A stretch of 63,895 nt of DNA, the filler included, from Welwitschia mirabilis (lineage: Eukaryota), in NCBI GenBank assembly GCA_051453625.1. It is 6 parts of one record of this genome, joined end to end, with 100 filler letters (N's around TTAATTAATTAA, not from the genome) between each part and the next. Parts side by side here need not be neighbours in the genome. Positions count along the whole stretch, not along the records: positions 50,855 to 57,266 come from JBOZIK010000001.1; 5 more parts are not named here. One strand, given 5' to 3'. The translations under genes and the position numbers were made by a program. The first letter of the stretch is position 1, and every line of letters begins with the position of its first letter. The notes under the pieces were generated by a model. It worked only from the letters and a program-made list of their open reading frames with translations. It searched no databases and had not been told where the DNA came from. This document shows positions 1 through 63,895 of the stretch, one piece after another.

Positions 1-759
1 TTGAATGTTCCTTTATACTTTTTTTATAGAAGTAATCCTTTAATACTTTATAGGATTTAGATTATTGATATCTTAGTAGATTTTATCTTTTATGCTATCT
101 TAGTGTTTTTCTACACTTCATTGTAAGAAATAACAATCTCATAACTTGTAATTTCTTTACATTTAGAATCTATAGTGGAATAATTTGTTAATTCCCTAGA
201 AAACTAGTTATATGTTGTGAATTATCTCTTTATTAAATAAGGTTTTCATGATAGATTTCTACATGAAGAATTATTTCTACTTGAACCATTATTTATAATT
301 TTCAAAATAAGATATCAAATAACTCAGATACTTTCCTAATTAATTTTTCAAACTTTCTTATATTCAAAAATTCTTCTAAGACCTAGTTCAAGTTCTTTTA
401 AGCTTTGAAACACTTTTCTAGTTTTTGTAAGAGAACAGTAATTATAGTTACCTACACTAGAATAGAATCCATAGATTCTTATTTAAAATTGCTACTTATA
501 CCTTTCAAAATGTCTTTAGATTCAAACCTAAACCTACTTTAAGTTCTTGTAATTTTTTAAATAATCTTTTAGTTCTTATGAGAGAATGATAATTATAATT
601 ACCTATTGTATAATAGAAACCTTGACTTCTTATTTAGAATTGTTGTCTATAACTTAACTATTATAGCATATCTTTTATAGATCACAATCTATTATAGAAG
701 CTAAGTTGTAGTAATGATAAAAATATTTTCCTTCATTTAATCATTAAAAATCTCATCCA

Positions 760-3136
760 TAGCTAAAAAATTAGAGATTGTAATAAATGGATAAGAAGAC
801 ATACAACACCATGATCATGAAGAAAATAAAAGCTATATTGGGTATATCACCCTTTAATCGTGCATCCATTTACACTCTAATTATTTCTTGTTCACATCTA
901 TTACTTAATAACATAATCCTTTAAACATCAAAAAATATAACACAAAGAATGAATGAAAACCATTGAGTTACTTCCTTCATTTGAGTTAATTATTTTGACT
1001 ATATACATATTAAATAGAAGTATGCATAAATGTAAAATTAGATGCATCTTAATGATAATTTACTAAGTCTTTAATATACTAATAAGTTACCATTCAAATT
1101 TACTTATTCCATTTCCATTCCTATTAAATTAGAACATTTTCATAACTTACATATACTTGTCTTGAAATAATTTTAAAATATATGATTTCAAAAAATAATA
1201 CTTTTAGTTTGGAAAGAATAGTACTTTTCATGATGAATGGTTGTTCATGGTAAAATCTGACTATGCTTGTATCTATTATCAATGTATAGTAAATAGCAAG
1301 ATCATCCTAGGGATACAAATCTGACATGGCCAAACACAACTTTTACCAATAGTACTAGGACTTCCAGTTGTAAGAGACTAAAACTATATAAGAGAACTAG
1401 GAATGGAATACGTCATTTAAACTACCATAATAACTTCACAGAAAAGCATAAGTATTAAAGTAAATTCATGTATCTTTTAGTCTAACTCAAGCAGAGTGGC
1501 ATAGCCTCATCCACCATAAACATGAGCCTTATCTCAATGATAATGGCATAATCTTATCCATCATAGACATGAGGATAATAGTTCTAAGTCATCTATACTT
1601 CACAACAAAAATAAAATAAGCATGGAAAGTAGGGGTCTTTGAAGAACCATCAAATAATTATTTAGGTCATGGAATCTAGAATAAAATAAAGAATTACCAA
1701 AAGATCTTAAAGTAAAATCATGCCTTAACTAATCTTAGGCACAAAATTATGAAATAATTTGAACTTTATATCAAATTAATTCACCAAGAACATATAACAC
1801 TTTATTATAAAAAATATAAAACCATGTAATCCATGAAAGTACTTATGCTAAACTAAGAAGCATCATGCTAGTTTGGCAAATAGTCCATCCCTATGGAAGG
1901 CTTAGAAATAATAGATGACTAATGCTTTAATATCTGTTATACAATATGACCAATGATATCATCAAGTGAAGGGAAGTAGGGTATTTATAGACCTAAATTA
2001 GGGTTTTTAATCAGGGCTTATAAGGTCTAATGAGATCATTATATAAAATGCCAAAAGTGTATGGGGTTTTCCTTTAGTCATGAGATCAATTTAAGGGGTT
2101 CTTTTTAGAAAATGTTCTTCATTTATCTTCTACCTTTGAAAATGAGAAAAATGAATTACTTGCATCAAGAAAGCTTAGAAACATAAGTATGAACCATTAT
2201 ACTCATAGTAATTAGTGGTACCATTTCTAGAACTAGCATTATCAATAATAATGGTTAGCACTCCTTCATCTTCTAACTTAATGCTTCAGATGATGCAAAG
2301 ATTTTGCAAAATAATAGTGTTAAGGCATATTATTAGTAAAACTAAATTTCCATAAGAAATAAAATTGTCTAGATGATTAATTAAGCATGTTATTAAAGCC
2401 TAAATTCCTTGATGTAAATATCATACTTAGTAAGTTATTATACCCACAATCAATCTTTTTCTAGATTCTTAGAAAAAAATAAGAGAAAAAGAGATAATGT
2501 CAAAAAATTAGTTAACATGAAAAAAATTGCAAATCAGAGCAATTAAGTCTAAAAATATGAAGGGCTTTTGAAAAGAAAATTTAACTAATGTAAGCTAAAA
2601 TTACATTTAAGACAAAGGATAAATCATGAAAAGTAGGTACTGCAAATGTCAATTACCCCTACCAAAGCTAAATTTTATCCTCGAAGTTTGAAAGGTATAA
2701 AAAAATGAATGTAAAAATAATGAGGAATGAATAATGCATGTGCTAATGTATTTTCAAATAATCTAGAAAGAAAACTTTTGAAAAAACAAAATATGCAAAG
2801 CATAACTAAACTAGAAAATATAAAACGCAAACTAATATGAAAGAAAAACTAAAAATTAAAATGACTTTTTGATTTTAATGACTAATTCTCTATATGTAAC
2901 TTGTATCTATACAAATGATTAAAAAATCACTAAAATAGAATTAAGATTAAGGGATTAAATATGATGTTTTAGAAATCATGAAATGAATGATAAATTTGTA
3001 TTATTTGGTTTCTTTGAATTTTTAACAAAGACCTAATTACTAGAAAAATTAAAAATGGAATGTGAAGTGTCTCACTTTAATAAAAGTTTATCTGTGCAAA
3101 TAAAGATAGCAATGCTAGTTAGGAAAGATAATAGCA
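760..3136 (-). mobile_element. Degenerate LTR-retrotransposon remnant (probable LTR plus 3' internal region), cut by element A at 3137
   Basis: Minus-strand TATA-like CTATAAATAC at ~1981-1991; a ~45 bp duplicated unit at 1496-1575; possible LTR start TGATA at ~2423; CCCCTACC...TTTATCCTC motif at ~2656-2682 resembling Athila-type 3' internal motifs. Boundaries are approximate. Confidence 0.35.
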
Positions 3137-5076
3137 TGTTTTGCTACCAAATTATAAGTATTTCATTAGATATTTTAAGTAGTTTTGTAGGACATTAGAT
3201 AGGTTTATGCTGAGTTTCAATGATAAGGAAGACCTAAGGCAAATATTATGAAAACATGCAATCTTTATTACATTTGATAGCATTTCAAGCAAATTATAAT
3301 ACTTTATATCTGAACCAGGAATCCTATAATCAAAGAGGCTAATTTAACACAAGAAATATCTTTACAAATCCCATCATTCACCTAATTGTTTGGACAATAA
3401 TATGAATGACAAAAGAACTCATGTTGACTAGGATACTTATTAAACTAATTTGGTAGTTGAAGTGAATCATGTATGATATGGCGTCATCTCCTATGATGTC
3501 CAATGACTAGATGAATGATACCTAAAAATAATGCTTCATCAAACTTCACTAAACATTTACCATGTATCATGCACCTTCTTGTGTGGCTATTAGGGTTTTA
3601 CCATGTCTGTTAGTATTTGTTGTTTTTAGAATCTTTATTTATATTAAATACCTTCTTCATCCTTGAACCTGACTTTATCTTCTNNNNNNNNNNNNNNNNN
3701 NNNNNNNNNNNNNNNNNNNNNNNNNNNNNNNNNNNNNNNNNNNNNNNNNNNNNNNNNNNNNNNNNNNNNNNNNNNNNNNNNNNNNNNNNNNNNNNNNNNN
3801 NNNNNNNNNNNNNNNNNNNNNNNNNNNNNNNNNNNNNNNNNNNNNNNNNNNNNNNNNNNNNNNNNNNNNNNNNNNNNNNNNNNNNNNNNNNNNNNNNNNN
3901 NNNNNNNNNNNNNNNNNNNNNNNNNNNNNNNNNNNNNNNNNNNNNNNNNNNNNNNNNNNNNNNNNNNNNNNNNNNNNNNNNNNNNNNNNNNNNNNNNNNN
4001 NNNNNNNNNNNNNNNNNNNNNNNNNNNNNNNNNNNNNNNNNNNNNNNNNNNNNNNNNNNNNNNNNNNNNNNNNNNNNNNNNNNNNNNNNNNNNNNNNNNN
4101 NNNNNNNNNNNNNNNNNNNNNNNNNNNNNNNNNNNNNNNNNNNNNNNNNNNNNNNNNNNNNNNNNNNNNNNNNNNNNNNNNNNNNNNNNNNNNNNNNNNN
4201 NNNNNNNNNNNNNNNNNNNNNNNNNNNNNNNNNNNNNNNNNNNNNNNNNNNNNNNNNNNNNNNNNNNNNNNNNNNNNNNNNNNNNNNNNNNNNNNNNNNN
4301 NNATTTGTTGTTTTTAGAATCTTTATTTATATTAAATACCTTCTTCATCCTTGAATCTGACTTTATCTTCTTTGGTATCGAGAATTCTCATGATAGGAGA
4401 TCGAAGGGTAGGAGATCCATCCTTGTTTTTATAGAGAGACATCTTCCTTGGTATTAGGTTGTGTATCTTTCATTGAGGTGTTGTTGCTTTATAACACGGA
4501 TGTTGGTTCAACTTAATCAAAACTTTGTTTTTCTTTTTATATCATTTGTTATATGTATCTCCCTTATGGTTTATGTTTCTTTTGATTCTGTGACAGCTTC
4601 ATGTATGATATAGATCATGATGATAACCTTGGTTAAGGTTCATATTATTAGTTTAGGTGCATTACATTTCATTTCCTAGATTAACTTAGCATTATTTTCA
4701 TATTCTATTTGATGAACCTGATAGCTTAGATTGGTATTGATTTAGTGATGGCTTTTCTTGATCAATCTAGGACATACAGGATCGATCTCCATAATAGGTT
4801 GATTTGATAATTGAATAGATATTGCATTTAAAACAGATATTGCATCTCAGTTGTGTAGTATGCTTATTTGCATTATTATATTTGTTGTACTTAGAGAGTA
4901 CATAAATATTTCACTTGAAATCCATTCTCTTTCTTCTCAACTATGCCTTTGATAGAATTATAAAATTTGGGTCACTCCCATATATATTAGTGTATTGTGT
5001 TGTGTAGTATATATATTTTTGTGATCTTTAAGATTTGTTTAAAGATATAATGTTTGCACAGATACATAGTGCAACA
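3137..5076 (+). mobile_element. 5' LTR of Athila-like Ty3/gypsy element A
   Basis: Starts TGTTTTG, ends CAACA, followed 3 nt later by a PBS. Aligns with the LTR starts at 24393 and 29975 and the LTR end at 31295. Contains an N gap. Confidence 0.85.
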
Positions 5077-5079
5077 TCT

Positions 5080-5097
5080 TGGTACCATTGCTGGGGA
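5080..5097 (+). promoter_or_regulatory. Primer-binding site, tRNA-Asp type
   Basis: TGGTACCATTGCTGGGGA versus the Athila consensus TGGCGCCGTTGCCGGGGA; all four differences are transitions at CpG. Confidence 0.9.
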
Positions 5098-8000
5098 AGG
5101 TTGCTTGAAGTTTAAGGATTGTTGTTACTCAGATAAGTAGTTTCGATTTTGGTTCAGGTATTTTCTATAGTAGTATTATATCTTTATAGTAGAAATGTAT
5201 ATTTTCTTTTTTCATTTTTTGATTTTCATTTCAAAAATAATGCCTTATTGTCCCCTGTGTTGTCTAGATGATGTGCAAGAATGATAGCTTATAAAATTTA
5301 GGGTTTTATATTTTTGTAAGACTAGGGTTTTTCTTATTGTCCCCTCTATCATCTAGATGACTTAGTGGACAACTGTCAATTTTCGTAACTTGTTATTTCG
5401 TGATTCTATTTTTCTATGTTTCTTGTTTTTGAGTTTTTGTATCTTCTGTCATCTAGGTACATTGTCCAGACGAATACTAAGATGATGCTTACAGAAGCAA
5501 AACTAAGCATGCTAGGTTATGATAAACTCTAATAAAAATATGGAATATCAAAGACAGTGGCTATTAGTCAAAGAAAACATTTGAGAAGATTTGATCAACT
5601 ATGAACTAAACCCAGGTACGCATACCCCAGCTATGCAAAACATTCCAAGAATTGAGNNNNNNNNNNNNNNNNNNNNNNNNNNNNNNNNNNNNNNNNNNNN
5701 NNNNNNNNNNNNNNNNNNNNNNNNNNNNNNNNNNNNNNNNNNNNNNNNNNNNNNNNATATGGAATATCAAAGACAGTGGCTATTAGTTAAAGAAAACATT
5801 TGAGAAGATTTGATCAACTATGAACTAAACCTAGGTACGCATACCCCAGCTATGCAAAACATTCCAAGAATTGAGTAAGAATATTTTTTTTTATTTAGCA
5901 TTTCTAAATGTGATTTTTCCAAAAAAAAAAAATTCAAAAGAAAGTTTAGAAGAAAATCATTTTATTGTAATGTCAAATTCTATGTAAAAATAGAAACAAG
6001 TAGCTTTACTAAATCCTCATATCATGATAGGAACTTTTACTACCCTCGTTAATCCAAATGTTAATGTCATTCTTAAAGAACTAATTACAAATAAAAAGCA
6101 TGAAATCCAAAATCCTTTTAACCTTCCTCCTGGTAATAATGTTAAGTTAATAAATCTAAACAATTATCCTATTTTTAATGGAGAAAATTATGAAGATCCC
6201 CTTGAACATATAGCCAACATTGGACAATTAGTGCATACTTCTAGAAACAATAAAAAATAAATTAGTGATCATACTTACATGATTATCTTTCTGATTACAT
6301 TAAAAGAAAAGAACAATTATGGTTAAGAACTATTCCTCATAAAATCTTACAAACATGGAACCAACTTCAAGGTGCCTTCATAAAAAGATTTATGAGTGAA
6401 ACAACAATTAGAAAAAGAAATAAATAGGTAATAAATTTAAAAGAACAATCTAATAAAGATTATGCCTCCATGTATGAATGATTTTTCATTGCAATTTATT
6501 CTAATCCCATTGATGCTTTCACTTAATAAGAATTAGTGGAGTATTTCTATAGTGGAATTAATAGCCAAACTAAATAACTTGTAGACTTTTCATGTGGAGG
6601 AAATTTAATGAATCTCACATTATAAAATGTATGGATTTTGTTATAAGAACTAGTGGAAGTAAGTCAAATATGTCCTAAACCAATACCTAAAGAAAATCAT
6701 ACTATAGACCAACTCATAAAAGATCTTAAACAAGTAAAATAAGAAAAGGAGAAAGGCAAACAGGGGAAAAACTAATAAATTTAATTAAGGATTTTACAAC
6801 AACATTAGAAAAATACAGTTAAATGATTTTAGATGCAAAAGTGGTAACTAAAAAGAATTTGGTTCTAACTTATGATTTTTGTGAAGACAACTTTCATGTA
6901 ATAAAAGAATGTCCTTTATTGCTGACTTACAAAGAGAAAATTTATGAAGAAGTATGTGCTTTCAACCAAAAGTCTTCAAAATTTAGAAATCAAAATCAAA
7001 ATCAAAATTAATTTCAACCTAGGATGAATGGACAACCTAACTTTCAATCTTTTAAAAAAAATTCAAGAACTTCAAACAAATCATCCAAATTTCCAACCAT
7101 TTAGGAATAGATTTGAGACTATAAAATTTCAAATAAACAATTCAAACTTACAACTAAGTAGTTCAAATTATCAATCAAGAACATTAAATTCATAAAACCA
7201 AAATTATCCACTTAGAAATTTCATTAATAAATTAAAAAAAATATTAAGAGAAGACAAATTCAAACATTGGAAATCTAGTGAATGTTCTTCAACAAACTAC
7301 ACTTGCAAAACAAAGACCATAAGGATCAGTTGTAATACAAACTTTGCCAAACCCTAATGAAGTAAGAAAAGATTATAAGGTTGTGATAAGAAGTGGAAAT
7401 GAAATAACATCTCCTACCTATAAGGCTTTAACTTTTTAAAATAATAAGAAAAAGGAAGAAAAAGAAGAGGATATTAAAATATTATAAAATCATACTTTCC
7501 CTTATTCTTTAAGTGATAAGCTTAAAAAAAATTCTTTGCAAGATAAAGGTAAGAAACTTATTACCCCTTGGCTTAATTAGATTAAATACCAATTCTACCT
7601 TTTAAATTTTTTATTTTGGAAACTGTCGCAAAAAAATCCTAAATATTCTAAGTTATGGAAAGACTTAATTAGGAGGAAACAAAAATGAACAAAACCTAGT
7701 AAAGTCTTCCTAGCCCAATCTATAACCAACTTAGTTTTCTAAAAATGTTTAAAATTTAAGGATTCGAGGGTAGAAATAGTTAATATCATATTAGAAGAAA
7801 ATAAAAAAATAAATAAAACCATAATCAATATAAGAGGGAGTGTTAATATTATCACTTTACAAATTTGTCAACGACTTAGTTTGAAAANNNNNNNNNNNNN
7901 NNNNNNNNNNNNNNNNNNNNNNNNNNNNNNNNNNNNNNNNNNNNNNNNNNNNNNNNNNNNNNNNNNNNNNNNNNNNNNNNNNNNNNNTATTATCCCTTTA

Positions 8001-8369
8001 CACATTTGTCAACGACTTAGTTTGAAAAGTAGAATTAAACTTATACATTTTATCGTAGAATTGGTTGATACATTTATGAAGAAATCTTTAGGAGTAATAA
8101 AAGATTTGGTGATTTAAATTGAGGAAGCATTCTATCTACTAGATGTGTTTGTGATTGAAGTTGAGCATTATGAAGGTTATTCACTACTTCTATGTAGAGA
8201 ATTTTGTGCAACAACCCATTGTATTTTTCATACAAAAACTAGAATGATGCAGTGTCACTTAGGAAATAAAAAGTTTAATATTAAATTTTTTGATGCTACT
8301 AAAAAAGACTTAGGCAATGAGTGGAAGGTAAAGGAAGAAATTAAGATAACATTATTTTTATAGCATCAT

Positions 8370-9933
8370 TATCATATCCAGATCTTCAAGGTTCAAGAAC
8401 TTTTATATATAATTCTTAATGTCATAAGATAATTTAATTTATATATGTATGTATTTTTTTTTTCATTAGTGCAATTTTTATTAAGAAAAATTTAAGCAAG
8501 AATTCTTCACATTTTAAATATTTCCTTATTAAAAATTTCATGATTTAATTTTCATAGCTAAACCATTTTATTTATAGAAAATAGTTTTTTATAGGTTCTA
8601 GAAATTACTAGTTATGTGAATTATTTTAATTTACATGTGAAGCATTATTATTCTTATTATAATATTGAAATGCCTAGTGGCCTGGTAAGGGTTATATAAT
8701 TTCCACCAGTTCCATATCTCCCACCACTTTCATTACTTCCTCTCCTTCCACCACTTCCACCACACCACTGCCATCATTTTCAATAACTCTACCACTTCCT
8801 TATGGTGTCATTTTAACATCCTATACTCTCTCTTATAAATAGAATCCTCTTTTCTTCATATTTTATATCTTTATTGGACATTACAAATCCTAATTTATCT
8901 TGGTTACATATCGATTTTCTTGAGAATCTTACCTTAACCTTAAAAACCTTCTTACCAAACCTTACCATGGGCCATACTGGGAACTGTAAAGGTATAGTTT
9001 TTACACCATTCCTATTGTGCAAGAAATGCTTAGAGGAATTAGGTGAAAAGAAGCTAGAGCTGGATGTCTCTTATGAAGTCTTCTCATTCTTGGATATGAT
9101 TACTCATTAATGTTTCTGTAAATCCTGGAAGATTGTTTTTGGCTACATTCCTTATAATTTTGCTTTTAAAAACATCTATATATTTGAGCTTTAAAGTGAA
9201 GATTCTATAACTTTGAAGATATATTATTGATCATTAATAATAGTATTTCTTGTAAACAAGATAATTAAAACATATTTACATATTTCATTTCAAGAATTCT
9301 ATTTAGATAGTTAAGTTTTTCATGAAATATTCTTGGAAAAATATCAATAATCTTGACTATTGTGAAAGAAAGTTATTATCTCATAAATTTTACTTATTAG
9401 ATTAGTTATGGAATTATAATAATTTGTGATGTTTTTTAATTTTACATAGTTTATTATTTCTTAAATGTTAAAATAATTATTATCATAGTAATAAAATTAT
9501 CATCATAGTTTTAAGGAAAAAATAGGAAAGAGTGGGGTACATGGGATTTGGAACCATAACCTCACTTCCCATTCCTCTCCCCTCTCACCATTAAATTAAC
9601 AATCCATGCTGTAAAAGAAAATGTTACACATATGTTGGAGCATGTGGCATCTGTTATTATTTAAAAAGAAATAGAGCAATTTGGATTGAACCACTAAACT
9701 TCTTAATAATATCTCTTTTCCTTAACCATTATGCTAGATAAAAAACACATTAATTAGTAAAGGAATTTCAAATTACAACTAACTTTTGAAATACTTATCA
9801 TAAAATCATAATCTTACATATTCTGAGGTATGTTTGACTACTACTTTTAAGTCATTTAATTTATAAAAATCTATGTATCACATTTGATATCAGGGCTAAA
9901 CAAAGATTTTAAGTGTGAAAATTGGTCATTACA
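8370..9933 (+). mobile_element. Solo LTR (Tekay/Del-like) inserted between protease and RT of element A
   Basis: Perfect 5 bp TSD ATCAT at 8365-8369 and 9934-9938. Termini TATCATATCC (TG>TA) and GGTCATTACA. TATAAATAG at ~8836. Host sequence rejoins across it by comparison with 27110-27130 and 42240-42290. Confidence 0.85.
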
Positions 9934-12188
9934 ATCATCCACTTGAAGAGAGATGATTAGTGTTTCATGAACCTATCTTATATGTTGATCCACTTGAAGC
10001 AAAAACTTGAAAGCTTTCAATGATGATGAATTCAACTATGAGCATTTAGGAACTGACTGTTTTAATTAGGAGAGTGAAAAAATTGAAATTATAATCCATG
10101 CAAAAGTTAAACATCTAAAAAAAACTAAGATTTCATATTTTAAGAAAGGTCATCCCTGCATATCATCTGGACAATGCCTAAGATGATAATAAATTTTAAT
10201 AAAAAATTAATAGAAACTGGAAATTTGAATTTAAATCTAAAATATTTACCTAGTGGACTAAAATATATCTTTTTATGTAATGATTTAAATAAACCTTTGA
10301 TAATAAATAGAAATATTTCCCCTCAAAAGAATCAATTTTAATCTTACTTTTGAATTCTAAGATTAATGTATTTACTTGGAATCATAAAGATTTAACGACC
10401 ATTTCTACTTCCATTATTTAACATAAAATTAACCTTGAGCATAATGCAAAACCTGTTAGGTAATTCCAACATAAACTTAATCTAACCCTTAAACAAGCCA
10501 TAAAAAATAAAATCATTAAATTAATGGATGCTAATTTATCTATTCCATATCTAATAGTAAGTGGACTAGTCCTTTGGTGGTAGTGCCTAAAAAAGGAGGG
10601 AAGTGGAGGATGTGTATTAATTTTAAAAAGCTAAATGAAGTAATAAAGAAAGATCATTGCCCTTTATCTTTTCTTAATCAAATTCTTGATAACATCCAAG
10701 GACATACCTTTAATTACTTTCTTGATGGGTATAGTGGTTATAATTAGGTTTGTATAGATAGTGAGGATCAAGTAGAAACAAATTTCACTTTATCTTTTAA
10801 AACATTTTCCTTTAGATGCATGCCTTTTGGACTTTGCAATGCTCCTAGTATTTTTCAATGTGCACTGATGGGTATCTTTTTAATTGAAATTTTTATGAAT
10901 GATTTCTTAATCTATGGTGAAAACTTTAAAAAAAATCTTAGAAATGTTAGAGAAAGTCCTTGATAAATGCATTAAGACTAACCTACATTTGACTTGGAAG
11001 AAGAGTTTCTTTCTAGTTGATAATAAAATTGTCTTAGGTTACTACATTTCTAGCAGAGGAATTAGGATGAACCCTAAAAAAGTAAGTGTCATTAAAAACC
11101 TAACTCCTCCAACAAATGTAAAACAAGTTCAATCTTTTCCTAGGCATTATGATTTTATAGTTATTTTATTTAGTATTATGCTAAAATTTGTAAACCACTT
11201 TACTCATTACTTGAAAAAAAAAAGCTAAATTTAAATGGAATGAATCTTGTAAGCTTACTTTTAGAACAATTAAAGATAAAATTACTTTTACACCTATTGT
11301 AATAGGATCCAATTAGAATAAAGATTTTAAACTAATATGTGATGCTAGTAATATTGTTGTGGATGGTGTTTTTGGATAAAAGTATGAAAATGATTTCAAA
11401 GTTATATCTTATCATAACAAAATGTTGTCTAAATCTTAATCAAATTACACTACTACTGAGAAAGAAATGTTATTTATAATATTTTTCCTTAATGCTCTTA
11501 AACACTATTTTTTAGTCTTTTATACAAATGTTTATACCAACCATGTAGCTATTAGATACCTCATAATCAAGAAAGATTCTAGTGCTAGATTCATTAGATG
11601 GATCCTCCTCATGTAAGAATTTAATTTGACCATCTATTCATAAAGAAAGGAANNNNNNNNNNNNNNNNNNNNNNNNNNNNNNNNNNNNNNNNNNNNNNNN
11701 NNNNNNNNNNNNNNNNNNNNNNNNNNNNNNNNNNNNNNNNNNNNNNNNNNNNNNNNNNNNNNNNNNNNNNNNNNNNNNNNNNNNNNNNNNNNNNNNNNNN
11801 NNNNNNNNNNNNNNNNNNNNNNNNNNNNNNNNNNNNNNNNNNNNNNNNNNNNNNNNNNNNNNNNNNNNNNNNNNNNNNNNNNNNNNNNNNNNNNNNNNNN
11901 NNNNNNNNNNNNNNNNNNNNNNNNNNNNNNNNNNNNNNNNNNNNNNNNNNNNNNNNNNNNNNNNNNNNNNNNNNNNNNNNNNNNNNNNNNNNNNNNNNNN
12001 NNNNNNNNNNNNNNNNNNNNNNNNNNNNNNNNNNNNNNNNNNNNNNNNNNNNNNNNNNNNNNNNNNNNNNNNNNNNNNNNNNNNNNNNNNNNNNNNNNNN
12101 NNNNNNNNNNNNNNNNNNNNNNNNNNNNNNNNNNNNNNNNNNNNNNNNNNNNNNNNNNNNNNNNNNNNNNNNNNNNNNNNNNNNAATT

Positions 12189-12456
12189 TGTCACATCTTT
12201 TATAAAGACTAAAAAATTCTATAGTTGAAAAACACTTACTTTAACGCTCTGATACCAAATGTAAAGGTCTAAAAGTTACATCTTTAAAATCTTCAAAATT
12301 AATGCTCCGATATCAAAATGTGACACCCCAAAAATACTAATGTTGAAAACTTCAAGCTTAATCGAATACTTTGATACCCAAAATATAATAACCCAAAAGT
12401 TTTATGGTTAAAAATCCCCATAAAGTTAAAGCTATAATACCAAAATGTAATGCCCC
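12189..12456 (-). repeat. Tandem array of PBS + LTR-terminus units (period 58-71 bp)
   Basis: GCTCTGATACCA-aa-TGTAAAGG (12246), GCTCCGATATCA-aaa-TGTGACACCCC (12304), ACTTTGATACCC-aaaa-TATAATAACCC (12368), GCTATAATACCA-aaa-TGTAATGCCCC (12431), plus a partial TGTCACATC at 12189. Confidence 0.85.
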
Positions 12457-14915
12457 AACATATGATAGTTGAAAAATTCAAATTCACTTAAGTATTTAAA
12501 TTATAAAACCTTTCTATATAATTAAATATAAAGATAAATACTTAATATTAATATAATAAAATTATATAAGATACAATTTAATTTATTCATTCATCAATTG
12601 GCAATAGCGACTAAAAATGTGTAAAATGATAACATAGAGTGTGTTTTTGATTAGAAACACCCCATTTTTACCATAAAGGGCACGGATTAAGCTCAGATCC
12701 ATGAAAAGACATTTAGAAAGTTATGTTCAAGATTTTTTACATTTTTAAAAATATAAGAATTTAAAATAGTAAACTAAAACATTGGAAAATGATAAAATGG
12801 ACTGTGTGTTTAATTGGAAACACCTAGGTTTTACCCTAAAGGGTATGGATTAAGCTCATTATTGTAAAAATACCATTTAAAAGTTATGTTTTATAGGGAG
12901 AAGAATATGTTTCTTGAGGAGAGACAATCGGCTGATGCTTAAGAGAAAGAAAAACACTGAGATGAGAAGGCATAAAATAGAGGAAGATAATGTGCAAACA
13001 ATATCACATTGTAAAAGGTAACTGCATTTGATATTTTATGGAGAAGCAACATAAGAAAAAATGCAATAAAAGAAGATGAGAGAAATATGAAGGTTAGGGA
13101 GAAATTTGATCACATGAAAAGAAGGAAAAGGACACACGCAGGCTTGCAAGAAATCAATTGTGTATTGCTGAAAATCATTATAATATGATAGTAGTTAAAT
13201 TTTAAATGAGTCGTTTCTTTTATTTAATGGGTGCCTTTTTAATGTAACAACAAAAGAACAAATGGTAAAAGGAAAGGTTACCATTACAATTCTGTGACCT
13301 CTCTTTTTCTTTTACCTTTTCTTTTATTATGAAAAATAAATATCTGAGAAAATACATTAAGAAAAAATCTGATAGATGCATGCTTAATTAATTTAAAAAT
13401 GAGCTAGTACTATTATACAAGAACTAATATTTCTTCATCAATGAAGTATCACTACTTAAGGCTTAAATACAATAATAATTTCAAATGCACGATTACAAGG
13501 AAAATAATCAATAACAATATTCTAGGAGTTACAAAAATGCTCAAGGAATTATTTTCAGAAATGAGAAAATTCCATAGTAGATACCAAGCTTAAAATCCTT
13601 CCGCCTCATTCTTGAAGCTTTTCCTACACAAAAGGCATGGTGTGAGAACCGTACCTTGACAGTTACTAGTATGGTTCATGACAAAAGGTAAGGGGGTTTT
13701 CAAGAACAAGAAAGAATCCACAAAAAATATTAGATGAACAAGACCTCAAGTCAATACAATAATCAAGCTATAATATCTAGATCTCATGAAAATGTTCAAG
13801 GAACAGTATGATCAGTATGAATGGTATGAACAATATGAATAGTATGCCCCATCAGAGTGGTGTCAATTATCCATTGTCTACTAGATCATTCCTATGGCCA
13901 ATAAGAACCCCTCAAATGGGATAACCCCCTAAAGCCACATGTATTATGCAATAGCTAGACGGATAACCACGCAAACATTGACGCCAACTCCTATGGCTAG
14001 TAGGAGTCCTTCAGGTGGCCTAGCACCTGAAGTCACATGATTTAGTCACAACAACAAGCTTTAAGCATCAAAGATGAATCATAGTAAGGATATGCATAAG
14101 AAAAGATTTATTTTAAACATATAAATGATACAGGAATCATTTAGCCCATATAAGAGATAAACGGAATTTCATGAATTAAAAAGAGATCAAAAACACCATA
14201 AAATTATACAAGAATGAAGATGAAAAACCATAAGATCAGATAAGAATAAATGAAAACCATAAACCATACCAATTTTTGAGAAGAATTCAAGATCTCAAGA
14301 AGGTTGCAAGGCTCTAAAGCTTTCTTAGACTCTAAGACTCAGTAGCAAGAGTTCTTCATAAATGAAAGTGAGAAAAAAGAAGGAGAAGGGTCTTATTTAT
14401 AATCAAAGTTTAGTGGAATGTAAAGAGTTACANNNNNNNNNNNNNNNNNNNNNNNNNNNNNNNNNNNNNNNNNNNNNNNNNNNNNNNNNNNNNNNNNNNN
14501 NNNNNNNNNNNNNNNNNNNNNNNNNNNNNNNNNNNNNNNNNNNNNNNNNNNNNNNNNNNNNNNNNNNNNNNNNNNNNNNNNNNNNNNNNNNNNNNNNNNN
14601 NNNNNNNNNNNNNNNNNNNNNNNNNNNNNNNNNNNNNNNNNNNNNNNNNNNNNNNNNNNNNNNNNNNNNNNNNNNNNNNNNNNNNNNNNNNNNNNNNNNN
14701 NNNNNNNNNNNNNNNNNNNNNNNNNNNNNNNNNNNNNNNNNNNNNNNNNNNNNNNNNNNNNNNNNNNNNNNNNNNNNNNNNNNNNNNNNNNNNNNNNNNN
14801 NNNNNNNNNNNNNNNNNNNNNNNNNNNNNNNNNNNNNNNNNNNNNNNNNNNNNNNNNNNNNNNNNNNNNNNNNNNNNNNNNNNNNNNNNNNNNNNNNNNN
14901 NNNNNNNNNNNNNNN

Positions 14916-15027
14916 CGAAAGTTGGAAAAGATTCCTTGCATATGAAGACAAATAAAAGTTAGTAGATATTCCTTGCATATGAAAACAAATGAAGGTTAGC
15001 AGAGATTCCTTGCATATGAAGACAAAA
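14916..15027. repeat. 37-bp tandem repeat (at least 3 copies) inside the LTR
   Basis: Three copies of AAGTTRGYARAKATTCCTTGCATATGAARACAAA; the array runs into the gap on the left. Confidence 0.85.
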
Positions 15028-17258
15028 TATTGTGAATGAGGGCAGTTATATGGTGGGAATTTTAGTTACCTTGCCAGGCCACTAGGAAAATAATAAATAA
15101 TAATTAAGCTTACATAATTAACATGATAGCAGTAATTAAATCATTCCATAACATGATAGTAGTTTTGATAATAATTAAAAATAATAACTCTACACATTAA
15201 GCATCTTTATTCAAAATAATTTAACATTTTTCAAAATGAGCAACTAAATGCATAAGCCAAAGCATAAAATAATATTCATGAAACTATTAGAAATAAGGAA
15301 AACATTCAAGATTTTAGCATGAATTATTAGCCTTAAAATATNNNNNNNNNNNNNNNNNNNNNNNNNNNNNNNNNNNNNNNNNNNNNNNNNNNNNNNNNNN
15401 NNNNNNNNNNNNNNNNNNNNNNNNNNNNNNNNNNNNNNNNNCTATTAGAAATAAGGAAAACATTCAAGATTTTAGCATGAATTATTAGCCTTAAAATATT
15501 TAATCTTAAGTCTTAATTTTTTTTAAAATTTGGAACATGACATCTTTCTTCTTATCTTGTTGATCTTATGATTGATGATTCTTTTCTAGATGAATAATGT
15601 TTTACAATGTCTTCTACTCATCCTCCTCCTTAGTATTCTGACATAGTTGATTATCTTGTTACCATGAAAGTACCATAATGTTAGAGTTATAATCAAAGAA
15701 AATCTTTTCTTCATAAAATAGGTAATTATGAATAGATAGAACCACATCATTATTATAGGTGTAAAGACCAAATCATGAGAAAATATATGCCTGAATGAGA
15801 AAACTTAGACATCCTTCATCTTTGTCATGGTGGTGTTTATGGAGGTTATTTTAGTGGATAGAAAATAACAGTGAGATTTTTTCACTTTGGTTTTTATTGG
15901 CCTAGTATTTTTTTTAGGACTCTTTTGATTTTGCTAGAACGTGTGATGCTTGTTAACATTATGGTGGCCTTACTCAATTTCATGTTATGATCATTAAATC
16001 TATTCTTGAATGTGAACATTTTTATTATTGGGAACTAATTTTATAGACCCTATTAAACCATCTTCTAATAATATGAACTACATTTTAGTGGCTATAGATT
16101 ATGTTATTAGATAGGTTAAAGCTATTCCTACTTTTTTGAATGATGCCTAAACTGTTTGTAATTTTATTAGAACTTATATTTTTTAACATCTTGATTTTTT
16201 AAAAATTATCATTAGTGATTAAGGAACTTATTTTACAAATCATATTTTTAGAAAAATTATTTTATCTATTAAAATTAAACATAGAGTAGCTTATGCTTAT
16301 CATTCATAGACCAATCGTAAAGCTAAAAATACAAATAGAGAAATTAAAAAAATGCTTTAAAATTTTGTCATTATTAATAAGAAATATTGGGCTTTAAAGC
16401 TTAACAATGTTATTTGGGCCTACCATATGAATTGGAATAATTATCTTAGTTTTTCACCTTATAAAATTGTGTATGGAGAAGTTTGTGTTTTACTAGTTGA
16501 TGTGTGTTATAACTCTTAGTGTTTTTTAATTAACTAAATCTTGTATAACTTCATAAAAATATTAAAAATGGATTAGCATAACTTATTTAATTAGATAAAA
16601 AATGTATATGTATTATACATTATCAACTCATTCACAAAGGCTAAGCTAATTTCAAAAATGATAAAACGTTACTTCATAAAAGTTTAAACTTGGTCAACTT
16701 ATTTTTATATAGGCATTTTTTACACAACAAGTTGACCTCTTAATGGTGGTGTCCTTATCTCACTGTAAAACTACATTCTAGGCTCTGTTGAGAGTTCTGA
16801 CTTAAACACTAAGGAAATTCAAAATTTTAATGGACAAAGGTTAAAAATATATGAAAAATATTTCAACATAACATTGAACATAATAGAAGCAATTGTCTTA
16901 GAGGTTTTCTTTAATGAGGAGGACTTCTTTCCTATGATTATCTAAATTTTCTCTCAGCCTCTTCCTTTGGCGAATGTTATGATGTCACTTGATCATCTTT
17001 AGCTTGACTTATGTATTTCCTTTATGAAGCTTTCATAACTAGTATTTGTACTTGGAAATTTTACAATGATAAGATTGGTTTCAACCAAGATTAAAACATT
17101 TACATGTCTATGAACTTGACTTTAAAGGAAGATGTCTTAGTTCTTATATTTTTCTTAATGTTATAAGGTCTTTAATTATTTATATGTATTATTTTCTATC
17201 TTTCATTTCTTCACCTTTGTCTTTTTGAGTATGTGATCATGTGGGAATTATTTGTGTA

Positions 17259-17306
<48 letters not shown>
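17259..17306 (+). repeat. Compound (TG)n(AG)n microsatellite in the 3' UTR of element A
   Basis: Read directly from the sequence. Confidence 0.95.
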
Positions 17307-17308
<2 letters not shown>

Positions 17309-17504
17309 ATGGCTCTAATATATTGTATCTATACTAAAATACACAGTCACCATAATGTCCTATTATACTAAGGTAAATTTTTCCAAAAGGAATCTTTGAC
17401 AGTGTTGGTCATTATGGGAACTCCACTGGAGGGTTAATTCTTTTTCATCTATATCAAAATCCTCGTAAAAATAAAAGTAAGTTATGTTATCTAATATACC
17501 AATC

Positions 17505-20500
17505 ATGATAGGAACTTCAAATTAAGATGCAAATGTTACACTTAAAGATTTAATTATTAATAGAAAATGTGAAATCCAAAATTCTTTTGATTTACCTACT
17601 AGTGACAACATATAATTAAGAAACTTGAGTGCATATCCAACATTTTTGAGGAAACTTAAGGAAGACCCTTTCCAACATTTAGCTGAAATTAAACAACTCA
17701 TACTTACCTCAGGAAATGAAAAGAAAAACATTAGTAATCGTGCTTACATAATTATTTTTCTAGTCACACTTAGAGGGGAGGCTAAGCTTTGGCTTAAAAC
17801 CATTTCACACAAGAGTCTTAAGTCATGGAGTCAAGTGCAAGAAGTTTTTATTAAAATTTTTTTAAGTGAAAGCATCATAAGAAAAAGAAGGAAGGAAGTT
17901 ATCAACTTTCAATAACAACCTCATGAAGATTATGTTACAACATATGAATGTTTTATTATAGCTATCCATTCCAACCCTATTGATGAATTTTGCAAAAAAG
18001 AATTAGTCAATTATTTCTATAGTGGATTAAATAGTCACATTAAACAACTTGCAGACTTTTATTGTAATGGTAATTTGATGAACTTAGGCTTAGAGGATGC
18101 ATGAAATATGTTGGAAAGTCTAGTAGAGATAATTCAAACTTGGCCAAAACCCACTAAGGAAAACTAAATAGGTTAAGTTAGAAAGGATTTAAAGGAAATA
18201 AAACATCATAAGGAAGAAGAGAGAGAGGATTCAATTAATTTAATCAAGTACTTTACTACTACTTTAGAGAAGTACACTCAATTGATAGTTGGTGCAAAGG
18301 TAGTAAAAGACGAAAACACGACTTCAACATGTGATATTTATGAAGACAACTCTCATCCAACTAAAGAATATTCCTTATTACCAACATGTAAAGAAAGGAT
18401 GTTTAAGGAAGTATATGAATTCAACCAAAGAACACCTAATTTTAAAAGCCAATCACAATTTTAACAAATATTAAGTGGACAATAATAATTAAAACCTTTT
18501 AAAAATAGACTTAGAAATTTAAAATTCCAACCAAATAACCTCAATTTCCAATTAAATCAAAATGATCCACTCAGAGATTTCATAAAAGAATTGATGAAGG
18601 TGCAAAAAAAGACTAATAGTAATATTGAAAACTTAGTAAATGTACTTTAATGAATGATGCTTGCCAATTAAAGACCACAAGGTTCTCTTACGTCGCAACC
18701 TTTACCCAATCCAAATAAATCAAGAGAGATTTGAAAGTAGTAACAAGAAGTGGGAATGATACAACACCTCCTACCAATGAGGTTTTAACTTTCAAACATA
18801 ATGAATAATATGATGTAGAGATTTTGGACTCATATAACTTCCCATCAACATTACATATCAAGACCTCTATTAAGAGTTCTTCCTGAGAAAACAAAGGGAA
18901 GAAACCATCTATACCTTGGCTTGATAAGTTAAACAAAAATCCTACTTATGATGAGCACTTGAAAACCTTGATGTAAGAGGTGAACATTAACTTGTTTTTC
19001 TAGAAACTCATAGAATAAAATCCTAAATAATTTAAGTTATGGAAGGATATAGTAAGAAGAAAATAAAAGCATACCATTCTTAGCAAAGTTTCTCTTGCTC
19101 AATTTATTTCCAACTTAGTCATGAGAAAATGTCCAAAATTCAAAGACCTTGAGCAGGAACTGTGAGTATTACCTAGGAAGGAAACAAAATAATTCAAAAA
19201 GCTTTAATTGATATATGAGCTAGTATAAATATCATGCCTCTTCACATATGTGAAATACTTAGGTTAGAAAATAGAATAAAACTTACATGAATTATTTTGG
19301 AATTGGCTAATACTTCAATTAAAAATCCTTAGGGATTATTAAGGATCTAGTCATCCAAATAGAGAAATATTTTTACCTCATAGAAGTAGTCATCATTTAG
19401 GTAGAATATGATGGAGGTTACACACTTTTCTTAGGAAGAGCCTTTTATAAAACTACCCACTGTATCATTGATGAACAAACCAAGATGATGGAATGTCATA
19501 TAGATAATAAGAAGTTTACCATTCGAGTTTTTAATGTTATTGAAAAGGAAACAAGAGATGAGTTTAACTTAAAAGAAGAACTTAAGGAGATATTAATAAT
19601 GCTACATGAACTAACTTTATATGATGACCGAACTGAAATACACCATCTTGAGCTTGAGGATAAGGAAGACGTCAACTGGGAGAAAACTCAATATGTTCAC
19701 TCAGTAGAAAATATTTTTATAGAGTATTGTCCCATATCTGTCGTCCTCATAATAGATAGGATGATGAGTGAAATTTCCAACTTAGAACTAAAGACGTTAC
19801 CCCAAGGTCTAAAATATATTTTCCTATTCACTAATCCAAATAAAACTTTAATAATAAGTAACTTTTTACTTCTCAATAAAAATCCAACTTGTTCTTCCTT
19901 TTAACTTCTAAAGAAGATGCCTTTGCTTGGATTTATAAAGACTTAGCTATCATCCCTTCTTCCATAGTCCAACAAAAAATTTACCTCGAAGATAATGCTA
20001 AACCTATTAGGCAATCCCAATAAATGCTCAACTTAGACCTTAAGGAAGAAGTTAGAGATGAAATTATTAAACTTATGAATGTCAGGAAAATCTATGATAT
20101 ATTTAATAGTGAGTGGATTAGCCCTTTGATAGTAGTTCCCAAAAAGGATGGGGAATTAAGAATGTGCATTGATTTTAGAAAACTTAATGAGATCACTAAA
20201 TTGGATTATTTTCCTTTACCCTTTCTTGATCAAGTACTTGATAAAATTCAAGGTCATTCCTACCATTATTTTTTTGATGGGTATAGTGGCTATAATAAAG
20301 TTTGCATAGCAAGTAAAGACAAAGCCAAAACAACCTTTACCTCATCTTTTGAAATATTTACCTTTAAATAAATGCCTTTTGGGCTTTGTAAGGGCCCTAG
20401 ATCTTTTCAACAAGTAATGATGGGGATTTTTTTGACATGATAGAGGATTCTATTAAAATCTTTATGGATGACTTTTTCATCTTTGGTGAAACTTTTGAAT

Positions 20501-22902
20501 AAATCATAAAAAGATTAGAAAAAGTCTTGGATCAATGTATAAAGAGTAACCTACATTTGAGTTGGAAAAAGAGTGTTCTCCTTATCAAATATGGAATTAT
20601 TTTAGATCATCACATTTTGAAGTATGGGATTAAGATGGACTCTATAAAAGTTGATATTATTAAAAACATTAACCCTTAAACCAATATCAAAAAAGTTATC
20701 TCATTCCTTGATCATGCTAGTTTTTATCATCATTTTATTCATGATTATGCTAAAATTTGTAAACCACTTCATTTATTACTTAAAAAAGATGCTAAATTTA
20801 ATTGGAATGATTCATGTCAACTTACATTTGATACACTTAAGAAAAATAATTCTTCTGAACCTATTATCATGGGTCTTGATTGAACTAAAGATTTTAAACT
20901 CATGTGTGATGTAAGAAGCATTACTATGGGTGGGGTTCTTGGCCAAAAAATATGAAAATGATTTTAAAGTTATATTCTATCTTAGTAAAACTTTGTCCAA
21001 AGCCCAATCAAACTTCACTACTACTAAAAAAGAAATGCTTGTCATCATCTTTTTCCTTAATCATCTTCGACATTATCATTTTGACTTCCACAACAATGTT
21101 TACATAGATCATATAGCTATATGCTATCTTATGGCTAAGAAAGATTCTAATACCAGACTTATTAGGTGGGTCTTTCTCATGCAAGAATTTAATCTTACCA
21201 TCATTAATAAGGCTAAACAACATAATAGCATTATAGATCATCTATCTTGACTTTCTTCTTCTCATGATAAACTTTCCATAAANNNNNNNNNNNNNNNNNN
21301 NNNNNNNNNNNNNNNNNNNNNNNNNNNNNNNNNNNNNNNNNNNNNNNNNNNNNNNNNNNNNNNNNNNNNNNNNNNNNNNNNNTGCTATCTTATGGCTAAG
21401 AAAGATTCTAATACCAGAATTATTAGGTGGGTCTTTCTCATGCAAGAATTTAATCTTACCATCATTAATAATGCTAAACAACATAATAGCATTATAGATC
21501 ATCTATCTCGACTTTCTTCTTCTCATGATAAACTTTCCATAAATAACTCCTTTCCAAATGAATAACTATTTGCTGTTAAATAACTTTATGCCATCTCATC
21601 TGTTCATCCTTCTCCTTAGTATTCTAATATTTTGAACTACCTTATTACTATAAAAACATCTCAGCATTGGAATCATAACCAATGTAAATATTTTCTCTAT
21701 AGGATCAATGACTATGAGTGGAATGAACCCCAACTGTATAGAAGATGCAAAGACCAAATCATGCATAAGTTTATGACTAAGTGGACAAGCANNNNNNNNN
21801 NCCAGGGTGGGGTATGTGGGGGATAATTTAATGGATAAAAGACTATCATAAAAATTCTTCACTCTAGTTTTTATTGGCCTATCCTTTTCAAAGACTTATT
21901 TAACTTTTCTAGAAGATGAGATGTGTTTTAATGTTATGGTAGCCTAACTCATTCTCAAGATATGTCTCTTAAACCTATGCTTGAATGTAAACCTTTTAAT
22001 TATTGGGAAATTAACTTTTTAAGCCCTATTAAATCACCTTTTCATGATAAAAATTACGTCCTAGAAGCTATTAATTATGTTAATAAGTAGGTTGAAGCCA
22101 TTCCTACTATAAGAATGATGCCTGAATCACTTAAAATTTTCGTTTAAATTCATATAATGATTGGGGATCTCATTTCATTAATTACCTTTTTCAAAAACTT
22201 CTTTTAGCTATTATAATTTAACATATAATTGCATGTACTTATCATGCTCAAACTAATGGCCAGACCGAAAATGAAAATAGAGAAATTAAAAGGATGCTCC
22301 ATAAATTAGTCATTGTCATTAAGAAAATGTGGTCCTATAAACTTAATGATGTCCTCTGAGCTTACCATACTACTTGGTAAAAACTCTCTAGGTTTCTCAC
22401 CTTATGAACTTATGTATGAAAATGTTTGTATCTTTCTAGTCGATGTTTGCTATAACTCCTATTGATCCATCCATCAACTTAATCTTGAAAACTTGGATAA
22501 AAATCTTAGAACTCAATTAGTCCAACCTGACCATTTAGATTAAAAAAATACTAATGCCATACATCATTAACTCATTTATAAGACCCAATCCAAGTTCAAG
22601 CATAATAAAAATATTATCTATAAGAAATTTAAACCTGGTCAACTTTTCTTTTTATATAGTATCCAAGTACATCTTTTACACAACAAGTTAACCTCTAAAT
22701 ATTAGGTCCTTATCTTATAACAAAAGTACATTCAAATAACTTAGTTGAAATATCTAATCCAAATAATAGAGAAATTCAAAAAGTTAATTGATAAAGATTA
22801 AAAATTTATGAGTTATATACTGATGAAACCTTGAACATGATAGAAGAACTTCTCTTGGAATCCCCTCTTATTGAGGAGGACTTTCCTCTTGCTATTATCT
22901 AA
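17505..22902 (+). pseudogene. Athila-like gag-pol of element B (no 5' LTR or PBS)
   Basis: Gag TLRGEAKLWL; RT WISPLIVVPKKDGELRMCIDFRKLN, FFDGYSGY, FMDD (20461-20472); RNase H NFTTTKKEML; integrase through 22902. Colinear with element A. Confidence 0.93.
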
Positions 22903-24392
22903 ATTCCTTCTTAACTCATACCTTAGGTAGACATCATGTTATTGAATTTCTTTAACTTAACTTATGTGTTTACTTTATGAAGTTATCATTATTACTAATA
23001 TTTTACTTGAATATTTTAAATGATAAGATTGGACTTACCCAATCTTAAGACATTCATATGTCTATGAATTTCAGTTTAAATAAAGATGCCTTGGTTCTTT
23101 TATTCTCTTTCAATGATGTGAGTAATTAGTTATTTTTACAAATTCTTACTTGTTACTTATATTATCACTTCACTTTAAAAAGATAAAAGAAAAAAAAGAA
23201 GAAGAAAAGAAAAGAAATAAAAATCATGATCTTTTAGATCTGAGCTAAAATCATGGTCACCATGATGTCCTAGCACAAGTGTATTGGGGCAAATTTTTCC
23301 AAGAGCAGTCTTTGGTAGTGTAATATGATACCTATGGAAACTCCACTAGAGAGTTAGTTGGCCATGCTATGTAATCCTTATTCCTCTAATAGTAGTTGCA
23401 CTCCCCTCATTATGGTCGAGTAAAATTTTATTTTGAGGCTATAAGATTAGTGATGTCCCTGATGTCATCAGAGGCATTTCTTATTTTCTATACTCATTTT
23501 TGCATATAATACTTTCATATGATCATTTAAATTTTTTGGATTTTATTATTATTTTGATATATGAGCTAGGAGTTCATGTTTTAATAGCTTTTTATCTTAT
23601 CATCAATTGTTTGATAGCATTAGACATACTTGACATTGTCATAATCATTGCCTATTTGACTAGTACTTTATTCCTTTTTACATACATGCATGTGTCATTA
23701 AGTAATTTTATAATTATTAATAAGGGAATTTATTAGATTAGAATTTAGTTAACAATCTTCTTTATATTCCTAGTTGTCCATTTTTATTTTGTTTTTCTTT
23801 AGCTGTTTTATTAGATTTTTTAAAGTTATTTCCATACTTTTTCAAAATAATATTGTGGATCTGATCATTTAGTGTTTTGGATATGATTTCTTATTACTTG
23901 AATAAATTTCATGGACTTCATCTAGTAAGAGCACAGTCGTACACTTATAGAGTTTTCCTATAGCTATGTTTTAGATCATCTCAAGGGAAAGAAAGTTATA
24001 ACTACTCTTGTACTTTACTCCTTGTAAAACATATTACTGAACTTAGATGCATCATTCTTTGAGTTATAACTAATTAAGCTCTACACATTAGTCTCAGTAT
24101 CACTATCTCAAATTATGCATACACATTATCATTTTTTGAGCTATCATTATTATATTTTATGACTTTTTGTGTATGTATGACATTAATTTGTTCTATTGTG
24201 ATGTGTTTAAGTAGGAGGGTTATGAATATGTCAGAATTTGTATCAGTTAATAGGTTTTTAATGTTTAATCCTGCATGGTAGAAATTGAACTCAATTACAT
24301 TTTTTCTAGTTGCTGGTTATCTTAGTTAATTTGGGTTACAGTATAGTTGATCACTCATTTTGTCAAAGACTGATAAGGCTAAGTAGGGTGTA

Positions 24393-24974
24393 TGTTGTAA
24401 TGCCAATTTACAGGAATTTAATGGTATATTTTGAGTACTTTTGTAAGATATTTATATAGGTTTGGATGCAATTCTAATGATTACAGATAACTAATAAGAT
24501 ATTTATTGAAATATAAAATTCTTAGCATATTTGGAGGCATCTCAAGCTTATTTTAATATTCATACTTTGAAGGAAGGATTAACCATGTAGAAGACTGATT
24601 TTTCTTTAAGCTAGAAGATGAAGAGGCATGTTGTCTCCTCTATCATTCCCATGACAAGTAGTATGATAGTACTACTGACATGGATAGAGTCTATGGAGTT
24701 GAATGTAAGGCCTGAAGCTAATAGACTACCTTTTGACATGGAGTGATGTGTCCATTGTTGTCCCTATGATAGTCATAACAATACCTATTTTTGTATGGAT
24801 AGAAAGACTTACTTTTATAATGGGGTCATTTGACTTATATGGGTTGTTATGATTTCTTTTTTAACTTTTAGGGTTAAGCTTCTAGAACTTTAATGTAAAA
24901 CTATAAATACCCTTCTTTTCCTTCACTTTCTTTTTCATCTTGTGTATTAGATATTCTTGTGATGGAAGATTAAA
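24393..24974 (+). mobile_element. 3' LTR of element B, truncated at the scaffold end
   Basis: Purine-rich AAGGCTAAGTAGGGTGTA followed by TGTTGTAATGCC; same junction as at 29955-29985; TATA-like CTATAAATA at 24901. Confidence 0.85.
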
Positions 24975-25074
24975 NNNNNNNNNNNNNNNNNNNNNNNNNN
25001 NNNNNNNNNNNNNNNNNNTTAATTAATTAANNNNNNNNNNNNNNNNNNNNNNNNNNNNNNNNNNNNNNNNNNNN
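24975..25074. other. Artificial scaffold spacer (44N-TTAATTAATTAA-44N)
   Basis: The same 100 bp structure recurs at 50755-50854, 57267-57366, 61229-61328 and 62757-62856; it has stop codons in all six frames. Confidence 0.95.
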
Positions 25075-28000
25075 TATCCTACCTTGTGAGGAAAACCTGA
25101 TGAAGATTCTCTATAACACATCGCTAAAATTAAACAACTCATTCTTAATTCTGGAAACAGTAAGAAGCGCATAACTAATAGAACCTATATGGTTATTTTT
25201 CCCATCATATTAAGAGATAAGGCAAAACTTTAGCTTAGAACAATCCCTCATAAGAGCCTAAAATCTTGAATCCAAGTATAAGAAGCCTTTATAAAAAGAT
25301 CTATGAATGAAACCACCATCCGAAAATGTAAAAAAGAAGTTATAAATTTCTAACAATTGCCTAACAAATACTATGATTCTACTTACAAGAGATTCTTTAT
25401 GGCTTTACACTTAAATCCAATAGATACCTTTTCTGAGGTAGAATTAATAGACTATTTCTATAGTGGATTAAACAGTCATACTAAATAGCTTATAAATTTC
25501 TCTTATGGAGGCAACCTCTTAAATAAAAATTTAGAAGATGCTTGGAAGATATTAGAAGATTTAGTCAAAGTAAGTCAAACTTGGCCAAAACCCTCATCTA
25601 AAGAAAATAGTACAGTAAGCCAAATTATCAAAGATCTCAAAGAAGTCAAACATGAGAAAGCTATAACCAAAATAGAAAATGAACCAACTAGCGTCATTAA
25701 GGATTTTACTTCTACTTTAGAGAAATACACCCAGATGATCCTTGATGTTAAAGTGGCAATTGAAAAAATTCAAATTGTATTTCCAACTTATGATTTATGT
25801 GAGGATAATTATCACAGCACAAAAGAGTGTCCTTTACTCCCTACATGCAAAGAGAGAATTTATGAAGAATTTAGTGCTTTGAATTAAGGACCCTCCAACT
25901 ACATTTAAAACTATAATCAAAGAGAAGTCCCCAATCATAATTTTCAACATAAGATGAATGAACAACTTAAAAATTTTAAAACACATCATCCTAACTTCCA
26001 ATCTTACTGAAATAGATTTGATTATTAAAACTTTCAATCCAACTATCAAAATAACTTAGCAAACCCCTCCAACTCCTAGAACCATAGTAATCCTCTTAGA
26101 AATTCTATTGAGGAGTTAAGAAAAACTCAATAAAAGATAAATGCAAACATAGAAAATCTTGTAAACATCTTGCAACAAACCATGCTTACCAATCAAAGAC
26201 CACAAGAGACCCTTGCCACTCAACCTTTACCAAACCCTAACAAAGTATGAAAAGATTATATGGTAGTGACAAGGAGTGGAAATGACATAACTCCCCCTAC
26301 TCATGAGGCTTCAACTTCATAAAATAACAAGAACGATAAGGAAGAGGACATAGAAATCTTACAAAATCATTCCTTCCCTTCTTCACTTAGCAATAAAAAG
26401 AAAAATTCCTTACAAAAGAAACCTGCTACCCCATGGCTTAATAGGCTTAATAAAAACCCTACCTTTGATGATCACTTGAAAGCCTTAATGCAAAATGTAA
26501 GCATTAATTTACCTTTTCGAAAACTTCTGTAAGAAAATCTCAAATACTCTAAGCTATGAAAAGACCTAATCAGAAGAAAACAAAAATGAACTATCCCTTG
26601 TAAAGTCTTCATTGCTCAAACTATTAGCAATTTAATTTCTAAAAAGTATCTAAAATTTAAAAATCCAGGGGCAGCAACTATTAGTATCACGTTAGAGGAG
26701 AATCGAAAAATTAAGAAAGCCTTAATAGATATAGGATATAGTATTAACATCATACCCTTGCACATTTGTAAACATTTAGTATTGGAAGAGAGAATAGAAC
26801 CTATGGAAATTGTCTTAGAGTTAGCTGATTCATCTGTCAAGAAATCCTTAGGTGTGATAAAGGATTTGATCATTTAGATTGAGGAAGCTTTCTACCCCAT
26901 AGATGTAGTTGTTTTTAAAGTTGAGCATCAAAATGGATATCCCCTACTTCTAAGTAGAGCTTTCTGTATAACTATCCATTACATCATAGATACTAGAACT
27001 GGATTAATGAAATGTCACTTTAAAAATAAATTATTTTCAATACAAGTCTTTGATGTAGCTAAAAAATAATTAAGAAATAATTTAGGATTAGAGGATGATA
27101 TAAAACCTAACCTATCTTTACAAAACCATCCAAATCTAAATCAAATTTTAAAATAATAAATCATAAAAATAATTAGTAAAAAATGGTGTGCACACATAGA
27201 AACGATTAAAATGACATNNNNNNNNNNNNNNNNNNNNNNNNNNNNNNNNNNNNNNNNNNNNNNNNNNNNNNNNNNNNNNNNNNNNNNNNNNNNNNNNNNN
27301 NNNNNNNNNNNNNNNNNNNNNNNNNNNNNNNNNNNNNNNNNNNNNNNNNNNNNNNNNNNNNNNNNNNNNNNNNNNNNNNNNNNNNNNNNNNNNNNNNNNN
27401 NNNNNNNNNNNNNNNNNNNNNNNNNNNNNNNNNNNNNNNNNNNNNNNNNNNNNNNNNNNNNNNNNNNNNNNNNNNNNNNNNNNNNNNNNNNNNNNNNNNN
27501 NNNNNNNNNNNNNNNNNNNNNNNNNNNNNNNNNNNNNNNNNNNNNNNNNNNNNNNNNNNNNNNNNNNNNNNNNNNNNNNNNNNNTTACAAAACCATCCAA
27601 ATCTAAATCAAATTGTAAAATAATAAATCATAAAAATAATTGGTAAAAAATGGTGTGCACACATAGAAACGATTAAAATGACATGAGGAATTTTAGATGC
27701 AACTGTAAACATAGTAGAAGCATTTGTTTCCTACCTAAGTTCTTTCTTAGCTTACTTCTTTAGTTAAATATTATAATTTTACTTGGTCATATTTTAACTT
27801 GACTTGTGTATTAATTCATAAAGTATTATGATTATTTTATACTTCAGCATTTATAAGTGGTAAGATTGGATTTACCCAATCTTAAGACATTCTCATGTCT
27901 ATGGACTGTATTTACAGAAAGATACCTTGTTTTTTGTGTTGTTTTTTTTTAAATGATAGCTAAATCTTAAGTTATTAAGGATTGTTCTTTTCTATGTTTT

Positions 28001-28078
28001 ACTTTACTTATTCACATTAGTCTTCTTAAGTGTGTAATACCATGGGAATTATTAATTTTTTGTCACAAAAAAAATGAA

Positions 28079-28109
<31 letters not shown>

Positions 28110-28325
28110 AGTGAAAAGCATGATGTCCAACCGCAAGTACACCAGGGAAAATATTTCTGAGAGGAGCCGTTAAGAGTGTAATCTGGTAGTTGTGGGAAAT
28201 CCNNNNNNNNNNNNNNNNNNNNNNNNNNNNNNNNNNNNNNNNNNNNNNNNNNNNNNNNNNNNNNNNNNNNNNNNNNNNNNNNNNNNNNNNNNNNNNNNNN
28301 NNTTTTTTGTCACAAAAAAAATGAA

Positions 28326-28356
<31 letters not shown>

Positions 28357-31295
28357 AGTGAAAAGCTTGATGTCCAACCGCAAGTACACCAGGGAAAATA
28401 TTTCTGAGAGGAGCCTTTAAGAGTGTAATATGGTAGTTGTGGGAAATCCACTGGGGGGTCAGTTGGCAATGCTTCACGGGTCCTTACTCCTCTGATAGTG
28501 GTTGCACTCTCCTCATTATGGCAAAAGAAATACAACTTTTAAGTATTCCCACTTAATCATTTCACTTTTGGAGATTTTGGTGAGTTTGTAGNNNNNNNNN
28601 NNNNNNNNNNNNNNNNNNNNNNNNNNNNNNNNNNNNNNNNNNNNNNNNNNNNNNNNNNNNNNNNNNNNNNNNNNNNNNNNNNNNNNNNNNNNNNNNNNNN
28701 NNNNNNNNNNNNNNNNNNNNNNNNNNNNNNNNNNNNNNNNNNNNNNNNNNNNNNNNNNNNNNNNNNNNNNNNNNNNNNNNNNNNNNNNNNNNNNNNNNNN
28801 NNNNNNNNNNNNNNNNNNNNNNNNNNNNNNNNNNNNNNNNNNNNNNNNNNNNNNNNNNNNNNNNNNNNNNNNNNNNNNNNNNNNNNNNNNNNNNNNNNNN
28901 NNNNNNNNNNNNNNNNNNNNNNNNNNNNNNNNNNNNNNNNNNNNNNNNNNNNNNNNNNNNNNNNNNNNNNNNNNNNNNNNNNNNNNNNNNNNNNNNNNNN
29001 NNNNNNNNNNNNNNNNNNNNNNNNNNNNNNNNNNNNNNNNNNNNNNNNNNNNNNNNNNNNNNNNNNNNNNNNNNNNNNNNNNNNNNNNNNNNNNNNNNNN
29101 NNNNNNNNNNNNNNNNNNNNNNNNNNNNNNNNNNNNNNNNNNNNNNNNNNNNNNNNNNNNNNNNNNNNNNNNNNNNNNNNNNNNNNNNNNNNNNNNNNNN
29201 NNNNNNNNNNNNNNNNNNNNNNNNNNNNNNNNNNNNNNNNNNNNNNNNNNNNNNNNNNNNNNNNNNNNNNNNNNNNNNNNNNNNNNNNNNNNNNNNNNNN
29301 NNNNNNNNNNNNNNNNNNNNNNNNNNNNNNNNNNNNNNNNNNNNNNNNNNNNNNNNNNNNNNNNNNNNNNNNNNNNNNNNNNNNNNNNNNNNNNNNNNNN
29401 NNNNNNNNNNNNNAGTAGTTTTTCATTCCAGTCATTGTTGCAATTTTTCATTTTTATTAGTTTAGATAATTCGGGATGCATTGCACATTTTAAGTGGAGG
29501 GAAGGATACACATATAATTTCAAGTATTGCATATTTCTGATATAAATTTTTTCGATTTTGAGAATACATAATTGCAAATCCTCCTTTTGAGCTAATTACT
29601 AAAATAAGATTCTTTGATTTTTACATGATGCTCATCTTTTTATTTGATAGTTTATTACAATGAGGATCTAAATATTAATATTAATGCAAAATTGGATTTC
29701 TGTCATAGGTTCAAGACCCTAAAAATATTTGAAGGAGACTATAATCCCCATTATCATCCAGACAATAAACTAGACGATAAACTTTTGATATTATACAGGT
29801 ATTTTAGTCAGTTTTTAAATTTTTAGAAATTCAGTTCATTACTGATATATACACATATATATCTCAAATACTCTTCTTATATATCCTAGCTATTTTTATT
29901 GTTTAAAAGTTAGCTCATAAATATGGTTTACCACCTGGTTTTATCAGGGACTGATAAGGCTAAGTGGAGGACTATGTTGTAACGCCAACTTATGTGTATT
30001 TGATAGGGTATTCTGAGTTGTTTTGCAGATAAATTAATAGATAATTTCTTAGTTTTTATGACAATTGAGAATCAAAGAGCACAAGAAAAAAACATGAAAA
30101 TATCAAATAAAATACAAGCAATTCATGCAGATACAAAAAAGTATCATTTTTGGATCATGATTTTATAGAAGATAAAGTAATCATACTGATAAAAGATCAA
30201 GAAAAGACTATCGTCTACCCCGTTGTCCACATGATAATCAAGACANNNNNNNNNNNNNNNNNNNNNNNNNNNNNNNNNNNNNNNNNNNNNNNNNNNNNNN
30301 NNNNNNNNNNNNNNNNNNNNNNNNNNNNNNNNNNNNNNNNNNNNNNNNNNNNNNNNNNNNNATATCCAAAATTAGTTAACAAAAGTTCATATACAGTCCG
30401 ATAGGCAGATAAATTGAAGCAAAACTAGACTTCTAAATATCCATCCTCGTTGTCTCCTCCTTTGTCTAGATGACCATAAAGATGATATTGTTTTCCCATA
30501 GTTTCACAAAATGTTTTCTTGAGTTGTCGCCTCTTTATTATGACTTTATTATGTGTGTTAGCTAGGGTTTCTCCTTTACTTTTCTATCAGTTTCCTTTTC
30601 CTTTTTGTCTATAAATAAAGGTTTCCCCCTTAATTCCTAATCATCTTTGATAATANNNNNNNNNNNNNNNNNNNNNNNNNNNNNNNNNNNNNNNNNNNNN
30701 NNNNNNNNNNNNNNNNNNNNNNNNNNNNNNNNNNNNNNNNNNNNNNNNNNNNNNNTTTGATAATACTTGACATTCTCATGACAGGAGATCTTGGGACTAG
30801 AGAACCATCTTATAATCTAGAGAGACATTACCTTGGTATTAGGTGTCATATCCTTCATTGAGAAATGAATACTTAATGATATAGATGTCTTTTATACTTT
30901 TAATATGAATTATTATTTTTGTTAATAATTGCAGGAACTTATTCCTTATATTTTATGTTGTTTAAGATTTATGACAGGTTTCTTTGATTATATAGATTAT
31001 GAAGGCAGCCTTTGTTAAGATTGAGCTTGATTAGATTAGGTGCATTGATATTTTTTTTCATAGATTAGTTTTGCATTATTATTTTAATTTTGTGCATTGC
31101 AATTTAATTTAGTAGATTAAAGTTACATATTTCTTTCTTGAAATCAACCCTTTATTATCCATATTATTGTCCTTCGACAGAATTATGACATTCGATCACT
31201 CTGACTATACTAGCGTGTTATATTTGTGCATCTTATTTGTAATTAACAGGATTTAAATTAAGGTGTGAAACATTGCATAAATTCGCACCGCAACA
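25075..31295 (+). mobile_element. Athila-like element C: gag + protease, no RT/RNase H/integrase core, 3' UTR and 3' LTR; inserted into element D
   Basis: Gag 25075-26500; protease ALIDIGYSINIIP at ~26720. After ~27135 the sequence runs into a remnant of the integrase tail and a 3' UTR matching 22900-23420. Confidence 0.85.
29975..31295 (+). mobile_element. 3' LTR of element C
   Basis: TGTTG...CAACA termini; preceded by AAGGCTAAGTGGAGGACTA; homologous to LTR 3137-5076. Confidence 0.88.
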
Positions 31296-32302
31296 CTTAT
31301 CTCCTAGTGGATTTTCCCCAGCTATCATATTACACTACCAAAGGTCCCTATCAGGAACATTTGCCTTGATATACTTGTGGTAAGCCATCATGGTCTTATT
31401 TTACTCTCTTCTTTTTTTTTCTTCTTTTTTTTTTCTTTTTTTTTTCCATAAAATTCTAAATGATTAAACACTTCAAAAGATGAAGGAAAAGTAATAAAAT
31501 AAAAGATAGAAAAGAACACCCTTAAACAATCTAAGATCTTTTATCATTTGAGAAAAACATAAGAAATAAAACATCTTCCTTCAAAATAAAGTTCATAAAT
31601 GTGTGAATGTCTCAAGATTGACTAAATTTAATCTTATCACTATAAAATGCCCAAGTACAAATGCTAATCATAGAAATAAAATAAATACATAAGTCATGTC
31701 TCAAAGATGCTCAAGTGAGGTCATAATGCCCTCCAAAGAAATAAGCTAAGAGAAAATTCAAATAATTATAGGAAAGAAGTTCTTCTCATTAGGGGGAATC
31801 TCTAAGGCTAATTCTTCTATCATGTTTATATTAGAAGGTTGCTTATATATTTTTAACCTTTGTTCCTTAACTTTCTGAATTTATTTAGTGGTTAAATCAA
31901 AACTCTCATCAGAGGCATTAGAATGTACTTTCTCAATAAGTTAAGGACCTAGCCATTTTTAGGTTAATTTGTTATGTAAAAGATACACTCTAGTATTGCA
32001 TAATAAAAATAGTTGACTAGGTTAATAGTTCTTATGGATTAGCCTTTTATCATATTTTAATTTACTTTGGGATTTGTAAATAAGTTAATTATTAATATCT
32101 CAAGTTTAATTTTTTTATCTAAATAATCTACCGGAGCTAAATAAGTTTTAGTGCTTTCTTCTAAAATTACAAGATTAAGTTAACTTGTAGAATGATGAGA
32201 ATTATAACAAACATCAATAAGTAAAACACAGACTTTACCGTATATAAGTTCATAAGGTGAAAAACCAAGTGAATTACACCAAGTGGTATGGTACGTCTAA
32301 AG

Positions 32303-35300
32303 TGATAGGATTGAGAACCCTAGAGGAGGGGATAAATAGGTTCTTTTAAAAATTTAATGATTAAACTGAAATAAATCTATTTGAATCACAACTTGCATAA
32401 ATTAACTTAAGATGTGCATAAAATAATAAGATACTAAAAGTAAAGAATAAAAAAATGAAAAGAACAAACTACCAATTTGATGCAAGCTAGATTTATAATG
32501 TTTTGAAAACTCCTCCACTCCACTCTCGATGATTAGCTTCTCCCAATCTAGAGCTTGGATCTCTATTACTCCCCCAGGTATTTTAGGTTCACCTGTAACC
32601 TTTACAAGTGGACTTTTCTAGTCTAAGTCTTAACCTTCATAATGGGCTTTTCAAGGCTTATTCTCAACTATAAAAAACAATAGTAGTGATGTAGTAATTC
32701 CTTAATAGCACAAATATCACCTGTTCTAAAATTAGTATAATATATGAAGCTCTTATCCTATAGAAGTATACTAATGTAACTCTAGATCTGATAAAGAAGA
32801 AAGTATGAATGCCAAAGGTAGATCTTCTCTTATTAGCAATGTAAAAGACAAGATACAACAATGTCAATGCATAGCTTGATCTTTCAGATCTAAATAATTT
32901 TGCCAAATGAGAATGATTTTAAAAATATCTCTTGGTCATCTATAGCTTAGCTATTTATAATGGAAGTCTATTAGATTTTATTACAATTGAATTATTCCTC
33001 CAATGGCTAAAACGGATAGAAAACAGCTACCTAGTAGCTAGATAACAGATACATAATATTTAGAAAAATTTCTTTTTAACATCATCTGGTCAAATCCACA
33101 AAAACCTTGTTGACCCCATGTAGTGTCATGAATTATCTAAGGGAAATATTTGGTCATTCTAGGTTTTTATGTTTCCATATCTAGTTGACCCCATTTAGGT
33201 CCAGTCGACCCTAGTCTGGTCAATTTCATCCTGCATCTGGTTAACCCCTTGTCTCTTAGTCTAAGAATACTATCTTTTAGGTCCTTAAATCTAATACACC
33301 CCATGAAAATCTAGTCAAATCCTTGTCATTTAGTCCAGGGATAATGATTCTCTAAGTTATATGTCTAGTTGATCCCTTCAAAATCTAATCAATCCCTTGG
33401 GGTGTAGTTCATTTTCCTTTGATAGCTTCAGGTGTGGTCAACCTCTTTAGGATCTAGTTGACCCCTCTAAATGGTAAACCAACTAAATATGTTTCTGATG
33501 CATATTTTAATTTCATCTTTTAAGCTATAAAAACACAAACTCTTCTACACAAAATATACAATATTTGCTATACAAGAGATATTAGTTTGATATCAATTGG
33601 CAAAATATAATCTAACAATCTCCCCATTTGATATTGATGGCAAAAAAATAAGTGATTTTAAGATCAAAAAAATTTAAGCTCTTTTACAAAAAAAATTTAA
33701 AGCATATAATAAGAACTCTCCCTTTCACAAAGCCATATAAACAACATTAAGAAAAGGGTATATATAAATTATTTCTGAAACAAACCATTTTTAGTTAATG
33801 CATATGTTCGAAAACATTGCATTTTCTCCCCCTTTAACATCAATGATAGAAAAATATAAACCTTAAATATGTGTGTAAAAATATCAAATTTTCTTCCCCT
33901 AACATTATGTCATATGTAAAAATAATAATCATGATAGAGTTATAAAGAAGTATGTAAAAGAGATGATAATTTTCAATTCATAATGTCCAAAATGAAAAAT
34001 GGTTAATATGATAAGATAAAATAAAACATAAAAATATTTAAAAATCATAGATAAAAGTCCACAAAAATNNNNNNNNNNNNNNNNNNNNNNNNNNNNNNNN
34101 NNNNNNNNNNNNNNNNNNNNNNNNNNNNNNNNNNNNNNNNNNNNNNNNNNNNNNNNNNNNNNNNNNNNNNNNNNNNNNNNNNNNNNNNNNNNNNNNNNNN
34201 NNNNNNNNNNNNNNNNNNNNNNNNNNNNNNNNNNNNNNNNNNNNNNNNNNNNNNNNNNNNNNNNNNNNNNNNNNNNNNNNNNNNNNNNNNNNNNNNNNNN
34301 NNNNNNNNNNNNNNNNNNNNNNNNNNNNNNNNNNNNNNNNNNNNNNNNNNNNNNNNNNNNNNNNNNNNNNNNNNNNNNNNNNNNNNNNNNNNNNNNNNNN
34401 NNNNNNNNNNNNNNNNNNNNNNNNNNNNNNNNNNNNNNNNNNNNNNNNNNNNNNNNNNNNNNNNNNNNNNNNNNNNNNNNNNNNNNTAAGATAAAATAAA
34501 ACATCAAAATATTTAAAAATCATAGATAAAAGTCCACAAAAATTATAAATAGATTAATATAGAAATGATAAAATAGATGACGATCTTTTGTTCTGCTGCT
34601 ATAATGGTTACAAAACTTTAAAATACTGGGCAACCAAGTATAAAACCAGTCGACTAACCTATTCTAGTTGACTAAATTACTAGTTCGTTTGACTGTCCTG
34701 CTATTAACTATAGGATGGTGAGATAACCCCCAATTCATGTCTGAGATAAATAAAAGTATCAAAATTTANNNNNNNNNNNNNNNNNNNNNNNNNNNNNNNN
34801 NNNNNNNNNNNNNNNNNNNNNNNNNNNNNNNNNNNNNNNNNNNNNNNNNNNNNNNNNNNNNNNNNNNNNNNNNNNNNNNNNNNNNNNNNNNNNNNNNNNN
34901 NNNNNNNNNNNNNNNNNNNNNNNNNNNNNNNNNNNNNNNNNNNNNNNNNNNNNNNNNNNNNNNNNNNNNNNNNNNNNNNNNNNNNNNNNNNNNNNNNNNN
35001 NNNNNNNNNNNNNNNNNNNNNNNNNNNNNNNNNNNNNNNNNNNNNNNNNNNNNNNNNNNNNNNNNNNNNNNNNNNNNNNNNNNNNNNNNNNNNNNNNNNN
35101 NNNNNNNNNNNNNNNNNNNNNNNNNNNNNNNNNNNNNNNNNNNNNNNNNNNNNNNNNNNNNNNNNNNNNNNNNNNNNNNNNNNNNNNNNNNNNNNNNNNN
35201 NNNNNNNNNNNNNNNNNNNNNNNNNNNNNNNNNNNNNNNNNNNNNNNNNNNNNNNNNNNNNNNNNNNNNNNNNNNNNNNNNNNNNNNNNNNNNNNNNNNN

Positions 35301-38300
35301 NNNNNNNNNNNNNNNNNNNNNNNNNNNNNNNNNNNNNNNNNNNNNNNNNNNNNNNNNNNNNNNNNNNNNNNNNNNNNNNNNNNNNNNNNNNNNNNNNNNN
35401 NNNNNNNNNNNNNNNNNNNNNNNNNNNNNNNNNNNNCAACTGTCTTTGCATTATCTAGACGAAATCATTTGATCAAATCTCTTGCATATTTGGATTGATA
35501 GATAAATATTCCCTCTTTAGATTACTTAATTTGAAGTCCAAGAAAGATTTTAAATTCATCAAGCATACTCATTTATAATTGATTTATGATAATATTTGCA
35601 AATACTTTTGACAACTTTTCATTTTAGGCACCAAAAATAATATCATCTACATAAATCTGTATAATAATGAAATTATTTTTCAATTTGCTCAAAATAAAGT
35701 TTTGTCTACTATTCCTCAAACAAATCCATTTTCATTTAAAAAGGTAGCTAACTTTTTATACCATACTCTTAGAGCTTGTTTTAATTCATATAAAGCTTTC
35801 TTAAGCCTATATACATGATCAGATTCATAAGGATCAATAAAACCTTATGGTTGTTTAACATGAACTTTTTCAATTAATGATCCATTTAGAAAAACTTTTT
35901 ACATCCATTTGATAAACTTTGAAGTTCTTAAAGGCTGAAAAGGATAAAAACATTCTAATTCTATCCAACCTTGCAACAGGAGAAAAAGTATCTCCTACAT
36001 TAATGCCTTATATTTGGTTGTAGCCTTGAGCTACTAGTCTTGCTTTGCTTTTGATAACATTGTTTTCTTCATCACGCTTGTTCTTAAAGATCCATTTTGT
36101 ATCAATAACATTCTTATATTTTAGTCTCCTTACTAGTTTCCAAACATTATTTTTTTTGAACTGTTGTAGCTCATCTTACATTGCCAACATCCATTCTTTA
36201 TGAGTTTTTGCTTATTCAAAGTTCTTGGGCTCTATCTTTGAAACATAACAAACATGAGCATATAAATTTTTCATAGAACCTATTGTCTTTACTTTTGAGT
36301 TAAATTCTCTAATAACAGATTCTATCAAATGATATTTAAGAAGTTTAGGATTTTTCAGAGTGCCTACTTTTACTTAAATTTCATTTGTTTTAATAGCATC
36401 TTGATTTGATGTGGGAATACTTGTGGTTATGGTTTCTTCTTCATTTGTGTAGTTTTTTTTCTATCAAGTCTATCAATTTTCACATTTATTGATTCTTCTA
36501 TTGTTAAACTTTTTTTGTGAAAAACACGATAGGCTCTACTTCTCATTGAGTATCCTAAGAAAATAGCTTCATCAACTTTCAATTCAAACTTTCTTAAGTG
36601 TTCTCTATCTTTTAAGATATATAATTTAATTTTAAAGACTTTAAAGTATGACATATTTTATTGTATTCTTTTCCGAGCTCATAAGATGTTTTATTGGTAC
36701 TAGGTTTAAGATATACTCTATTAATAATATAACATGTTGTGCTAATTACCTCAGTCCAAAACAATTTAGGTACTTCCTTATCATTTAACATAGTTCGAGC
36801 CATTTCTTAAAGAACTTTATTCTTTCTTTCAACTATGTGGTGTTTTTGAAGATGAAAACTGATAATAAATACCATTTTCAATGCAATAATTCTCAAGAAA
36901 ATGATTTTCAAATTCACGAACATGATCACTTCTTATTTTATTTATAGTATTACCTTTTTCATTTTGAATCTTATTGCAAATTTCAACCCAATGTTTANNN
37001 NNNNNNNNNNNNNNNNNNNNNNNNNNNNNNNNNNNNNNNNNNNNNNNNNNNNNNNNNNNNNNNNNNNNNNNNNNNNNNNNNNNNNNNNNNNNNNNNNCTT
37101 TGAAATCTATCTGAATCAACAAATTTTAAGATCATTAGCTTTCACTCACATAGTCCTTTAGACTTATGTGGTACATCCTTTTTAGGAATAAACTTAAATG
37201 GAAGGGAGCTAACTGAATTTGAAAACAACATTAATTTTTTAGCATTACATATAAGTTTTGAACAGCCTATTTTTCCATAGAAATGACAAGTAACATTTGA
37301 AGAAAAATTACCATTGCTGGTTACCTGATTTTGCTATGTTTGAGGTTTTTAAGAGATGAAGCCAATACCTGATTTGATGCCAACTAATTTCTAAACTCCA
37401 AATATTTATTCCAATTTGGTCGATCCACATGAAAACTTATTAACAAAATAAGATAATTCTTTTACTTATAAAGTGGATTGAAGTTTTTGGATTTGACTCT
37501 TGTGAGACTTGATTCCATCTCCTCCTTTTTCTTAGTGAGGGATTTTATAACCTTGTTTAAGTCATTTATCCTTCTAGCTAGTTGTTCACATTCTTGATAT
37601 AACTCTTGATAAGTGTCTTCCAAATCTTCTTGTTCTTCATTTCTCATATCATCATCATCATGGATTAATGTATTTTGCACATTCTATAATAGAGGCACAA
37701 AAGCCATAAAAGAAATTCTTCTTTCTTTGTTATGTTCTAGAGTATCTCTTTTGTTTCTTTCACTTTATTCCTATGAGTTTTTACTAGCTGCAATCTATTT
37801 AAAAAAATAACCATATACTATTCAATAAATCCAAATAAAGGCACAGGTATTTAGGGAGGGCATACTTAAAAAATCATCATCAAAAGCTACCATTATGGGG
37901 TTCTAAGTCTAGACTGGTTAAGATCTAAGAAAATAACTTAATCTGCTCTGATACTAAATGATAGAATTGAGAATCCTAGGTAAGGGGTGAATAAGTTCTT
38001 TCAAAAATTTAACAATTAAACTAAAATAAATCTATTTGAACCATAACTTTTATAAATTAATCTATAATGTGCATAAAATATTAAGATACTGAAAGTAAAT
38101 AATCAAAAATGAACAGCACAAACTAGTAATTTGATGTAAGCCAGATTTATAGTGGTTTAAGAACTTCCTTACTCCACTCTCAATGATCAGCTTCTCCCAA
38201 CGTAGATCTCAGTTCTCTGTTACTTCCCCCAGGTATTCCAAGTTCACTTATAACCTTTATAAGTGGACTTTTTTAGGCTAAGTCTCAACCTTTACAATGG

Positions 38301-39238
38301 AATTTTCAAGGATTAGTCTCAACCTATGTAAAATAATAACAGTGATGTAGTGATGTTTTAATAGCACAAATATCACCCATTCTAAAATCTGTATAATCAA
38401 TGGATCTCTCCTCATATAGAGGTATACTAATGTAGCTCTAGATCTAACAAAGAAGGAAGTATGAATGCAATAGTAGAACTCCTCCTGTAAGTAATGTGGA
38501 AGCTAAGATACAATAATGTAAATGCATAGCTTAATATTTCAAATCCAAATGATTTTGCCAAATGAGAATGGTTCCAAAAATATCTCTTGGTCATCTATAA
38601 GTTAGCTAATTTATTATAATTAATTTGTTCCTTCAACGGTTATAAATAACTAGAAAATGACTATCTAACAGCTAGATAAATGATACATAACATTTAAAAA
38701 AATTTCTTTTTTCACCACTCAGTCGACCCCATGAAAATTGGTTAACCCCATGTGGTGCCATTAATTACAGAGGTCACTAGAGAGAAATATTTGGTCACCC
38801 TAGTTTTTTACTTCTCCATGTCCGGTTGTCCTCATTTAGGTCCGGTCAACACTAGTCTGGTCGATCCTATCTTGGATCCAGTTTATCCCTTATCTGTCAG
38901 TCTAAGAATACTATCTATTAGGTCCTCAAATCTATTCAATCCCATGAAAATCTGGTTAACTCCTTGCAATTCAATTGAGGGACACTGATTTTCCAAGTTT
39001 TAGGTCTAGTCGATCCCTCTGGATGTAGTAGATTTTTCTTTGACAACTTTAGGTGCAGTTGATCTCTTTAGGATTTGGTCAACTCATCTAGAGGGTAAAC
39101 CAACTAAATAGGTTTTTTGGTGCATATTTTAGTTCCACCTTTCAATATACCAAAAATAAACTCTTCTACACAAAATATACAACATTTGCTATACAAGAGA
39201 CATTAGTTTGACATCAATTGATAAAATATAATCTAACA
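32303..39238 (-). mobile_element. Sirevirus-like Ty1/copia element with both LTRs, nested in the integrase of D
   Basis: LTRs at 32303-33617 and 37959-39238; TSD TAAAG/CAAAG; PBS GCTCTGATACTA (tRNA-iMet) at 37945-37956; several PPTs at 33618-33900; C-rich TATTCACCCC-type motif at the LTR 3' end. Host integrase KLNDVLWTYHTTW is restored when the element is removed. Confidence 0.92.
35437..37895 (-). pseudogene. Copia gag-integrase-RT remnants of the first Sirevirus-like element
   Basis: IRSDH, MARTML, AIFLGYSMRSRAYRV, KARLVAQGYNQ, IYVDDII (~35650); copia domain order. RNase H probably lies in the gap 34769-35436. Confidence 0.9.
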
Positions 39239-42200
39239 CAAAGAACATCATTTAGTTTAAAATCCCATAACTTCTTATTGATAGAGACATGTTTTTGAAG
39301 CTTTTTTTAAACTTTTTTATTAGCATTTTTATCTTGCCCATTGATTTAATGATAATAAGCATAANNNNNNNNNNNNNNNNNNNNNNNNNNNNNNNNNNNN
39401 NNNNNNNNNNNNNNNNNNNNNNNNNNNNNNNNNNNNNNNNNNNNNNNNNNNNNNNNNNNNNNNNCAATTGATAAAATATAATCTAACACAAAGAACATCA
39501 TTTAGTTTAAAATCCCATAACTTCTTATTGATAGAGATATGTTTTTGAAGCTTTTTTTGAACTTTTTTATTAGTATTTTTATCTTGCCCATTGATTTAAT
39601 GATAATAAGCATAAGCTACTCTATGTTCTATTCCAATGGATAAGAGAAGTTTTATAAAAATATAGTTAATGAAATGAGTTTCTTGATCACTAATAATTAT
39701 TTGAAAAAAGTCAAAACATTTTTTGAGTTCTAAAAAAGTTACAAATGGTTTGAGCATCATTTAAGGAAGTAGGAACTGCTTTAATCCATTTAGTCACATA
39801 ATCAATAGTCACTAAAATTAATTTTTATCCTTAAAAAATTAATTCCCTAACAATCAAAATATTCACACTCAAGAATAAGTTTAAGGGGTATTTCTTAGGA
39901 TTGTAAAAGGCTATCAAAATGTTGACATGCATTTCACCTTCTAGCATAATCGAAAAAGTCCTTAAAAAAATAGGCTAATAANNNNNNNNNNTGTAAATTT
40001 TCTCATAATTGGATCCTTACATCTATAATAAATATGGAATCCTATCCATTCATAATAACCTATCCTATAGAGAAAATATTTTCTTTAATTATGACTCTAA
40101 TTTTTTGGTGTTTTTAAAGTAAACAAATAATTAACAATATCAACATACCATGGAGGTGGATGAGTAAAATATATAATAAATAGTTGTTCATCTAGAAAAT
40201 AAGCACTAATAGAAAGATCATTCAAAGAAAAAGAAAGGCATGATAAGTGATCTGCTACATTTTTATGTTATCTTGTCTTATCTATAATGATGAGATTAAA
40301 TTCTNNNNNNNNNNNNNNNNNNNNNNNNNNNNNNNNNNNNNNNNNNNNNNNNNNNNNNNNNNNNNNNNNNNNNNNNNNNNNNNNNNNNNNNNNNNNNNNN
40401 NNNNTACATTTTTATGTTATCTTGTCTTATCTATAATGATGAGATTAAATTCTTTCATTAATAGGATGCATCTAATAAACCTACTACTAGAATATTTCTT
40501 GGTTATTAATTATTTAATTGTTGTATGATTTTTATATACATTTGTATGGAAGCCTAAAACATAATGTCTCAGATTATTAAGGCAAAATATTATGGCTAAT
40601 ATTCTCTCTCAGTAGTTGTGTAATTTGCTTGATCTTTGGACAATGTTCTACTATGATAAGATATAATCTTGAAATCATTTTTGTATTTTTATCTAATCCC
40701 CCACCTATAGAAAAATTAGTATCATCACATATTAACTCAAAATCTTTTTGCCAATGAGATCCCATTGTAATGGAAGCATAAGAGAGTTTATGTTTGAGTT
40801 TATTAAAAGTAAGATGGAAAGGTGTATTCCAATAAAATTTAGCTTCTTTTTCTAGTAAGGAGTATAGAGGTCTACAAATTTAAGCATAATATTGTATGAA
40901 GTGATGGTAAAAACCACAACATCCAAGAAAATATCAGAGTTGCATAACATTGATTAGGAAAGTTAGGTTTTAAATGATACTAACCTTTTCAAGGTCCATA
41001 CTAATCCCTTTTTTTGAAATATGATGGCCTAAAACAAATTCCACTTTTAGCTAAAAACAAGCTCTTTTCTAAAATTAAATGAATGCCACACTGCATGCAT
41101 TTATCAAGGACTTTTTCTAATCTTTCTAAGATTTGATTGAAGATTTATTCAAAGATTGAAAAGTAATTCATAAAGATTTCTATTGAGTCCTCTAACATGT
41201 CTAAGAAAATGCCCATCATAATATGTGAAAAATTTTCAGAATCATTACCTAATCCAAAAGGCATTCATCTAAAAGAAAACATCCCAAAAGGCAAAGTAAC
41301 AGTTGTTTTGGCCTAGTCTTTGCTAACTATGCAAACCTAATTATAACTGCTATATCTATCTAAAAAGAATTTCCCTAAATTCTATTGAGTATTTGGTTGA
41401 GAAAGGATAGAGATAATGATCCTTTTTTGTAACCTCATTTAATTTTCTAAATTCTATGCATACTCTCCATTTTTCATCCTTATTTGGTACTACAGTTAAG
41501 GAACTAACCATTCACTATCTAATATAGCATAAATAATTCCAGCATTTATTAACCTAATAATTTATTCTTAACTACTTGTTTAAGTGCTATATTTAATCTT
41601 CTTTATGGTTGCCTAATAGGTTTCACATTTTTCTCAAGATNNNNNNNNNNNNNNNNNNNNNNNNNNNNNNNNNNNNNNNNNNNNNNNNNNNNNNNNNNNN
41701 NNNNNNNNNNNNNNNNNNNNNNNNNNNNNNNNNNNNNNNNAATTTATTCTTAACTACTTGTTTAAGTGCTATACTTAATCTTCTTTATGGTTGCTTAATA
41801 GGCTTCACATTTTCCTCAAGGTAGGTTTTATGCTAAACAATAGAAGGAGGAATAGCAGATAAAACTTTATAAGACAAAGTAAAGGTATGAATTTTGGAAG
41901 TCCAAAAAGGTTAACTCTTGTTTAGGGGATAGATTCTCATTGATTATTAAAGGATTTTTTAGTTTATTATAGAGAAAAATATACTTCAGTCCACTAGGAA
42001 GATTTTTCAAATTTAGATTCAAATTGAGATTTTTAGTTTCTAACTTATGTAGTGGACGATCTTCCTAAAATTATGAGTTTTTATTTGTTGTTAATGGTTG
42101 GACTTCTCTACAAACTAAGGATTTTGTTTCTTCTTCATTCTGATTTAAAAAGTGATTTTCTAAATGCTCAAAGTTGGATGAATTGAAAGCCTCTAAGTTT

Positions 42201-45097
42201 TTAATCTTAAGTAAATCATCATAAAGCATAGGTTCATGTAACATTAGCCGTCTTTTTTTAAGAAGATGATGTTATAGGAATAAGGTTGGTTTAATTTTAT
42301 TTTCTACATTCCATTCATCACCTAGGTCTTTCTCAGCTGCATCAAAAACTCTAATTGAAAACTTTTTGTTCCCTAGGTGAAAATTCATCATTCTAGTTCT
42401 TGTATCTATAATGTAATGGGCTATTACATAGAAGGCTATTCCAAAAAGTAATGATTAATCTTCATTATATTTAACCTCTATGATAACCACATCTATTGGG
42501 TAGAATGGCTATTAAATTTAAATCACTAAATCTTTGATAATTGCTCAGGGTTTCTTAACCGATGTGTCTACTAATTCTAAGAGAATTTCAGTAGGCTATA
42601 TTCTACCTTCTAAACTAAGTATCCTACAAATATGTAATGGCATGATGTTGACACTCACTCTAATTCTAATTAAATCCCTTTTGATTATTTTATTTCCCTT
42701 TATGTAACACTCACTATTACTACCCTAGATCCTTAAAGTTTGGATATTTTTGTAATATTAAGTTTGTGAGAGATTGAGTTAGAAAGACTTTTCTAGGAAT
42801 AATTTGTTTTTATTTTATTCTTATTAAGCCTTTTTATAGCTTAAGGTATTTTGGATTTTCTTACAAAAGTTTCTAGAATCATAAGTTTATACTCACATTT
42901 TGCATTAAGGTTTTGAGATATCCATCAAAAGTTGAATTAGTTTTAAGCCTATCAAGCCAAGGAGTAACTAGTTTCTTTTCTGTTTGTTGTGAAGAATTTT
43001 TATTTTTAATTTTTCTAGAAGAACTGAAGTTGATATTTTCTAATATTTTGATGTCCTCTTACTCCTCATCATCTCTAGTGTTATTTTGGAAGGTTGATGC
43101 TTCACAATGAGGAGGGTTTACTTCATGTTCACTTTGTGTTACAACCTTATAATATTTTCTTACCTCGTCAATATTTAGTAGAGGTTGTGTTGCTAATGAT
43201 CCTTGTAGTTTTTCATTTTCCAACATGATTTGTTAAAGAACATTTACCAAGTTTTGAATGCTAGAGTTTGTCTTTTCAATGCTCGAGTTTGTCTTTTCTT
43301 GTAATTTTGCAAGTTCATCTATAGAATTTCTAAATGAATCATCTTGATGTTGAAAGTTTGATGAACTTAGTTGAAAGTTTTAATTTTTAAATTGATTTTT
43401 AAAAGGTTAAAAATTGGTTTGAAAATTTTTGAGTTTGTTATCAAAAGTTTGAAAATTAGATTATATATTCATCTTAGGTTATGAGTAGTTTTGATTTTGG
43501 TTTTGGTTTCTAAAGTATAAACATTTTCATACATTTTCTTCTTGTATGTTGGCAATAGTGGATAGTCCTTGGTTATGCGATAGTTACCTTTTCATAAGTC
43601 ATACGTTGGCATAATACTTTTTATAGTTGCTGATTTTGCATCTAGAATCATATCAGTGTACTTCTCTAAAGTTGTTGTAAATTCTTTAATCAAATTTACA
43701 GGGTTGTCTTATGTTTTTCTTATTTTACTTCTTTCAAATCTTTGATGATTTATCCTATAGTATGGTTATCTCTCAATGTTACCAAGTTTGACTCACCTTT
43801 ACAAGTTATTCTAATTTTTCCTAGGCATTTTCTAATGTGAGGTTCATTAGGTTTCCACCATAAAAAAATCTATGAGTTGTTTTATTTGGCTATTAAGACC
43901 ACTGTAAAAGTAATCTATTGGCTTTTCTTGTATGAAAACATCTACTGGATTAGAGTAAATTGTGATAAATAAGTGTCCATAAGTAAAAGCATAATCCTTA
44001 TTTAATTGTTATTGGAAATTTGTCACTTCTTTTTTTCTTTTCCTAATAGTTGCTTCAGTCATAAATCTTTTAATGAACACTTCCTAGACTTGATTCCAAG
44101 TATTTAGAGTCTTATGTGATATAGTTTTTAACCAAAATTTTATCTTTTCTTTCAATGTGATTAGAAAATTATCATATATGTATGATCACTAATTCTTTTT
44201 ATTTCATTTTCTAAGTTAAGAACTAACTGTTCAATGCTACAATGTGTTATGGGAAATCCTCATCATGTTTGCTACTAAAGATGGGATAGGTGTTTAAATT
44301 CTTTAATTCAACATCATCTCCTAGAGATAAATCAAAGGGAGTTTATATTTATCATTTCCTATTGGCTATAAATTTCTTAAAGGTAAGGTTTGCATTAGGA
44401 CAAGGGGTTGAAAAACCTAAGATTTGGTTTTTCTTTTGTGCAGTGTTTAGCATATTGAAACTACCTTCTTCTAAATTACATTCTAAAAAATTTTCTTTTA
44501 TGAAATCAAACTAAAAAAAAAAGGAACCCAGAAGGGATATTATATGTACTTGAATATTATGTACCCGATTTAATTTTGAAGTTGATTGGTCCTTCTTTGG
44601 TATTTTCTTCTGTTAGTAGTCTTTCTCTCTTATATTTCTTCTCCTGATTGGCCATCTTACAACATCCTCTAAATAGAAAATAATAAAAAATAAAATTAAA
44701 AATAAATAATAGTCATACTATTGATCATAGGAACAATGTAGGGGATAATAAAAATCGAAAGTAAAAACATAAAATAGAAAATTAATAGAAAGTGAAAAAT
44801 GGACATAGAGTCTATTGTCCACATTGTCGTAGGGATGATATATAAGAGGATAGATACACAAACTGAAGGAAAAATTTCACAGATAGAAAATAAATTGAGA
44901 TAATTTATGTTATCATTTTCAATGTTATCTGAACAATAGAGAGGATGAAAGACTATTATCATAGTTTGATAAAAACTAAAAGCTGCAAACTAAAAGCCTA
45001 TAATTCCTAAATAGAAATACAACATCACTATAGATAAATATTCAAAGTAAAATTTGATTATCTAAGCAGCGATAATCCTCGTGCTGCTCAATAACCT

Positions 45098-45115
45098 TCC
45101 CCAGCAATAGAGCCA
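45098..45115 (-). promoter_or_regulatory. tRNA-Asp-type PBS of element D
   Basis: Minus strand TGGCTCTATTGCTGGGGA, 3 nt after the LTR end TAACA. Confidence 0.8.
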
Positions 45116-47110
45116 AGATGTTATTATGCATAATTTTACAATCCTTTACATCTTACTGAATCATATTAATCACAAATAGATATATTGCAAAATACAACAC
45201 TCTAGTATAAATGGAAGTGATCCAAATGTCATAAATCGATTAAAGGCATGTAAGAGAAGAAGGAGAATTGATTTTCAAGGAGAATGTATCTAAAACTTAT
45301 GAACACTATAGGAAAATAAATATGTAATGAAATATAAATGTAATCTATTCTAGATAAACATATATCTAATTATCAAATCAACTTATCAAAGAGATTGGCC
45401 CTATATAGCCTAAACCAACCACGAGAACTATCATTAATCAAGATCAACTTAGGCTATTAAGTAAGTTAAATAGTGTAATGCAAAATACTTCTTGAAAGTT
45501 AAGGATCGATCTTAGAGGAAGGTGAATAGGTCATTTAAGTTCTGTCTCCTTGTTCCTTATGACCTGTAAAAACAATAAGTATAAAGCAATGCTACAACAA
45601 GGTATTTAATGGTGGATAGACACCACCCTTTAGCTTTATAGACTCCTTGTCCTAGCTGGAATATATTCACTCTCAAGNNNNNNNNNNNNNNNNNNNNNNN
45701 NNNNNNNNNNNNNNNNNNNNNNNNNNNNNNNNNNNNNNNNNNNNNNNNNNNNNNNNNNNNNNNNNNNNNNNNNNNNNNNNNNNNNNNNNNNNNNNNNNNN
45801 NNNNNNNNNNNNNNNNNNNNNNNNATATAATGCAAGTGCAATAGAAATCTAAACTTTTGGAATGTTTAGATATTGCTAGTAGAAAGTATGACAGTCCTTT
45901 TTCAATCTTGGATTTAACAAAAATAGTATTAGTGTCCTCTATTGATTAGAGAAAAGATTTTATACTTGAGTTGTATTATATGACCATTTCCTCAAGGGGA
46001 AATGAACCGCTGCAATTTTCTAAAGAATTTTTGTGATTTTTCTAATGAACTATTATGTTTATAATAGTTATATTTTTTCATTACACGGTCGACCTTTCGT
46101 TATATCCAATCGACTGCAACCATGATCACCCTTATTCTAATGTTTGGNNNNNNNNNNNNNNNNNNNNNNNNNNNNNNNNNNNNNNNNNNNNTTAGTTAGG
46201 TCACTCTTATTATTTCTACCCAGTCGACCTTACGAGAGGATATTCTTGATAGAATGCAGTTGCCCAATCTCATTTTATATGATTGGCCTGATATCACCTG
46301 GTTCATATTCTACTGATTATCGTGTGGTCACCCATATAGTAACTATCAGTTACCCATACTACTATCAGATAGATTCTTACTGTGTGTCATGTGGTTACCC
46401 ATATAAATATCTTTGGTCATCCATCTTTGTGTTAGTTTGGATTTCACTGCGTGTGTTATAGTCACTCATATGAGAAATGTCCAGTCGCCTATACTGCTAT
46501 CATATTTTATTACGCTAAGTGAAATGCAGTCACCTATGTGATGATGACAGTCACCCATGTGTTAATTGGTCTTCTTTATATTGTCTAAGTTCAGTCACCT
46601 GGTAAGTCATGCATGGTCACCTACTTATGAAATAGTATTATAGTTCTTGAACATTCGATCGCCCGATCTTATAAATCATTCATCCAGTGTTGGAAATTAC
46701 CTACACAAAAGACTAACTTATAAAAACTCATTAAATTTATCAATGACAATGGATTCTCAATAAACTCCTCCTTTGTCATTGATTGAGGAAAAAGAATAAT
46801 TTGACATCTGGGTCCTCCGCCTAACTCATTTAGCTTTGAACATGATTAAATTTAACTGAGTTTTGTATAGAAAAAAACATAAGAAAAATCAGAAGTAATT
46901 TGTATAAAAATAAGCTTCTTTGTATTACTCAAAAAGTGTCATTACATGTGAAAGTTATATTTTGACCCATTTGCAATGCAAAGAAGAGACAAAGATGTTA
47001 CAAATTTTACTTCCCCTTTTTGATGAAATCAAGGATGAGGAGGATACAAAAAGACTAGATGACACAAAAAGACATACAAAGATTTAGTCAGACTCTAAAG
47101 ATTTAAAAGA

Positions 47111-48086
47111 CTAAGCATCCTTAGACTGAGATGTATTAACAACTAGAGTTTCATTAGCAATCATGGCCTTCTTAATGTAATGAATCCGCAAATCAATCTG
47201 ATGAAGAAGATAGAGAATTTTGAGGGTCTGAGAGGCCTTAAACTTAGGCCTAGAAGGAGCAGCAAGTTCTTCAAAAATTTGCATCCTTGAAAGTGTGTTA
47301 TGATTTATAGACCCCATGGGCTTTTAAAGCTCCTGCCTGGCAAGATGACGAATGTCAAAGTAACAACAAATTTAAGTGATGAGAAAAGGATAAGGCAGGG
47401 CATACCACTTATGTGGCTAAAGCTAGTTTACCATATGTTTGAGCATGATTGCAGGGGCATCGAAATCTCTTTGCTAGTCCAGCGCATACATGAGATAGAC
47501 CTAGTAATTTGAAAGTTCATCTCTATGCCTAGCAACTAGGAGGAAGTTGTAGGACATGATCAGGTGTAGAAGATGAAATTTTGAAAGAAGTTAGAAAACT
47601 TTGAGAGTATTTTCCATGTAATGTGTGTGTCACACACATAGTAAATGGCTGCATCCTTCTCTTTAAAAGACTTGGCCATGGGCCAGTAATCTCCCTAGTT
47701 TTCTCTTAGAAGGCTAGTGAGGGATGTGATAAGATTTGAAGTGATACACATTTCTTAGCCAAAAATGGAGGTAATGAATGTAGACTGGACTACATCATAC
47801 TTGGCATTCGAGTAGAATAACCTAGTAATCAAAGGGTAGCACATGCTAAAAACATAAAGGAAATAACCCCAGTTTACTTTTTCTAAAAAAGTCTAGACTT
47901 TCCTGAGGCAAAGAAATTGCATGGATTTATAAGTCCTCTCTAATGCAATGGGGCTTATCTCAAAATGCTTTTCATAGTGCCTCAGCTACTCTGTGCTTAT
48001 CCTGAAAAAGACATAACTAGGTGGTTTTGACTATAGCTTCCTTTTTTCTCTTCCTAGATCCCTCTCCTAGTTGAGAAGAAGCCATT
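47111..48086 (-). pseudogene. Env-like extra ORF of the Sirevirus element
   Basis: Lies between RNase H and the 3' LTR in sense orientation. Translates to ...VNWGYFLYVFSMCYPLITRLFYSNAKY..., the W-x-x-F...YP-x-x-x-R-x-FY-x-N motif seen in env-like/extra ORFs of plant LTR elements. Has stops and frameshifts. Confidence 0.7.
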
Positions 48087-49039
48087 TAAATCCCAAATCT
48101 GAGAAACAATAGTTGGAACAAGNNNNNNNNNNNNNNNNNNNNNNNNNNNNNNNNNNNNNNNNNNNNNNNNNNNNNNNNNNNNNNNNNNNNNNNNNNNNNN
48201 NNNNNNNNNNNNNNNNNNNNNNTCTTTTAACAAAGTTTGGACTTCCCTAAGGCTAAGAAATTACATGAGTTCACAAGTTCTCTCTAATGCAATGGGGCTT
48301 GTCTCAAAATGCTTCTCATAGTGCCTCAGTTGCTTAGTGCTCATTCTAGAGAATACATAACTGGGAGGTTTGACTGTAGCTTCCTTTCTTCTCTTTTTAT
48401 ATCCCTATCTTGGTTGAGAAAAAACCATTTAAATCCCAAATCTGAGAAAGAGCACATAGAAAAAGTGGAAAAGGGTCCCCCAAAAGTTTAGAAAATGACA
48501 AAAAAGCGTGAAATGAATGAGATAAGAGAAAGGGTGGGCAGATTTTAAAAATCCGTAGTGCACCGCCTTAAATGTGGGTGACCGATCGGAAGGTCAATTG
48601 ACCCATGTAAAATTTTAAAAACCTAATTATAAGGTAGTAGTCAACCCAAAGAATTTGATAGTTGACCCTGTAAGAAGAAAATTTTACAGATAAAATCCAA
48701 ATAAAACTTAGTCGACCTATAAGAAATAAGAGGTCAACCTAATGTGGCTAGAAAAATCATCAGAGTGAGGTCGACTGAAGTGAATTGTTTGGTCAACCTA
48801 GTTTCTACAGGATTTTACAGGAAAAATTTAGACTAATCTGATCAACCCAACTTAACATGTGGTTGACCCAACTTAATGTGTGGTCAATCTAGTAAGAGAA
48901 AAATCTAACAGTTAAGAAATCTTAGAGAAAAGCAGTTATCCTACTTGAAAAATAGGTCAACCAGGGTTTAAATATATATGAATTAAAAAGATTTAACCCC
49001 TTCTCCCTCCCTCAACTGAATTTTATTATTTAGATGAGG

Positions 49040-50720
49040 CTGAGTAAGGCAAGTCCTTTTTGGACTTAATACCTAGAAAATACCAAAGGATTAAAAAAGA
49101 TCTAAAAATAGAGGTTTTGTAAAAATATTGACCAATTGATCTTCTATGCATACATATTCTAAAGATATGATTTTTTTTCTATTAATTCATGAATAAAATA
49201 ATACTTGATACTGATGTGTTTGATTCAAGTGTGTTGGATTATGTTGTGAGCTATTTGAATAGCACTTAAGTTGTCATAAAGAATTGGTACTTCCATGATG
49301 TTCAGCTCATAGTCTTTCAAGGTCTCTTTCATCCATAAGATCTGAGGGCAACAAACTCCAGTGACTGTGTATTCAGCTTCAAAGGTAGAGAGGAATATAG
49401 AGCATTATTTCTTGCTATACCAGGATATGAGATAATTTCCAAAGAAGAAACATCCACCACTTGTGCTTTTATAATCATCTTTGAATCCATCCCAATCTGT
49501 ATCGATATATCCTATTAAACTTAAAGTAGTATCATTTGAAAACCATAAACTAGAATTTAGAATACCTTTCACATAGCGTAGTATTCTCTTTGCAGCTATA
49601 AGATGTGATTCCTTTGGTTTTCTTTGATATCTGGCATACAAACCAATACTAAAGGCTATATTTGGGCGACTAGCCATTAGATATAATAGACTTCCAATAA
49701 TACTATGATANNNNNNNNNNNNNNNNNNNNNNNNNNNNNNNNNNNNNNNNNNNNNNNNNNNNNNNNNNNNNNNNNNNNNNNNNNNNNNNNNNNNNNNNNN
49801 NNNNNNNNNNCATAAACCAAAATCTAGAGTACCTTTCACATAGCGTAGTATTCTCTTTGTAGCTATAAGATGTGATTCCTTAGGTTTGCTTTGATACCTG
49901 GCATACAAACTAGCACTAAAGGCTATATCTGGATGACTAGCTGTTAGATATAATAGACTTTTAATAATACTACGATATACCTTTTGATCCACATCCTTGT
50001 CATGTTTATCTAATGAAAGTTTAACATTTGTGGCCATTGGAGAGTCCATACACTTTGCATTTTCTAGTTTGAATTTTTTAATAAAATCTAAAGAATATTT
50101 ATTTCAATTGATAAAGTTTCCCTATTTGTGTTGCTCAATTTATAAACCCAAAAACATATTTACAGGTTCAACCATCCTCATTTCAAATTTAGAACTCATG
50201 AGTTTGATAAAATTATTTGACAAGTTTTCATTTGTTGATCCAAAAATAATATCATCAACATATATTTGTACTAGAATTAAATCATTATTCAAAACTTTTT
50301 GAAATAAAGTTCTATCAATGGAGCCTCTAAAAAAACCATGTTAAAGCAAGAATGATGAAAGCTTTTCATACCAAGCTCTAGGAGCTTGTTTTAACCCATA
50401 CAAGGCTTTGTTAAGTTTTTAGACATATTCAGGATTGTGAGGATCAGAAAAGCCTTGATTTTGTTTAACATAAAATTATTCTTTAATATTTCCATTAAGA
50501 AAAGAGCTTTTTACATCTATTTGAAAAACTTTCATTTTCTTGAAACAAGAAAAATCTAGAAACATCCTGATTGATTCCAATCTAGCAACTGGAGTAAATG
50601 TGTCTTCACAATCTACTCCTTCTATTTGGTAATATCCTTGGGCCACTAATCTAGCTTTGTTCTTTGTAATTTTATTATTTTCATTTATTTTATTTCTTAA
50701 AATCCACTTTATGCCTATGA
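49040..50720 (-). pseudogene. Copia RT and RNase H
   Basis: KARLVAQGY, LYGLKQAPRAWY, IYVDDII, SLLYLTASHPDIAFS, KSTSGGCFF, EAEY, KHISIKYYFIHE, QLVNIFTKPL. Confidence 0.93.
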
Positions 50721-50958
50721 ATTTTTTTTTTTTTTTTATTTTGGATTAAGTGTTNNNNNNNNNNNNNNNNNNNNNNNNNNNNNNNNNNNNNNNNNNNNTT
50801 AATTAATTAANNNNNNNNNNNNNNNNNNNNNNNNNNNNNNNNNNNNNNNNNNNNGAACTTTATGAAGTTAATACACTTTGTCTTGCATTTTTATTGAGTT
50901 AGCTTTATGATGTCTTATGTGGGGATTTGCTAGGTTAGAATTTAGGTTATGTAAGTAG

Positions 50959-51225
50959 TATTATTAGAAATATAGACTTTCAAGGCATTTCTAAATCACC
51001 TTAAATGCTTTTAGGGTGTTTCTTCATAAAATTCTTTAAAAAATGTCACCTTAAAAGCTTAGATGTTTTTAACGCATTTATAAGTTATTTTTATTAAAAT
51101 GACTCAAAAGGATTTTGATGCATTTTGAGAAATGTCTCAAAAGCCTTTTAAGGTGTTTTAACAAATAAATGAGTTAAAAGCCTTTTGAGGCATTTTATGA
51201 AATAAATGCCTTAAAAGCCTTTCTT
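50959..51225. mobile_element. CACTA/EnSpm-like transposon end: decayed TIR plus subterminal repeats
   Basis: TATTATTAGAAA matches CACTACTAGAAA after C>T changes. It is followed by several direct and inverted copies of AAATGCCTYAAAAG / CTTTTRAGGCATTT. The other end is not in the scaffold. Confidence 0.55.
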
Positions 51226-54200
51226 GTGAAAAACAACCTGCTCATATTCTAAAATAGCAAAAAAATATAATATCTCAAATAGAATAAAATATCTTTATAA
51301 ATGTCACCAAAAAAATAATGTATGATTCACAAAAATAGCATAATATATTAACATGAACCAAAAAAAAAATTTATAATTTTAATGCATCCTTAGAACTAAA
51401 AACTAAATATCCCTTGAAAAATCTCAAGGAAAAGTCCATACTTTACCTCAGAATGTGAGTGTTGTAACTCCTTTAAATATAGAAGGATATGTAAAGCTTT
51501 TTTGGTATTTAAACTAGTTGTATTAGTGGATGCTTTAGTGTGTGCTTCTCCTATAATGAAGGGTCTTCTTGAAACACAGACCATTCTAAGTTCCTCTATC
51601 CATGTGCATAACTCTGGACTCTTCTTGTTTTAGTGCATTATTATTACTTGGCTATTATGATAATGAATCTTATACAAAATAGTTGGATTAAGGATAAGCA
51701 AATATAAAAGCTTGGAAAAGGAAGACAAGTTTCTTGGAATATTTGTAGTCATAGCCATTTCTAGAACATGTAGCTTTCAAAACACAGCCAAAGAGACTCT
51801 TTAAATTGTCAGTACTAGAGCTACTTAAAGGTGCTTTGACATTAATGTTGTTGAGATACAAGCTTTTGTAGATGTCACATAATTCTCGATCAATTTGATC
51901 TTCTTCTTAGAAAAATGACTTTATCTTTAGTAGCTTTGACTACAACATTGTTTGTCATTTTCATTAAATCTCCTTTTTTTCCTATATTTAATTTTTAGAT
52001 CCATGTTTTTTGGATTTGAATTTTAAATATCAACATTATAAATCATTATAAATGCAAAATGAAATATAGAGAGTGTAATATTACTAGAGGAGAAGGAGAG
52101 TATTGTGTTTTAGTGTGGACAACTTAAAGGAATTGTTTTCCATGCTTTGCCTTAGACATGTGAGTGCCCAAAAAAAATAGAATCTATAATTAAATTGAAC
52201 TTTTAGCATGATTTTTCTTATTATAATGGTGAAGTTAAGTGGAGGATACCATTGATGCTATAAGCAAAAAATGGTGTTAGTAACAAAGAAGTAAGCCAAG
52301 CTATGTAATGTTATAAAACATAGAAAACAAACTGTCATAACCCTACATTCAAAAAGGAATAATGGAAGAAATAAAGAAAAATATAAGAAGATGAAACTCT
52401 TACTTATGTAAATCCTTCTCTTCTCAAGTGGTATTTCCACTCTAAACCTTGTGAGACTCAAGTATATTTCCTAGAAAAACATTCAACTACAAGAAATAAC
52501 CTACAAAACTAATGCATAGGTATAATACAACACAATAAAAAAAAGAGGAAAGTTATAGAAGTGACATGAGCAAAGAAAAATTTATCATTAATAATGATTT
52601 TATATAAAAGAGTAATGACTGAGACTGGAAGCCATTGCTATAAATTAAAAAACCAATAATAACACTGAGAGGGACATTCCTATCACCATGGTTAAGCTGT
52701 GGGAAGAGAAAAAAAGGAAACCACAGAGAGGACAATGGTTCTCCTACCAAAAAATCTATAAAAGGAATAAAATAGATAAGAACAAATTGAAATACTCACA
52801 AAAGAATTACCATTCATGATAAAAAAGACATAGCCAAAGCATATTAAAATACTAGTCTAGCATTTTACAAGAAGTCAGTCCCATCTGTCCAATAAAAAAT
52901 AAAACAATAAAAGGTAAAAAAGAATCATATGGCTCAAGATGACTAATGTATTCAACCAATAACAACATATAACTAAATGTTTTTTTAAAAAGAAATTAGA
53001 GTTCTATTTAATTTAAAAATTATGTATAAACTCTTAATGATAAGCATATGAAGTAATAGAGGAAGTATTAGGGAGCCTTCCCTACACTTACCCTTCATCT
53101 AGTAAGAAAGGGAGTTATTAAAAGTGCTGAGACCCAAGATTCTTGCTCCGCATCAGCAAAGGTAAGGACCCTCTTTCTCACCCTATTGATGTTGGGTGAT
53201 ATTCTTTTGATGATACTTCTAAGGCTATTAGGCACTAAAAGAAGTATATCAAAACCTAGAGAAACCTGCAAGCCTAAGATCTTCAAGGAATCTATGTTCA
53301 GCCATAGTAGTCAGAATGACCTTGGAGGGAACGACATCCTCTAAATCTCTTAGGTATCATAAACTAGTTGATTATGATGTAATAAATAGAGATATCTCAT
53401 GCTACTTCTTGCATAGTGTAGACATGTAAATACCTATTAAATGACTGAGATCTCCTCACTTGTGAGATTCCTAGAGTGAACACAAAAGGAAGCATTTACT
53501 TTTATAACTATTAATCATCAAAGAGAAAATAGTAAAAGCCATGTAAGACTCCAAATATTAGGGAAGGATATTTAAATACAATATCTATGTAAATAAACTG
53601 ACATCAAATCTTGCTAGAAGTAATCCTACAATAGAATTTTATAGACTACAAAAATCTAGTGACATCAGGAAAGCATACTGGGCAAGGTGTCACTCTTCTA
53701 TAATAAGATCAAGCTCATGATATGAGAGGTAGCCTCTTCCTATTATTGGAATATCATTGTGTGCTATGTCTTGAAAATGTATTGTCTAGCAAGAAGGCCA
53801 CTAACCATTAACAATAGAAAATAACCCTCAAAATGGACATACTGCTAGTTGCCAATCATAATGTAAATTTACAAAATTACATATAAATAAAAATAAGCTA
53901 AATTATCAATATATGTTTTACATTAGAAAAATGGCATGCTATATTCAATTATTTTGAGTATGTTTAACTCTTAAAAAGTAGTTTTCCAAAATTAAGTTTG
54001 AGAAGGCACTTAGCGAGGGAAAAGAAAAAGGACAGAAACTTTTCACACATGGCATACATTCTTCTTTTTAAGTTTTTTCTGATGTATTTCATCTCAATTA
54101 TGATTCTATTTTCACCATAAAAATCATGATNNNNNNNNNNNNNNNNNNNNNNNNNNNNNNNNNNNNNNNNNNNNNNNNNNNNNNNNNNNNNNNNNNNNNN

Positions 54201-54945
54201 NNNNNNNNNNNNNNNNNNNNNNNNNNNNNNNNNNNNNNNNNNNNNNNNNNNNNNNNNNNNNNNNNNNNNNNNNNNNNNNNNNNNNNNNNNNNNNNNNNNN
54301 NNNNNNNNNNNNNNNNNNNNNNNNNNNNNNNNNNNNNNNNNNNNNNNNNNNNNNNNNNNNNNNNNNNNNNNNNNNNNNNNNNNNNNNNNNNNNNNNNNNN
54401 NNNNNNNNNNNNNNNNNNNNNNNNNNNNNNNNNNNNNNNNNNNNNNNNNNNNNNNNNNNNNNNNNNNNNNNNNNNNNNNNNNNNNNNNNNNNNNNNNNNN
54501 NNNNNNNNNNNNNNNNNNNNNNNNNNNNNNNNNNNNNNNNNNNNNNNNNNNNNNNNNNNNNNNNNNNNNNNNNNNNNNNNNNNNNNNNNNNNNNNNNNNN
54601 NNNNNNNNNNNNNNNNNNNNNNNNNNNNNNNNNNNNNNNNNNNNNNNNNNNNNNNNNNNNNNNNNNNNNNNNNNNNNNNNNNNNNNNNNNNNNNNNNNNN
54701 NNNNNNNNNNNNNNNNNNNNNTGAAATTTGCATTGCATTACACACCTTACTCTTTTACTTTGTTTTTCTATCTTTCCTTTAGTGACATATAAATGAAGAA
54801 TTCAAAGATCGTTTTGTTCATAATGGGTTTGATTAAAAGACATAGGTTGATTTTTATACACTTAGTCTCCAAAGAGGCTTCTAAAATATTAGGCCTAAAA
54901 AAGGATGTAGTAGTAGCTTATACTTTATAAACTCATGAGGTTAGT

Positions 54946-56130
54946 TTATCTACTACGAATGTAGATGTAACTCTAAAGAATAATCAAGTCTTCACTAATG
55001 ATGCTGATGATGACCTTGATTTCCCTGCAAAGGAATTCTATTTCATTTCAAATGCCATCAAAAAAATCTTATAAGAAAAGATTATCATTGCTACAGGTGA
55101 GGAGGATAGAGAAACTAAATGTGATCTTATAATGGAAGCATCATTAGTCATACATAAAGCTATGGCCTTCATGATGAGGCATGATACTATAATCATCTAT
55201 GTTAGAATAAAACAAGATGCCCTAAATAGACTGGTTGACCACTTATGGTTTTAAACAAAGAAAGTAAGGATAAAATTATTATAGCCTTTACAATTTTTGA
55301 TGATGCAAAAACTAGTATAAACACTAGTGTTTAAGCTATAGATAGGGCAAACACAATTTTGGCACTTGCTTCTAATGAGTATAAGGATGAAGATTTCAGA
55401 AGATCTAGTTATAATTTTTCTTTGTAGTCCCCCCCAGGAGTTTTTTTAAAGANNNNNNNNNNNNNNNNNNNNNNNNNNNNNNNNNNNNNNNNNNNNNNNN
55501 NNNNNNNNNNNNNNNNNNNNNNNNNNNNNNNNNNNNNNNNNNNNNNNNNNNNGCAAACACAATTTTGATACTTGCTTTTGATGAGTCTAAGGTTAAAGAT
55601 TTTAGAAGACCTAGTTATATTTTTTCTTTGTAGTACAAGTAAGGAGTTTTTTTAAAGAGAGGTGACCATGTAGAAGCTTCTATAGATCTAGCATCACTTT
55701 TATCAACTAGCGTTTTAATGGAAACCTTGCAAAATAGCATCACATCCCATTGATATCAATAATAGATCATGTTTGGTACTGCAAAAAGCATGAAACACTA
55801 GTTGAATAGAGTGCAATTACAAGGTTATCTATAATGTGAATAACATTTCAAGTCTACTATTATCATTCAAAACTAGATGAAATTGGGTATATTTCCATGG
55901 TTAAGGGTTACATAGGTCATGGAAAATATGTGCTTATAAGAGTACATTATAAGTATCTCACAAGGGATATATTTGGATTTGGTAGATGTGACTGTAACAA
56001 TCAACTTACAATAGTAATGCAGCACATTAAGAAACCTAACAGAGAAGCACTGGTCTACTTGAGAGATTGGGAGAATAGGAGCACTAGCTTTGAACAAAAA
56101 CTTGGATCATATAACCTTGGTGAAGGATGA
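54946..56130 (+). pseudogene. RIBA: Intronless, 3'-truncated pseudogene of riboflavin biosynthesis protein RIBA (DHBP synthase / GTP cyclohydrolase II)
   Basis: Translates to DDDLDFPAKEF..EEDRETKCDLIMEASLV..AMAFMMRH..AFTIFDDAK..DRANTILALAS..EDFRR..GDHVEASIDL..SKLDEIGYISMVKGYIGHGKYVLIRVH..DIFGFGRCDCNNQL..LVYLR..KLGSYNL, colinear with plant RIBA. Has many stops and a short internal deletion. Confidence 0.92.
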
Positions 56131-56149
56131 TTTCCTTTGAGCATATGAA

Positions 56150-56860
56150 CTTTAAGCACTGGTCTTCATGACAAAACTCCATTGAAAATGTCTAATACAT
56201 TGAACAACATAAATTTCCTATGTTATCTATCAGAAGGGATTGTTTTAGATCTAGAAACTTTGTAGTTAAAGTTAGAGAGTAGAGATGCTCAAATTTCTCA
56301 TCTAAAACAAGAAGTTACAAAGTGTACTAATAATATATTAATTATATAAGAGAAAATGAAAGGAAAAGCCAATGAACTAAAGAAGCTACAACATTTTTTA
56401 GAAACCCTATTATCAAAATTTTTAACACATCAAATTATTTCTAAGAATAGTGAAGGCAAGGGAACACTCGCCCCTTGAATGTACTTAAAAATAATATTTC
56501 TATTATCATATCCAAATCTAAAAATATATAGGATAAATATAAAGTAAACTTTCAAACTATAATTCATGATTTATCAAATAAGATTAATGGCATTGAGTCA
56601 TTACTTCATGATAAAGAAAATCAATTTAAATAGTTTCAAAAAGAGAGAAGTTCTAGATTTACTTCTACTAGTAATTACTCACAGATGTTAGAAATTAAAA
56701 AAATAGAAAAAATAAGTGGCCTCATATATTATTTTCTATGGCACCACATATTAAAATCACTAATAGTTTACTAAAAGTCCTAAAATTAGACATGGCAGAT
56801 AAGAGATGATATTACCATTAATTGAACAAAATGAAATATTCATGAGTTATTTGTCTATAA
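56150..56860 (+). pseudogene. TNO1: Fragment resembling the C-terminal coiled-coil region of TGN-localized SYP41-interacting protein 1
   Basis: LSEGIVLDLETL*LKLESRDAQISHLKQEVTKCTN resembles the remembered TNO1 motif LSENLLAEIEKLQQQVQDRDTEVSFLRQEVTRCTN. Further on: IESLLHDKENQ..SQMLEI and SMAPHIK. Recognised from memory only. Confidence 0.65.
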
Positions 56861-57366
56861 AGAAAAATAGCAATTGAAAAAATTTTCAAAGATAAAACAT
56901 TTTCAAGAATAATTTGAGATGATTTCAAGCCTTGTTTTGCATTTGAATAAGAAAGAGTTTGTCTAATCACATTGATAAGAAGAATCACATATATTAATTC
57001 AGGAAAAATGGGGAATGGATGGTTTCGTAACTAAAAAAAAAAAAAATTGAAAAATCAAATTTTTGGCTTATCTTTAATGTGCTTTCTTGATCTAGTTCTT
57101 CTCTTCTAGCTTGTTGACAATGAATATAATAAAGGCAATGACATCATGCAATTGCAAAGTACTATTGAAGTTACTAAAGCTTAAAAAATGTCATTCGTCA
57201 GTAATAAGACACCATCCTCTAGAAATAAAAGTACTAGTCTACTTGAGAGGGAAATTTCCTTTTATTNNNNNNNNNNNNNNNNNNNNNNNNNNNNNNNNNN
57301 NNNNNNNNNNTTAATTAATTAANNNNNNNNNNNNNNNNNNNNNNNNNNNNNNNNNNNNNNNNNNNN

Positions 57367-60171
57367 TCATTCTCGATCTGGCTATATATCAATGTGTTAT
57401 CAAAGTAAACTACAATAAACTTTCTAATGTAAGGTTTTAATACCTAATTCATAAGCTGCATAAAGGTACTGGAAGCATTTGACAACTCAAATAGCATTAC
57501 CAACCATTCATACAACCCTTCCTTTGTCTTGAAAGCTATCTTTCACTCATCCCTAGGCCTAATTCAAATTGGTGATAGTCATTCTTCATATCCAGCTTTG
57601 AAAACCACCTGACTCCATGCAAAATGTTCAACATGTTATCCAATCTAAGAATTGAAAATTTGTATCCCACTGTGATCTTATTAATGGCGCTGCTATCTAT
57701 TCACATTCTCAAGCTACCATCCTTCTNNNNNNNNNNNNNNNNNNNNNNNNNNNNNNNNNNNNNNNNNNNNNNNNNNNNNNNNNNNNNNNNNNNNNNNNNN
57801 NNNNNNNNNNNNNNNNNNNNNNNNNNNNNNNNNNNNNNNNNNNNNNNNNNNNNNNNNNNNNNNNNNNNNNNNNNNNNNNNNNNNNNNNNNNNNNNNNNNN
57901 NNNNNNNNNNNNNNNNNNNNNNNNNNNNNNNNNNNNNNNNNNNNNNNNNNNNNNNNNNNNNNNNNNNNNNNNNNNNNNNNNNNNNNNNNNNNNNNNNNNN
58001 NNNNNNNNNNNNNNNNNNNNNNNNNNNNNNNNNNNNNNNNNNNNNNNNNNNNNNNNNNNNNNNNNNNNNNNNNNNNNNNNNNNNNNNNNNNNNNNNNNNN
58101 NNNNNNNNNNNNNNNNNNNNNNNNNNNNNNNNNNNNNNNNNNNNNNNNNNNNNNNNNNNNNNNNNNNNNNNNNNNNNNNNNNNNNNNNNNNNNNNNNNNN
58201 NNNNNNNNNNNNNNNNNNNNTCCATATCCACAATATCACAGTATACCTCATCTTTATATTTACTAATTCAAAAAGGAACTTTACAGCATTCATTTACCTC
58301 AATGCGATCTGCTACAGATTTAATCCAACTCAAGGTGTAAGGATTTGGGTGTTTTTTTACTATAATCCCCAGCTTTTTGACTATCTCTCTTCTAATAATA
58401 TTCTTCATGCTATCACTGTCCATGACCATAGTAAATATCTTGTCAAAGATGGTGCACCTAGTCTAAAACAGTTGATGGCATTATGATTAGTCATCTAGTT
58501 TTGGAGCTAGCATCATTCTTCATACTATGTAAGCAGCTTCTTCTACCTCCTCATTTTCGAACCCATCTTCATCTCCATCTGGCTCATAGTAATATGCATC
58601 CTCCTCATCTTCTCTAGTCACCATGTTTATTGTTTTTCTCTGAGGGCATTCATTCGATCGGTAATCCCATTGGTTACATTGATAACAATTGCTAGTTATT
58701 GGTCTTGTATAAAGGTTTGTAGCTTTTTGAGTCTACGCCTCCTTCTCCATCATATCTATCATGGATCGCTTTCCTATAACCGTTTCCTCTTGGTTCTTAT
58801 TGCTGTTACCATAATGATTACCATGTCCTACTATTTTTTGTAATATTTTTGGCCTTTTAACTGCACTGATAGATCTAAAATTTTTCAAGCCCCTTCTACT
58901 CCTCTCCTGCTGCATCATCTCTGCCTTCATCACCATATTCTTAGCCTCAGATAGCGTCCTCAACATCTGCACATCAATTCTGTCTCTAATATAGGATTTT
59001 AATCCATCAATGTACCTAGTTATTTGTTGCCCTTCAGTCTCTGCCAGATTATTCTGCTCAGCCAGTCTCATGAAATCTATGGTATACTCATGCACTGAAC
59101 GATTACCCTATTGGTAACATTGGTATTATTTGAACAATATCTTCTTATAGTTAGGCGATAAGAATTCCTAAGTCAACAATTTTCTCATTCGAGACCAAGT
59201 ACAAACTCGATCCCTTCCTTCATGCTCTCTTATTCTCTACAATCTATCCTACCATGCTGAAGCATCTCGCTTTAGTCAGTAAGTAATCAATCTAACTCGC
59301 TTTTCAACAGGAGTATCCATATAATCAAAGAACCTATCAACATCGGCAAGCCAATCCAATAACTCCTCTATTTTCAAGCCTCCATTAAAATAATGAATAT
59401 CAACCTTTAACTTAAAATCGTTACCTTCTTGATCTTCATTTCTTCTATATCATCCTCCTTACTATCTTCTACCATATTGAAAATCTTGTTCTTTCTTAAG
59501 CTCATCTAATTCTTCTTTTGAACTATCATCTTTAATAAAATTCGATCTGGGAATAGGAACAGGCCTATAGGTAGGGTCATCATAAGTAACATCAACTCCT
59601 AGACTTCTACCATTGATCTGGTTCTAGTTCACATCGACACTTAGAACATGTAGATGATCTGTAATCTCATCAGTTTGCTCCTCAAAGTGACGGAATTTGT
59701 GATCATTTTCTTGCTCTAATCACTCCATTAAACGTTGCTCCAATTGTTGCAATTCTTAATCCCTAAGGATCAGGGCTCTAGTCTCCTAAGCATCCTCATG
59801 GAGACCACCGCCATCATAGCCAGTCATCATTAGGCTCTGATACCACTTGAAGCAGCATGAAAAGCGTTCAAAGAAAAAACCTTAAAAAGGAAGAGAAATC
59901 TAAATAAATTCTATTTCAAAAATTATGTCTACAATAGTACATGATATACTTATTTATAATACATAAGTCCTTTTAATGAAATTCCTAAACAATGTGGGAT
60001 TAGAGAAAAATAAGGAAGCAATAATAAAAGATGAAATATAAAGGTGGGGGTTACATCACTCCACGAAGTAATAATAAATGCTAAAAAATAAAGATGAAAG
60101 TTACACCACTCCATCCCTCTTAACTAGGCTCGGCCCCATCCATGAGTTAACATGAGGTACATTTCACATCA
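57367..60171 (-). mobile_element. CRM-like chromovirus (Ty3/gypsy): short 5' LTR, iMet PBS, gag, zinc knuckle, protease, start of RT
   Basis: LTR 59848-60171 (TGATG...CTTCA on minus); PBS GCTCTGATACCA at 59834-59845; gag LKVDIHYFNG..LDWLADVDRFFDY and [49 protein letters not shown]. Confidence 0.85.
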
Positions 60172-61228
60172 CATTCATACTAGTATGTTGTATTGTGTAA
60201 GATATCTGTTTATTTTATGAATGATAGAATCTTTTCAAACTTAAGCACTAGCACAAATATATACCACAACAAATTGACATTATTGCTAGGGAAGGATATT
60301 AAGGAGTACAAGGATTTTTTTTTTTTTTGGATGAGTATATCATATCTCTTTTCAGTTATCTATCTATGCAATGTTATATTTAATTAGGATATATAGGTTT
60401 TCTTTATGTGGTATTTCAGTTTTGATTTTTCAGTTTTAGTTTTCTGTAAAAATTTGTGGTTGTTCCCTCGATTGTCCTCATGACAATCAGGACAACAGTG
60501 TGCCATTTTTACTTTTGGTTTTATTTTTGGATTGTAATTTTTCTAAAATAAATTAGTTTCTATTGTCTCCTGTGATATCCAAATAACTAGGAGAATGATA
60601 GTCCTGTTCTCTGTTTTTCAGTTTTCTATTTTTATTTTCGGTTTTATTTTTACTTTTTTTGTGNNNNNNNNNNNNNNNNNNNNNNNNNNNNNNNNNNNNN
60701 NNNNNNNNNNNNNNNNNNNNNNNNNNNNNNNNNNNNNNNNNNNNNNNNNNNNNNNNNNNNNNNNNNNNNNNNNNNNNNNNNNNNNNNNNNNNNNNNNNNN
60801 NNNNNNNNNNNNNNNNNNNNNNNNNNNNNNNNNNNNNNNNNNNNNNNNNNNNNNNNNNNNNNNNNNNNNNNNNNNNNNNNNNNNNNNNNNCTTTCAAATT
60901 TATTTTTTTCTAAGTCAGATTTTCTTAATGAAAACATATAAAAGGAGAGAATCTATTTATATTATTGAGTACCTCCTGTAAGTAAAAACAAGTCATAGTA
61001 TCTTCTACTCCTAATGCAAACCTAACCCTGAGGAAATTATTAGTCAATAAAAAAAATAAAAGATTCCAACCCCTTTGATCTATCCCCAGGACATGATGTT
61101 GAGATCAAAAATTTGCATGCCTATCCAACTTTTAGTGGAGGATGATGAGGATCTCCTTCAATACATTACAGACATTGAACAACTAATCCTCACTTTAGAA
61201 AATGGGAAGAAAAAAAATACTAATAGAA
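60172..61228 (+). mobile_element. Athila-like element E: last ~100 bp of 5' LTR, PBS, 5' UTR, start of gag
   Basis: CAACA at 60267-60271; PBS TGACATTATTGCTAGGGA at 60275-60292; gag DEDLLQYITDIEQLILT homologous to A and B. Confidence 0.82.
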
Positions 61229-61328
61229 NNNNNNNNNNNNNNNNNNNNNNNNNNNNNNNNNNNNNNNNNNNNTTAATTAATTAANNNNNNNNNNNNNNNN
61301 NNNNNNNNNNNNNNNNNNNNNNNNNNNN

Positions 61329-62756
61329 AGCAAGCTTAATCATTTTGATGCTAGAAGGAAACCCTTCTAAAACCAACTAGTAAGGATGAAGAAAACTATT
61401 ATCAAGAGAGATATAAAGGAAAGTGAATAGATAAGAAAGGTAAGTATGTTAGGATATCTGAAAGATATTATTTAGGAAGAAAAGATACTAATCAAGTTAA
61501 GGTATAAATATAGGAAGAAGACTTTGAATTTGAAGAAATAAACTTAAAATAAGTTTTCAAAGATAATAGCTTATGTCAACTTATAAATGAGATGGAATAA
61601 AGTCATGTTATCAGTCTTATAAGTGGAATACCTTTGATATAAGGAGAATAATTTAGGACAAATAGAAATAATAATATAGAAGAAATATATAACACAAAAA
61701 AGTTCATAGCAAATTATATTAGGAAGATGATGGGGATCCCATACCTTTGAATTATAACACTCATAAGTTAGGTAACTTAATTTCCATTGACCTGATATCT
61801 TAGAAGTTTCTAAAAAGATGTTTCCCTTATTTTGTTTGACTATTTCTATAAATCTAATCATTTAGAGTTATAATCAAATTGCTTAAGATATTTTCCCTTT
61901 TCTCTAAAAGTAAAAGCATAGTTATGGTATGAAAAGACATCCAACCATGCCCTTAATGCATGAAACATCCTTAAAAATTCTTTCTTAGAGAAATCCTAAC
62001 CTATGAGAATTAGTAGAATATTTAAAGACAAATTATTAATATTAAGCAAAAGGAAAATAATAGATTTGATGAACTCATGGATAGGTACAATATATTATTA
62101 GCAAAATGTCCTAACCATAAAGAATTCTTTATTAGACATCGAAAGAAATAACTCTTTAATTTAGAAAAAACATTAGCACTAAGAATGTATAAAAATAAAT
62201 AAGATAATTACTCAATTATATAAGATGATCTAAGGATGGGGGTATGAAAGTGGGAAAAACAAAAAGGTACATGAAGTTTTAATAGCAAAAATAATATAAA
62301 GTATGTACAAATCCAGATATATCAATCTTATGAAGGAATTAACTAAAAACTAGTCGATAATATGATAGAAAAGTATGATAAGTTACTTGTTAAATACTTC
62401 AATAAAGACATAATACCCACATGTGAGCATTATAAAGAGGATGAGAAATACAATTCCCTAGATTTAAGAGTTCATATAGTGATTGGATATCAATAGATCA
62501 GATTTAAGATTAAGTGATCCATCTTAAGAACAGAAAAAAACCTTACTATTATGAAAATAGAAAATGAAAAGGAAAAATAGAATAACATATTGAAAAATTA
62601 TGTAACTTCTAAAAGATAATAATAATATTAACATTATAAAAATTAGAGGAATAAATTTCAAGGTAATAACTCCACTTAATAGAAAATAAAAAAGAAGGAA
62701 GTGAATATTCTTACTTAACCTCAACCTACTCCTTGAGAAGCTATTAATGAGGCTAT
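61329..62756 (+). pseudogene. Degenerate retrotransposon gag of a different gypsy family
   Basis: LRYFPFSLKVKA*LWY at ~61882-61930 and LLAKCPNH at ~62095-62120, both typical retrotransposon gag motifs. Confidence 0.7.
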
Positions 62757-62856
62757 NNNNNNNNNNNNNNNNNNNNNNNNNNNNNNNNNNNNNNNNNNNN
62801 TTAATTAATTAANNNNNNNNNNNNNNNNNNNNNNNNNNNNNNNNNNNNNNNNNNNN

Positions 62857-63895
62857 CTACTTACTTTAGGGCTAGGTTAAGCCTTTATTAAGATTACCTA
62901 ATAGGTTTAACATTATCCTTGAGGTAAATTTTGTGTTGGACCATGAAAAGAGGGATGGTAGCTAAGTCTTTATGGGTTCAAGTAAAGGCATCTTCTTTAA
63001 AAGTTAAGAGTGAGATCAAGTTGGATTGTTATTGAGAAGTATTATCAAAGGTTTCTTTGAATTCTTAGATAGAAAAATGTATTTAAGATTTTTGGAAAAC
63101 TCCTTAAGTTCTAACTTAGAATTTTCAATTATCATTTTATTTGTTTTGGAGATGTTAGATATGTGATGACATTCTTCAAAAAGATTTTCTAACAAGTAAA
63201 CATGTTAGATTTCCTTCCAATTTAAAGATTCGTTATTCTCATACTCAAGATAGTGTATTTCAGTTAGGTGATCATGTAAAGTTAGTTCAAGTAGCATTAT
63301 CAATTTCTTCTCAATTAGAAGATGTTATAAAAATAAGGTTGATTTAAGTTCTTCTTCTAAGTTAAACTCATCTCCTATTTCTTTTTTAGTAGCATTAAAA
63401 ACTCAAATGGTAAGATTCTTATTGCTTATATGACATTCCATCATTCTGGTCTATGTATTAATGATGAGTACATCTATGGGGTAAAAAGCTTTCTCTAATT
63501 GCATGATTAGATTCTTAATAATCTCTAAGGGTTTCTTAATTGAGGTATTAGCAAACTCCATAATAATTCATATAAGTTTTATTCTGTTTTCCAACCTGAG
63601 TCTTTTACATATGTGAAGAGTCTTAATGTTTACACTATATCCTATGTTAATTAAAGCTTTTTGAATTCTTTTATTTCCTTCCAAGGTAATATTCACTATT
63701 TCTACTCTAGGGTCTTTAAATTTAGGACACTTTTTCATGAGTAATTTGAAAATAGATTAAGTAAGAAAAACTTTACTAGGAATGGTACATTTTTATTTTC
63801 TTCTTACTAGGTCTTTCAACAACTTAGAATATTTAAGATTTTCTTGTAAAAGTTTCCAAAAAGGTAAGTTAATATTTACCTCTTATATCAAGGTC
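62857..63895 (-). pseudogene. Athila-like gag end, protease and RT linker fragment
   Basis: KCPKFKDP, ALINIGYSVNI, KDAFT, KIYLKDNVKPIR; colinear with 18970-20040. Confidence 0.88.

What the first reader, a model, noticed from the sequence alone, without database searches (positions are those of the whole stretch)
54946..56860. Chimera of two intronless host-gene fragments (RIBA + TNO1-like) joined head-to-tail
Seen: about 1.1 kb of RIBA coding sequence runs without introns and breaks off at ...YNLGEG. Within ~20-40 bp a second fragment on the same strand begins that resembles the TNO1 C-terminus. Established: plant RIBA and TNO1 genes have multiple exons, and DNA-level capture (Pack-MULE, CACTA, Helitron) normally keeps introns. 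Inference: these are spliced-mRNA copies fused by template switching during reverse transcription. They lie ~3.7 kb inside a CACTA-like end, so they may be RNA-derived cargo of a DNA transposon.
Basis: partly seen in the sequence, partly recalled or inferred. Interest (0 to 1): 0.78.

Follow-up and report, generated by a model that had tools for sequence, protein, structure and literature searches.

The report
Decayed, possibly chimeric RIBA retro-pseudogene
This is a dead, intron-free copy of part of a plant riboflavin-synthesis gene (RIBA), probably made from messenger RNA and possibly fused to the tail of a second transcript: an ordinary kind of genomic fossil.

Summary
The RIBA part is real. 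Pfam finds DHBP_synthase and GTP_cyclohydro2 (E 3e-17) in the right order on the + strand. A bacterial RibBA aligns colinearly from residue 2 to 310 of 397, at 55036-56124, with no intron-sized interruption. The copy has frameshifts, stops and almost no CpG. It spans two contigs; the 100-N gap between them is flanked by a 106-nt overlap at 85% identity, so its true length is about 1.0 kb.

The TNO1 identity of the second fragment (56149-56771) could not be confirmed. All eight homology searches were negative (and the relevant part). It has as few stop codons as the RIBA part, ends in a hydrophobic tail and a stop, and an A14 run lies 260 nt further on.

The CACTA-cargo idea fails. The window is a concatenation of small scaffolds joined by N44-TTAATTAATTAA-N44 linkers, and the finding sits on an isolated 6.4-kb scaffold (50855-57266). 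That scaffold has no TIR, LTR or transposase or RT domain.

Best reading (about 0.5): a decayed chimeric retrocopy made by RT template switching. This is a known kind, so interest is low.

The parts
54793..55035 (+). Possible remnant of the plant-specific RIBA N-terminal region, upstream of the DHBPS domain. The 5' end of the copy is undefined and may lie in the 591-N gap at 54131-54721.
   Evidence: It is in the same frame as the first DHBPS match, with 1 stop in 94 codons over 54793-55074. The background is about 8 stops per 100 codons (my estimate from the base composition). No homology test was possible.
55036..55452 (+). RIBA pseudogene, DHBPS domain first part (contig B). It has one frame change and stops.
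   Evidence: Pfam DHBP_synthase 2-62 and 65-125. tblastn q2-70 and q83-137.
55453..55552 (.). 100-N scaffold gap between two contigs that in fact overlap.
   Evidence: 55347-55452 and 55553-55658 are the same 106 nt at 84.9% identity in the same register. 11 of the window's 13 100-N gaps show such overlaps.
55553..56127 (+). RIBA pseudogene, DHBPS end plus GTP cyclohydrolase II positions 7-104 of 165 (contig C). It ends at ...YNLGEG.
   Evidence: Pfam DHBP_synthase 98-177 and GTP_cyclohydro2 7-104, E 3.2e-17. tblastn q105-151 and q179-310. PDB 4i14.
56128..56148 (+). Junction interval: TGA at 56128 and TGA at 56146. No N and no simple repeat, and it lies inside one contig.
   Evidence: RIBA similarity does not continue past 56124.
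56149..56771 (+). Fragment X: a stop-poor remnant of an unidentified reading frame. It reads in the frame of 54790 to about 56475, then in the frame of 54792 from 56454. It ends in ...ISGLIYYFLWHHILKSLIVY and a stop at 56772.
   Evidence: 4 stops in 193 codons allowing one frameshift, the same as the RIBA part; window median 8; 211 of 1565 windows have 4 or fewer. No homologue was found in any search.
56772..57032 (+). 3'-UTR-like spacer between the stop of X and the A run.
   Evidence: A 42.5%, GC 26%. This is an inference only.
57033..57046 (+). A14 run, a candidate remnant of a poly(A) tail.
   Evidence: It is one of only 2 A runs and 2 T runs of 12 nt or more in the 56.6 kb of non-N sequence.
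57267..57366 (.). Artificial scaffold linker N44-TTAATTAATTAA-N44. Sequence beyond it is not physically linked to the finding.
   Evidence: Five identical linkers in the window, at 24975, 50755, 57267, 61229 and 62757.

Best explanation
This is a long-dead chimeric retrocopy (processed pseudogene). A reverse transcriptase from a resident retroelement began copying a polyadenylated transcript X from its 3' end, leaving the A14 remnant, a UTR-like stretch of about 260 nt and the last roughly 200 codons of X. It then switched template to a spliced RIBA mRNA at about codon 310 (bacterial RibBA numbering). It copied RIBA towards its 5' end, and the product was integrated. The locus was then silenced and decayed through CpG loss, stops, frameshifts and a small deletion.

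SHOWN: the RIBA identity, its colinearity without introns, the abrupt end, the shared strand and the A run.

INFERRED: that the parent RIBA gene has introns there, that X is a gene fragment, and that the join was made by template switching. Whether the RT was of LINE or LTR type is also unknown. It has no function today.
For: - RIBA domains are in the right order and colinear over q2-310 with no intron-sized insertion.
- Published plant RIBA genes have 7 exons (Arabidopsis, PMC2699525 legend). A DHBPS site lies in exon 4 (maize) and a GCHII-domain site in exon 6 (faba bean). At least two exon junctions should therefore lie inside the copied interval.
- The copy keeps the 5' two-thirds of RIBA and lacks the 3' third. 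Simple 3'-primed retroposition does not give this pattern, but a template switch does.
- X starts about 20 nt after the break on the same strand. Its stop-codon density equals that of the RIBA part: 4 in about 190 codons each, against a window median of 8.
- X ends with a hydrophobic tail and a stop.
- An A14 run lies 260 nt downstream, one of four homopolymer A or T runs of 12 nt or more in the window.
- The junction is inside one contig with no N.
- CpG observed/expected is 0.07-0.09 across RIBA, X and the flank, so they share the same old, silenced state.
Against: - X has no detectable homologue. phmmer of its last 106 codons against 1.84 billion representatives gave only 3 repeat-driven bacterial hits. 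Three further protein searches, Pfam and the Atlas found nothing.
- The stop paucity of X is not exceptional: 211 of 1565 windows, or 13.5%, have 4 or fewer stops.
- No target-site duplication was found, although the 5' end may lie in a 591-N gap.
- Parent genes, microhomology and read support could not be examined, because no genome is held for this window.
- Contigs B and C overlap at only 85% identity. The two halves of RIBA may therefore come from different copies or haplotypes.
Confidence: 0.5

Rival explanations
1. A plain RIBA processed pseudogene whose 3' third was lost later by deletion, insertion or rearrangement. On this view X is unrelated flanking or transposable-element-derived DNA and the A14 run is incidental.
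For: X has no homologue in any search. Its stop-codon paucity is shared by 13.5% of windows in this repeat-rich sequence. Hydrophobic and coiled-coil-like translations are easy to obtain from 74% A+T DNA. No TSD was found.
Against: A stop-poor frame starts within about 20 nt of the break, on the same strand. It ends in a stop followed at a typical UTR distance by one of the window's rare long A runs. X matches nothing else in the window at the DNA or protein level, including the many retroelement remnants.
Confidence: 0.27
2. An assembly artefact. The RIBA-X join, or the join of the two RIBA halves, was made by a short-read assembler or scaffolder from different repeat copies and does not exist in the genome.
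For: The assembly is a fragmented draft: 38 N runs in 64 kb. It has artificial linkers and un-merged overlapping contigs at 11 of 13 100-N gaps. The overlap inside RIBA is only 85% identical, so contigs B and C are not the same molecule or copy.
Against: The RIBA-X junction lies 575 nt inside contig C, with no N, repeat or low-complexity sequence at the join. Both contigs carry RIBA in the same register, so the intronless RIBA copy itself is real in any case.
Confidence: 0.1
3. One reading: RNA-derived fragments carried as cargo inside a CACTA or other DNA transposon (Pack-MULE, Helitron).
For: A 37-nt palindromic sub-repeat array lies at 50993-51222, 3.7 kb upstream on the same scaffold. It resembles subterminal repeats of some DNA transposons; that resemblance is recalled, not tested.
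Against: No CACTA terminus or inverted-repeat pair was found. No transposase domain occurs in any of the six frames of 50855-54130 at E <= 0.1. The downstream candidate end is on a different scaffold. DNA-level capture would normally keep introns.
Confidence: 0.03
4. The intronless RIBA sequence is not a retrocopy of a spliced plant mRNA. Instead it descends from an intronless source, such as a bacterial ribBA transfer or an intronless RIBA paralogue.
For: Bacterial RibBA aligns over the whole fragment at 26-43% identity. The best plasmid-borne bacterial matches are 38-41% identical. No plant RIBA protein could be brought in for comparison, because the word search failed.
Against: The reading frame stays nearly open (1 stop) for about 80 codons upstream of the point where bacterial RibBA starts. 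A plant-type N-terminal extension would give this pattern. Composition and CpG depletion match the surrounding plant repeat DNA.
Confidence: 0.05

Closest known systems
Chimeric retrocopies formed by reverse-transcriptase template switching in plants. The review PMC5470649 cites Wang et al. 2006 for rice and Elrouby and Bureau 2010 for maize Bs1; I saw only passages of the review.
   Same: Intronless partial copies of host transcripts joined head-to-tail on one strand, in a genome rich in LTR retroelements.
   Different: Those cases are flanked by LTR or retroelement sequence. Here no LTR or RT lies within the 6.4-kb scaffold, and the second partner is unidentified.
LINE-mediated processed pseudogenes and bipartite chimeric retrocopies, described mainly in mammals (recalled, not from any call).
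   Same: A 3' poly(A) remnant. The order is the 5' part of one RNA followed by the 3' part of another RNA and then the A run, as expected if RT starts at a poly(A) tail and then switches template.
   Different: No target-site duplication or LINE was seen. The A run is short (14 nt) and old.
Plant RIBA genes: AtRIBA1, maize O18/ZmRIBA1 and faba bean VC1.
   Same: Same two domains in the same order, DHBPS then GCHII.
   Different: The last 61 of 165 GCHII profile positions are missing. The copy has stops, frameshifts and a deletion, and the conserved DHBPS site HG.G reads HDTI. It is a pseudogene, not a paralogue.
MAG3/TNO1 (AT1G24460), a tail-anchored coiled-coil protein.
   Same: X translates to a charged, heptad-like stretch followed by a hydrophobic C-terminal tail and a stop. 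The published description is coiled coils plus a C-terminal transmembrane domain (PMC11880317 passages).
   Different: No sequence similarity could be shown. Such features arise easily in A+T-rich DNA.

Membership tests
RIBA (bifunctional DHBPS / GTP cyclohydrolase II) | Both Pfam domains (PF00926 then PF00925) on one strand in order | tested here: met
   DHBP_synthase 2-177 in three frame pieces, GTP_cyclohydro2 7-104 with E 3.2e-17; colinear tblastn q2-310.
RIBA (bifunctional DHBPS / GTP cyclohydrolase II) | Intact open reading frame with a complete GCHII domain (a functional gene) | tested here: not met
   Stops and at least three frame changes. GCHII profile positions 105-165 are absent.
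Processed pseudogene / retrocopy | Coding sequence continuous where the parent gene has introns | tested here: inconclusive
   Continuity is shown. Intron positions are known only from other plants' published gene models. This species' parent gene is not available.
Processed pseudogene / retrocopy | Poly(A) remnant at the 3' end | tested here: met
   A14 at 57033-57046, one of 4 A or T runs of 12 nt or more in the window. It follows X, not RIBA.
Processed pseudogene / retrocopy | Flanking target-site duplication | tested here: inconclusive
   No shared k-mer of 9 nt or more between 57047-57090 and 53000-54130 or 54722-55040. The 5' end may lie in the 591-N gap.
Chimeric retrocopy by template switching | Second fragment derives from a different spliced transcript | tested here: inconclusive
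   X has no homologue. Only its stop paucity and the downstream A run support a transcript origin.
Chimeric retrocopy by template switching | Microhomology between the two parent RNAs at the junction | not testable with these tools
   Neither parent sequence is available.
TNO1/MAG3 family | Sequence similarity to TNO1/MAG3 or its paralogue AT4G31570 | tested here: inconclusive
   phmmer against 1.84 billion representatives found no plant protein at E <= 0.001. The word-based searches found none. No TNO1 sequence could be obtained for a direct alignment.
CACTA / DNA-transposon cargo | CACTA terminal inverted repeats with 3-bp TSD enclosing the fragments | tested here: not met
   No inverted-repeat pair other than the N linkers. 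CACTACAA with up to 1 mismatch: 56 found against 48 +/- 6.5 expected. The scaffold ends at 57266.
CACTA / DNA-transposon cargo | Transposase remnants in the element | tested here: not met
   0 Pfam families in the six frames of 50855-54130 at E <= 0.1.
LTR-retrotransposon-borne capture (Bs1-like) | Fragments flanked by LTR or retroelement sequence on both sides | tested here: inconclusive
   No LTR pair or RT/gag domain within 50855-57266. The scaffold is only 6.4 kb with 791 N. The gypsy and copia remnants nearby in the window are on other scaffolds.

The most novel reading that the evidence does not exclude
The RIBA-X chimera may not be a one-off insertion. It could be the cargo of a multi-copy, non-autonomous retroelement family that amplified after capturing the two transcripts, as maize Bs1 did. 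The hint is that the two contigs meeting inside RIBA overlap at only 85% identity. The overlaps inside the multi-copy copia region of this window are similarly low (82-89%), whereas 8 other 100-N gaps show 94-100%. This suggests at least two diverged RIBA-fragment copies in the genome.
Probability: 0.2. Interest if true: 0.35.

Novelty: new member of a known kind. Interest (0 to 1): 0.15.

Why it matters
It matters little beyond annotation. The locus should be masked or labelled as a RIBA pseudogene so that it is not counted as a riboflavin or vicine-pathway paralogue. It is one more example of RNA-mediated gene-fragment shuffling in a retroelement-rich plant genome. It would become moderately interesting only if the junction turns out to be multi-copy (a gene-carrying retroelement family) or if X proves to be a spliced fragment of a defined gene, which would give a clean plant example of a two-transcript template switch. 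The practical lesson for the scan is that in this assembly, neighbours across N44-TTAATTAATTAA-N44 linkers are unlinked, and duplications flanking 100-N gaps are artefacts.

Tried and rejected
1. A whole-genome look-up for junction copies and parent genes: no genome is held.

2. Fetching a plant RIBA protein with the word-indexed search, 'longer' mode: 30 candidates, none scored. A bacterial RibBA from a plasmid record was used instead.

3. Identity of X, all negative:
- phmmer of 56454-56771 against 1.84 billion representatives gave 3 hits, all long bacterial repeat proteins matched in 4-9 stretches, judged spurious.
- The word search of 56191-56475 found nothing in 'longer' mode (122 candidates, none at E <= 1) or in 'near' mode (no candidate).
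- Pfam at E <= 1 and <= 10 gave only sub-threshold coiled-coil noise: DUF16 at 0.14, Csm1_N at 0.45.
- The ESM Atlas on the 46-aa open tail gave a best score of 0.75 to bacterial hypotheticals, which is uninformative.
- The metagenome scan with five peptide patterns matched 461 stretches, none confirmed.
- tblastx of X against the window gave one 16-aa match at E 0.5.

4. A simple full-length RIBA retrocopy, with X being the decayed rest of RIBA: rejected. There is no GCHII match beyond profile position 104 in any frame. PDB phmmer of 56084-56260 found nothing at E <= 10. The only tblastn match past 56124 is q301-321 at 56301-56363 with E 22.

5. Junction copies in metagenomes: an exact 24-mer gave 0 matches.

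6. TSD search: none.

7. Rfam and tRNA scans of the scaffold, looking for an snRNA, SINE or tRNA partner: only two sub-threshold miRNA-like hits on the palindromic repeat at 51172-51230, and 0 tRNAs.

8. Earlier findings of this scan: nothing on record.

9. Supplements of PMC11880317: only one spreadsheet is readable and the PDFs are not. I did not open the spreadsheet. The paper's supplementary phylogeny or alignment of MAG3 homologues might have allowed a comparison by eye.

Full report
WHAT THE WINDOW IS

The 63,895-base window is 29% G+C with 38 runs of N totalling 7,288 bases. Five of the N features are identical 100-nt spacers, N44-TTAATTAATTAA-N44, at 24975, 50755, 57267, 61229 and 62757. 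Reading these six-frame-stop spacers as artificial joins between unlinked scaffolds is my recollection of common practice, not a tool result. On that reading the finding lies on a small scaffold, 50855-57266. It is made of contig A (50855-54130), a 591-N gap, contig B (54722-55452), a 100-N gap and contig C (55553-57266).

The gypsy RT and gag remnants on the minus strand at 57.3-59.1 kb and the copia RT at 49.2-50.7 kb are therefore not physically linked to the finding. The rest of the window is a graveyard of decayed gypsy and copia elements.

Of the 13 plain 100-N gaps, 11 are flanked by the same sequence in the same register. Eight of these show 94-100% identity and three show 62-89%. These gaps are un-merged contig overlaps, not missing DNA.

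THE RIBA PART

With stops read as X, the three + frames of 54931-57002 give Pfam DHBP_synthase positions 2-62, 65-125 and 98-177. They then give GTP_cyclohydro2 positions 7-104 of 165 (E 3.2e-17). The longest open piece, 55840-56127, scores E 3.2e-18 on its own and matches residues 224-319 of the M. tuberculosis RibBA structure 4i14.

A RibBA protein from a Priestia megaterium plasmid aligns colinearly by tblastn:
- q2-70 at 55036-55242
- q83-137 at 55284-55451
- q105-151 at 55559-55699
- q179-310 at 55726-56124

The double coverage of q105-137 is the contig overlap: 55347-55452 against 55553-55658, 106 nt, 84.9% identical. Once that overlap and the gap are removed, the fragment is about 1.0 kb. 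It has no room for any intron and is about 50 nt short around q152-178.

Similarity to RIBA does not continue after that point. Pfam finds no further GCHII stretch, PDB phmmer finds nothing, and the only later tblastn match has E 22. Upstream of the point where bacterial RibBA begins, the same frame has a single stop in 94 codons (54793-55074). This fits a plant-type N-terminal extension.

CpG observed/expected is 0.07-0.09 throughout the scaffold. The copy is old and was long methylated.

ARE INTRONS REALLY SKIPPED?

The parent gene of this species cannot be seen, because no genome is held. Published gene models give the following, all seen as passages only:
- AtRibA1 has exons 1-7 (PMC2699525 figure legend).
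- In maize O18/ZmRIBA1, residue G185 of the DHBPS domain (equivalent to E. coli RibB G62) lies in exon 4 (PMC9342611).

The equivalent DHBPS site is at about 55183 in the window, and the GCHII match runs to 56124. If the gene structure is conserved, at least two exon junctions lie in an interval that is continuous here. This is inference, but it makes an RNA origin likely (about 0.8).

THE SECOND FRAGMENT (X)

From 56149 a stop-poor frame runs on the same strand. It changes frame near 56460 and ends ...ISGLIYYFLWHHILKSLIVY with a stop at 56772. Allowing one frameshift, it has 4 stops in 193 codons. That is the same as the RIBA part, against a window median of 8. However, 211 of 1565 windows (13.5%) do as well, many of them retroelement remnants.

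An A14 run lies 260 nt after the stop, at 57033-57046. It is one of only two A runs and two T runs of 12 nt or more in 56.6 kb.

MAG3/TNO1 is described as a coiled-coil protein with a C-terminal membrane anchor and eight exons (PMC11880317 passages), so the anatomy is compatible. I could not show any sequence relationship:
- phmmer of the last 106 codons against 1.84 billion representatives returned three bacterial repeat proteins, which I judge spurious, and no plant protein.
- Two word-indexed searches found nothing.
- Pfam found nothing above noise.
- The Atlas was uninformative.
- A metagenome scan found nothing.
- tblastx against the window found nothing.

These negatives are weak, because the sequence is badly decayed. 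The same word search also missed RIBA itself.

SURROUNDINGS AND THE CACTA IDEA

Contig A, the only linked upstream DNA, has no Pfam domain in any of six frames at E <= 0.1. The scaffold has no inverted-repeat or direct-repeat pair apart from the contig overlap and a small 37-nt palindromic tandem array at 50993-51222. CACTA-type 8-mers are at chance level. The region about 3.7 kb downstream (about 60.5 kb) is on another scaffold. No TSD candidate was found, but the 5' end of the copy may lie in the 591-N gap. Rfam and tRNA scans add nothing.

MECHANISM

The copy keeps the 5' two-thirds of RIBA and lacks the 3' third. Ordinary 3'-primed retroposition would give the opposite pattern. The simplest account of the whole layout (5' RIBA, then the 3' end of X, a UTR-like spacer and an A run) has three steps. 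Reverse transcription starts on the poly(A) tail of transcript X. RT then switches template to RIBA mRNA. The product is integrated and decays.

[quoted passage not shown] The LINE-type variant is recalled from the mammalian literature. I give this reading about 0.5.

The rivals are:
- a plain RIBA retro-pseudogene later truncated, with X as unrelated DNA (0.27)
- an assembly chimera (0.10)
- an intronless non-mRNA source (0.05)
- DNA-transposon cargo (0.03)

The 85% overlap between contigs B and C hints that more than one diverged copy exists. That would favour a transposable-element-borne, amplified cargo (0.2, the most novel reading left open).

VERDICT

The RIBA observation is confirmed, with corrections. 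The TNO1 identity is undetermined. The retro-origin is likely, template switching is plausible, and CACTA cargo is unsupported. This is an ordinary fossil of a known kind, so interest is low.

Noticed in passing
window 24975-25074, 50755-50854, 57267-57366, 61229-61328, 62757-62856: Identical artificial spacers, N44-TTAATTAATTAA-N44. The window is a concatenation of small scaffolds, so adjacency across these points carries no biological meaning. This matters for any other first-stage finding in this window that relies on neighbourhood.
   Followed up: yes
window, the 13 plain 100-N gaps (e.g. 5657, 21283, 28203, 39365, 49711, 55453): 11 of 13 are flanked by the same sequence in the same register, 41-244 nt long and 62-100% identical. 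These are un-merged overlapping contigs that look like short tandem duplications. The low-identity ones (48123, 49711, 55453) probably join different copies of a repeat.
   Followed up: yes
window 50993-51222: An array of a 37-nt unit (AAATGACTTAAAAGCCTTTTAAGGCATTTTAACAAAT-like) with an internal palindrome. TRF reports 2.5 copies and the repeat finder reports 4 looser copies. It gives sub-threshold miRNA-like Rfam hits (29 bits against gathering scores of 72-86). It may be a subterminal repeat of some element or a small hairpin satellite.
   Followed up: partly
window 17616-21247 (+), 10535-11613 (+), 57315-59107 (-): Decayed Ty3/gypsy remnants (gag, RVT_1, RT_RNaseH). The element at 17.6-21.2 kb is the best preserved and includes a 167-codon open frame at 19401-19901 with no Pfam match.
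   Followed up: no
window 36011-36657 (-), 49228-50745 (-): Decayed Ty1/copia remnants (RVT_2, SH3_retrovirus).
   Followed up: no
window 37465-37683 (-): A 73-codon open frame next to the copia remnant, with ten weak coiled-coil-type Pfam hits (best TMF_DNA_bd at E 1.3e-4, below cut-off). It is unrelated to fragment X by tblastx.
   Followed up: partly
literature (PMC12202586 passages): Faba bean VC1C alleles of RIBA1 lack the whole of intron 3. This is a published example of intron loss in a live plant RIBA gene, so RNA-mediated events at RIBA loci are not unprecedented.
   Followed up: no
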